Position numbers and translations under genes: made by a program
Assembly: GCA_965153455.1 (NCBI GenBank)
Contig: OZ234493.1
Coordinates: 18,962,213 to 19,026,212, forward strand
Origin: Sphagnum compactum
Lineage: Eukaryota
Direction: 5' to 3'
DNA: 64,000 bases
The notes under the pieces: generated by a model
What the model was told of the DNA's origin: nothing
What the model saw: only the letters and a program-made list of their open reading frames with translations
Databases searched by the model: none
Shown: one piece after another, positions 1-64,000 of the stretch
How the letters are laid out: each line of letters opens with the position of its first letter
Position numbering within the stretch: the first letter of the stretch is position 1

Positions 1-2741
1 GGAATATACAAATTAATGAGTTTTTTGTTTGTATGTATAATTAAAATATTCTCTCTCTTTTTAATGTTTGAAAATTAAAAATATTGATAATTCAATGTTA
101 TATTTTAAATTTTAGTATCATTATGTGATTATTAGTAAGAAAAAAAAATTACTTTTGATCAAATTAGAATGCATGTGTTTGAGATTGAAGTTCACCATGA
201 ATTTTCAAAGCTAACATGTTGAATTTTGATTGATAGAATTGCAATCAAAGTTTGGCATACTTATTGTTGGGTTTTGTTTGGTCACTTGTGGATAGTTTTT
301 AAAATTGTTTTTAGGTTTGTTTGTATGTAAGAAATATGGGTTCTTAGTCAAGGAAAGGTGGGTTAGTGTAAAATCAATGCAAACCATATATTTGAAAGTT
401 CAAATTTCACAAATTTTCAAAGATATGAAGCATGTGTGATTTTCTTTGTAATGCCATTACTTGTGTCATTGATTGAGAACAAGGATTATGGAGAATAGAT
501 ACAAGTTGTTTCTATCACATTGAACATTTGGTATTTCATCATTTTGATCATTTGCTTAAATATGGGTGCACTCCAAAAACATTGTTATTTATGAAGAAAG
601 GGGACATTAAGGTTTTTAATCCTCATAGTTCTTTTGTGGCATGGAGTGACTAACGTGGTTACATCTTGGTTCATGAAAATCACCGTAAAAAGAAAAAAAT
701 CATGGTTAACAAAAGAAGTGTTCATGTTCAAATTTTACAAAGGGAATTGGAAAGCACTCTCTAACCAAATAAGCACCATTGAAATTGTGCCTTCCAATTT
801 TTTACAATGTGAACTTTGTGGTTTGTCATTGAAAGAACTCAATGCCATTTGTGGTAAAATTTGTAAAGACAAGTTCAATGCAACCGGGAAATACACTTTT
901 GGACATGCTCCAATATTTGACTTAGATTATATTGAAAAGTAAAGAATTTGTGGTTAAACAATTACCATTAGGATATTGTTATTGTTGCAAACTTTGTGGG
1001 AAAACCTTTTAAAGCTTATACGGATAATTGAATAGCCATCCATAAACTAAAAATTCAATATATATGTTGTGAATAGGGTATAACCCTTGTTATTCTTATA
1101 CATAATTGGGATGGGTCAAATCCATCTAGAGTTGTGTTCTCAAGATCATGCTCTTTGACAAAGTTTCTATTTCCATAGTTCACAACTCCTCCAAAGCCTC
1201 AAATTGATGAACTTGTCGTAGCAAACAAAAGTAAACACACCCCACAAGGTGGAGACCATATTCCAATTCATTTTGGGATTATGAGTGTAGCATTGGCTAC
1301 TACATTGTGTTCACATAAACTAAAAATGATGCCACAAAGCTTGTAAGAGTTTTGAAACTTGGTATTAGTAAAGCTTTGCATGAAGATATATTTATTTATG
1401 CCCGTCATAAAAGTTGATGAAGTTAGTGGGAAGCAATGGATACTATATTAACCATTCACATGATAAAAATGATGGTATGATATTATGTGAATGGCATTGT
1501 AAAATTATGACTACATTAATTATTTTCCTCCTTTTTTTCTTTTATTGGAACTATCACAACAATTGCTTTCAAAGTGCTATTGTGAATTTTTTTTTGCAAC
1601 CTCATAAAAAATTTGCAAAGCCCACTTAAGGAAAAAAAAATCAAATTATTTCATGTTATCTTTGATAAGTATATCACAATATATTTCTCATTGTTTCAAA
1701 ATTCCAATCCAACATCAATCACAACATTTAATAAAAGGAGACTCAAGTTCATTTCACACACTTCACAATGCCAATTTTTTCACACCTCATCACCTTAAGC
1801 ATAAGAATTTAATTACACCTTCACTTTTCCATAATTGATTGCCATTCATATAAGCAAAATGACAAGAATCAATGTCTCACATAACTCGAGTCAAACTTGA
1901 GTTTTTTCTTGTCATTTATAGTTTGACAAGCCATAATTAAGTACATATCGGACCAACAAATTAAGAACAATAAAATCCTATGGCAAACATATGTTATATA
2001 ATGTGATTTGGTATTTTGTTTCATGATTTGCTTTTGTGAAAGGAGAAAGCCATGGTACTATAAACAATTGTCACAAATTAACTTGGTGATCCAACTCTTA
2101 TGGTGTTACAAAAAAAGTTTGAGAAATATTGAAAAGTTCAACATACGAAATACAAATTATTGGAGATTATCACCGAAAAACATATGGTAGAATTGGAAGG
2201 ATACATAATTCTAACATGGCAAGTTCAATTGCATCTTGCAAATTGGTTTTGGGACTTTGGAGGAAGTTATATTTTGTAACCTTTTTGAATGTTGGTTATG
2301 CGTTTCATTGTGTGGTGGTGAAGGCAACCCTTGGCATTGGTGATGCACCTTTTGATTTGGAGTAAAATTGAGGTAGCTGTGTACTTTGGGAATGGAAAAT
2401 TTGATGACAAAGATGATTATAAAAGGGGATGTGATGATGGCATCTTTGACATCATTTCTTTTGTTGGAGGGAGATCCTTATAGTCAATGTTTCCTTTACT
2501 TCACGATATTGGAAAATCTAATGGCTCAACACCATCATTGCAATGTGGCCCACCACAAATGGAATAGGATTCCAAAGATGGAGATTTTTCGCAATTCCTT
2601 TTGCCTAAACCAAGATGATTTCAAATCATGGTTGATTAACCTTCAGGATTTGTATGATCTAGTGGTGGATCCTAAATCTTTTAAAGTGATGAATATGGAG
2701 CAATGCTATGAATGGTGTTGGGTGTTAATATAAGGTATGGA

Positions 2742-5700
2742 TCCTATCTATTAATTTCACTACGCTGCAGCGCCTCAAGCGGCTACAGGTGGGGCCGATG
2801 GAAACAATGTGCCTGCCGCCCGGGATGAAGTCCAAAATTACCTCGATGGGCGGTATGTCAGTGCCAGCGAAGCTTGCCATCGGCTTTTTGCCTTTGACTT
2901 GCACAACATGCACCCCAATGTTTACCGCTTGGCTGTTCATCTGCTTAATGAGTAGACCACTTACTTTCCTGAGGGGACCACGGTTGGGGAAGCCATGATG
3001 CGCAACAACTCCACCACTTTGACTGGGTGGTGTGACTTCAACCGAAAGGCCAAATATGAATACGCGACTACAGCCACTTTGGCTCACAACAGCAACAACC
3101 CTGCACCGCCACTGCTTGCTACGCTGACCACACTGTACCCAGATTATCCCGAAATCGTTGTGTGGAGCAAATCCAAAAAGGCGTGGCACCTCCGGAAAAG
3201 GGCAGTGGGGCGGCGGGGTGCATGCCAAAACAATCATGTCACATTGGGAACTGTGGGGCGCATGTATTTTGTGCAACCCTCAGAGGGCGAGCGTTATTAT
3301 CTGCCAATTTACCCACGTTGCAGGGGCCACATGCTTTGAGGACCTCAGAACTACCCACCGGCCCCACGTGGCTTGCTGCAAGATGATGCTGAATGGGACG
3401 AGTGCCTTTCAGAAGCTGTTGGCGTGCAACTCCCCAGAAGCTTGCGGCAGCTTTTTACCATCCTGCTGATTTTCAACAACGTCACCAATCCTGGGCAGCT
3501 GTGGGACAGGCATAAGGGAGCCCTTACGGAAGATTTCCTGCACCAAGCACGCCAGGTGAGTGGCCAAAAGGCCTCCACAAAGGAAGTGTATATTGCAAGC
3601 CTCCCTTTCGTTGGGTTGTGATGGTATAAGTTGTGCTCTGTTGTCTTCTTTGAACTACTGCCTGGAAACTTCTCTATTGAATGGTCGATTGTTGGATTCA
3701 ATGTACTAGAAAGCTGATCCCTCAGCATCATTCCACACATTTCATTTAATGAGTCTTACCACATATTGGTGCTGCAAATCCCACTGGATTGCGTTTGCTG
3801 AACCTAAGGCCAAGCTCCTCGAGGTGGTGCTCAACGAGCTGTTGGATCCTATTGCAGTCCAGATTTCTTTGCTAGCTATAAGCATGAATAACTGTGCACT
3901 TCTGGATTATAACCCCCCCCCGCCCCCGATTGCGTCGCGCAGGTAACGCCCAATCGGCAACTGGACCAGGCCATTCTTGACCAGGGCTTGCGAGAAGTGG
4001 AGCAGCTGTTGCAGGCCCAAGGGGGGAAAACCCTAGAGGGTTTTGAGCTGCCTATCCCTGCACAGCTGGCTGCCCCGGGGGACGCCGCTGTATCCGAGGA
4101 GCGGGCGAGGTACAATGTGACGCGGCAAGCTCAGCAGCTTGCTCGGGATGTGCCTTTGCTAAATCAGCATCAGCGCTCCATTTATGACAATGTCATTGAC
4201 GCGGTCCATGACCCCAGGCCGGTGGACAAAACCTTTTTTGTTGATGGGCTGGGAGGGGCTGGCAAGACTTTCCTCTACGGGTGCCTACTCAGCAAGGTAC
4301 TGGTGACATAGCGTTGTCGATGGCATCTTCTGGCATTGCAGCCCTACTTTTGGAGGGCGGCTGCACAGCTCACTCACGTTTCAAAATTCCCGTAGCAGGC
4401 CTTTGTGGCTCATCTGCTTGCTATGTTCCCCTGAACAGTCCACAAGCGGCCTTGATTCGGGCTGCACGCCTCATTGTGTGGGATGAGGCACCCATGGCCC
4501 ACAAGCATGTGTTTGAGGCTGTGAACCGCACGCTCCAGCAGGTTATGGGTGTTGTTGACCCTGCCTTAAAGGACATGCTTTTTGGGGGCAAGGTTGTTGT
4601 CATGGGAGGTGATTTTAGGCAGCTATTGCCTGTGGTTCCCCGGGGCACGAGAGGCCAGATTGTGGATGCCAGTCTCAAGAGGTCCGCAATCCTTTGGCAC
4701 CATGTTAAAGTACGTCACCTGCATGAAAACATGCGTGTTCAAAGGCTTTTGGCACAGGGCGGAGCCAACGCCGCGGTCGATGCCCAACAACAGCAAGCTT
4801 GGGCAGACTACTTGCAACGCATTGGGGAGGGCACAGAGCAAGTCTTTCCTGAGGTTGGGGAGGAGGCTGTTTTGATCCCAGAAGACATGTGTTGCCAGGG
4901 TGACACCATTGATAGCCTGGTGGATGAAGTTTACGGCGACCTTGGCCGCTTCACAGACTCGCAGTCATGCAATGAGCACATCATTCAGAGGGCCATTTTA
5001 ACTCCTTTGAACGAGGACGTTGACAGCATCAACATCGCCATCATGAATCGGTTTAACTTCACCACACCTGACGGCCCACCAGCACAGCGCCGCACGTACC
5101 AGAGCGCTGATTCTCTTGTGCAAGGCGAACAGAGACGGGTTTACCCCACCGAGTTTCTAAACTCCTTCAGCATGTCAGGGGTGCCACCCCACACTTTGAC
5201 CTTGCAGGAAGGCTGCCCGGTGATTTTGCTGCGGAATATGCCGGGCGGCCTTGCAAATGGCACTTGGTTTATTGTGGTCAAGCTGATGCAACACATAATT
5301 GATGTTGAAATTGCCACAGGACCGGACAAGGGTAGGCGCGTTTTCATTCCCCGCCTCAACATCACTCCCTCTGACACGAAAAGGATGCCTTTTACTCTCC
5401 GCCGGCGACAGTTCCCGTTGCAGCCCGCATTTGCCATGACTATCAACAAGGCCCAGGGGCATACACTGCAGACAGTGGGGGTGTACCTGTCGAAGCCTGT
5501 TTTTTGCCACGGGCAGCTTTATGTGGCTTTCTCTCGGTGCGGCTCACGGCGAGGCGTCCGGGTGCTGGTACGGGGTGGCAGCAGGGCGGCTCTGAATGGG
5601 ACCCCTGCTGGCGTTTACACTAGTAATGTGGTCTACCGCGAGGTGCTGCAGTGATTCTTCTTGTGGGTATGGGGTTCTTAGGGGTCTCGTTTGGACTCCC

Positions 5701-5950
5701 AGTTTTTTTTCAGGGCTTGGGCTTTGGTTTCGTCCAAGGGGATGGGTTGGATTAGACTAAAATGGGGCTTTTATATATATCAGACATTCCCTCCATGTAT
5801 GTTTTCATGGGGGACTTTTCAACGAAATTTCGTCAAAAACAATAAAAAAATAAAAATAAAAATAGTTGTTTTGCGCCTTTGTGTGTGTCTCTCTTGGTTT
5901 AAAGAAACCGGGGGACTTCACAGTGTCCGAAGGTCACGGGTACCCACTAG
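2742..5950 (+). mobile_element. Non-autonomous, internally deleted Helitron
   Basis: 5' end a|TCCTATCTATTAAT at 2742 (a TC at 2747 is an alternative). The 3' end has an imperfect hairpin CAGTGTCC-GAA-GGTCACGG (5921-5939) ending 11 nt before the terminal base of CTAG (5947-5950), followed by t, consistent with insertion into an A|T site. It encloses Helitron helicase coding sequence. Confidence 0.85.
2760..5654 (+). pseudogene. Helitron RepHel C-terminal part (PIF1-family helicase), disrupted
   Basis: Helitron motif RDEVQNYLDGRYVSASEACHRLFAF near 2820. PIF1 motifs: DGLGGAGKTF (Walker A), ASSGIAA, TAHSRFKIP, IVWDEAPM, FGGKVVVMGGDFRQLLPV, RRQFPLQPAFAMTINKAQG, HGQLYVAFSR. In-frame TAG near 2953, frameshifts near 3310-3370 and near 4300, and a phase-0 intron at 3556-3942. 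The Rep HUH domain is not present. Confidence 0.9.
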
Positions 5951-8900
5951 TATTTATAGTCTCACATTTGCATGGTTCCAATTGCAAATTCAATTCTAAT
6001 TGGAAGAGGCTTCACTTACTTTGAATTGGAATGATTTATTGAACATTGGATGGGAGAGATATCTATTCGTTGAGAAACTTAGATTGAAGGAATTGGCTTT
6101 GGTGAGACTGACATTTCCTAATGTTCTACACAATTAGGAATTTTCTAATTCGTGGGAATGATGGGAAATCTTTTGTAGGATGTGAAAATTAAACCAAAAG
6201 TTTTCCTCATGGGATTGATTTTTGTGAATAGGTTAGGATTTTGGGCACATTATAAAAATATATACATCCTAACCATGGGAACTCGAAAATCTAGTGTTGC
6301 AAAGGTTTGGCCTCTTTCCATAAAAGGCAAGAATGTTTTATGTGCATGTTCTGGGAAGGGGAAATGACAAGAGGGAGAAAACATCATAGTTCTACCTTAC
6401 AATTTGCCTTTCATTGTTGGAGAATTTTGTTATATGCAAAGATGTTGTGAAGCATATAGTCTATTCAAAAGGAACATTGTATGCACATGGACCCAATCTT
6501 CTACCAAGTTTCCATTTATTGAAGGGTGTGTTGGCCAATTGGTGCCAAATGTTTGGTGTGCATTTTAATGTGAGCCAACCTTTGGTAAGTGGTTGGGAAT
6601 TTGAATTGACAACAAAGACCTATGATCATCTTTTGATATTTTTGATTGTTGGAGTTCATATTTTTTCAAGATTTGTCCAAGGAGTTGATGAATGTACTTA
6701 TAATGATTTTGGATGAACCTAATACAAGGTTTTCCACCAATTTTGTGCTAGGCAATCATGTAAACATAGGACTATTTTTTTTTGAACCCATAATCAAATG
6801 CCATTAAAGTTTTCTTAAAAATTATTATTATTTGGTAGTTAATGACTTTTTAGTTGTATTTTTGGTAGTTAGGTTTTAGGAAAAAGATGGCATCAACAAT
6901 TTGGACTTTTTGTGGGATATTTTTCATATTCCAATTTTTGTAGTTATGGGAGTTGAGGAAGTTATTTTTGGAGACACATTTATAAGATTGTAGAGGTATT
7001 TTTCTATTGTCATTAAACACGAAGCCTTGACATTTTAGGAAGAGTCTATTAATTTTGCATATTTCATTGGTGAAAATTCATGACTGTTGTGTTATTGATG
7101 GGGAATTATAAAAATTATTGTGTGAAAATTTTGGGAATCGTTATTATGATTAAATCAATTCTTTTACTTTTGGTGTTTGTAAAAATAGTTTCCTTATATC
7201 ATTGTGATCATGTGGTTCTATATTTGAAATGGTATGTACCATTATATCATTTAATGTTTTCTTGGAGAACAAACCTTTGATTCCATTATTTTTTAATCAT
7301 TGATTTATATTTATATTTTATTAAAAAAATACATTGGATGCAATTTAGATTTAATTGAATTCCAATTCAAGTCAATTCAATTCTAGTTCAGTTAAAATAA
7401 CTTCAATAAATGGATTAAAATTCAATATAAAAAAATGGGATGCAAATTGGTTGAACAAGGTATTGAATTTATTTTCATGCATATGGTGTTGGAAAAAAAA
7501 CTCTAAAAAAAAAAACTTGTTGAAGTTTCCTTTTTCTCCTAACCAACAAGATCATACAACTCATATAAATAAATTGAACATCATCTCTTTTGTATAGGGT
7601 TGATTAAAATATTAGGATAGTTAGAACGTTTTGGAAATGTTACCCATTTTGGCTTCATGCTACTCCACATTACCAATGCTGATCATTTTTTTTCCCTTAT
7701 GTTTTCATATGGTTTCCAATAATTCATCATTATTTATGTCAATGTCAAATTTAATTTGAACTAATATAAGTATCATGAACATGAAAAAACACATCTTAAT
7801 TCTTCTTTTCATATCCATGTTGGTGGAGTAGGGGAAAAAACAATTATAAGGATGGAAGTAGTTATTAATAAAGTTAGTAGGAAAGGAAGTAATTACTAAG
7901 AAAGCAACGAAGTAGTTAGACTTGGAAATGAAGTAGTTGAATCTAGAATTATCTTTGGAAATGTCAAAGGATGACCATATGATAGGAAATGCCTTTGAAA
8001 TTCTCCAAGGAGGACCATATAATCGATTCCAAAAAAATCACCCATATACCAATTCCTTGAAATTTCTTGTCATTGGAATTTTGATTTTTATGTATTAATG
8101 ATATTGTGATAATCATGATTTTCATATTAACCATATATTGTGGCACAAATATCATATTCCTACTTAGTAAAATAAACAAATGTTAGCATATATTTGTCAT
8201 CCCACTTTTCATCCACTTAAAGTTTCATAAAAAAACGTTTATGAAACTTTCATGAACATTGGCATGGGACTTCTTTTTTATGAAAAACTGAGCAATAAAA
8301 ACATGGTGGATGAAAATATGTTGGTTTATTTTGAAAAAATTGACGCATGAAATGCTTAAGTCATGCTTCAAATCATACTTCATATTTCTTTAATATGGAA
8401 TATATTAAGTTTTGCAACATCTGAACCACATATAATATTAAACCGAATCCAATTTAGTGGCATATAAATTGGTTGACCTACCAAGAGGTATGTGCAAATC
8501 CAAACATTATTTGTTCAACACCAAGAAGTATGTGCCCATTAGGAATTGAGACAATATGAGGTAGCCCATGACACTTTACCTTATTAGTTAAAGCTATTTT
8601 TTATTTTCATTCACTCTTTCAACCTCTTGCATTTAAAACCATTCTTGCTATTTGTAAAATCAAATTACATTCTTTCCCCTTCTACTATTCATTTGCATGA
8701 TCTATACTTCAATTTGCATTCTCTTACATTCCTTTCTACCTCTACCACATGTTTGCAATCGTTCAACCTTTATTTTACAATGGCAAAAAAAAAATTAACA
8801 CTAATTGTCACACTAAACACCTTGGAATCTATAATTGAATATACACTAATTTGAAGCATATTAGATAGAATATGTGATATGAAAAAAAAAAACCTTTGGA

Positions 8901-11900
8901 ATATCCAAGAAAGGACACCCAACTAGTCCCCCCCCCCCCTCCCTCCGCCCCCTTGACATTTGCTAAGAATTAGAACATGGGGAGTAGATTGTGAAAATGC
9001 AATCGATAAAACAGATGAATGGATGGCATGGATATGGGCAAATGCTAAGATAGACAAAGAAAATTTTACATTACTTAAACAAATTGTAAACATTTCCAAG
9101 GGGTGAAGATTACAATTAGGTGATGTTTACACGTGCCATAATTTTTTTCAAAAAACAATGTGAATTTGAAAAAGTTGATTCCAGAACTTTTTCACAAGCT
9201 TATTGAATGGTTTGTCAATAAAATATTTGGTAACCCTTAGTAACCTAATATCAAAAAAATTCATGAAACTCCAAAGACGAATCTATGCAACTCTAAGCAG
9301 GTAAACCTAGGTGCCACAAGAGATACATTGTTTTGATGCCATTAGAGTCGCATGTTCCTCAATGACATAGTCCATAAGATCATGACTATCATTTAATCCC
9401 CTTAATTTCAAATTGTTTTTATGCTTTTTAGAAGCATTATGAGCTCCAACTTGTTTGGGTTCATCATAATTCACCAAACATCTCACATATTTGACTGCGA
9501 TGATCTAAGAAGGTTTATACATGTTAACAACAAATTATCATCACAAGTAGTGGTGAATAATTAGTTCAATGTTCGTATTGAATAAGCTAGTTCACATAAG
9601 ATCATAATAATACAATAAAGTTCAATAGTATTGCGGTAGCAATACAACTTTAGATTAAAACATGGATATATTGGAAATATTGATTATGATATGAAATTGA
9701 AAAAAACATGAACTCCACAAAAGGTCAAACACACCAAAAAAAAAAGAGTACAATTATGGCCATTGGATGTTTGAATTCAATATGAAACTATATATATATT
9801 AGCCACATCATGTGAACATGTGGCAATTGAAAATGTGTTCATTAGATGCCATAGGTTTTGGTCTAGCCTAAATAGCCTTAGGGCTAGGGCAAGGTACCCA
9901 TGCTAGGTAGTTTAGGTGCCACATAGTTTAATGCAAGGCTAGGTAGTTTAATTAACACAAGTATTGTAATTTAAAGCTAGGTAAATTAACCACTTACATT
10001 AAACCCAGGGCTAAGTAAATCACTGGGCCATCTAGGCTAAGCTTAAGTCTAAATAACCTAGGATTATGTAGCCTAGGTAACCTAGTTTAAGCCTAGGCAT
10101 CGATGATCTAAAACTAGTTACCAGGTAAGGTGGACCAATTCCAATGGATAAGTAATTCATAAAAATCCATTCACCAATGTTAAAATTGTAGTTTACTATG
10201 ATATCATTGTTTAAGTGGGGGCTACATGAAGCTAATGAGATAATAAAGATTATGTGAATAAAAGCCCAACTAAATGACTTTTTAACATGGATGTTAAAAG
10301 AAAAAACAAGATTCATCAAAAAAGAATATGATATGCACTTTTAAAAAATAAGGTACATTTTAAAACATTTAAAAGTTCATATCTTTTTTTGAGTTAAAGC
10401 TTTTCCAACAAAGTTTTTGCATCTATGTTATTTTTTCTTTAATATATCATATATTGAGTCCTTATAAGACAATCCAAATTAAATTCATAAACTAAAATGT
10501 ATTCATATCAAGTCACAAATAAAAGACCAGTTCATATTTTTCAACTTTAAAAGTTCAATACTCTATATTTGGAGAATATATGTTATTTTTTGTGCAAATG
10601 TCTTTTTATTCGAGTTGAGAATTTTAATTCAATAATAAATTTGGCAGAATGATGTTTTATAGCGTGTTAATGACCTGTTAATGCATGACATTTTATGAAA
10701 ACTTGTAATGTGACATAAAAAGTGGTGCATCTTATTTTACACCCACTTTAAGTAGCCCATGCCAAGGCTTAGATACATTAAAAAGCACAATTAGTCTAAT
10801 TTTAAGTGGTCTAAAGGTGGCACCTAGCCTAGTCTAATGCTAGCTAGGTTATGCTTATATCCCCATGCCTTAGCCCCTTGCACCACTTATGTTACTTTAG
10901 CCCCCCTTTGACCACCTAGGTATTTTGGTATGCACATTTGAGAGAAGTTCTTCAAGGGCTCATTAACCCTAATATTGCCAATTTAGGTGTCAACCTTTCA
11001 TGGTAACTTCAGTGTTAAAAATAATACATGAAAGTCTATCAAGATAACTTTTGATGGAAGTTACATACCAACTTGTCTATTTTAAAAAAATTATTTATTT
11101 ATTTATATTGAAAAAAATCATTTGTATTTTATGTAGGGGAAGGTTATGGATGTAAGCACTTTCAAATTTGAAGTTTTGATAGGTCTCAAATAAGGGCCAA
11201 AAATTTAGAAGGTTTTTTATTTGAAACCTTCTCCTATAAAAAAATGATTAAGGTATAGGATAATTTGTGAATATACTTTAATTTTACCTGCCTCAAATAA
11301 ATTATGAGCACTTAGGTACACATAAAACATCGTTGCATTTTTTTTGGGTATATTTTGGTCCCTCATTGGGTTGAAGAAATCCTATTCATTGATGTCACAA
11401 TATTGTTGTAGGAACAATAACTTACACAATTTGAAAGGTATTTTCCAACCTATCAAAGTTATTTTCATCGAGTGGAAGTTACCCACTAGCTTGTCGCTTT
11501 TCATTATCTTTGTCATTATCTTTGTCCCTTTGCAATGTTATTGTCACGATGACATTTTACGTAAGAGAAGGGTCTATCAATAGACCTTTTCAAATTTTTG
11601 ATTCTCCCTCTCGGCCTATTGGCCTCAAGGGATTTCAAAATTTGAAAGGATTATGTTGATTGACCTTTTTCCTATACAAGCAAACTTCAAATGTATGCAA
11701 AACCCACTAAGGTAAAAACAAGGTAAATCTAAGATATTGACTAGCCAACCCGGTAGGGTAAATAAAAAGGCAACATTAAAAAAAATTGATCAGCAAAGTA
11801 CGGTATGTAGTAATTTTACCTTGTTTGATTTTACCACGGGTATTTGCAAGGGGTAATAACCAGTGTTGGATGGGTATCACAATTTTATGATGCCCACCAA

Positions 11901-12679
11901 GTTTGGTTTTCACAAAGTAATTTACAAAAGGTTCTAGTTCTCCCCAAAAAAAAATTTTCAAATCTTTTTACACGGAGCAAAGGTATCAACATTTAAAAGA
12001 AAATTTTACTAGTTCTCACAATGTTGATTCTTAGAAATTTGAGAACAACCAATTATTTTTTGTTGGTTCTCACAAGCTGGGAATTATTTTATATTTTTAA
12101 ATTAAAAATTAAAATTAAAATTAAGGTCAAATAATTATTGATTTGATTTTTTTAAAAATGACAACTATGGCTTTTAAAAAAAATTAAAATCAAAAGACCT
12201 CTGGTTCAAAGTTTTTGAAAGATTTTAAAAATAAATCATCATTCAAAATAAACTTTTCAAACATCATTACCATTTGACCTGGCCTACCGTTAATAAGTAC
12301 CTACCACCGAATACTAACCCTCCCTTGGAGCTCCCATCTCCCAAGGCAAATTAGACATGATAGGCAAATTTTGATGTGGGTTTGGTGATGAAAGTGTCCT
12401 TTCTTTAACCCTAATTAAATTAGGTTGACTTAACATTGTATCTCCAAAGTTCAAACCCATGGTTCATGAATGATCGCCACGATCCAGTAAATAAAATGTT
12501 GTTCCATTTTGCATAGAAACATGATTAAGTTTGATGCTCTCATAACTTCTCTTTCATTGCTTGCTTGTACTAATTTTTGATGGTAGCTAAACCTTGAGAC
12601 CGTGACCCGGGTAAGAGGTCAAACCTTATCCGGTTCTCAGATTTTTTTGGTTCTATTTATAAAATACGGTTCTCACATC

Positions 12680-12748
12680 CGGTTCTCACTTGTGTGAGAA
12701 CCGTTAATTTGATTTTCAGTCAGGGTATCGTTAATGGTGATACCCTGA
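12680..12748. repeat. Two adjacent perfect 10-bp hairpins, possibly a MITE remnant
   Basis: cggttctcac-ttgt-gtgagaaccg (12680-12703) and tcagggtatc-9 nt-gataccctga (12720-12748). Confidence 0.6.
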
Positions 12749-12889
12749 AAGGATGAGACTGAGGTGCCCAAGTGATACCCGAGTGATGCCTGAGTGTATT
12801 TGTGATACCCGCCCAACACTGGTGGAAACGGATTACTGACCCCCAAACTGCACCATACTTTGAAACCCACACGTGCTCAACACAATTCC

Positions 12890-13640
12890 CATCCGACGGT
12901 CCAAGATTGAAGGTGCAACGTAAGCCCTCCGTGATTGTCAGTTCCAGAACGTCAGATGCTAGGAAACTTGAGATACACCCATAGCTGTCCATCATCTGAC
13001 GGTCCAGAATTGAAAGTGCATTTGCATCCGCGAAAACCTTCCCGATCGTCAGTTTGAGACCGTTGGATGGAAAAGATTCTAATTCCGGTCAAAGATAGTA
13101 AACCTGCGGTTTAACATTGATGACCGTAGGTCAGAAGATCGTCAAATTGTGGACCGTCAGATGAAGGGCCGCTCCGGCAAAAAAGCACAGACCAATCAAT
13201 CTGACGGTCCAGTTTTGAAAGTGCGTTATGAATGCCGGAAACGTCCCCAATCGTCAGTATGGACCGTCAGATGTTAGGACCCAATGCTCCGGCCCCACTA
13301 CAAACCCTATCTATCATCTGACGACTCAGAATCGATGATGTACTTTTGTGGGCCAGTTCGTCAATTCTTGATCGTAGGATGACGAGACACATCCGACGGT
13401 GCAAACTGATCATCCGACGGTCTACAATTGAAGTCTCCCAGATCGTCATTTTTGGACCGTCAGATGATAGGACTTACTCCGGCACAAAAGAGATAAACCG
13501 TGCTATCATCCAGCGGTTCAGAATTAATGGGGTATTTTTCGTCGGTCAGAAATCGTCTGCGATTGGTAATTATTGACCGTTCGATCATGGGATAATCTGG
13601 GTTATAGAGTAGCTACCATTTATCCGACGGTCCAGAATTC
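12890..13640. repeat. Degenerate ~104-bp tandem array, each unit carrying an inverted-repeat pair CATCYGACGGTCC...GGACCGTCAGATG
   Basis: Forward arms at 12890, 12993, ~13101, 13198, 13315, 13411, 13507, 13621. Reverse arms at 12947, 13058, 13151, 13261, 13370, 13454, 13575. Confidence 0.8.
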
Positions 13641-13766
13641 ACAATGTAACTGTAGTAGGCCTCCGATTACAGTGCACGAAAGGGAGCTTTTAGAATATGG
13701 AAGTGAACGTCGGGAACAGTTTTGAGCACTTAGGGAACACGACAAAGCTTCGCTTCCCGCCATTGC

Positions 13767-13767
<1 letters not shown>

Positions 13768-13810
<43 letters not shown>
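13768..13810. repeat. (GA)n microsatellite in the putative 5' region of the TIPIN gene
   Basis: Direct reading of the sequence. Confidence 0.9.
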
Positions 13811-13811
<1 letters not shown>

Positions 13812-14037
13812 ACGCGAAGTGCTTCGCGACGTCGCCTCTTCCTCGCAATTTTGCAACGGATTTGTTCCAAATCTTTGAGAATTGGAGCATCGTGGTAGAG
13901 TAGTTTTCAGGATCGAAGAAGTGCGCTGGAAGCGATAGAACACTTGAGGAATTATAGTAGCTTACAAGAGCAGTAAGGCAAGGGAGACGGCGGAGGGAAA
14001 GGGAACGCGAGAGAGAGAGAGGATCAAGGAGGCGTGG

Positions 14038-14438
14038 ATGGCGGGTGTTGGACAGCCGACGGGGTGTTACAAGTGCAGGGGCAAAGGACATTGGGCAAGA
14101 GACTGTACCGCAGTGCCTGCAGCAGCTCTCTCTTCGCAGGCACCGGGGAGCAGTAGTGCTGACCTCCTTGAAGCAAGCTTGAAGCCACAAGATGGAAGAG
14201 GGGAAACTGATCAGCGGGGTAGTAGTACTGCAGCAGGATCATCCGGCGGGAAAGCTGCAGTGCCGCGGCAACGTCATAAGGTGCCTAAGCTCACACCAGA
14301 TCTTCTGCTTTCACGGGAGGGTCTAGGGTATGTGCTCGAGAAGTTGCCGCAGCAGGTCACTATCAAAGGACGAGGCCATGAGGTATAGTGTTCCTTTCTG
14401 AATATCTTTCTTCTTCCTGAGAGGGATTGAGTGCAGGT

Positions 14439-14473
<35 letters not shown>

Positions 14474-15952
14474 GTGTATGTGAAGGAAGCACGGTAGATA
14501 GGTGGCGTGACGAGGGATCTTGCGAGATTGAGGCATGGTGAGGAAGGATTTGCATTTGGATGTGTTTAGGTGGAGGATCTGAAGAGCTTGTTGGAAGCCT
14601 ATATGCGTTGGCATGCGCGATTGCTACCCTACTACTCTTACTCTCAATTTGTTGCAAAAGTGGAGAAATTGGGTGCCAACAAGCGAGTTCGTGTATGTTC
14701 TTTTCCCCTCTACAGTTGCATTTCAAGCAGCATTGTACCTGTACTATTAGGTTCCTCATAATTCAAGGTTCAAGTAAGAAATACCATTGCACTTGATGGA
14801 AAATGCAGCAACCAGGCCCTAAACCCTAAACCCCATTTTGTTTAATAAGTGCTGTCTGGGGGGAAGGGGCCATTTATTGTGTCAACAGATGTGCATGAAG
14901 GAGCTCCGGGATCAAGTATCAAGAGGTGAGGAACTTCAAGTAGTGGATGGTGCCAATGATCAAGGAGGTTCTATGGACTTCAATGAAGATTTAATGCGTG
15001 ATCAAGGTTGGCTGTACTTCTTCTCAGATTTCTGTTCTAAAAAGTTTTAGGACCAGTGTGCAGGTTCTTTGGGCACAAAAGCTGTAATTGGTATTGGCTG
15101 CATTATTTGGTCTGAGTTGAGATTGAATCATGAGCAAATCCCGAGGAGCTGATTTCTCCAACTTTGAGAAAAGCTTGAGATTTAATCTTTTTTGTATGTC
15201 TTATGCAAATTGTGAGGGAGTGGGTTTGAGAATATCTTGACCAATCCACCAAGAGAGACAACTACATCAAAGAACATGCCCAATTCTGTGAAATTTGATA
15301 TCTCTTAAGGTAAAACTTGCAGAGGATAATCTAAAGGCCAGATATAAAACTAAATCAAGGCTCACATAGAGAGAATTTCCGGCTCTTTGAGCATTATCTG
15401 AATTGTAGAGGGTCCTCTACAGCCGCATCTGAAGATTCAGCTGGAACATGCAGGGGACTTACTTGGAGGGTGGGAGGATGGTGTTCATAGACCAGAGGAG
15501 CCTGCTGATCCACCACTTGATGTTTTGGATGAGTTTCTCCAACAGGTTCAGCCATTGCCCTTCAATAGCCCCCATGTTATATATACCCTGGTGTTGATTC
15601 CACATATCTGCTTCTGTAGCATCAAAGAACTTACTGGTTGGATCTGGGTGATTGTTAGCAGGCTGCAGAAGAAAGTGCTTACAGACAGGAAAAGCCTCAA
15701 GATCTCCATGTTGAGTCTACCAAGCGCAAATTGATAGTGGGTGAAGGAATTGAAGACAGTCAGCAGGAGATTCAAGAACAACATTGTGTTCATGTGGAGT
15801 CTACCAAGCTCAGACTAACAGTAGGTGAAGAAGGAACAAAAGAGAGTGAGCAGGAGATTCAACAACAACAGCGTGCTCGCATGGAGGCTAACAAGCTCAA
15901 AGCACTTGAGCGAGCTCGTGCTCGTGCTCTTGCCAGTTCAGCTCAAGGTTAG
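14038..15952 (+). CDS. TIPIN: TIPIN/Swi3/Csm3 replication fork protection protein with N-terminal CCHC zinc knuckle
   Basis: Zinc knuckle CYKCRGKGHWARDC. Swi3 domain PKLTPDLLLSREGLGYV...KGRGHE|VEDLKSLLEAYMRWHARLLPYYSYSQFVAKVEKLG. C-terminal QRARMEANKLKALERAR. Exons about 14038-14382, 14570-14692, 14889-15006, 15409-15545, 15662-15952, all GT-AG and in frame. Confidence 0.88.
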
Positions 15953-17520
15953 CATGCCACTAATTGATGCACATTTTTCAACACTAGATTAAAGACAGAA
16001 GAACGATGCAATCACAGGGAGCTCACCTAGTTGGATGCCACAGTTTGACATACTAAATACTTGAGACAACTGTTTTGAGAGAAGATAACAGAATGAGACC
16101 ATCAGATTGTGTGCCCGGAAGTTGTAAAATTTCCATGCCATGATTTTATTCATTTCTCTTCCTACACTGCTGTTATGTCACAAGATGTGCCCCAAGTTGA
16201 CCAATCTAGTGAGAAGATGGAGATGATGTCACATGTACATGCCTTACTAGAGAATGAGCTTTCGCATGAATCACATTTTCGTCAGACTCTTGCATGTTTT
16301 TTCCAGGGTTTGAGCTTTCTGAAGAAAATCTCTGATCTGAACAAGTTAATTGGATCCACTTTGCCCCATTTTCAATGATATAAGGGAAGACCTCTTGCAT
16401 CCGTAGATCTAAGAAATTGAGAGCCAATTTGAATTTAACCAACAAATCACGTTTGTGTGATTGTGGAGTTTACAGTCCAGAGTGCCATTCTTCTTCCATA
16501 AGGAAAATCGTGTAATGACACACATGCCAAATGTAAGGTAAAACTAGAAATCGAGAAGAATACACCAGGCCATGGATAGGAGTCTGCCTGCAATTGGTGA
16601 GAAAAGATGTGATACTTTGCACAGCCTTTGAAAATCTCGTCGATTCACAAGCAGTCAAGAAGGGTAACATATCTTGTCATGAGGAGAATAATGCAGCAGA
16701 TGTAGAATTTCCCATGAAGATATTTGCAAAAAGTCTTTGTGATTGAGCTTGCAAAATTACACAACCTGCTTCAAAACAGATACAATACCATAAAATCACA
16801 CTCATCAGTGGAAGTCTCAGATAATGTTCCATGGCACAAGGCAATTGGTGACAGTCAGATATATTTGCAACCGCTAGTCCATAGTCAAGTCTGCAGATTT
16901 CCAGTGTCTACAGTTGGCAACCAAGCATGGAATTGTTGACAATTATCACCACCCAGCATGGTCATGTATTGCAGATCCAAAATGATATTGGTTTCGAGCT
17001 ATGGCAATTCCATATTTGAGGCACTGCTTGTTGAAATGTCAAAGCAAAACAGTTCAATGTTGCACAAATGCACTTCATGATTATGCTCTGGACAGGTTTA
17101 ATGAAAGGGGAAAAATCCCTTCCAAAGAGTTGGTCAGCTTCTGATGATTGAAACGCAGAACAATAACCATTTTACAGTGACTAGACAAAAACCCTTTGAA
17201 GGAAAATCAACACTGGAAGGTACCACCACATGCAGAATGCAGCTCGCCATCTCCTGATGATATCACCACCAGTGATAAAAATTCCTCCATACTTAATTTT
17301 CAGATCAACCTGAATAAAATTGAGAGATAACCCAATAACAAGGCTAAAGGTATCCAACTTCTCCTGATGATAAACCACATTCTGAGGGGCCTGAAAGGAA
17401 TAGGTAGATGGAGCTTCAGCCATACAGGGATTATTGTTGCTAAGATTTCACCCTAAGGCCCACAGTATAAATGAGCTGATATGTTTTCTCAAAGAATTTA
17501 ACCCCAGCTTCTTCAAAGGA

Positions 17521-20500
17521 TTACTCATCATCAGAGTCGCCAAAGGTGATCTTAGTGGCCTTAGCAGAATCAACACCAATTTCTTTGAAGTGTGCACCAT
17601 ACAGCTTAGATTCCTGCAAACCCCCACATGTGATGATGATGACCCAAAATTAAAGATAGCAGGGCGAGAGACATTTCCTGTGACCAATTTGTAAAGACTT
17701 GTAGCTTACATAAAATCACATAACGGGGTGGGCCAACATTACCTAATACCAACTCTGACACTTTACCCAAAAACATTGGTGCCCTGAACAGACTTGCCAA
17801 GTGAAGGTCCTGTGGTTTTGAACCTCTTGATTACCGAGAAACAGGGGAGAGGACACTTGTGAATGAGACCTAGGTGTAACACCAAAAGCAGACTGTAATC
17901 GCATTTGTGAACTACATTGAAGGTCATTGATGCAAACCTTCTTCTTGACATGGGTGCCAAACTTCAGAAGCTCTTCTGGCACTGTCTGGCCTGCCTCTCT
18001 GAGAACATTCACAAGCTCTCCTGACCTTGCCTGCATATTGCATTAAAGTGGGACAATCTTCTCAGAAAGTTAGACTGATAAAAACAGCTGACCATTTCTC
18101 CCTGTCAAAAGCCTACCCTTTCTCTTCAAGATATGTAACTTTTCCTGCTCAGCAACAAAATAAACAAGGTGCTTGCTCAAATGTAGCACATAAGTCAAAC
18201 AAAAGTGAGGAACAACACAATGAGGTGAGGAATACATTCATACTCGATCAGTTTGTGTGAAGAATGTATGAGCTATGCCCTTCCTCCCTGCTCTACCTGT
18301 TCGCCCTATTCGGTGTACATAGTCTTCTGTGGTCAAAGGAAAGCTGTAGTTTATGACATATTCCACATCAGGGATGTCAAGCCCTCTTGCTGCAACATCT
18401 GTTGCAATCTACAAAACCAAATACCCATCAAATAGTGAGCCAAAATAGGAAAATACTCTTCAAGAACCACATAGAAAAACAAGAAAATTCATCACTGCCT
18501 ATGTCATAAGGAAAATTCTCAAACAATAGTTATGGTTTCAAGAGATCACCAAAAGAGGGCGTGTTCCATCTTTGAAGGAGTTTACTGCTTTAGTGCGGTC
18601 AGCCTGGGTTTTATCCCCATGCACTGCAGACACTTTCCACCCACTGCAGAAAAAAACAGCACATTACAAATCAATTACAAGTAAACAAAGCTCATGACAT
18701 AGTCAACAAGGGTGTGAAGATTGGTATTGCCAGTCTTGAAAGTAAACACTTAGCACATGGCCCCATGTCTGCAGTTTTTGTGCAAAAAGACCCAAATGCC
18801 AACTCCAACACAAAAGTTATACTCTCTCACAATTAGCTTCCTAGCCTGACATTAAATCAAATTAAACTGTTTGTTGATATAGAAAACTGAAAAGAACAAG
18901 GGTGCATACTGCCTACCGTCTTTGCAGAGAATTCTCAACACGGTCTGCCTCTTTCTTGTAGAGTACAAACACCAAAACCCGGTTCCTGCACAATTCACCA
19001 AGTTACAGCTCAGAGGAGGTGCAGCAAAACCAAACGCTCTTCTACTTGACAAGTAAATTTACCAGCATATGACCTCTTCCATACCTGGGAGCACAAACCA
19101 AGCGGAGAGTTGCCAGTTGGGAAGGAAACAAGAATGGAAATTAATCTTACGTTCGTGATTTGTGATACTTTTGAAGAAGAGAATCAAGACGTGCATCTCG
19201 AGCTCTATCTTCCAATACCTGCCAAGTCCACCAACACAGACCCTTAAGCTTCTCTCAACTCAATTAAATTCCCTTTCAGAATTTCCAAATACTGTTCTAT
19301 TGCTGTCCTAGTGAAAATTCAAAAACAATATCCATGTTCACTAGTGTCAAATTAGAAACCCCGATTCCACAAATCATTGTTGTCTTCTCATACCTCAACA
19401 ATTTGTGTCACATCATGATTTGCAGCCAAATCTTGTGATCCTACCATAACCTGCATGTTCATCATATACAAGTCAGCAACACACCAGATAACTGGACCAA
19501 GCTCTCATAATGGGGGGAAAAGAAGGTGGATGCTATTTTGTGGAAGAGAGCAGCAAACCACAGAAGAGAGAGAAGCTAGAAGACCTTGACTGGGCTGGGG
19601 TCATTCATGAATTCTCTTGCCAGCTGATCAACAGCCAAAGGCCAAGTTGCACTGAACATCACCGTCTGCCTAACTGCACCCATCTCAAATACATTGAACC
19701 AACTGTGAGAAAACCTGACCCACAATAGTACAATTAAAGGCACTTTGAAGGCTTGCAGATCAAACATTACTTTGAAAGTAAATAGGTTACAGTCAAAACT
19801 ATGGAACACAGACATACTTATAACAGAACATGGAGATAACCAGATCAACAGGTTTCTGGGTGACCTGACATTTCCTGCTAGTTACTTGATGGAGACATTT
19901 GTGCACTATACTCCTAGTGTCTTCTTGTGAAGCGTGAAGCTTACTTTTTGAGGTCTTGCTAATGATAGCACGAATGGCTGGCTCAAAACCCAAGTCTAAC
20001 ATCCGATCTGCCTCATCCAAAACCTGGAAACCCTCATGCAAAACCAATGTCAGATATTCATCTGTGAAGAATGTTTGCAGGTGGTATTGCACAGGAATAT
20101 CCATATGCAAAACACAAAAGCCTTAAGTTCTGTTTGAGTAGGCAGTAAATGGGTTCAAGAGCTTAGGATGGATACAAACCAAATAAGACACTTGATCCAA
20201 TGAGCAAACACCTTCCTCCATCAAGTCTTGAAGCCTTCCTGGTGTTGCAATAATAATTGTCTGTCAATATGAGTAACCAGACCCACAATCAGTGTCAAAC
20301 ATCAAATACCATTCTCCAAGTCACAATCATGATCTTGGATGGATGTTCAACTGTCTCTACCTCTTGCACAAAGAGGCAATTATTTTTATTAACAGCTCTA
20401 CAGTTCAGGTTCAAGATTGAAATTCCACTGTTTGGCATTATGATTCAATACTTACCGCACCAGCTCTCAGTGCAGACCTTTGAGGTCCCTTTGAAGTCCC

Positions 20501-21856
20501 ACCATATATACAGGCAGTCTTCACCCCACATCCACTCCCTGCCTCCTCCAATACATCTGCAATCTGCAAACACCAACTTGAGGTTCAGTAGCTGAAATCA
20601 ACTTCCAACAGAGAGTGACATACTCACCAAGAGAGAGCACAGAATCTCAAATCTCCTGATAGAGCTTGAAGAAACTAGGGATTAGTTGCATTAGTTACAT
20701 TAGTTGCACAAATCCATGCAGGGTCATACAAACTGCAGCAAGGAATTTCAGAAGAGAGTACTGGGGAGGACACATAAGAGGAATAATAAAATGCAATAGA
20801 CTAGCAAGTGAAGGGGAGTCACCTGTTGTGCCAACTCTCGAGTTGGTGACAATACAAGACAAAGGGGTGTAGTTGCTTTCTTCTCCTTCTTCTTCTTCAA
20901 CACATGTGTCATTGCAGGAATCCCAAATGCCAGTGTCTTACCTGCACTGCATTGAACGACAAGATACCAAAAAGTATCTTGTCCTGACATATGAGTGGAG
21001 AGGTAAAGTGGGAAGAAGAGAGCCGAATTTTTTTTTGCACTGGATCCCACAGGACTTTAATCATGTGTTTAAGACATTGCACTGTTGGACATGTGATGTA
21101 GTTAATCTGCACTTGAACTCCTCCCTCTTGATAGCAAAGGACACACACAAGACACGCTACGTTTGTACTTGAAGAGCAAGAAGAAATTCTCCGTCAACAC
21201 TGAAACTCGCATGGATTCTAGGGGCAGATGGCTGATGCAGTTTCATTCCCGCACCCATTTACATGTCACAAGAGCGAAGAAAGACAGAGGACAAAAGAAT
21301 GCGAACCGGAGCCAGTGGCGGCAATCCCGACAAGATCACGTCCCGCCAACAAGAAAGGCCAAGCATGCGACTGAATCGGCGACGGCTTAGCAAAGGTTTT
21401 ACAGCACTCCAACACACTTGTTGGTACACCCTCAAGATCAAAACTCTCCAGAGGCGCGAACTTGGGATCAGCACTGCCATTACCAGAAACCGTAACGCAG
21501 AGCTGCGCTTCTGCAGTTCCTCTCACTACCGCAGTTTCCTCAGCTCCCGTACTGAGGTTCTTCTTCAAACTCCTGTTGTCATCCACGTCCCGTTCCTTTT
21601 TCTCCTTCATCTGCTTCTTCTTCTTTTTCTTCACAGGTTCTTCAACTTCTGTGTCAGCCTCTTGTGCAGATTCCTCCCTTTGTTCCTTCTTCTTTTTCTT
21701 GCTTGAATCATTGCTCACTTCTTCTTGTTCAAAGCGTTTCTCCTCAACCTCTCTCTTCTTTTTCTTCATCTTCTTCTTGTTAGAAATTTGGTCAGACAAG
21801 GATTCCTCCGCTCCTTTCATCGCCAGGACCTTTACCTCCTTCTCCTTCCCCCCCAT
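17521..21856 (-). CDS. RH5: DEAD-box RNA helicase of the DBP3/RH5 (STRS1) family, multi-exon
   Basis: Lys/Glu-rich N-terminus, then [72 protein letters not shown], and the C-terminus [21 protein letters not shown]...[10 protein letters not shown]. Exon 1 is 21856-21307; the last exon ends at 17521. Confidence 0.93.
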
Positions 21857-21999
21857 TGTCCTTAACTTCTTAAATCAACTCCGATCTCCTGCAACTGCGC
21901 GAGATCCAAAAATACCCGCAGCAAAACACGCAACTCTCTCCCTCTCTCTCTTTCTGTCTCTGTAAAACAGAGGCTATGAAACGAAGGGATGCAACAGAA

Positions 22000-22056
22000 T
22001 TAGGGTTTTCGAAAATTAGGGTTTCTTGACTTAGGGTTTGTTTCAATTAGGGTTTT
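22000..22056 (-). promoter_or_regulatory. Cluster of four telo-boxes (AAACCCTAA) upstream of the RH5 gene
   Basis: ttagggttt occurs four times within about 60 bp, roughly 150-200 bp upstream of the ATG. Telo-boxes are typical of plant ribosome-biogenesis genes. Confidence 0.75.
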
Positions 22057-24613
22057 AGAGAAGAGAAAGCCCCCACTTTAACTTGCATTAGAAGAGAACC
22101 CGTTCCCCATTATTGGAACGTGGGAATGCTCATTGCAACCTATGTCGGTTCTTTGCCCCCAAATTTAAATAAATAAATAAATAAATATTATGACTGCCTT
22201 TCATAATCCACAATTTTTGTTAAATATTCAACCCTGGACAACCCCAATTTGAGTACCACTTCAGAAATTTTTACAAAGGCCAGCTTACATTTCTAACCGT
22301 CCTACGCATAACAATTGATTGGGAACAGCGTTATTTTTGGGTGAATTTTTGGACTATGGTGACATTTTTTCTTTTTTGGGAAAATTCTTGTTTTAAAGTG
22401 CAAATTCAAAAAAATACTAAAACTTTTGGAAAAATATGTCAAACTTTTGAAATCACAAAATTGAAAGAAAAAAATCCATTCCGTCAAAACATGGTCCTTT
22501 TCAATTATGTTAGTTATTTATGTCATTTTTAGTCCAATCAAACTTGTCGCTTATATCATTTCTAATCATTTATGCTATGTGTAATTGTATTGATTTAATA
22601 ATGGATGCTATGTTTTGATATAGCAATTTGATTGAAGATTCGATTTGGGAAAAAAAATTTGATCAAATTAGTTCAATTTTTTTTCGTCTTTCAAATTTCC
22701 CTTATTATTTAACATCGAACATCAATGATGATGTACAATATCAAGAATTGGTCCAAACGTAAACGATATCAACTCTAATTAATCAATACAAAATTGTGTT
22801 AAATAAAAAGTAAAATGATACATTATATAACCCTAAAATCTAATTACATATTTAATTTAATATGTAATGTTGTAATGTGAAAGCCCCAAAAGAACAAACT
22901 GGATAGGTCTCTCTAGGTTAAAAGGTGAGAGAAAAAATTAAACTTGGTTTTCCCCAATATGAAGAGACATTGTTGGGAAACAAAATTTGTTGTCATGAGC
23001 ATTTTTTAAACCAAAATTTGGTTGTATACTTTCACAAGCTTGAAACTATCGCAATAAGATACGTTCATATTAGAGAAATTAGCAAAGTGACCTTACCTTT
23101 GGGCCTTTGTTTGAACCCTAAATTCCTTCTTTCAATTTTAAACATTGTAATTCATAAAATAAAATTTGTTTATTTATTGAATATGGTTCTAAAATATTGA
23201 AAACACAACATCAATACATTTAATGCACAAGATTCGAGATAAATTATAGCAATAATACACATAATAACAATTAAAATTCAAAAAATATGAAAGATGAAAG
23301 GAACTCAAATTACTATTAAATTGAGTGGTAAATTAAATTTTCTTCCTTATTTAATAGCTATGTATTTAAAAAATATTACATTTGGTTTATGACCAAACTC
23401 CAAGTATTAAAGGCATGATTATTTCATAACATATATTTTAAATGGCTATGAGTTTTTTTTTGGGGTGAAAAGTTGTCAAAAGGTGACACACATGTCCGAA
23501 AAGGATTGTGGAATCAAGTAAAGCACATGTTGTTCTATTTAACATTTCACAGGTGCAAGGTGTCATTGAATGAAAGTTGTTGATGATGAGGCAATTTTGT
23601 GATCTTTGAGAGTGAGTCTTGACAAAACTATCAAGAAGTTAGATGTTTTGTCTATTTAAGAAGAATGTAGAATGTTGAGTCTTGGCAAAACTATCAAGAA
23701 GTTAGATGTTTTGTGTGTTTAAAAAGAATGTAGAATGTTGACACAAGTAAAGAATTTGACTTTTGGATTTTTTTACATGTGAATTTTTTTATAAGGGGGT
23801 GTTTTGAACTTTGCGGTTCGAATTTTGATGAGTTTAGTTTGTTGGCTTTACCTATTGACATTGTTTTGAGGTTTTGTGAAGGCATTCCAAAAATTGAACA
23901 ATAGACATAACCTATTGTTCTGTAGATTGGCATTGGCTTGTAGTTGATTGCCCAATTTTTATGTGATTGAAACTTTAAAAAAGCTTGTTTGTCGATGTCC
24001 ATTTGAGTGGCTTGGTGAGAAATCAGGTCCACATCCATTGTTTCTAGGTCTTAAGCCTAGGTGGAAGCTTTTTGATGTGGTATGGTTTATGACTATTCCT
24101 ATTGGTTGTAACTACCTTTGTCTGATTGTGGACAAGTTGACCACTGATTTTCTTGATTACACAAAAAATTAGTCAAACAAAACAAGCCAAGGTGTTGGAA
24201 TTACAAGAATGTAAAAGGCATTTGTATCTTGTGAATACAGTATGGAAGTAAGAGGCCATAGGGACCCTATTTCATATGGCAAGTAAATTTCTGAACCTTT
24301 TTTAAAAATTTATTTGAATTTGTTTGATTTTTTTGAAGTGGCAAATATTTGTTCTTGTAGGTATAAACAAATTGACAAACATATACACAATAGAGCAATG
24401 GAGCGGATTAATTATGGTGAGTTCAGATCTGGCCAGTTATTGCATTTCGAAGAGGCTTGAGGAGAAGGCTATGTATGAAAAGACTAAGGTAGGTGGATGA
24501 AGTGGTTAGTGACTTGTTGTCTTTTGTTTTTGGCTTTTTTTGTGTTTGCTTTCCTTATATAGTTTTTGATTTTGCAGGTTTACAGTGATTTTGTTGAAGA
24601 AATGCATTTTGAT

Positions 24614-24700
24614 ATTGTTGGTGGTATTGGTGTTGTGTTTGTTGGTGGTATTGGTGTTGTATTTGTTGGTGGTATTGGTGCTGTGTTTGATGGTGTGGCT
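24614..24700. repeat. 24-bp minisatellite (gttggtggtattggtgttgtgttt) x3-4
   Basis: Direct reading of the sequence. Confidence 0.7.
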
Positions 24701-25163
24701 GGAGGTTCTTCTATACTTCGGGTTCACGATTCTTCCATTGTTGTTACATTTGGAGGACCTCCTTCTAATATTCACTTGGTGTTTCATTTTTTAATTACAG
24801 TTTTAGTTATTTGCACCATTGTTGGCTCTGCAAATCAGGTCAAGTTCCTAATGCATTTGGTGTTGGTTCTATGGATCGAGGTAAGAGTGGTGCAAGTTGT
24901 AGATTTTGGCATTGATGGGTTGTAAATTTTGGCATTGACGGATCTAGCAAATTTGGATCTGTGATGGATTTAGAAGATTCATGTGGAACACCATGTTTGA
25001 AAAAGAGCTACTCAAGTATAAGGATCAATTGGATACCATTTTTTCACATCGTCCTCTCGAGACAATCAATGTTAACATTGCCTCTGGCCATGTCTTTAGT
25101 CATTTGCAGAATTGCCCTATTAACATTACATATGTAGTTGATCCTAAGTCTCTCCCCAATTTA

Positions 25164-25280
25164 AGGTAGGAAATCTGGAAGGCTCTCTATCCAGAACTGT
25201 TCCTCTTACGAATCCTTTACTTTGTACATCTGATTTCATATATAAGGTTCAATATAGAGAGCCTTCCAGATTTCCTACCT
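25164..25280. repeat. Perfect 27-bp inverted repeat with 63-nt loop
   Basis: aggtaggaaatctggaaggctctctat (25164-25190) and atagagagccttccagatttcctacct (25254-25280). Confidence 0.9.
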
Positions 25281-25570
25281 CCCTTGGCTTACCAGCCTCA
25301 AGGATCTCCAATCTGAAAGACATGTGAAGGTTCTAGGCATGTGAAGGGTCCATTACCGGCCTCAGGAATCTCCAAGGCCCTCCATGTGGAACTGTTTTCT
25401 ACCTCCTTGGCTTCCCGGCCTCAGGAATCTCCAAGGCCCTCTATATGGAACCGGCCTTGGGGATCTCCAAGCTGAAAAGCATGTGAAGGCTTCCATATAA
25501 AGGGTCTTCCAGATTTTCTATGTCCCTTGGCCTACTAGCCTTGGGGATCTCAAAGCTGAAAGGCCCTCTG
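25262..25570 (+). repeat. Degenerate direct repeats (ccttggcttaccggcctcaggaatctccaag) x5
   Basis: The core recurs at about 25282, 25355, 25405, 25450 and 25525. Confidence 0.7.
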
Positions 25571-27013
25571 TATGGGACGTTCTCCTATACTTCATGTTTA
25601 CAGGATTTGTCAAATCGACCTGTATTTCTTGTGACAAAGAAAAACTCAATTGTTTCACTCAATTTGATCTGAAGAACAACCTGTTGCACTCATACAAATC
25701 TTCCAAGGAACTGAAGAACAACCTTGAGGTATTGTGTACTCAAATCTTTTAACATTTTGGTAAAGAGATGTAAGCTTTTGGGCTGTACAAATAGGATTCA
25801 TCAACCACATCCACTGTTTCAGATGGGTTGTCTTGCACCCCATTCACCAAAGAAACAATTCCTTTATGCACATTAAGTATGACTGTATATGCCACAGAAA
25901 TTGACAATCAGCGCTGGGATGTGCAGTAAGAAGCTCTCTCTCTCGTGTCGACAAATCTTACCTGTGAAACTGCAAAAACCTGAATGCAGCTTCATATCAA
26001 GACAGCTTCAGATCAAGTGACCAACAATGTACTACACTTCCTCCTTTCAAAGCCGCTGTTAAAGGACTGTGTCTAGTTGAGGGAAGTAAAGCAGTTCCTT
26101 AAATTGCTCTTGCGAGCCCATCAAGGAACTGTGAACGACAACAAACCTTGATGTGTACCGTTGCATTATTATGCCTGTTTTTGCAATGAATGACAAACCA
26201 CATGAAAAAACGCCGAAAGATAAAAGGAAGCTTGGTACCAACGTCCCCAAACCCCCCCAGAAAAGAAAAGAAAGCAAGAAAGCAAGGAAATCTCGGAAGA
26301 AACAATAACGAGAGCTTGGGCTTCATCACTCAAACGAAAAGAAGTTTCTGATGCAAAAGTACAAAACACCAAAAGCTTGCAGCCAGACAGTTCGAATCTA
26401 CTTACATGGTTAACAGGGATCCCCGACATCGCTAAACAGCTACAAAGGAGAAAGACGGACAAAACCAAACCGAACTACCAAGACACAGAACGAAAGGATC
26501 TGAAGAGAAAACAACTTGATAGGTACACAACGAGAGAAGGAGAACCTAAGCTCCGTTAGAACTGAAATTTCAAGCAAGCAAAAGAACTTAGCATTGCAGC
26601 AGAAGAAACCTCAAGGTAAATCATGCAGTGGTTTTGAACCAGGGGCCGCCGCCGCCATTTGGCGCCAGGATTAGGGTTTACAAAAAGAAGGGTTTCATTG
26701 TCGTCCATCCACATCCAAACCAAGTGTGAAGGTACAACAAGAGCAGAGAGATTCCAGACTTCCCAGTTTCAATCCCAGTGGAAGGCTTGCACATGCTATG
26801 ACTACCCACGGGTTGCAATCGTCAATAATTTCTGGGTTGTTGCAATTCTCAACCCTGAAGAGCAACATGCTCTCTACTATAGATTGTAGTGATGTGCTGG
26901 TCTGCAGCAGCTGCAGCCGCAAAGCTTGAAAAGCCATAAAAAGAACAATATTCCACCAAGTGTGGAGTCCAAAAAAAATCTGCAATAATGGTTGTTGACA
27001 CCTGCTGCCAGGA

Positions 27014-27016
<3 letters not shown>

Positions 27017-27063
<47 letters not shown>
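27017..27063. repeat. (GA)n microsatellite
   Basis: Direct reading of the sequence. Confidence 0.95.
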
Positions 27064-27065
<2 letters not shown>

Positions 27066-27815
27066 GCAGATCAGGCCTGATTCTCCCAGTGACCCAGGGA
27101 AAATTCAGATCATCATCGGCAAATTGATCTAGAAGAGAGATGCTTGCTTGCTCTCATCAATCACCATTTCAGGAAGATCATTGCTGTCTTCTCTTCCTCC
27201 CTCCCTCCCTTTTTCCTTTTGTTCTACAGCAAAATTCTCAACTGCAATTCAACACAAAACATCTACAATTGTCGTTTGTCGTTTCACGCGACTTCAAATC
27301 CGTGAATGCCTTCGGCTCGCAAATTTTCTGGGGTACGATTTTGCTTCAAACTGCATCGCAAATGGAGCCCATTTGCGAAAGTTACGAGCGAGATCAGACA
27401 TGCACCCACACAAAACCAGCTCCTTTCTTTTGCCCCCGAAAGACTCGGTTACGTCGCCTTGAACCTCTTGAATTCTCCATCACAGTAAAGAGAGGATTTC
27501 AATAGGTGGAGGAGAGAACTTGGGACGTCCATCGTTTCTTCTCTCTCTCTTACTCACTCATGATCACGCAGGAAACTGCGTTTGGATCATACAAACCCTC
27601 TTCCCATCCCTGTTGTTGATGTTTCCTTCCTGTCTTGCTCCATGCACTTCCTATTGCTCCAGGTATCAACACATTTGGCCGGTCATCTCTCAAGTCTCTG
27701 CTTGTTGTGACTATAAAATTCTGTAGCAATTGTTGCAAAATTTTGCAAGTTTTTGGAGAGGTAAGAGTAGTGATCCATGTGGCAACTGGGAAACAGAAAA
27801 ACAATCTGAAGAAGC

Positions 27816-30800
27816 TTGAGGGATGCTGCATGCATGAAGGTCAAGTTTGCCTTCTTCACGTATAAAGGATACAAAGCAGCAGTGGCAAACAAAAGAGACA
27901 AGTCCACCAAGCAGCAATTAGCAGTGGGAATCAGGGTGGCAGCAGCAGAGGAGTCTGATGCAGCAGCAGCATCAGTCTCTTCAGATGGATCAATCTCTCC
28001 ATTGTCAGAAGATCAATGCAATGATGGCTTCTCTGGTTCCATCTCCCCATTGTCAGAAGATCCATGCCATGGCGGCTTCTCTGGTTCAATCTCTCCATTG
28101 TCAGAAGAAGAAGATTCATGCAATGATGGTTTCTCTGGCGATAAGGAAGCTGACATTACAACACAAAGTAGATTCAAGCTTGCCACTGGGGAGTTGACTT
28201 ACTTCAGACCAGAGTTGTTGAGTGTTGTCATTCAGTCCAATACACTTGAGCAATCGGTATCCACAAGAGCAAGCATCTGTAGCAAGTGTGCACAATTCTC
28301 TGACAGTGTACGAGATCCAAATGGATTAATTGATTCAGCAGCAGCAGCTCAATGTTCTGACAGCAATTGCACAAATCCACATGTGGCTCCAAGACCTGAA
28401 GGAATTGCAGATGCATGTGATCATCATCATCCCTCTACATCTGGTGATGAGGAGGAGGCTCTTGTGAAATCTGAAGCCCAGAAGAGGGTTCTGCATGAGC
28501 TGCCGCCGCCCTCTTCTTCTCTTCATCATGGAATTGTTTGTGATGCACCTGAGGAGGAGGAGGAGGATAGGGGAAATGGTAGTTCTAAGGATGTGGAAGA
28601 GCGTCGTAAGAGTTTAGTAAGTGCTGCAAGAGCATCAAATGCTCTGAAAATGAAATGGGGAGACTTGGATTATGAAGATGTGGAACAGATGCAACTTCCT
28701 GGAAATGCACATGACGAGTTCGATAATTTGCCAACTAATACTTCAGGACAAGATGTGAAGCAAGAAGAAGTATACATGATCACAACTGCAGATGATGATG
28801 AAGAAGATTCTGAAGAAAATTTCTCTTTAAAGGAAAATGATGCAGTGGGATATAATTCTCAAGCAGAACTTGCTCTACTGTCACTACTACACTGGCGAGA
28901 TTCTCAGAAACTTTTGTTAACAGCAAATGCAGAAAAGTCACAGGTCCAGGGTATAACCTCCCTGCTTGCACATGGTCATGATGGTCACAAGTTCACATTG
29001 TTGCACAATGATGCAACAGCGGAGGAGGATGAGAGATCTACTGGTTTGAGTGAGGTCAGGATGGCCACAGATTTAGATAACACAAACAACAAGAAAGGTG
29101 TGAAACAACCTTCAGGAGCACTGAAACTTGACAATGAAGATGTGTCAGGATCACTTGCAGTGTTGGCTGAAGTTGCTTATGTCATGGCTCCTCAAAATCA
29201 AGCAAACGGAGGGGCAGCAGCAGCAGCAGAAACAACTAGAAGAGGTGAACGTGCCATGAAACAAGAAGATGATAGTGCAGAAAACACCACCATATATCTC
29301 CCTGTCTCCAGTGGTTTATGTACATCTCAAGCAGGTAACACAAGCATGATGCTGGAGCATGCATCAGAGTCAGAATACACACCAAAATCCTCATCTGCTT
29401 TTCAAGCCACCAACTCTAGTTTAGCAGCTCATGGCTTTGATGATCGCTTGATGCACAATGCCATGGAGAAGAAGAAGAAGAAGGGTTATGCTTCTTTGGT
29501 GATAACTAATGTCAAAGCTTTGGAAGATGGGGCTGGAGAGGATATGGACTTGTGCAATCCTGATGAAGTCATACTCACATCGGATCTGTTGGAGACTACT
29601 ACCTCTTCTGAAGGTTTAAGGGTGGGAACTGCTGCTTTGGAAAGGGGTGATGGTGCTTCAGTGAAAAGTGCAGATCAAGGGCAGCTGACAGATGCTGGAA
29701 TGATTACAAATTCTATCAAATTGGAAAAATGTGATGATGGCAGTAAGCTACCATCAAGATTGTTACATAGTGATGATGATGATGAAATTGTCTTCTGGGG
29801 TTGCTACCCTGCTCTTGTTGATGCTCCAAGATAAAGATGATGAATTGATGATGTGCATGAATCATCATGAATCTACATGTGCTGATGAATTGATGAATCA
29901 TCATGAATCTACATATTTGCTGTTGATTACGTGCATATGGATTGCATATACTACCATAGTTTTCTTGGTGTGTTTTTTTAATGTTTTTACAGTGGATTTG
30001 TTGCTGCTCTGATGCAGGACAATGCAAGGGACGGTTTCACCAGAGATTGTGGTTCTACCTATTTGAGAATATGAACAGGGCAATTGACGAGCTTTACTTT
30101 CTTTGCGAGCTGGAGTCAGATCTCAACCAGATGAAGGAGGTCCTTCTTATCCTTGATGAAGCTGGTGTTGAGTTCAAAGACCTCCAAATGCGGGTTGATG
30201 CTTTTGACAGAATCACAAAAGCTTCATGTCTTCCCCAGTACCCCATAATTTCTGCACCAGTTACCAGCAGCAGCAGCAGCAGCAGCAGCTCAATCTCTAC
30301 AAATGATCAGAACTGTTGTCGCCCTGCAAATGCTTGGGAGGTGAGCAGCCCCACTCTCATCTGCTTCTACATTACATCTTGTCTGCATCAGATTGCTTGA
30401 CCCTGTGATGATGATGATCATCCTCTAGGCATGAAACTGCAATGCAACATTCTGTTTTGGCTTCTAACAAAAATCATGTGGCTTTTTGCTTATTGCAGGT
30501 ACAGCGTATGGCTGCAACATCTCAATACCATGCCAATACACTTTCCTCTTCTCTGGAAGCTCTCAAGAAACCACAAAGGAGTGATCCACAAGTCCATAGA
30601 CTACAAGGTAGACAAAGAGACTATCTCCTGTGTCCTTTCTATTGAGCATGATCATCCCAAACAAGATTTGTCTTCATAAATTCCTGATACAACTGAGAGA
30701 GTTATCTGTCGGTGCATAGTATGAAAGTAGTATCATCTCTGAATTGAGAGAGAACCTCCACAGTACCATCTCTGAATCAAGAGAAATGAACCTCCATCTT

Positions 30801-32150
30801 CTCTCACTACCAGTCAGAGAATCTGTTGTCTCTTTCTGTTGATGCTTCCTCAAGGTCTGAAGGGGATTGATTCTTCTTCAATTGCTTGCACAAATCTTCT
30901 CTGCAATCCAAACTCCAAACATCCTTCATCAGTGTTCAAGGTATTCCTGGCTCCTCTCAATGCAGATAGACGACGTTTTGACTCCATTGGATTCAACAAC
31001 ACAGAAGATGTTGCTGCAGCTGGCTCTGAATTGGTCACGTATCGTAGGACATCATCAGCACGAGCCTCTCCTCAAAGAAAAGAAGCCTGGCAGAAGAAGG
31101 GAGGAGGTTGTATCAAGGATGAGATGCTGATTATCAACAAGAATACTACTACTAACTCTGTGGCTGGTAAAAGGTGCACAACATCCAGTGCATCCCAAAT
31201 TGAGGTAGGATTCATGAGGCCAACAGCATCAAGTGGACAGCGAGTTGCATCACGAGAGAGGGAGCAAAATTTGGTTGGCAGCAAGTCTCATTCAATGGAA
31301 GCTTGGAAATTGGAGAAGCGAAATTCAGAGCTGGCGGCAGCAATAATTATTTCCACCTCAGACTGTCCTCCTCCTCTCACTATTGCAGCAGCAGCACAAG
31401 GATCCTTGGAGTCTGTTGGATGCTCTGGTCGAAAGAGAACAGAATGTGTGTGTCTCCTCCATGACAAGCTCATGTCACCTGAAAGGAAGAAAAAAACTTC
31501 TCCAACTGAGACAAAGAACAAGCAATCTGAGGATAAGGAAGCTGCTCAAAGTGTGATGTCCCAATTACACAAGGAGCTTCATGAGATGGACAGAGTTCTG
31601 TTTCTGCAACAAACTACAGAGAAGCTCAGTTGTGTAAGCAAGTGGCAAGCTGTATGAAAGAAAAGAATGGACATCACGGCAGCGCTTGCAACTCGGATAG
31701 TCATGAAATTGGAGCTGATCTTGCTCAGATTTCTGCAAGAAAAAAACAAGTGAAAGAATGTGTGCATGGCGGCACAACTTGGGTAGTCATGAAATGAGCT
31801 GATCTTGCTCAGTTTTCTGCGACAAAACCATGAGTGAAATGATGTGTGCATGGCATGGCAACTTGGGGAGTCATGAAATGGAGCTGGCCTTGCTCAGATA
31901 TCTGCAAGAAAAGAACAAGTGAAAGAAAATGTGCACGGTGGCACAACTTGAGGAGTCATGAAATGGAGGCTTGCTCAGATTTCTACAATAGAAACAATTG
32001 AAAGAATGTGTTCATGGTGCAACTTGGGTAGTCATGAAAAGGGGCTGATCTTGCTCAGATTTCTGCAGGAAGGTGAGAAAGTGATGACAGTTCTAAAATC
32101 AGTGACTGCAGTTCATAAACCTTCTTCACATGAGGAGAAACAAAAGTCTT
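27816..32150 (+). pseudogene. SCAPER-like gene (S-phase cyclin A-associated protein), diverged and C-terminally disrupted
   Basis: A long low-complexity first exon, with a putative phase-1 intron at 29743-30017. SCAPER_N-like exon RFHQRLWFYLFENMNRAIDELYFLCELESDLNQMKEVLLILDEA, then NAWE|VQRM..LSSSLEALKK, LHDKLMSPERKKKT and QQTTEKLSCVSKWQAV*. After the stop the homology continues only in frameshifted, tandemly repeated form. The true start codon is uncertain. Confidence 0.7.
31655..32070 (+). repeat. ~85-90-bp tandem repeat x5 derived from SCAPER coding sequence
   Basis: Unit gaaagaatgtgtgcatggcggcacaacttgggtagtcatgaaatggagctgatcttgctcagatttctgcaagaaaa. Confidence 0.85.
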
Positions 32151-32442
32151 CTTCTATTATTGCAACTGAAGGAAGTTTTGCAATAGATGTGGTTTTGCAA
32201 CTGAAATTAGAAGCTAGAGAGTTTCTTTCAGATTTTCTGCATGACAGGCAGGTATTTCTCAAATTTTTTGGCAATTCCAAAAAGTAATCAATTAGTGCCT
32301 AATGAGGCTAGGTACTGCGGGTAGTCATCCAAGGGAGAAGCTGATCATGCAATACTTGTTGAAATTTCACATGTACATGTCATAATGTTGTTGCAAACAG
32401 AAGTTGCCATTCAGTTGTCGATAGTCCATAAATGAAACCTTC

Positions 32443-32703
32443 AAATGGAACTTTTGTAATTTGATCTCAAAGTTGCCAAACAAATGTTGATTTCAGTTTG
32501 AGCCTTGAAATGGAACTTTTGCAATTTGATCTCAAAGTTGCCAAACAAATGTTGATTTCGGTTTGAGCCTTGAAATGGAACTTTTGCAATTTGATCTCAA
32601 AGTTGCCAAAACAAATATTGATTTCAGTTTGAGCCTTGACATGGAACTTTTGCAATTTGATCTCAAAGTTGCCGAACAATGATGATTTCAGTTTGGGTTT
32701 GAC
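32443..32703. repeat. 65-bp tandem repeat x4
   Basis: Units start at 32443, 32508, 32573, 32639 (aaatggaacttttgcaatttgatctcaaagttgcc...). Confidence 0.92.
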
Positions 32704-32941
32704 CTCAGAGATCAAGCTAAAAGTGTTCAAATAAGTTCGCCTTGTGCCAAGTGTTCGTCTTCAGGGGTTTTCTTCCTGAGCTCTCTAGCATTAGATGCTT
32801 TTACGCATCTCCCTTCAACTGGCTTCTTCACAATTTTGCTTTTCTCTCAAGCTCTTCTTCTCACAGATCAGAACACATTTTGTCGTTTGAAGCTCTGAAT
32901 TATAGGTACATTTTGTTGATGGGACATTCTTCTCTTTCAAC

Positions 32942-33590
32942 CTGACAAGTCTGTTCTCACATTCTTCCCATCTAAATTCATTGCTCTTTCTTTCCTTTCC
33001 CTCTCTCTCTCTTGCTTAGGTGCCTGATTGATCAAATCTCAACATTCGATACGCCAGCAAGCCATCTCTCATAGCACAAGGTTTTGGAGGGCACTGGAAT
33101 TGTTGAAGGCAATGTGAGACAACATGACACCCACAATTGAGCAGCTGTGGATGCGTATGGTTTTGGGATGGTGTGTTATGAGTTACTCACTGGTTTCATT
33201 CCCTTTGAAGGGCCATCGCTTGTCAGACTACGAGCTGGTTTTGTCTGGAGGAAGACCAGAGCTTCCCGATTACTCGAGCCCTGAGATGACCCAATTTCTG
33301 CACAAGTGCTGGCACATGATCCTGCCAATGGCCTAGCTGGGGCGAGATCATTGAAATCCTACCAGCAGAAGGCCGTAGATCTCTGACATCCTAGATGTAG
33401 AATTGGGTATTCTTAATAATAATGCTGCTGGGTATCACTACATCTGGCAAACCAGCAAGCAAAGAGAGGGAATTATGAGAGAGATTTTTATTGTTAAGGG
33501 AGGGGATTGTGGAGGCACACTTTGGTCACTAAGGTGGTGACTAAGGGCCAACAGATTTCTGGCATGATGGAGAGAGGATCACATCTATTT
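32942..33590 (+). pseudogene. Truncated tandem duplicate of the downstream kinase locus
   Basis: 32942-33075 matches 34459-34630 (upstream region). 33075-33590 matches about 35758-36275 (kinase C-terminus YELVLSGGRPELPDY plus 3' region), with stops and frameshifts. Confidence 0.9.
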
Positions 33591-33936
33591 TTGTATGTTG
33601 TTGGTAATGAGCCTGCTGCTTGGTTATATATATGACTTCTGGACATTTGGTGGAAAATGTATAATGGGAATGCACATATGGGCAAGAGGCTAACTTCAAA
33701 TGTGTTGTGATGAAGCAGTTTGCATGTGCTGTATCACCACAATTGATTTTGGAGGTTTTCAATTGAAGTATAGAGGGGATAATTGAAGTATTTGTTTTTC
33801 ATATGTGGTTATATCTTGTTTATAGCTAGATTTGGCTAAATCTCTTGGAGGGATGAACACTCCAATTTTTCTACATCTTTGTAAGTTTTTCTATTTTCCT
33901 CTATGAAATGTAATGTAGCCAAATTTTGACTTAGTA

Positions 33937-34281
33937 GGCCAACTTTAGATGGAGGTCCAAGGGTCCAAATTGGACCCTTGGACTCTTTTGAAGCAAAATT
34001 GAATCCTTTGAGTTGCACCCTTGCCTTGGACTCTAGCTTGCATCTTGGTTCATCAAATCATGAGCTCTCCTTTTTTTAGCTCTTGTTTTTTTTATTGGTT
34101 TGAACCAATTGATTTTCCCTCCAAAGTGATGGTACCATGTAGATTTAGCCTGGATTTGCCACTTACTTGGTCTTGGACCCCCTCATCTAAAGGCCCATGA
34201 GTCCAATTTTATGGCTCTCATCCAATAAGATTGCTCTATTTGATTGGACCCTAGACCTTGGATCCTCATCTAAAGTGGCCC
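33937..34281. mobile_element. PIF/Harbinger (Tourist-like) MITE, copy 1
   Basis: TIRs ggccaactttagatggaggtccaagg and ccttggatcctcatctaaagtggccc followed by taa. It is homologous along its length to 49605-49930. Confidence 0.75.
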
Positions 34282-34518
34282 TAAGATTAAGTACTCTTGT
34301 GGATGATCGATCACCAGGCCGCCTACCTCACAAAAAAAAAGCAAAACCCTAACTTGGGCTACTACATTGGGTTCTTCCCATTGATTGAAGACCACAGCAA
34401 ATTAGGGCACTTTATTAAGTGCGTTTTGTTGATGAGAATGAGCTTCATCTCTTTCTAGCTGACAAGTCTTGTTCTCGCATTCTTGCCATTTAAATTTCAT
34501 GTCTTTTCTTTCCTTTCC

Positions 34519-34554
<36 letters not shown>

Positions 34555-34644
34555 TCTCTCGCTTATGTGCCCTGATTGATTAAATCTAAAACATTTCCTA
34601 AGTCACCAAGCCTTGATCATCTCTCGTAGCCTTTGATTTCAATC

Positions 34645-36081
34645 ATGGGCACATGTTTTTGCAAATGTTCGAAGCCCGGCAGCAGCTCCTCCACGCGGGA
34701 ACTGAACAAAGACACGCTTACTACACCAACGATGCAGAGTGCACGCTACGAATCAGCAAGCCCAGAGTTGGCGACTGGAGAGAATATGGCCACCTCAGTA
34801 GTAACAACAGATCAGCATCAGACGTACTATGGATCAGCAGTTGTGGAGCTTTCCAGTGAGCTTCAGCTGGAGGATCCAATGCTAATAGAACCGAAGCAAT
34901 GCGGATCCGTGCTTGTGGAGCTTTCGAGTGAGGTTCAGCTGGAGGATCATCCAATGCAGCTAACAGAACATGCCTACTACGGTTCCCCGCCTGAGGAGCT
35001 TTCGAGTGAGGTTCAGCCGGAGGATCCAATGCAACTAACAGAACAGACATGCTACGGGTCTGCCCCTGAGTACCTTTGGAGTGAGCTTCAGGTCGAGGAG
35101 GATGCGGAGACTGTAGACTACGAAAGTTTTGATCAGGTGCTGCAAATAGATCCGTCAGAACTTGAATTAGTAGAGGAAATTGCACAAGGTGGGCAAGCAC
35201 ATGTTTACTTAGCTAAATGGAAGACGCGGGGTGGTCGAGAGGTGGTGGTGAAAACATACAAAGGCCGTGCAGTTGATGTGGTGCAATTGCGTAGGCGATT
35301 GGCGAAGGCCCATAAAAACCCAGCTTACTCTTTGGGAATTTGCGAGTTGTTTGGATACTCAGAGGATAATACCACCGGCGAGGTTTCGGTAGTCATGGAA
35401 GCGATGAGAGGAGATTTGCGAAACCTCATCGACTTGAGAGTGCGATACCTCAAATCTCGGATGCGCAACAACACGACGATGAAGAAGAAGAGGGATGAGC
35501 AGATGGGGATGATAACGATGATGCCTTTTCCGAAGGAATTGACATTGGATATGATGCGACGTATTGCTTACGGGGTGGAATGGTTGCATAGTCGTGGATT
35601 GATACACAAAGACCTCAAGGCCTCCAACATCTTTGTGTCGCCCCATGACTCAAAACAGGGCTTCATCACTAGTAGAAACGTCAAATTGAAGCGAGATTTG
35701 GCCTACGATCATATTTGGGTGTCAGTCGGGGACTACGAGAGCTCCAACGGCGTAGTGGGCACAGCATTTTGGAGGGCACCGGAAGTGTTGAAGGCGCTTC
35801 GAGACAACATCACACCCACATATTCAGTAGCTGTGGATGTGTATGGTTTCGGGATGGTGTGTTATGAGTTACTCACTGGTCTCATTCCCTTTCAAGGCCA
35901 TAGCTTGTCAGACTACGAGCTGGTTTTGTCTGGAGGAAGACCAGAGCTTCCTGATTACTTGAGCCCTGAGATCACCCAATTACTACACAACTGTTGGCAC
36001 GTGGATCCTTGCCAACGGCCTGGGTGGGGTGAGATCATTGAAATCCTACACGCAGAATGGCGGAGATCTCTGACCTCCTAG
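34645..36081 (+). CDS. Intronless Raf-like/TKL protein kinase with predicted N-myristoylation/S-acylation and four ~25-aa acidic repeats
   Basis: N-terminus MGTCFCKCS. Kinase motifs IAQGGQAHVY, VVVK, IHKDLKASNI, GDYE at the DFG position, GTAFWRAPEV, DVYGFGMVCYELLTG, CWHVDPCQRP. Repeats of the type YYGSxxxELSSEvQxEDPM. Confidence 0.88.
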   Translation: MGTCFCKCSKPGSSSSTRELNKDTLTTPTMQSARYESASPELATGENMATSVVTTDQHQTYYGSAVVELSSELQLEDPMLIEPKQCGSVLVELSSEVQLEDHPMQLTEHAYYGSPPEELSSEVQPEDPMQLTEQTCYGSAPEYLWSELQVEEDAETVDYESFDQVLQIDPSELELVEEIAQGGQAHVYLAKWKTRGGREVVVKTYKGRAVDVVQLRRRLAKAHKNPAYSLGICELFGYSEDNTTGEVSVVMEAMRGDLRNLIDLRVRYLKSRMRNNTTMKKKRDEQMGMITMMPFPKELTLDMMRRIAYGVEWLHSRGLIHKDLKASNIFVSPHDSKQGFITSRNVKLKRDLAYDHIWVSVGDYESSNGVVGTAFWRAPEVLKALRDNITPTYSVAVDVYGFGMVCYELLTGLIPFQGHSLSDYELVLSGGRPELPDYLSPEITQLLHNCWHVDPCQRPGWGEIIEILHAEWRRSLTS

Positions 36082-39000
36082 ATGCAGAATTGGGTATTCT
36101 GAATAATAATGCTGCTGGGTATTACATCTCGCAAACTGGGAAGCGAAGAGAGGGATTATGTTGATGTGCAGATTTTATTTTTCTTAAAGGAGGGGATTGT
36201 GGAGGCATGCTTGGTCACTGAGGTGCAGACTAAGGGCTTGCAGATTTCTGGCATGACGGGGAGAGAATCACATGTCTTCAATCAACTTTCGTCTGGAAAA
36301 ACAAGGTCAAGAAGGTAGGTCATGCAAGTATAGTGCAATCCTGGTGGCAGGCAGCTACACTGTTATTTTCTATGTTGTCACTTTGTATGTAACATACGTA
36401 CAGCATGAGGTTTGTCTTGTGCCCTTGTTTGCATTGGGCTTCTTTTGCTGAGTTACCTGTACAGTAGCAGTTTATTTAAGGCAGTCATCATTCACCCCCC
36501 ATCTTTCCAAGCACTGTGGAGGATGATCAGGAATTCATGCATCTCTTACATGTGTTTTGGGGTGGCTTCACCTTTGTGTGATTGCATGTAGTAGAAGGAA
36601 CTAACCCTCAGTTCACTCACTGTTCAGGTTACAGCTGGAGATAGAAATAGAAACAATCAAGTTTTGGGGTTGACAAGAGTCTTCAGAGAAAGCACTTAGG
36701 TTTGAGGGATGTACCTTTGATGAAGAGCCACCAACAAGAGCCTGGGTTGATGGCCCTTTTAGCAGGGTTTTTTTTCTTGTAATTGTAGGCAAAAACCCTG
36801 GTTCATTTGTCATCTGAGCTAATGAATTCATTTGGTGAATGAGCCATGTGTCATTCAATGAGCCATGTGTTAGTGACTGGCAAAGTTATCAGGTTCCAGA
36901 TCTGAGATCTGATGCTGTTTGCAACACAATTGAAACTGCTGTGTTGAGACAGGGTTTGGCTGTATGTGTGGCAGGTGCATCACACATAAAGGATGTGAAA
37001 GTGACCCAAGTTCCTCACAAGGTGATGCTGAAGTGGTTGCAGAAAGTACTGCCCCAGGTGACAATTGTGATGGTGTGCCCTGTCCAATGTTCTTGCCAGA
37101 CCAGCCTTTTCCAAATGAAGGATTTGTTGACAATTGAAACTCTAATTGGAACCCAGAAGAGTGTTGATGACATGGATATGAGCCATTTTGAAGCTTTTGC
37201 ACCACCAGTTCCCACATCATGATTAACAACGATGATGGTGATGGCCAGAGAATGGGACCAGACATTGTATGTTAGTCTCTGACCTTAGTTGTGTTGAAGA
37301 GTGGGTGAGCAGCAGAGACTCTGCTATCATAGCTTTTGATGAAGATATAGAGAATGACAGAGAGAGGCATTCAGAGAGCCAGGTTAACCCACAACACCTG
37401 CATCAGCCTTTTTCAGCTAGAGAGTTCAGTCTGCTCCTTAACTGACCACTGATGGGGATGGATCCATAGTACACCATAATGACACATTTGTTGTGTGGCA
37501 ATGCTGAAAGGGCAGCTTGGATTGCTCTGTTTCATGGATCCTTTGTTCACAGTTGCATACGTTTCTGGAGTGGGGTTACAAATCATTCCTCCTCCTGCAT
37601 TGTACAGCAGTTTGAAGACCCTGAACCTCTCAGTGAACTATGTCAGTTCTTTTGATATGCAGTTTTTCTAGAAAAAGCTTGGAAGGTCTTGGCAGTGGAA
37701 GGACATCCTGGCATCTCACACCCGGAAGTTATCTACAACCAAGTATCTCAACAATTTATTCTTGAACTTCAGTCTGGAACTGCCTGCACACAATACCTTT
37801 GAACGGCTAGTAGATCCTAGCCACTAACCTGTGATTTGATTAAATATGGGGTGATGATGGGCATGATGTGATTAAATATGTTGCATTTTTCTTTCTTTTG
37901 GGGTCTGTTCATCAGGTTCGTATTGCTGGTTCTTTTGCAGTCCATATAGTACCAGGATTACTTCCATGAAGCCTGCACTCACTTGAGCTATTACACAACA
38001 TAATTACAGCAATTGAAGGCTTACAGGAGCTTACTTGATTGCACATACTTCACATTTCACATGATGGTGTTGAATGGACTGGGAATGGTTGTTGGTTTTT
38101 GTCTTCAACTACTATGTCCTATCATTGCTCAGATTGTGCCAGTCAAATATTGTATGCATGTCTTGTCAAGAAAGGATGACAGGAAGTAGGCAAAACAGCT
38201 CAAGCAGGCATGCCTTGGTGCTCCATGTGCTCCCTTCATCATCTCTTTGCTGTTCCATTTCTGCCCTCCTGAATGTTGTTGCCATACATGCCCATCTAAA
38301 ATACTGGAAATGCCACTATGTTTCTTCAAAACAAAATCAATGCCAACTTGACTTGAGAGAGGAAGTTTGCTTCTATTTCTTGTCAACAATCTTCTGCATT
38401 TGATCCACCACATTCCTCCCAGTTGTAGTGGTAACCCTGGGAATGGGTGTCTCCTAAATTGTAAAGCTTGAGCCTACTGCTGTATTTGGAGTGTCAAAAC
38501 ATGGGAGTGTTCAATCTGGGAGGAAGATTCTCTTCTTGTGGGAGTACGAAAGCTTCTGAGCCCGAGTGCGGTCCAAGAGATTTCTGAGTCTCAATGAGGA
38601 AGGTGTTGCAACCTCATTCAGGGTGTCCAGGGGTCTTTGAACTCAGGGGTTTGATGATTATTTTCTGACATCTAGATACAGTCTCAGTGCTAGGCTGCAG
38701 CAGACATCTATGTAATTGTTTCACTTGGCTCTCTTGCGTTTCCTACCATACTCCTGCAATTTTCCCAGGACTCTGAACATTCCCTGTAATGGTGGCAATT
38801 CCATCACAGCCATCTTGGATTATGGCTGCATTGTCCTCACCAGTCATAGAATTTTCAATTAGATTAGTGTGATTTGGGGTCAAAATTACACTTCGGTGGA
38901 ATTTCTAAGGCTTGATGGCCTGAATACTTGTAGATTTGTTTCTTAGAAGTATAAAATATTAACTTTGGTCCAAATTAGCTTAAGCACTTTGAAGTTGGGA

Positions 39001-42000
39001 TATAATAAACAATAGTAAGTTTAACAACTTGCTGCAAGTAGGATGATGGTGTACAAGTTCCAAGTTCCAAGTTGCAGGTGGTCAGTTTTTGACATGGAGA
39101 AATATGGCTGACCTATTACAGACAGTCGGTTCTGGACATGGAGAGATTTTGACTTCTTCTTTGAGCCAACTTGATGTACTGTAATTTCTCCCTTTCCTTT
39201 TTCTTACCCCTTTGTACATTTTCCTAATCTGTGGCGTGTTTTTTAATAAAGCTTTGAAGAGTTCCAAGTGGTGCCATCATTGAACTGGGTTGATTAAAAT
39301 GCAATGTTATGGTGGAAGTTTCATGTCAGTGGTGGATACTAGACTCCGGGAAAGTTGGGAAAATGAACAATGATCCGCTTCCAAATCAATGAACAGTGAG
39401 GTATTTCCAACATGAATGTCTTGAAATCAAGAAATGCACAGTTTTTGAGCTAACAACCTTCAAATACACTAGAAAAAAATTCAAGGTTTCTATGAAACTT
39501 CTCTTTGAACAATGACAGAATCTATCAGATGGTTTTTCTTTTTGCGAGAAATAATTGGCAAAGGAGAATAGAAGCATGCTCAAAGATGTAAATATTTTCA
39601 CTGCTCTTTCTAGTGTAATTGGAGAACACCTTACAGAGCATATTGTTTCTTTAGCTGTTTGTGAGCATTTCTGAAAATGAAACACCTGCCACTTCAGAAA
39701 TTCTTCTTTTTGACAAATTTTTCCTTGTTTTCTTCTGATATTCACCAAGTATCACCAAGGAAAATGTTGACTTGATTTTTACACTAAGTAAAGCCCTTAA
39801 TCTTGGGCTTTACTAGAATTGGGCCCGAACCAATGTTGGTGGGTATCAAAAATGAAGTCAAAAGTGATCAAGAAGTTAGGTCAGTTCTCATTTATAGTGA
39901 TATCTAATTGTGCTTTCTGAGCATACTCTGTCTCCTTGAGTTTTTGGTGTAGTGTTTTGTCAGATCAATACACTTTTCCGCTTCTACAAAATCTTCTACC
40001 TCTCTCTCTCTCTTCAAATGCTTTGCTCTCCCTCTTTGTCAAGACCAGAGACAAAGGAAGCGAATGAAAAGTATTTTCTTCTGAACCAAAAATCTAAGCT
40101 CCTTACCCACATTGTACTCTTATTTCACTTGGTCTAAAATCCAGGAGTTTAAAACAGTTCAGATATCACCATGATTGTTGGGGAGGAGAAACCATTCAAT
40201 TGATGGAGTATCATCAGAAATACTCCATCACAAGGTCAGCAATCAGAGTTAGTATATGAAAGCAAAAATCAAAGTTGGGCCCAATAAACATCAGTAGCAT
40301 GGGACCTGGATATGCAAAGCCCAGACCTGAAGCTTGTTCTTGATGCAACCCACTCTTACTGACTTTTGCACATGCTGCTCTGATGGTCCAAATAAGATGT
40401 GGACCTTAAAATCCATTTGGTGGAAACAAGTTCCAAGATAACTGGTGCATCACCAAGTGCCTCTAAATCTGTCTCTTGCAGAAAGCCTATCAAATTCTCA
40501 GTCAGTCCTCTCATGTTTGCTTCCAAAAATTCCATTTCATGCAACTCCTTCATCAATCTAATCTTGTGATTACCCCACTAACAATGATTCCTTCCAGAAC
40601 TTGAATCTCCAGAGTCAGACACATCCTCCTCAAATCTATCCTCTCTGTTTAAGTGAACTCTGTTCTGGCTTCTTGGATTAGCAGCAAAATGAGATGAATG
40701 ATTCCTTTACAGAACCTGCTCTTCAAGTGCAGACTACTTAAATTGTCTGCTACTCCCACACATATGCTCAGTGTTGATAATAACTTTAGAAAACCAAGCA
40801 CATGCAAGGCACCAAAATTCCTACACACATTCTTTGTTTTCTTCCATCCACTGATTGCAAAAACCATCATCATAAAGAAAGAGCTCCCATTTTCACTTCA
40901 TTTCATTAGGTCATGGAAGAAGAGGATTTGGAGTGAATTCTTTGCACAAACCCATTCCTTCTCTTATATTATCATCTTATTTCATGCAAAAAGCATTCCC
41001 CTCTTAGATACTACATCTAGACCTGAACAAGAACACATACAAATAGTAAAAATCTTGGAAGAAAAAATGTCTTGAAGAAAGTTTAGACTTCCAGAGCTGT
41101 AGAAGACACACTCAGAGATCCATACATTTGAGTACAGGAAACAGCAGCACAGGGAATTCTTGACCAAAATGTGGCACCCCCATTTGAATGGGAGGCTATA
41201 ACTGATCTCCTTCTCTTCAGATCTGTGTGCAACAAGAAAGAAAACCTTCACAGAGCGTCACAAGCTTCCAAGCTCATCTTGGCTGCTCAGTAAGTAAGTT
41301 CCTGCACTAAAATCCTTTCCCCCCCAAAGGATTTAGTTGGGGTTACAAGGATTTAGTTGGAATTACAAGAATCTCTCTCTCACTCCCTCTATTGGCAAAA
41401 AGGCTTCGCTCTTACAGCCACAAGGAACCACACTTTCCTCACCAGCAGCAGCAGTTATAAGGATGGTGAAACTGTTGAAGAGAGTTCTCTGTCTCTCTCT
41501 GTCTCTCTCTGTCAGTGTCTTTGTCTTCTCGCCCCCTTACAACTACTGGGCTTCCTTGCACGAAAGGAAGTAGTGGGTGGTCATCTCTTAACCGTCTCTG
41601 CATTTTTCTGAATCCCCCCATTGTTTCACACACGATTTGCTCCACCCGTTGATCCTCCAAACCCATCGCCATTTGCAACTGAAATGCACACAATTATGCG
41701 TGGAATCTAGCATGTCCTTTTCTTGCGTAGATTCGATTCACACACCCATTTGCACAGTAGTTGGCCAGCCATGACATGAGCTCCAAGCTCATGATGGTCC
41801 ATGATGCTTGGCCATGAGAACCCGGTCCTGAGAGAAGTGGATGAGTAGACGAAAAGCTAAGGAGAAAGCAATCAGGAAATCGGAAAAAAAATCGGAGCAG
41901 TAGAGAAGAAGCGATCGATCAGCAAATGGGGTAACTGCAGCCGCTGCGCTCTATCGATCGAATTGCTTCCCCTATCTCACTCTGCAATTGGAGATGCATC

Positions 42001-42554
42001 ACAGGAGGAAATTCCAGCAAGGCCAAGAAATGGAAGGTATCGGAGAATTGCAGAGAGGATATTAAGAAGACGACAGAAGATTCTGCAATTGCGAAAATAT
42101 GCGGCGTTAGGCTTCGTCTTCTTCTTTTCTTCTTCGTCTTCGTCTTGGGGCTCTCTCTTCTGCTGCACGCAGTTGGAAGATCAGGACCGTTTGGTTTTGA
42201 GCCCTAATCCGTTGCTTCATTGCGGGACATTTGCTCGGATCGTACGTTGCATCATCATCATCATCATCATTTGCTCCGTGCATCATCATCGCCAACCAAG
42301 CCGTATGGTAAACTTTTAAACTCAAGGAAGAAGAAGAAAGTTCCTGCTCTTCTGGTGGGCATTCTTGTCGCTTGTTGTTTGTTGCTGCAGCGCTCCGGGA
42401 ATCGGAATTCCCGGGGTTTGTTTGTCCTGTTGTTGACGTTTGTGGGTGACCCACAAAACAGAAAGAGCTTGACTCACAGCGACACAGAGGGACATATTGG
42501 ACACAGACATAGAGAGACACACACAGACACACAGAGAGACACAGAGCGAGGGAG

Positions 42555-44199
<1,645 letters not shown>

Positions 44200-46823
44200 G
44201 AGCCAGAGGGGTGTTGTTGGGATCAACATGCGTTGCTGAAGAGCAAGCAGCCTAGAAGGGATGCCAAAGACTCTCATAGAGCTTGAGACTCTTGTAGAGC
44301 TTGAGGCGCATATGGGAAGATCATGACTAAGCCTAGCCTACAGTAATCAATCAAAGGGAGAGATTTGCTGCAACCAATTGATGGAAGAATGGTGTTTCTC
44401 CATCACTGTGATTCCTCACTGCCCAGACCTATCCCATAAACAGGTAGAGATGCAGATGGGTGTTCAAAGCATCAAAGGTGAATGTGGTCACCATTCTTAA
44501 GGTGTTCTATGATTTATTTTTTTGGTGAATGACAATCTATATGGGTGGTGTGAAACACGCATTGAAATGGACCTACCAAGCTTGGCTGTGTCTTCTTTCT
44601 GGAATGCAAAATTGGGACTTTCTCTGATGTTGGAGGATTGATGATTGTTTGTTAGGCAGTCTCATCAGCTGAGAAGAAGTCTGATAATAATTGACAGTCT
44701 TAGTGGTTCTTGCACATGGTTGTCAGGCATGAAATGAATCTAGGATCTTTGCCACCTCTCTTGATAGGTTTTTGCATCACAATTCCCTTGTTTCCAAACA
44801 GATTTCTTGTTATGAACAAGTTTGAGCTTTTTTTTTTTCAGGCATCAGAGAGTTCTCACTGTGGCATTTGGCTATATTCCTGCTATAGTCTCTGATCGGT
44901 AAGTACTAAGTACTGAACTTTCCTGAGTTTCTGTTCAAAAGAATGCTACAAGGTGTCTTTCATTGTCATAAAAACCCTCATTGAATTATGGGTTAGTTCC
45001 AGGTGGAGCTTTGACTCTGTTTGTGATAATGATTTTGTATAATGATTTGGTGGAGTAAAGATGTGTTCCTGTACTTTCATAAATTTGGCAAGTTTTTGAA
45101 TGTCTGGACTTCAACATTTTGCAGGAACAAAATGATCAAATGTTTAAGAATTTGGGATAGGCATGTTTCAATCAAAATACATATGTTTGCTATGTTTGGA
45201 TTCATGTGTTTGAATACAACATCATCAAGCCATGGAGTATGGAGATTTCTCAATTTCTCATGAGAATTTGTTTGTTGCAACCCCATTCATGAGCAACAAT
45301 AGAGTGAGATGAAGTGCGCTAGCTTAGTTGTTGCTTCTCTTTCAAGGCTTCTTGTGGTTAGGATGTAATTGAATGTCCTTGGAAGTCCACCAAGTTGTAA
45401 CACTTGGCCCATCATGTAATTTTTTTCCTGTGGTTGGTTGAGTTTTATGATAGGGCTCTTTTATGCTTGTTGCTTTCTATATGAGACTTTCTCAATAGTG
45501 TTACTGTTAGGAACAGTGTTGGGCGGTTATTAGAAACTGGGTGGTTCTCTGAAATCATTGTGAAACCTGGAACCAGTGGTTCTTTATAAATTCAAATAAC
45601 CACATGGTGATTTCGCAAGTCATGGTTTTGGGCTCAATTGACCTCTTGATACCACTAGAGGTCATGAAGCATCACATATGATTTAGTCATTATGTAGTAG
45701 TCATTTTAGTTAAGTGGATTCCTGAAGGTTGAACCTTGAAGGAATCACAAGCTAATTTAGGGTTTACTTCAAAGAAATGTGAAAGCCTTACCCAACAAGA
45801 TGGCCCCTAGGGTTGTGCTTTTAGTGGGCATTTTTGACCTCCAAATTTTACGAGGTAATCAACAATGAGGGGTCTACCCCAGTGGTTAAGGGGTATGGCT
45901 TTGTGAGATGCTAAGCCAGCAGGTTGGTAATTCAAATCCCAACTGGAACTCCTTCTCCTTAGGCTCTGTGAGGACAGTCAGCTTTACTTCACAAAATTTT
46001 GTTCTTTTGAAAAAGTATGTTTTGAAAACTTCAAACAATTCTACAAATAATATGAGTAGTGTTGAAGCTGCAAAGGAACACTGTATTTGACACGATGCCA
46101 AATTGACACATTTGATTGGACACATCTCCCATGTTCTTATTCTTTTTTGGATCAACAATTGCAACGTGTGTTTTTCTTTTTTCTTTTTTTGCTTCCATTG
46201 GGCAAAAGATCAACAGCCCATCACAGAGGATGGTGGCTATCACCCATGACCTCCTCCTAATTCTCTACATTGCCTATTTGAATTCTCATTAACAACCTTC
46301 ACCACTTCCTTCTTTTCTCCAAGACTCCTACAATATACTCAAGTGATAGTCGCAAGGGTTACCATGCGTATAGCATTATGTATTCTTAGTGATTCTTGAG
46401 TGAGCATCTTCAATTTTTTTATATGGAGTTTCTTCTATTGCCTTTGAATCCTGTTAAGACCCCCCCATCCATCAATTGGTAGTTGGTCTTTCTTAACGCA
46501 TTTGCATTTATTTCATTGATCAATGGGTGTTGAACTCCACCTGTCCATCAGAGCAAGTGAGTATTAACACTTCCTACAACCATACAAAGATTGTTGCTGC
46601 CATTCCTCTTGAAGTAAACTTCCGCATGGTTAGGATATAAATGCATGCATTCATTTTAATTGACATGAGAGTTATGGCCTTGCCAAAGCACAAGGTTCCA
46701 AAATGAGAAAAATCCCTTCCTCTTCCCTCTCCCCCCACCTTCAAACTCAGTTCCAAGATCAAAACTTTGTGGCTTCAGAAATTGCACAGTTTTTGTAAAA
46801 GTCAAAAAGAGTAGCCTTACCCT

Positions 46824-47370
46824 TCATGGATCTTGAGAAACTTCCACAGGTTGAGGCAGAGGTGGAAAGGAGGGAACAATTGTCTCTGCAGCTGTAACAG
46901 ATTTTGGAGGCAGCAGAACACTCTGTGGAGGGCAGGACAACAGAAGACACACCAAATCCCCACTCACACCAGGGCCAACCCCTGGTGGAAAGAGAAGTGG
47001 CAGTACTGGGCAAATGATTTGTTGCATGTTTACAATCACAAGCTCTGCAAGCATATCAGGTGTCAAGCTGGAGATCACGATTTTGACTGAAGCTGCCCCT
47101 CTCTCTTCTTGAGCTATCAAGGCACCAAAACATGCCAGTAGTGGTACTGGGTTGTTGTCTGAGACTACAACACCATTTCCAAACCTGGGTCCTGCAACAT
47201 TTGAAGAGGCAGGAGCCATTTCCAGCTGTTCATTATCTGTTATTGGAGTCGGACACATACCTTTACCAAGGCTTTCCTATGTCTTCACCAGTTGGTTTCC
47301 ATTTTCTTCAGCAAGTCATCTTCTTCCAGAGAAGTCTTTCTTCCACAAGGGCTGATGCAGGTAATGGTGG
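46824..47370 (-). pseudogene. Isolated symplekin (ESP4/SYM-like) gene fragment
   Basis: VPLLACFGALIAQEERGAASVKIVISSLTPDMLAELVIVNMQQI resembles a conserved plant symplekin segment recalled as LVAMFGALVAQGEKA..SLEILISSISADLLAEVVMANM. No other symplekin exons are visible nearby. Confidence 0.7.
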
Positions 47371-48059
47371 TGTTGATACCTGTGGTGATAATTTTGCAAA
47401 AAAAGGTTTTCATTTCGTATCTTATAAAATTGTTTTGTTGATTATTTTTTTAAACAATAAGGACATGTCACTTGTAAAGCATTAATGATTTTTATAATGT
47501 GAAATTCATATTTTCTTAAACCTTCAAAATATGTTTCATGATATTAAAATTTCAAGAGTCCTTTGCCACATGAAAATGAAGTATTAAATGTACATAATGC
47601 ATAAATCAAAGTTTATAGGTTTGTAATACAAGAAAATGAACTCTCAAATAATGAACATGCTTTAATAGGATTTTGAAATTGTGATCATTTTTCATTCATC
47701 TTAAATTGCATTAGAATTTTACACAATTCTACAAACTCATGTTTATTCAATTATGATTAACACGCAAGACGTGATATATTGAAACCAATATAGACATATT
47801 TAATAATAGGTTGCAAAATATTTCATTTTTTAATGAAATAAATGTTCATGAAAAAAACTATCCAATACTTCAATCTATCCAATTTCATTTATCAGCTAGC
47901 TACCATACTATATCCACTAGCATCATTACCTCTCTAGTAGTGGGTGGACTTGTAGTTGTGCAAGATGTGGGGTAATTTGCAATTGACATAAAATGCAACA
48001 AATTGTAAGAAAAATCATTAAAGCTTGAAAAAGGACTAGAAAAGAGGCTTCACTAAGAG

Positions 48060-48230
48060 ATGATGAGAAGGCTTTGGAGCTCAAAAGGCTCCAGACACCA
48101 CTCTCTGAGGAACTTTCTGAGACCTCAATGAGGAGCTCAGAAATTCCTGCATCAACTGGGCCTCCAGAGAGCTTTACTGCACCTTTGAGCCCTGCTATTG
48201 CCAAACAACAAACGCACAGCCCCAGCATGC
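48060..48230 (+). pseudogene. NPK1/ANP MAPKKK C-terminal regulatory segment, inverted relative to the adjacent kinase fragment
   Basis: The plus-strand frame reads DEKALELKRLQTPLSEEL, matching the ANP/NPK1 motif DEKALELKKLQTPLYEEF. Confidence 0.75.
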
Positions 48231-48264
48231 TCCCAATTTTTATTAACTATTAATTAATTAATCC

Positions 48265-49105
48265 TCCTACAGAGAACCCTCCATTCGCGGTCAGATGAAG
48301 CCTCCAGTTGGTTGCCATCCACAAATGAGGGCTCTGACACCGGGTTATAGCTTTCATTCCACGTATCGTGTTGGATATATAGAGTCCAACCTTACAGAGT
48401 CCAACCTCACAGAACAATTAAGGTCGTCCATGTCTGAATTCCCAACCTTTCTGGAAGCCCAGTTGATGTTATCACAATTCTTCACCGAGTATGGGGAGCC
48501 TCTGAAAGAAAAGGATGAACCCTTCCCAAGCACCCCAGTTGGCTTCCAGCTGTCCTGGCCAATCTGTCTCCATGTACCTTTCACAGATCGCAATTCTGTG
48601 TTTCCCCTATATGCCTGCTGCTGCTGCTGCAAATGACCATCAGCTGCGGCTTGTTGTTGTAGTATGTCCTCAGAATCATCTAATCCTCCTCGATTCTCAC
48701 AGGTGAGAACAAAGGGATGCTTCAGAAGCTCAGTTGCACTAGGCCTCAGTGTGGGCTCCCTCCGGAGACACTTGAGGAGACAATCCTTGCCTTGATGAGA
48801 AAGATGCTCAGGGATGGGAGGGTGTGAGTTTGTAGTTCCAATGTGGAACAATGCAGCTACCTCTTGGAACTGCTGTCTCCAGGGAGGTTTACCAGTCGCC
48901 ATTTCAATCACAGTGCAGGCAACACTGTTAGCTTGCCAATTGTGACCCGTATGACGAATGACCTCAGAAGCCATCCAGGAAGGTGTGCCTTTCACGGACT
49001 TGGCTTCAGAAATGGTTGCAAGTTTAACTACATTTTTGGATGCACCAAAGTCTGCAAGCTTGATACGTCCCTTGTTATCAACCAGGATGTGTGCCCCTTT
49101 GATTG
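48265..49105 (-). pseudogene. Processed (intronless), 5'-truncated NPK1/ANP-type MAPKKK fragment
   Basis: [88 protein letters not shown]. Subdomains I-VIa are missing, DIW is deleted, APE is changed to ASE, and there is a frameshift before NPVSEPS. Confidence 0.88.
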
Positions 49106-49604
49106 ATGTCACTATTGCCAATTTGCAACCCTTGTGGCCAATGTTGTAGCATTTATTAGTAAGTTGGGGCCAGACAAAAAGCCAAAAATGCTCAAAGTTG
49201 GCCCCAAGTTTTTTCAGCGCTGACTCCTATTGTGATGCGGGCAATAGACTAAATCAGGGTGTCTGAGTTCAAATTTAACATTTCTTTGATGCGTCTTGGA
49301 GTTATTATTGGGGGAAAGGAAGGGCGCATTCAAGAAGGTGAACGTATTAATGTAGGTGCAGGTTCAGCCTGGCCAATTAATTACAGGTTTCCCCAATTCC
49401 TTCACAAACAACAGACTTGGTTGTGGGCACCATAACACGAAGCAGGTCAGAAAACCAAAAATGAGCAAAAAGTTACTGGCTTTCACGAGGCTAGGGCCTC
49501 AGATCTGGGATCCAATATGTTTGCACTTTGCACCAGATGTCAATCGTGCTGACTGGGGTTCTGCACATAAGGAGTCAAAAGGGTCTTGCAGTAAAACACC
49601 ATTA

Positions 49605-49930
49605 GGCCCACTTTAGACGAGGGTCCAGGGGTCCAATTTCCTAGGAACCAATTTGGACTCATGTCAAGCAAATTGAATCCTTGAGTTGGAGTGTACCTGG
49701 GTCCCTAGCCTGATTTTTGGTTCTCCAAATCAGAAGCTCTCCTTTGAGCACTGTCTTTTGGTCCCTACCAATTGATTTTCCCTCCAAAACAGGTGCCATA
49801 TTAGCCTCAATTTGCCACTTTTTGGTCTTGGACCCTCATCAAAAGGCCTTGGGACCAATTTAAAGCTTTCAACCAATAAGATTGCTTGAATTCATTGGTC
49901 CCTGGACCTTGGACCGTCTAAAGTCACCCC
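49605..49930. mobile_element. PIF/Harbinger (Tourist-like) MITE, copy 2
   Basis: tta|ggcccactttagacgagggtccagggg ... ccctggaccttggaccgtctaaagtcaccccc|tta. Homologous to 33937-34281. Confidence 0.75.
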
Positions 49931-50365
49931 CTTAGTTTCACAACATGTTTTTCCATAATTTATTTAGAGGCACATATATATATATACACCTCTGTACCGG
50001 TGTTTTTGTTTTTCTATTTCTTTTTTTTTCAATTTTGTGATTTTGTAAACTTTGTCAAAATTTTCCATTTTTTGAGCAGTTTTTTTCTTGAATTCCCACT
50101 ATTATAACGAAATTTCCCACTTTCTTCAAAAAACTTTGTAGTCACAATGCGAAAATTCACCAAGAAAAATCACTGCTCTGTACAGAAGTTCTTTCGTTTT
50201 TCGACTCCGGATTTCTTTGCTATGACCGTCCATGTAATTTTTCCTTCTCCCCACAGGCTCCTCCAATCATAGACATTGGCCAGGGCGAACCAGGTACACT
50301 CACCTTCTTTAGCAAGGCCTCTTAGAGGCTGTCTTTGTCGATTTAGAGACCGTGATTTTGTCTAA

Positions 50366-50659
50366 GTTCATCTCCACCCAAAAACTGCAAACAACTCCTT
50401 TATGTGAAAATGTAATAGTGTTTAATGATCATTGTCCCCACCCGCAACCGTCATAAAAGCCCCTTTAAACACCCAAAGACCATTTATGTCTTTACATCTG
50501 GACCTGTAAATAAGCACCCTCCAAATCCATAGTAGCTTTTAAAGGGGTTAAAATGACCACTGCAAATCGACATAAATACTGGAGAGGAGCATGAGTTACG
50601 CTACCCCACTCCAAGATTTAATGAAAAGGGGTGTTTGCAGGTGTCGGGTGGAGATGCTC
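50366..50659. mobile_element. Tourist-like MITE with TAA target-site duplication
   Basis: taa|gttcatctccacccaaaaactgcaaacaactccttt ... aaaaggggtgtttgcaggtgtcgggtggagatgctc|taa; a GAGCATCTCCA-type TIR. Confidence 0.8.
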
Positions 50660-50760
50660 TAAGGATGCTACAAGTATCTATAATGTTTTGAAGCTGCCCC
50701 CAAAAACTTTGGGATTTTCACCATGGTTCTAGTGTAGGCCAGGTTCACCTGACCAAGGCA

Positions 50761-50960
50761 AATTGACCCCAGCATTGGGATCATGGTAAAAACCACAAAG
50801 CTCATTTAAATTGGCCATAAATATTCTACATATTTATAAATATAATTTCCCTACACTAAATCAGGGTGCCAAAGTCCAAATCGGTAAATTTTGGGGCCTA
50901 ATATGGCCATGTAAATGGGTTTTGGGGGTTTCTACAATGATCCCAATGTGGGGGTCAATT
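50761..50960. mobile_element. Fold-back element with ~60-bp imperfect inverted arms
   Basis: aattgaccccagcattgggatcatggtaaaaacc...ttggccata (50761-50819) pairs with tatggcca...ggtttctacaatgatcccaatgtgggggtcaatt (50902-50960). Confidence 0.7.
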
Positions 50961-51640
50961 CTTTACCCTGGCTGGTTCGCCCAAGGCCCAATTGCTCATG
51001 CATTGCCTGCAACATGAGCTCTGGCAGAGCGCCTCAATAATGCACTGGGTGAAATCAGCCAACAGCAGGAGACGTGTGGATGCATAATTTTTTGGGTCAG
51101 TTTTGAGATTTAGCCCAAGTGGCTATCATAGGTAGGAAGACTTAGTCAGATTTGGCTATGAGCTAAATATGGCATTAGAAAATTTTAAACATCTTTCTCT
51201 TATTTTTGGCTACCTACTTGAAAACCATGTCTGGAAATCTGACGATTTTTCTTTGAATTTGGTTGAATTTTGGATATGGAGAATCTCAAAAAGCAATTGA
51301 TTTTAGCCCTTTTTAATTTATAACTTAGCCTTTTTTCGGCTATAGTTTTTTGGTAGAAGAAAGGTCAGTGTGTGGATGTGAACAAAAGTCATGATGATAA
51401 TAATGGAGGAGGCCAGAGAGAAAAAGTAAAGCGTGTTTGACAAGTCTCAAGGTGACGTTGCATATTCCATCCTCAATTATGAGTAGAAAATAGAGACATG
51501 TGTTCCAGAAAAGAAAGTAATGAATTGTTCAGTGACCAAGAAATCGGTAAAACGCGTATGCTACAGTCTGAAGAGTCACGCCAAAACCCTTCTAGAAGTT
51601 TCTGGGCGAGAAGAAAATGAGGAAGAAGAAACATCTGCAA

Positions 51641-52042
51641 GAAAAGTCGAAAAGGAGTAAGAAAAGAGAGTGGGAATTCCAGGGAGATCGTGAAGAGGAA
51701 AGGGGTTGATGTTCTTTGGAGAGATCTAGTGGAAAGATCAGCTTGCGAGAATCTGTGATGTGACGGACACCCATCATACCCTGTGTATGCTATTGGGATG
51801 GGAGAGGATTTCTAGCAGGTTTTATGAGCGCTTCTTCTTCTGTGAGAAAAGTCGAAAAAGTAGTAAGAAGAGAAGAGAGTGAGAATTCCAGGGAATTCGT
51901 GAAGAGGAAACCGGTTGATGTTTCCTGGGGAGATCTAGTGGAAAGATCAGCTTAGCTTGCGGGAATCTGTGATGTGAGGGACACCCATCATACCCTGTGT
52001 ATGCTATTGGGATGGCAAAGGATTTGTAGCCAGGTTTCATGA
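51641..52042 (+). repeat. ~205-bp tandem duplication directly upstream of the NLR start
   Basis: 51641-51827 is nearly identical to 51846-52042. Confidence 0.9.
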
Positions 52043-52100
52043 GACCAAAAGGTTACGAGAAAAATATTTATGAGAGCAGTGAGCAAAAGTAGTGTGAAAT

Positions 52101-55100
52101 ATGAGAAATTCATATGCCCGCAAGCGAAAAGGAGTTGATCTTTCACAAAGGCCACCAAAAAGAAAGAGAGATGTTGTGCGGATCCCTGCTGTGATTGACA
52201 CACCTTCAGTGCCCGCTGAAAATCCTCCTTCAAGCTCTAGATGGCACAGCAGTGTGGTGCTTATTCTTAATCTTATGATGAGCTTTCTTTGCACAGTTTT
52301 TTCTTGGGCTTTCGCAAGTGACACGTTGAAGTTTGATTTTTCTTTTCTTTTTTTTAATTTTGTTTGGGTGATGACAATTTTTCCTTGACCCTTACAACCA
52401 TGATAGCTTATTGTCCTCACAAAGCATCAGGAGAAGGAGCTCTAGTTCAGATTTGAAATCCCAACCAATAGCTTCACAACCATACCTTTTAGCCACTAGG
52501 GTACTTGAATGTCCCCAATCATTTACAAGTTTCCTTTTTATACATTTTTTACTTTGCTTGCTTTCCAGTTTGTTTGCTTAGTTAAAAAATAAATGAAATG
52601 ATGTTTAAAACAATACGAAATGGAGTCATCATTATAGCCTCTTACATTCGGCCGGTGACTCATTTGCTATAACAAGTAGAATTGGTGAAAGGCAAATTTG
52701 TCAAAATTTGACATTGACTAAGAATATATTGAACTTGTAAAGATTGGAACTTTCATTATAAATTATTAGCTAAGTTCAATGTGTAGTCATAATCCAACAA
52801 CCTAAAGCAAATTATAAAAATGCTCTTGGACATTCTTATTGGGTTTGTGTCCCAATGCCTTAGCCATTGGAGGCCTTAGAGGCCCAAATGTTGGGGAAAA
52901 TGTGATGAAATACAAATCAACCCAAACTTGAAAGAATCCAATTCTTAGCATTAACCTTTATTGTTTCACATACATTCCACCTACTATGTAACAACATTTA
53001 CTCATTGAACTATATTTTGAAACTTTGAGGTCTATGACACATGTGAATGATCTTCATTTGTTAGTCATGCAAGATAGATTTGGTATTCTCCAATTCATCT
53101 ATTATTGTCATCTTGTTAAACTTAATCTTTTCAACTAATTATTGCCTTTATTTAACTACTATAATTTGTATATTGCATTTTTCTTATTTCATGTATAGTC
53201 GAATAATTTCCAAGAGACATTTAAAGAATTGTGTTGACTCGTTTTCATTTTCTTTGCAGGAATATCGAGTGCATGATTTAAATCCCACTTGCAATTCCAA
53301 TAATCCAAACTTGACCATCGTTTTTTTTCATGGGATTGCTTTTGGCACAAATGATGAATGGAAGGAAACATGGACAACACGCCCCACCAATAATAGAGAA
53401 GAGTGCATATGTTGGCCAAAAAAGTGGCTACCCGAAGACTTGAACAACAATGTTCGAATTTTATCATTGTCCTATGATTCTAACATTGTGGCAAGTGTTC
53501 ACAATGATGTGACTGAAATTGGCAAAAACCTCATTCAAAGTTTGGTTACAAATTCAAGGTGTGACAATCTCATCTATTTATGGACACTTAATTACTTCTC
53601 CTTGTGTGCATTAAAGATAATTGTTTACATTTTTAGAATTTCTTAAATGTTTCGCATGAGTTAATTGTTCATGTGTGCTAACATTGTGATACACACCAAC
53701 AAATTTCAATTTACTTGAATTGTTAAATTCATGTAGGATAACATAAAATGGGGCTTAAATGCAAATATTCTTGTTTGAAGATAATAACAAAGCCTATGTT
53801 CATATTATAAGTTCATGGTACAACTAGTTTGGTTTTTATGGCAATTTTTAGTTTGCACTTTTTGAAACTTTATCTTTGGTAATGCAATTGAATTGAATTG
53901 AATTGAATTAACACATGTGTTGAAAATTTGCATCCATTTCATTGCAAAAAATATATATTAAAAAAAGTATAAATATTTTATTTTATTTTTTAAATTTCAA
54001 GTATATTTCTAAGGTAACACATAGAAGATGAATTGTATATCAACACAAGAATGTAAACACCTACATACTTGTGCATAATATTTGTTTTATCAAAACATGG
54101 TTGTCACATTTTTTAAGTAGATTAATATCAATAAACGAAAAATGACATACGACAAGCAAATCAATTATGAACTTATGCCTTAGGTCATGTGTGAATTGGA
54201 AAATTGCCCCAAGTAAAATAGGATTAATTTGTACATGCTAATAGAATGTTGATAATGGAATTTTGGTGCATTGTTGAATATTTTGTAGTTATCAATCCCT
54301 TTGGGATGGACCGGTGACATTAGTTGCTTATAGTTTTGGAGGTCTTGTACTCAAAAGCTTGGTGGTTGAAGCTCACAAACGTGTATATCAAAGGTCAAAA
54401 AATGGTTTGGATGATGAAGTACACAAATGTTGTAAAACATTTTTGAACAATGTCAAAGGTGTAGTATTTTATGGTGTACCACATTTTGGTGGTACCAAAT
54501 ATTTATCAAAATATTTCGCTTGGCAATGTCAACAAATCAACATCAACAAATATGCAACCCAACTTGGTTTTTCAAAGAATTTAAAACCTTTCAACATACA
54601 AATGGAATACCTTTCAAAGGATTTTAAAAATGTCATTCATGAAGACCTCAACATATATGCATTTGGTGAAGGATTACCAATTGATGAGAATTGGGTAAGA
54701 TTTTCATTTCACCACATTGAAAGTTATTCAACCAGGTTCATTAATTGAACATTTTTTGTATTGTCAAAACTTGTGTGGGATCATGTACTCAATACTTGTG
54801 AATATATTAATGTGGTGAATGGGTCATGTGTTTTATGGATTTTGCTTCATGAATTACTATTAATGGAAATGAAATTTAATTGACTTCAAACATTAGGAAA
54901 TAGGTTTAAATTTTCCCTTCATCAAATCAATTCCATATAAATATTTGTAAAGAAAATCATAACATCATTAAAACATGTAAGATTCATGAGATTAAAAACC
55001 AATAACTTTGTGATGTATTTGTATAAGTTGCTTGCCAAAAGGTTGAAGGAAATTACTTGTACACAATATTTCATTATTATTCAAACATCAATAGTTATTA

Positions 55101-58100
55101 AGCTATAGTTTCCACCACCATTTGGCTTATAAGTTAAAGCATAAGTGACCAGACAAATCAATGAAATCCATAACCTTAATGTTTTGCACATGCAGGGAAT
55201 TTTAGTGCCATATGTCTCAGCTATTCGGTTGTCAAACAACAACCATTACAAAATGGAGGATGCTAATCACTTGACAATTTGCAAGCCACCAAACAAAGAT
55301 CATCCAAGCTATTTTTTATTATTAAATTGTTTGAGAATATGTATGAAGGTAAAAACCTCAAATCTAATTTTTTTTATTTCATATATGTTCATGTAATTTG
55401 ATACACATTAGGTCATAGCACACTTGATGTGTATCGCATATGTAATGTCATATATATTGGTTATCAAATTAAAAAAATAACATATAAATGACCTATATTT
55501 TGTGAATTTTGACAGAAAAATATATTGCTTCCACCTTTGCCATGCCATGAGGTGGCGTTGATTGATAAAGCAAAAGACATAAACATTTTGTTACAAAAGG
55601 AATCTATTGTTGGTTTGGTTGGAATGGGTGGGATTGGGAAGACCACTTTGTGCAAAAAATTCTATCATTTGTTCCACAACCAATATGACAAATCTAGTTT
55701 TTTGGAGGATGTGAATTCAAAGGACAATATCAATGATGTCATAAAACAACTCCTACATGATTTGTGTCACAAGAGGTTATCCAAAGATGAAAATGTGAAT
55801 AAAGAAGACCTTGACAAAATTAATCAATGTATGATATTGAAAAAAGTGTTAGTGGTGGTGGATAATGTTGGTAAGGCGGAAAACCTTACTTCTTTGCCAA
55901 TTTTCATTGATAAGGCTGCTAGGAATCTAGCTTTTAAAAGCAAAGTACTTGTGAATTGTCGAAATTGGCAAAGTTTGAAATCTCATGTAAGTGAGGATGG
56001 AAAAGTGGTTATGAAATCTTTGGAGGTAAATCAAGCAAGGGAACTATTTATGTTCCATGCATTGGGTAATGGAAATCATGTTCCAACAAAGGATTTCAAC
56101 GATATATGTATGAAGATTATAAAAGCTTGTGGGGGGCTCCCTTTAAGTCTTAAAGTATTGGGTTCTTTTTTGTGCAATACTAAAGAATTGGAAATTTGGG
56201 AAGGTGCATTGAACACATTGAAAAGTGGGCAAAGTTTCACGGGGGGCAATGATAATGAAGAGCTTTGGAGTAAATTGAGGATTTCTTATGACCATTTGGA
56301 TAAACAACATAAAAACATGTTTTTGGATATTGCTTGTTTTTTGGGTGGTTTGAAAATAAGTACAATTTATCGAGCGTGGAGTGGAGATTATTTACACCCA
56401 AAATTTGGATTACAAAATTTACAACATAGATCTTTAATCCAACAGATAGAAGGTGGAATCTTGTACATACATGACCAATTACGAGACATGGGTCAAAATA
56501 TTGCAATGGAATTACCAATTATGAATCGATTTGTATGGAAATCAAATCAATCAAATTATATTCTACAAAAGGATGAGGTTGTCATTCTACTATTTCAATC
56601 CTATAATTTTATTTCAATTTCCTATGATTTTTTAAATGTCCAAAACCAAATGTTTTAGCTTTGAATTTTGATTTGATAAATACATGTTTTTCTAGTAAAT
56701 TTTAACATTAGGATGAAATGTTCTTTTATATTGATAATCTTTTTGTTTTCATTTCCCGTGATAGGTGGTGGAACACTTAGAAGGCATTTCATTGATAAAA
56801 TGTGTCGATTTACTTATGTTGTCCCAAATCGACTCAAAGGGATTTCGCAACCTTAGGTTAGTTGACTTAACAGAAGCTTCACCAACTATTGTGGAACATT
56901 GCATCCAAAACCGAAATTTGAATAATGTTAAATGGTTATGCCTAAAAAAATGCATGATTCAAAAGTTGCTAAGTAATTTGTTTTATTGTTTACGATTACA
57001 AGTACTTGATTTGGCACAATGTCAAAGTTTGAAAGAAATACCTTCATCTATTGGCCAATTGAATGCACTCCAAGAGCTTAATTTGTCAAATTGTTCCAAC
57101 TTGAAAGAACTACCTTCATCTATTGGCCAATTGAATGCACTCCAAGAGCTTGATTTGTCAGGGTGTTCCAACTTGAAAGAACTACCTTCATCTATTGGCC
57201 AATTGAATGCACTCCAAAAGCTTAATTTGTCAAGTTGTTCTAATTTGAAAGAACTACCTTCATCTATTAGCCAATTGAATGCACTCCAAGGGCTTGATTT
57301 GTCAAAGTGTTCCAACTTGAAAGAACTACCTTCATCTATTGGCCAATTGAATGCACTGCAAACCCTTATTTTATTAGAATGTTTCAACTTAAAAGAACTA
57401 CCTTCATCTATTAGCCAATTGAATGCACTCCAAGGGCTTCATTTGTCATGGTGTTCTGAGTTGAAAGAACTACCTTCATCTATTGGCCAATTGAATGCAC
57501 TCCAAGAACTTTATTTGTCATGGTGTTCCAACTTGAAAGAACTACCTTTATCTATTGGCCAATTGAATGCACTCCAAAAGCTTGATTTGTCAATATGTTC
57601 CAACTTAAAAGAACTACCTTCATCTATTGGCCAATTGAATGCACTCCAAAAGCTTGATTTATCAATATGTTCCAACTTGAAAGAACTACCTTCATCTATT
57701 GGCCAATTGAATACACTCCAAAAGCTTGATTTGTCAGGGTGTTCCAACTTGAAAGGACTACCTTCATCTATTAACCAATTGAATGCACTCCAAAGGCTTG
57801 ATTTGTCAGGGTGTTCCAAGTTGAAAGAACTACCTTCATCTATTGGCCAAGTGAATGCACTCCAAGGGTTTGATTTGTCAGGATGTTCCAACTTGAAAGA
57901 ACTACCTTCATCTATTGACCAATTGAATGCACTCCAAGTGTTTCATTTGTCATGGTGTTCTGAGTTAAAAGAACTACCTTCATCTATTGGCCAATTGAAT
58001 GCACTCCAAGACCTTGTTTTGTGCGGGTGTTCCAAGTTGAAAGAACTACCTTCATCTATTGGCCAATTGAATGCACTCCAAGGGCTTGATTTGTCAAAGT

Positions 58101-61100
58101 GTTCCAACTTGAAAGAACTACCTTCATCTATTGGCCAATTGAATGCACTCCAAAAGCTTGTTTTATCAGAATGTTCCAACTTCAAAGAACTACCTTCATC
58201 TATTGGCCACTTGAATGCACTCCAAAAGCTTGTTTTATCAGAATGTTCCAACTTGAAAGAACTACCTTCATCTATTGGCCAATTGAATACACTCCAAGGG
58301 CTTGATTTGTCAGGGTGTTCGAACTTGAAAGAACTACCTTCATCTATTGGCCAATTGAATGCACTCCAAGAGCTTGATTTGTCAAGGTGTTCCAACTTGA
58401 AAGAACTACCTTCATTTATTGGCCAATTGAATGCACTCCAAAAGCTTTCTTTCTCATGGTGGTACAACTTGAAAGAACTACCTTCATTTATTGGCCAATT
58501 GAATGCACTCCAAGAGCTTCATTTGTCAAGGTATTCTAACTCGAAAGAACAACCCTCATCTATTGGCCAATTGAATGCACTGCAAAAGTTTAATTTGTCA
58601 GAGTCTTCCAACTTTAAAGAAATACTTTCATATATTGGCCAATGGAATGCACTCCAAGAGCTTGATTTATCAAGGTGTTCCCACTTGAAAGAACTACCTT
58701 CATCTATTGGCCAATTGAATGCACTCCAAGTGCTTGTTTTATCGGAATGTTTCAACTTGAAAGGACCACCTTCATCTATTGGCCAATTGAATGCACTCCA
58801 AACGCTTGTTTTATTAGAATGTTTCAACTTGAAAAAACTACCTTCATCTATTGGCCAATTGAATGCACTCCAAGGGCTTGATTTGTCAGCGTGTTCCAAC
58901 TTGAAAGAATTACTTTCATCTATTGGCCAATTGAATGCACTCCAAAAGCTTGATTTGTCATGGTGTTCTAAGTTAAAAGAACTACCTTCATCTATTGGCC
59001 AATTGAATGCACTCCAAGGGCTTGATTTGTCATGGTGTTCTGAGTTAAAAGAACTACCTTCATCTATTGACCAATTGAATGCACTCCAAAAGCTTGATTT
59101 GTCAAGTTGTTCTAATTTGAAAGAACTACCTTCATCTATTAGCCAATTGAATGCACTCCAAGGGCTTGATTTGTCAAAGTGTTCCAACTTGAAAGAACTA
59201 CCTTCATCTATTGGCCAATTGAATGCACTCCAAGGGCTTCATTTGTCAGAATGTTCCAACTTCAAAGAACTACCTTCATCTATTGGCCAATTGAATGCAC
59301 TCCAAAAGCTTGATTTGTCATGGTGTTCTAAGTTAAAAGAACTACCTTCATCTATTGGCCAATTGAATGCACTCCAAGGGCTTGATTTGTCATGGTGTTC
59401 TGAGTTAAAAGAACTACCTTCATCTATTGGCCAATTGAATGCACTCCAAAAGCTTGATTTGTCAGGTTGTTCTAATTTAGAAGAACTACCTTCATCTATT
59501 AGCCAATTGAATGCACTCCAAGGGCTTGATTTGTCAGAATGTTCCAAGTTGAAAGAACTACCTTCATCTATTGGCCAATTGAATGCACTCCAAGGGCTTG
59601 ATTTGTCAGGGTGTTCCAACTTGAAAGAACTACCTTCATCTATTGGCCAATTGAATGCACTCCAAGTGCTTCATTTGTCATGTTGTTCTGAATTGAAAGA
59701 ACTACCTTCATCTATTGGCCAATTGAATGCACTCCAAGAACTTTATTTGTCATGGTGTTCCAACTTGAAAGAACTACCTTCATTTATTGGCCAATTGAAT
59801 GCACTCCAAAAGCTTGATTTGTCATGGTGTTCTAAGTTGAAAGAACTACCTTCATCTATTGGTCAATTGAATGCACTCCAAGGGCTTCATTTGTCGTGGT
59901 GTTCTGAATTGAAAGAACTATCTTCATGTATTGGCCAATTGAATGCACTGCAAGTGTTTCATTTGTCATGGTGTTCTGAGTTGAAAGAACTACCTTCATC
60001 TATTAGCCAATTGAATGCACTCCAAGGGCTTGATTTGTCAAAGTGTTCCAACTTGAAAGAACTACCTTCATCTATTGGCCAATTGAATGCACTCCAAATG
60101 CTTGTTTTATTAGAATGTTTCAACTTAAAAGAACTACCTTCATCTATTGGCCAATTGAATGCACTCCAAACGCTTGTTTTATCAGAATGTTCCAACTTGA
60201 AAGAACTACCTTCATCTATTGGCCAATTGAATGCACTCCAAGGGCTTGATTTGTCAGGGTGTTCCAACTTGAAAGAACTACCTTCATCTATTGGCCAATT
60301 GAATGCACTCCAAACGCTTGTTTTATCAGAATGTTTCAACTTGAAAGAACTACCTTCATCTATTGGCCGATTGAATGCACTCCAAGGGCTTGATTTGTCA
60401 GGGTGTTCCAACTTGAAAGAACTACCTTCATCTATTGGCCAATTGAATGCACTCCAAACGCTTGTTTTGTCATGGTGTTCTAAGTTGAAAGAACTACCTT
60501 CATCTATTGGCCAATTGAATGCACTCCAAGAACTTTATTTGTCATGGTGTTCCAACTTGAAAGAACTACCTTCATCTGTTGACCAATTGAATGCACTTCA
60601 AGGGCTTCATTTGTCATGGTGTTCTGAGTTGAAAGAACTACCTTCATCTATTGGCCAATTGAATGCACTCCAAGGGCTTGATTTGTCAAAATGTTTCAAC
60701 TTGAAAGAACTACCTTCATCTATTGGCCAATTGAATGCACTCCAAGGGCTTGATTTGTCAGAATGTTCTAACTTGAAAGAACTACCTTCATCTATTGGTC
60801 AATTGAATGCACTCGAACAGCTTGATTTGTCAAAGTGTTCCAATTTGAAAGAATTACCTTCATCTATTGGCCAATTGAATGCACTCCAAGGGCTTGATTT
60901 GTCAAGGTGTTCCAACTTGAAGGAACTACCTTCCTCTATTGGCCTATTAAATGCACTCCAAAAGCTTAATTTGTGGGGTTGCTCCAACTTGAAAGAATTA
61001 CCTTCATCTATTAGCCAATTAAATGCACTCCAAGAGCTTCAATTGTCAGGGTGTTCCAACTTGAAAGAATTACCTTCATTTATTGGCCTATGCAACGCAC

Positions 61101-61135
61101 TCCAAAAGCTTGATTTGTCATGTGTTGCAACTTGA
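52101..61135 (+). CDS. HNL-type NLR immune receptor: alpha/beta-hydrolase + NB-ARC + 57 LRRs, about 2148 aa
   Basis: Exons 52101-52256 (least certain), 53260-53558, 54289-54694, 55196-55348, 55516-56577, 56765-61135 splice in frame. Hydrolase motifs: IVFFHG, WPKKWLPEDL, RILSLSYD, AYSFGG, FYGVPHFG, DANHLTICKP. NB-ARC motifs: GMGGIGKTT, VLVVVDNV, CGGLPLSL, FLDIACF, IHDQLRDMG. Confidence 0.9.
56996..61135 (+). repeat. Coding tandem array of 72-bp LRR units (57 complete plus 1 partial)
   Basis: Consensus LQxLxLSxCSxLKELPSSIGQLNA with an exact 72-nt period and no indels until unit 58. Confidence 0.97.
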
Positions 61136-61830
61136 AAGAACTACTTTCATTTGTTGGCCAATTGAATGCACTCCAAGAGCTTTACTTGAATGGGTGTTCC
61201 AAATTGAAAGAATTACCGTCATCTATTCGTCAATTGAATGCACTCCAAGAATTTGATTTATAAGGGTGTTGCAACTTGATAGTATTATCTTCATCTATTG
61301 GCCAATTGAATGCACTCCAAGAATTTGATTTATCACGGTGTTGCAACTTGACAGTATTATCTTCATCTATTGGCCAATTGAATGCACTCCGATAATTTGA
61401 TTTGTCAGGGTGTTGCAGCTTGAAAGAACTATTTTTATCTATTGAACAATTGAATGCACTCCAAATTTTTTTCTATAAAACTTCTACAATTTGAAAGCAT
61501 CATTAAAAAAATACATTCATCTATGGGCAAATTGAATGCACTCAAAGTGTTTCATTTGTCCAGGTGTTCCAATTTGAAATAACTAGTTTCACCTATTGGT
61601 CTTTGAGTGCACTTGAAAATTTTGATTTTGTGAATGCTTCAACTTGCAAGAATTATTTGCATGTACATTTGCCAATTAAATGCATTCTAAAAGTTTTAGT
61701 TGTGGGAGCTTAATTTGTATGAGCTTACAAGAATTACTTACATTTATTGGCCAATTTAATGCATTCAAGGAACTTAATTTGTTAAGGTGTTTCAATTTGA
61801 GATAATTATTTTCATCCATCGCCAATTGTA
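61136..61830 (+). pseudogene. Decayed LRR units beyond the stop codon
   Basis: About 9-10 further units (ttgaaagaacta...ttggccaattgaatgcactc) with stops and indels, diverging more with distance from the stop. Confidence 0.85.
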
Positions 61831-62375
61831 TCATTAATAAAAAACCCCTTCTTTTCAACCAAACTGCTTTCAAGTTGACATCATATTCGACTACATTTCA
61901 ATATTTTTTTTGAACATTTAAAAAAATTATTCACAATTTCCAAGTAAATTGAGCCACCTACTCTTTTGGTGGACAAATGAAAGCATATCCCAAATATTTT
62001 GCAGCTCATGTAATGTTCTTAGCACCCCCATGGTCTACAATTGAATTATAGCTAAAATGTTGACCTGGAAATTTACATAGTCTATAGTCAAGCCTCTCTT
62101 GGTGATGTGTCCCATGTTCAACTACTTTGGTCAATTGCAAAACATAGTGATGGATGATAGATCACATTAAGATGATGGACGGTACGGATATAATTAAACT
62201 TACAAAAACTTGTACAATTTTTTTTATCTGCATTTAATCTAATGTATGTAAATTTTAAAACAATCTATCCCATCATTTTTCGATCAATATCCTCAATCTA
62301 TATTACAAACTGTCATCCTTGTTAACTCTAATCCACATAGATTGTTTGATACATCAATTTTCAATTTTCATTTCT

Positions 62376-62720
62376 GATGAAGCAACATTTTGCTCCTAAG
62401 GTTTCAATTTTGATGCAACAACATTTTGCTCACCAATTGGCTAATATGATTCAACAACATTTTGCTCACCAATTGGCTAATATGATTCAACAACATTTTG
62501 CTCACCAATTGGCTAATTTGATGCAGCAACATTTTGCTCAACATTGCCTCATCTGATGCACCAACATTTTGCTCAACAATTGTCTGATCTGATGCAACAA
62601 CATTTTGCTTAGCAAATGCTTGATCTTATGCAGCAACATTTTGCTCAGCAATTGTTTGACCTGATACAACGACATTTTGCTCGGCATTTGTCTATTATAA
62701 TGAAGCAACATTTTGCTTAT
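62376..62720. repeat. ~36-bp minisatellite, about 10 copies
   Basis: Unit tgatgcaacaacattttgctcaccaattggctaata; the core caacattttgctc is almost invariant. Confidence 0.9.
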
Positions 62721-62859
62721 GAACTTCCAAATCACCACCACCTTTCTTCAATTTCCTTCCTCTAGCCATTACAACCTTCAACATAAAAAAACCACCATTT
62801 CATTATTAGTTGTCAATTTTAATCAAGTAAACCAAAAGGACCCAAGGAAAAAAAAAAAA

Positions 62860-63980
62860 AAACTGCCTGCTACCATCGCCTTTTTCACAACACCACCACC
62901 ATAGAGGAAGGCGACGACAATGTTGCCGTCACCTTCTTCCCAACAAAACCACCGAAAAACACGTAGATCGCCATTTTTTTGCAACAAAACCATCAAAAAA
63001 GGTGAGGGAAGTTGTCGTCTTCTTCTTCTTCGCTACAACGGAACCGTAGAAGAAAACGATGGCTCATTGATGTCGCCTTCTTTGCTGTAGCAAAACCAAA
63101 ATAAAAGAAAAAAAACCTTGCAATGTAACAAAAAAAATTGTTGTCACCACCTTCTTTGTTGCAGCAAAACCAAAACAGAAGGCGACGGGCTTTTGCATTG
63201 TAACAAGATAAAAAAAACGATGGCAGCTTTGCTGCCGTTGCCTTCTTCGTTACAACAAATGAATAAACAAGAAGGCGACGACAGCCTTTTTCACTGTAGG
63301 AAAATCACAAAGAGAAGGGCTTAAGGGAAGGAACTTACATTCAAGCTCCCACTCTAGGTCCCGCCTAGGTCCTGCTTCAGGCGCTCTAGAACTCTAACGA
63401 TCAGAATTCGTGGGCCCGCTTTAAGCGCGTTATCATGCCTCTGCTCTTGCTCCAACTGCTCCCGAGCTCTGGTGCCACTCCTGAATTCTTATGATGGAGT
63501 GAGTGCAAAATCATGCGAAGTAGGGTTTAAGGTTGAGGGGGGAGGTAGGTGGGAGGTAGGAAGGGGACATAAATAGAAGGGGGGAGGTAGGTGGGAGAGA
63601 GGTAGGTAGGAGGGAAAAATTTTGGGGTAGAGAAGAGGTCAAAAAAACCAATAACTTTCGGCAGGGGAGGATGTGTTTTTGGTTCATCCCTAAAACAGCT
63701 TCAACGGCATCATCCTCAACTAGTGCATTGGTGGTTGCTAGTTCATTCCAACCCTCTTGGGGTGTTACCCTACACATAAAATACTAGTAGAAATTTTCTT
63801 GTGTATCTAGAGGACGCATTATCTAACATAATTTCTTGTTGGCAAATAGGCATTTCAATTTATTTCCCCTTGATAGCTTCCTACCTCCTAGCCTACATAC
63901 TCACCTATGTAGGCTACCTATCCACCTACCTACCTACTTATCTAAGTGTAGACCCCTATCTTCACCTACCTACAATTTAG
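62860..63980. repeat. Probable TE-derived repeat with multiple short palindromes and opposed GGTA/TACC tracts
   Basis: gaaggcgacg...cgtcaccttc-type hairpins recur at 62900-63290; ggtaggtgggagg tract at 63535-63612 and cctacctacc tract at 63880-63972. Confidence 0.45.
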
Positions 63981-64000
63981 GATACCAACTCATGACCAAG

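Follow-up and report, generated by a model that had tools for sequence, protein, structure and literature searches.

A Sphagnum hydrolase-NB-ARC-LRR gene with a long tandem array of one leucine-rich repeat unit

The 72-bp tandem array at positions 57029-61464 of the window, the 64-kb stretch of Sphagnum compactum DNA analysed here, forms the last exon (exon 6) of an alpha/beta-hydrolase-NB-ARC-LRR (HNL) gene. Our best explanation, to which we give a probability of about 0.6, is that exon 6 encodes the sensor domain of a Sphagnum HNL immune receptor, with an LRR solenoid in which one 24-residue unit is repeated 57 times in frame, and that the array is kept up in the germline. Evolution by way of long uniform LRR arrays runs through the whole gene family in these mosses, and this gene is a real, extreme member of a family habit that looks undescribed.

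The gene is 100% identical to P0002, a partial protein annotated from Sphagnum compactum, and has six exons with GT/AG borders. The public annotation of P0002 is labelled 'partial' and ends after 8 of the 57 units. The features of the gene and of its 3' end are the following:

52101..52256, + strand: exon 1, N-terminal leader, P0002 residues 1-52 (exact P0002 match to the translated window; GT follows)
53260..53558, + strand: exon 2, first part of the alpha/beta-hydrolase domain (P0002 mapping)
54289..54694, + strand: exon 3, hydrolase core with a GxSxG-like AYSFGG motif (P0002 mapping; DUF676 match)
55196..55348, + strand: exon 4, end of the hydrolase domain (P0002 mapping; AG and GT flanks)
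55516..56577, + strand: exon 5, NB-ARC (P-loop GMGGIGKTT, GLPL, IHD) and Roq1-like winged helix (Pfam; end from P0002 and the GT at 56578, without read support)
56765..57028, + strand: start of exon 6, irregular N-terminal LRRs before the regular array (AG at 56763-64; ORF 56765-61135; low pLDDT at residues 1-67)
57029..61060, + strand: 56 full 72-nt units, all in frame and each encoding one 24-residue LRR (consensus LKELPSSIGQLNALQxLxLSxCSx)
58397..58684, + strand: units 20-23, a scaffold-breaking patch with C22W, C22Y, C22S, L1S, L4Q, P5L and L11W (unit alignment; pLDDT 46-79 over model residues 541-700)
61061..61135, + strand: unit 57, in which the loss of 1 nt from codon 21 shifts the frame; reads ...SCVAT and then TGA at 61133-61135
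61132..61464, + strand: about 4.6 more units in the -1 register, with 9-10 differences each from the consensus (the last one 24) and TAA in two
61492..61830 (end approximate), + strand: older indel-ridden LRR-like remnants, about 5 units, prolonging the decayed tail (sequence, translations, ORF list)

The domains of the HNL class are all present: an alpha/beta-hydrolase at the N terminus, a central NB-ARC and a C-terminal LRR domain. The preliminary description had taken the gene for a bryophyte hydrolase-NLR, and the Pfam profile matches bear this out. DUF676, a putative serine esterase family, scores 22.8 bits over P0002 residues 119-250 (curated cut-off, 20.3); NB-ARC (PF00931) is matched with E = 3.5e-29 over profile positions 13-247 of 248, WHD_ROQ1 with E = 8.1e-11, and LRR_14 and LRR_13 with E = 6.5e-50 and 1.3e-25 in the first 312 residues of exon 6. 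The best protein matches are all from Sphagnum. AYSFGG is a nucleophile-elbow-like motif in the hydrolase part, and a sequence search found no relative with a solved structure. The hydrolase-NBS and NBS-LRR introns are both phase 0 according to the P0002 mapping and the GT/AG borders, and the two introns inside the hydrolase part are phase 2 (53558/54289) and phase 0 (54694/55196).

The splice joint 53556->54287 (GT..AG, cut +2) is crossed by 149 stranded RNA reads of run X24, which are mostly 95-99% alike and so come from relatives. The joint 55346->55514 is present in one RNA contig of X6. The depth of X24, a polyA RNA run, over the gene's unique stretch 56788-56958 is 0.51, only 236 of its 3480 aligned reads are at least 99% alike to the gene, and we found no expression signal in this run that is specific to this HNL gene. 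Contigs of two DNA runs match the unique flank 56530-56848 with zero mismatches.

Tandem Repeats Finder reported the repeat as one array with a period of 72, 61.6 copies, 88% matches, 0% indels and a score of 6359, and the stop-to-stop frame that holds the in-frame units (56765-61135) comprises 1456 codons. When units are cut in register from 57029, the 4032 nt of in-frame sequence contain neither a stop nor an indel, and in each of the other two frames every unit contains a stop; from 56 rare variants, 3.6 stops would be expected in the 56 units (P = 0.028). The original count of 57 exact 72-nt units in one exon stands for the single exon and the number of units, but strictly there are 56 exact units and one of 71 nt. 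The frameshift in this last unit supplies the stop codon of the ORF from inside the array and leaves dead units 3' of it. Fifty of the 56 units are distinct, the longest exact repeat inside the array is 155 nt, and a 33-nt head piece has 60 matches (at most 3 mismatches) in the window versus 0 expected from 100 shuffles. One of nine scaffold positions is altered in 13 of the 56 units, with four damaged units consecutive, which could reflect relaxed constraint.

Variation among the units is uneven. Mean pairwise nucleotide identity is 88.3%, and amino acid identity is 80.0%, or 89.8% once the four variable positions are removed. Per-codon amino acid entropy peaks at codons 16, 18, 21 and 24 (2.45, 2.13, 2.73 and 1.23 bits; all other codons, at most 0.91), in agreement, down to the residue sets, with the earlier claim that variation is concentrated at four residues of LQ[x]L[x]LS[x]CS[x]L. 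This four-codon focus is right for amino acids but too narrow for nucleotides: synonymous sites of the tail vary too (TTG/TTA, 45/10 at codon 19 and 43/9 at codon 1; TCC/TCT, 31/17 at codon 23), so the variable block spans about 30 nt. The 56 units comprise 29 different 45-nt heads and 43 different 27-nt tails. Within the array, the 42-nt head has 4-6 times less synonymous diversity than the tail (pS, 0.048-0.069 versus 0.24-0.33; per-codon Mann-Whitney, p = 0.002), with a pS of 0.239 in the tail scaffold and a pN of 0.404 at the hypervariable codons. The stretch of about 45 nt described as almost invariant does have a low pS, but the 45-mer quoted for it is letter-perfect in only 18 of the 56 units. 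Judged from the sequence, the low synonymous diversity of the heads and the high diversity of the tails fit the signature expected of scaffold homogenisation within the array, with diversity kept in the predicted binding part.

Estimates of dN/dS, for which unit pairs are non-independent and recombination is ignored, were 0.6-0.8 for the head within the array and 0.22 for the tail scaffold codons. For codons 16, 18, 21 and 24 dN/dS was 1.33 relative to their own dS, about 2 relative to the dS of the neighbouring tail and about 8-12 relative to the dS of the head. The value of 1.33 is compatible with relaxed constraint and does not prove positive selection. Of the proposed combination of a homogenised scaffold and diversifying codons, the first half is supported by heads that are more uniform than neutral sites elsewhere in the unit, but a dN/dS of only 1.33 is no proof of diversifying selection.

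The AlphaFold2 model (mean pLDDT, 77.2) is a solenoid with a period of 24, a strand at unit positions 16-18(20) and a helix at 6-10, and its Foldseek matches are LRR proteins. The variable codons had been placed on or next to the beta-face; in the model they lie in or beside the predicted LRR beta-strand, with 16 and 18 within it, and positions 16, 18, 21 and 24 are predicted to be the exposed residues of the LxLxLSxC strand region.

The impression that such an array is unique did not survive the comparison with relatives, as related loci and a Physcomitrium kinase-NLR have arrays of 40-72 units of this type. The 72-nt Sphagnum unit is carried by 120 related loci from public metagenomes, with arrays of up to 72 units and in-frame runs of up to 67. 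The three longest related in-frame arrays (L018, L102 and L060, with 67, 63 and 62 units) end inside the array, like this gene, with a stop 2.6-6 units before the end of the array or contig. Of the 99 family arrays with at least 10 hits, only 10 have 30 or more in-frame units, and stops are present in 473 of the 2647 units of the family. In 455 units from 46 other Sphagnum proteins the variable positions are again 16, 18, 21 and 24, plus 20 and 23. At each of 11 codon positions of the head, a single codon accounts for 86-99.5% of cases (958 units chosen by amino acid pattern only). Between this gene and six related loci, mean pS is 0.16 for the NB-ARC, 0.10 for the heads and 0.28 for the tail scaffold; heads thus resemble each other most within the array (0.05) and less so between loci, where they have still diverged less than the NB-ARC exon. 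Recent exchange between loci was not seen, because the 120 other loci share only 1 of the 56 whole units and 6 of the 56 tails. P0003 of S. fallax, the closest annotated relative and at most a putative orthologue, has 7 in-frame units.

Does the array belong to a working receptor? Some of these data would also be expected from a runaway, essentially neutral expansion in a decaying gene, that is, a coding minisatellite in a birth-and-death family, with this copy not, or no longer, a working receptor. The head dN/dS, the scaffold-breaking units 20-23 with their low model confidence, the frameshift that cuts the ORF and the dead units after it, the few long in-frame arrays and many stop-carrying units in the family, the lack of a gene-specific signal in X24 and the annotation that ends after 8 units all point that way. 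However, we consider this rather unlikely in view of the frame kept free of stops and indels over 4032 nt, the intact hydrolase and NB-ARC exons with their motifs and the dN/dS of 0.22 in the tail scaffold. Far less probable still is that the assembler made the length or order of the array. Tandem arrays are prone to assembly error, and in the best public DNA runs only about half of the words sampled from the flanking stretch are present, but most units are distinct, no exact internal repeat exceeds 155 nt, the 72-nt period is perfect with the frame kept over 56 units, independent assemblies contain arrays of 40-72 units of the same kind, and the flank is matched exactly by contigs of two DNA runs.

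Lamprey VLRs are somatically assembled from flanking cassettes into an incomplete germline gene. The preliminary description likened the array to them, and programmed or somatic diversification of this type would have units copied from donor cassettes or reshuffled in the plant body. What the two share is design, a constant LRR scaffold with variable concave residues. In contrast to the VLRs, the germline gene here is already complete, with a complete ORF, and related loci have the same kind of fixed germline arrays. All 60 head matches in the window are inside the array and on one strand, so no donor cassettes are seen in the window on either side of the array (57 kb upstream, 2.5 kb downstream). 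A VLR-like somatic system is therefore without support, and we regard it as exceedingly improbable.

Returning to a germline-maintained sensor exon, the pattern of variation suggests that the array arose and is kept up by germline tandem duplication of units together with out-of-register exchange or gene conversion between them. Exchange or conversion would keep nearly identical the 42-45-nt head, which encodes the convex side and the helix (unit positions 2-15), and the 27-30-nt tail, which encodes the beta-strand LxLxLSxC with the exposed residues 16, 18, 21 and 24, would stay diverse. By analogy with characterised NLRs, the variable concave face may bind a pathogen-derived ligand, the NB-ARC may switch and oligomerise, and the N-terminal hydrolase domain may execute the response. 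A tentative extension, which we hold possible but would not favour, is that the Sphagnum HNL genes make up a 'cassette' receptor system in the germline, equivalent in plants to fungal HET-E/NWD, in which up to about 70 units are continually expanded, contracted and re-sorted via their homogenised heads, unit number and order and with them recognition surfaces differ by individual or population, the stop drifts, and this gene is a working sensor. In a bolder form, by analogy with TALE and PPR proteins, a code of two to four residues per unit might read a long periodic ligand unit by unit.

In Xue et al. 2012 (PMC3352924), HNL is an alpha/beta-hydrolase-NBS-LRR class thought to be liverwort-specific, with phase-0 introns between hydrolase and NBS, between NBS and LRR and, once, within the hydrolase domain. 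Our gene shares with the class the domain order hydrolase, NB-ARC, LRR, the TNL/Roq1 type of NB-ARC and winged helix and, by the P0002 mapping and the GT/AG borders, the phase-0 inter-domain introns; it differs in its host, a moss, and in having two hydrolase introns, one of them phase 2. Chia et al. 2024 (PMC11218826) note hydrolase-NLRs in Sphagnum and report HR-like cell death in N. benthamiana caused by the N-terminal hydrolase domains of NLRs from Marchantia. In length and uniformity the LRR part of the Sphagnum gene far exceeds any mentioned in the consulted passages of these two papers.

A similar mode of evolution is known from fungal NLRs with highly internally conserved (HIC) repeats, such as HET-E, HET-D and NWD of Podospora, where repeats are at least 85% identical over at least 100 residues and both positive selection and polymorphism in repeat number are on record (Dyrka et al. 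2014, PMC4986451). The likeness to what is described there consists of near-identical C-terminal repeats, variation at binding positions and a signature of concerted evolution. However, the Sphagnum repeats are LRRs, absent from those fungi, whose repeats are WD, ANK or TPR, and unit identity is 80% overall, below the 85% rule, with lag-24 identity of at least 85% in 19% of 100-residue windows of the array. The resemblance is in mode of evolution and is not membership, as these are LRRs of a land plant.

Uniform arrays of 24-residue LRRs also occur in other plant NLRs from databases: a Physcomitrium patens kinase-NLR (P0139; 40 units, lag-24 identity 0.73), a Morus RGA4-like protein (P0142; 31.7 units, 0.86) and an Ulmus protein (P0161; 26.6 units, 0.79). 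They share the unit type LxxLxLxxCxxLxxLPxxIxxLxx and high entropy at the x of LxxLxLxxC, but have kinase or coiled-coil N-termini, shorter arrays and units that are not homologous copies of the Sphagnum unit. The repeat block of rice Xa1 is much longer than one LRR, and tomato Cf-2 is an extracellular LRR receptor-like protein with about 38 LRRs. Like the Sphagnum gene, Cf-2 and the Xa1-type NLRs, whose central tandem repeats are near-identical (PMC7748011), have LRR blocks repeated almost exactly; both are resistance proteins, with a repeat number that differs between alleles.

In summary, a whole bryophyte NLR family assembles its sensor from one unit repeated dozens of times; at the DNA level the scaffold is kept uniform, and only the exposed strand is diverse. 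The usual description of plant NLR sensors is of 10-30 degenerate LRRs, with point mutation and exchange between paralogues as the sources of diversity. Moss NLR censuses probably underestimate LRR domains, because the public annotation ends after 8 of the 57 units. So far, repeat reshuffling by concerted evolution is on record for fungal and bacterial NLRs, in their WD, ANK and TPR repeats. If repeat number and order vary between individuals, this process would extend to LRRs in land plants, and the family would offer naturally occurring solenoids of 7 to 67 units with which to relate LRR length to NLR autoinhibition and recognition.

The gene under study is an alpha/beta-hydrolase-NB-ARC-LRR (HNL) immune-receptor gene, and the preliminary description, which had called it a hydrolase-NLR, was right about its architecture. 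The exons upstream of the repeat array encode a DUF676-type alpha/beta-hydrolase, which scores 22.8 bits where the cut-off is 20.3, followed by an NB-ARC domain (E = 3.5e-29) and a Roq1-like winged helix. By sequence, the hydrolase part found only chance matches in the PDB (E = 0.6 to 0.8). The NB-ARC exon (55516-56577) is 100% identical to P0002, a database protein of 965 residues labelled "unnamed protein product, partial [Sphagnum compactum]," and the 60-odd matches that rank after it are Sphagnum proteins with 50 to 92% identity. The Walker B/kinase-2 motif in this exon reads VVVDNV (Asp-Asn), as in the Sphagnum fallax relative P0003, and VVVDDV in the paralogue P0006. Mapped onto the window, P0002 occupies six exons bordered by GT and AG. 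Phase-0 introns separate the NB-ARC exon from the hydrolase part on one side and from the LRR exon on the other, a pattern that Xue et al. (2012, PMC3352924) describe for the HNL class; inside the hydrolase part there is one intron of phase 2 and one of phase 0, where that paper has a single phase-0 intron. The gene belongs to this class. Chia et al. (2024, PMC11218826) already mention Sphagnum hydrolase-NLRs and report HR-like cell death in N. benthamiana from the hydrolase domains of Marchantia NLRs. P0002 ends at 57583, after 8 of the 57 units, where the DNA has neither a stop codon nor a gap, and 21 of the 69 top matches, proteins of about 690 residues, lack units altogether; annotation may often miss the LRR exons of this family. 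There is no second NLR among the large ORFs of the window, the others being a PIF1-like helicase, possibly part of a Helitron-type element, and two kinases.

Other large ORFs in the window
4245-5651, PIF1-like helicase ORF of 469 codons (helicase domain E = 1.3e-48; Pif1 2B domain)
34630-36078, plus strand, protein-kinase ORF upstream of the NLR gene (Pkinase E = 3.7e-28)
48357-49226, minus strand, protein-kinase ORF upstream of the NLR gene (Pkinase E = 4e-24)

The sole long open frame at the array is 56765-61135 (1,456 codons). Tandem Repeats Finder returned a single array at 57029-61464, with a period of 72, 61.6 copies, 88% matches and 0 indels. Each unit encodes a 24-residue LRR with the consensus LKELPSSIGQLNALQ-x-L-x-LS-x-CS-x. 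What had been counted as 57 exact 72-nt units is, when cut in register from 57029, a run of 56 complete, in-frame units followed by a 57th that is one base short: unit 57, which starts at 61061, lacks a base in codon 21, and the shifted frame runs into a TGA at 61133-61135. With the register corrected, four further units can be read past this one, each with 9 to 10 differences from the consensus and two of them with a TAA; a partial unit and about five remnants full of indels then extend to roughly 61830. A second, unrelated tandem repeat lies just downstream of the gene at 62411-62717 (36-bp period, 8.6 copies, 84% matches), and one of its frames is open and encodes MQQHFAHQLAN-like repeats.

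The units share 88.3% identity in DNA and 80.0% in protein, the latter rising to 89.8% when the four variable positions are left out. The 45-mer that the preliminary description gave as almost invariant is perfect in 18 of the 56 units, among which there are 29 distinct 45-nt heads (the near-uniform part of the unit) and 43 distinct 27-nt tails. The array is well mixed. No higher-order period was found, the mean difference between units being flat (7.7 to 9.3 of 72) across lags 1 to 29, and two-unit blocks with at most 2 differences per unit occur only three times; units do not alternate in the manner of Cf-2. Because the longest exact repeat within the array is 155 nt, an error of long-read assembly appears unlikely.

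The residues that the preliminary description listed for four positions match the units exactly. Codons 16, 18, 21 and 24 have entropies of 2.45, 2.13, 2.73 and 1.23 bits, and no other codon exceeds 0.91. Nei-Gojobori counts, pooled over every pair of units, separate three classes of codons.

Diversity among units by codon class
Head, codons 2-15: pS 0.048, pN 0.040
Tail scaffold, codons 17, 19, 20, 22, 23: pS 0.239, pN 0.061
Hypervariable, codons 16, 18, 21, 24: pS 0.331, pN 0.404

Codon by codon, heads have less synonymous diversity than tails (Mann-Whitney p = 0.002; 14 versus 10 codons). Since head and tail lie only tens of bases apart, a plain history of duplication predicts equal depth for both, and the contrast in pS therefore calls for another cause. 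Homogenization may be biased towards the head, or selection may preserve old tail variants together with their linked silent sites; the contrast fits both. The dN/dS of 1.33 at the four hypervariable codons is suggestive of diversifying selection there and is no proof of it. At codon 16, Gly (GGG) is the commonest codon of the array at 57029-61060 (20 of 56 units), and it falls outside the six commonest position-16 codons in 2,647 units of other loci among the matches listed. This points to some tail types being private to this array and amplified inside it.

We modeled the first 1,168 residues of exon 6 with AlphaFold2 from single-sequence input (mean pLDDT 77.2, pTM 0.44). The modeled LRR domain forms a regular solenoid that repeats every 24 residues, with unit 1 starting at model residue 89; strands such as 104-106 and 128-131 occupy unit positions 16 to 18 (or 20), and short helices such as 94-98 occupy positions 6 to 10. 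The strand places residues 16 and 18 on either side of the core leucine 17, and residue 21 follows it, in agreement with the proposal that the variable codons lie at the LRR beta-face. Side chains at such positions line the concave face of LRR domains, and by this established geometry residues 16, 18 and 21 of the model would do the same. A Foldseek search against the PDB returned only generic LRR solenoids (GSO1/SGN3, RGFR1, FLS2, Leptospira LIC11098 and SHOC2). Model confidence falls at residues 541-700, which cover units 20 to 23; these units carry the changes C22W, C22Y, C22S, L1S, L4Q, P5L and L11W.

Is the long reading frame maintained? Both alternative frames have a stop in every unit, and the coding frame is open for 4,032 nt. 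With 56 rare variants, and 13 of the 216 possible single changes creating a stop, 3.6 stops are expected in the array and none is observed (P = 0.028). The absence of stops argues modestly for selection, or else for a very recent origin. Against a maintained frame count the head dN/dS of 0.6 to 0.8 and the damaged units 20 to 23.

Among public sequencing runs, the largest share of the words sampled from the flank was 0.51, reached in the best DNA runs, and reads over 52000-57100 come mostly from relatives, a likeness of 95 to 99% being dominant in all four runs. Contigs from two DNA runs match the unique stretch 56530-56848 without mismatch, so the locus exists in independent data. In the last bin of run X2 the word depth is 30,432, where exact unique contigs have about 8; this figure does not measure copy number and says only that the unit is highly repeated. 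In run X24, stranded polyA RNA labelled as another organism, 149 reads, mostly 95 to 99% alike, carry the splice from 53556 to 54287, and many unit-to-unit joints with varied tails show that arrays of the family are transcribed. There is no RNA signal specific to the window gene in this run (depth 0.51 over the unique start of exon 6, with reads mostly 95 to 99% alike).

Comparable arrays recur in related Sphagnum genes. Across 455 units taken from 46 further Sphagnum proteins, codons 16, 18, 21 and 24 are variable, as are 20 and 23; the head is conserved, in units that had been chosen by head likeness. Scanning public metagenome contigs with a pattern constrained by the peptide PSSIGQLNALQ alone, at the amino-acid level, yielded at least 122 arrays and at least 2,647 units in at least 120 loci. 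Among the matches listed, the longest arrays span 72, 69, 69, 57 and 54 units, the longest in-frame runs have 67, 63 and 62 units (loci L018, L102 and L060), 10 of the 99 arrays with at least 10 hits have at least 30 units in frame, and 473 of the 2,647 units contain a stop. In these three longest open arrays among the matches listed, the ORF ends within the array, and the termini of the annotated relatives P0003 and P0004 are frameshifted unit sequence. The ORFs of these relatives close by frameshift or nonsense inside the array, with dead units trailing, and a conserved C-terminal cap behind the LRRs seems to be absent from the family.

At each of 11 head codons, a single codon is used in 86 to 99.5% of cases (958 units, picked irrespective of synonymous sites). 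Six of the eight loci with a full ungapped NB-ARC exon also had at least 5 units, the other two having too few units downstream, and compared with the window gene they have a mean pS of 0.16 in NB-ARC, 0.10 in heads and 0.28 in the tail scaffold. Heads are thus most alike within one array, and from gene to gene they have diverged less than other parts; tails differ as deeply inside one array as they do from gene to gene. The comparison speaks against a cassette pool common to loci: among the matches listed (at least 120 loci), 1 of the 56 units and 6 of the 56 tails recur. No exact stretch of at least 144 nt is common to the array and other loci among the matches listed. With exact sharing this rare, recent exchange between loci is not evident from these comparisons, in which the other loci are probably of other species.

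In its apparent mode of evolution the array resembles the fungal NLR repeats that Dyrka et al. (2014, PMC4986451) call "highly internally conserved" and for which they document repeat-number polymorphism and positive selection. The gene stands outside that group, its repeat type being different and its identity reaching the 85% rule only locally. The suggested analogy with lamprey VLRs fails on its testable features, since the gene is already complete in the germline and cassettes are absent from the window. Outside Sphagnum, the LRR exon as query gave 2,033 proteins at E <= 1e-30 among 8,000 scored candidates, and 213 proteins were screened for lag-24 self-identity. The longest uniform stretch among these 213 belongs to the window protein (58.7 units at 0.79).

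Next-longest uniform stretches, in other plants (lag-24 self-identity)
Physcomitrium patens kinase-NLR: 40 units at 0.73
Morus RGA4-like protein: 31.7 units at 0.86
Ulmus protein: 26.6 units at 0.79

Entropy in these three arrays peaks at the x positions of LxxLxLxxC, as in the window array. We found no description of uniform LRR arrays in NLRs of Sphagnum or other bryophytes in the openly accessible full-text literature, main texts only; these genes may still appear in NLR tables accompanying Chia et al. (2024) or papers on Sphagnum genomes. The array in the window is real, and it is an extreme case of a habit that its whole family shares. The Physcomitrium, Morus and Ulmus arrays show that uniform 24-residue LRR arrays recur in plant NLRs and represent a little discussed state of these receptors.
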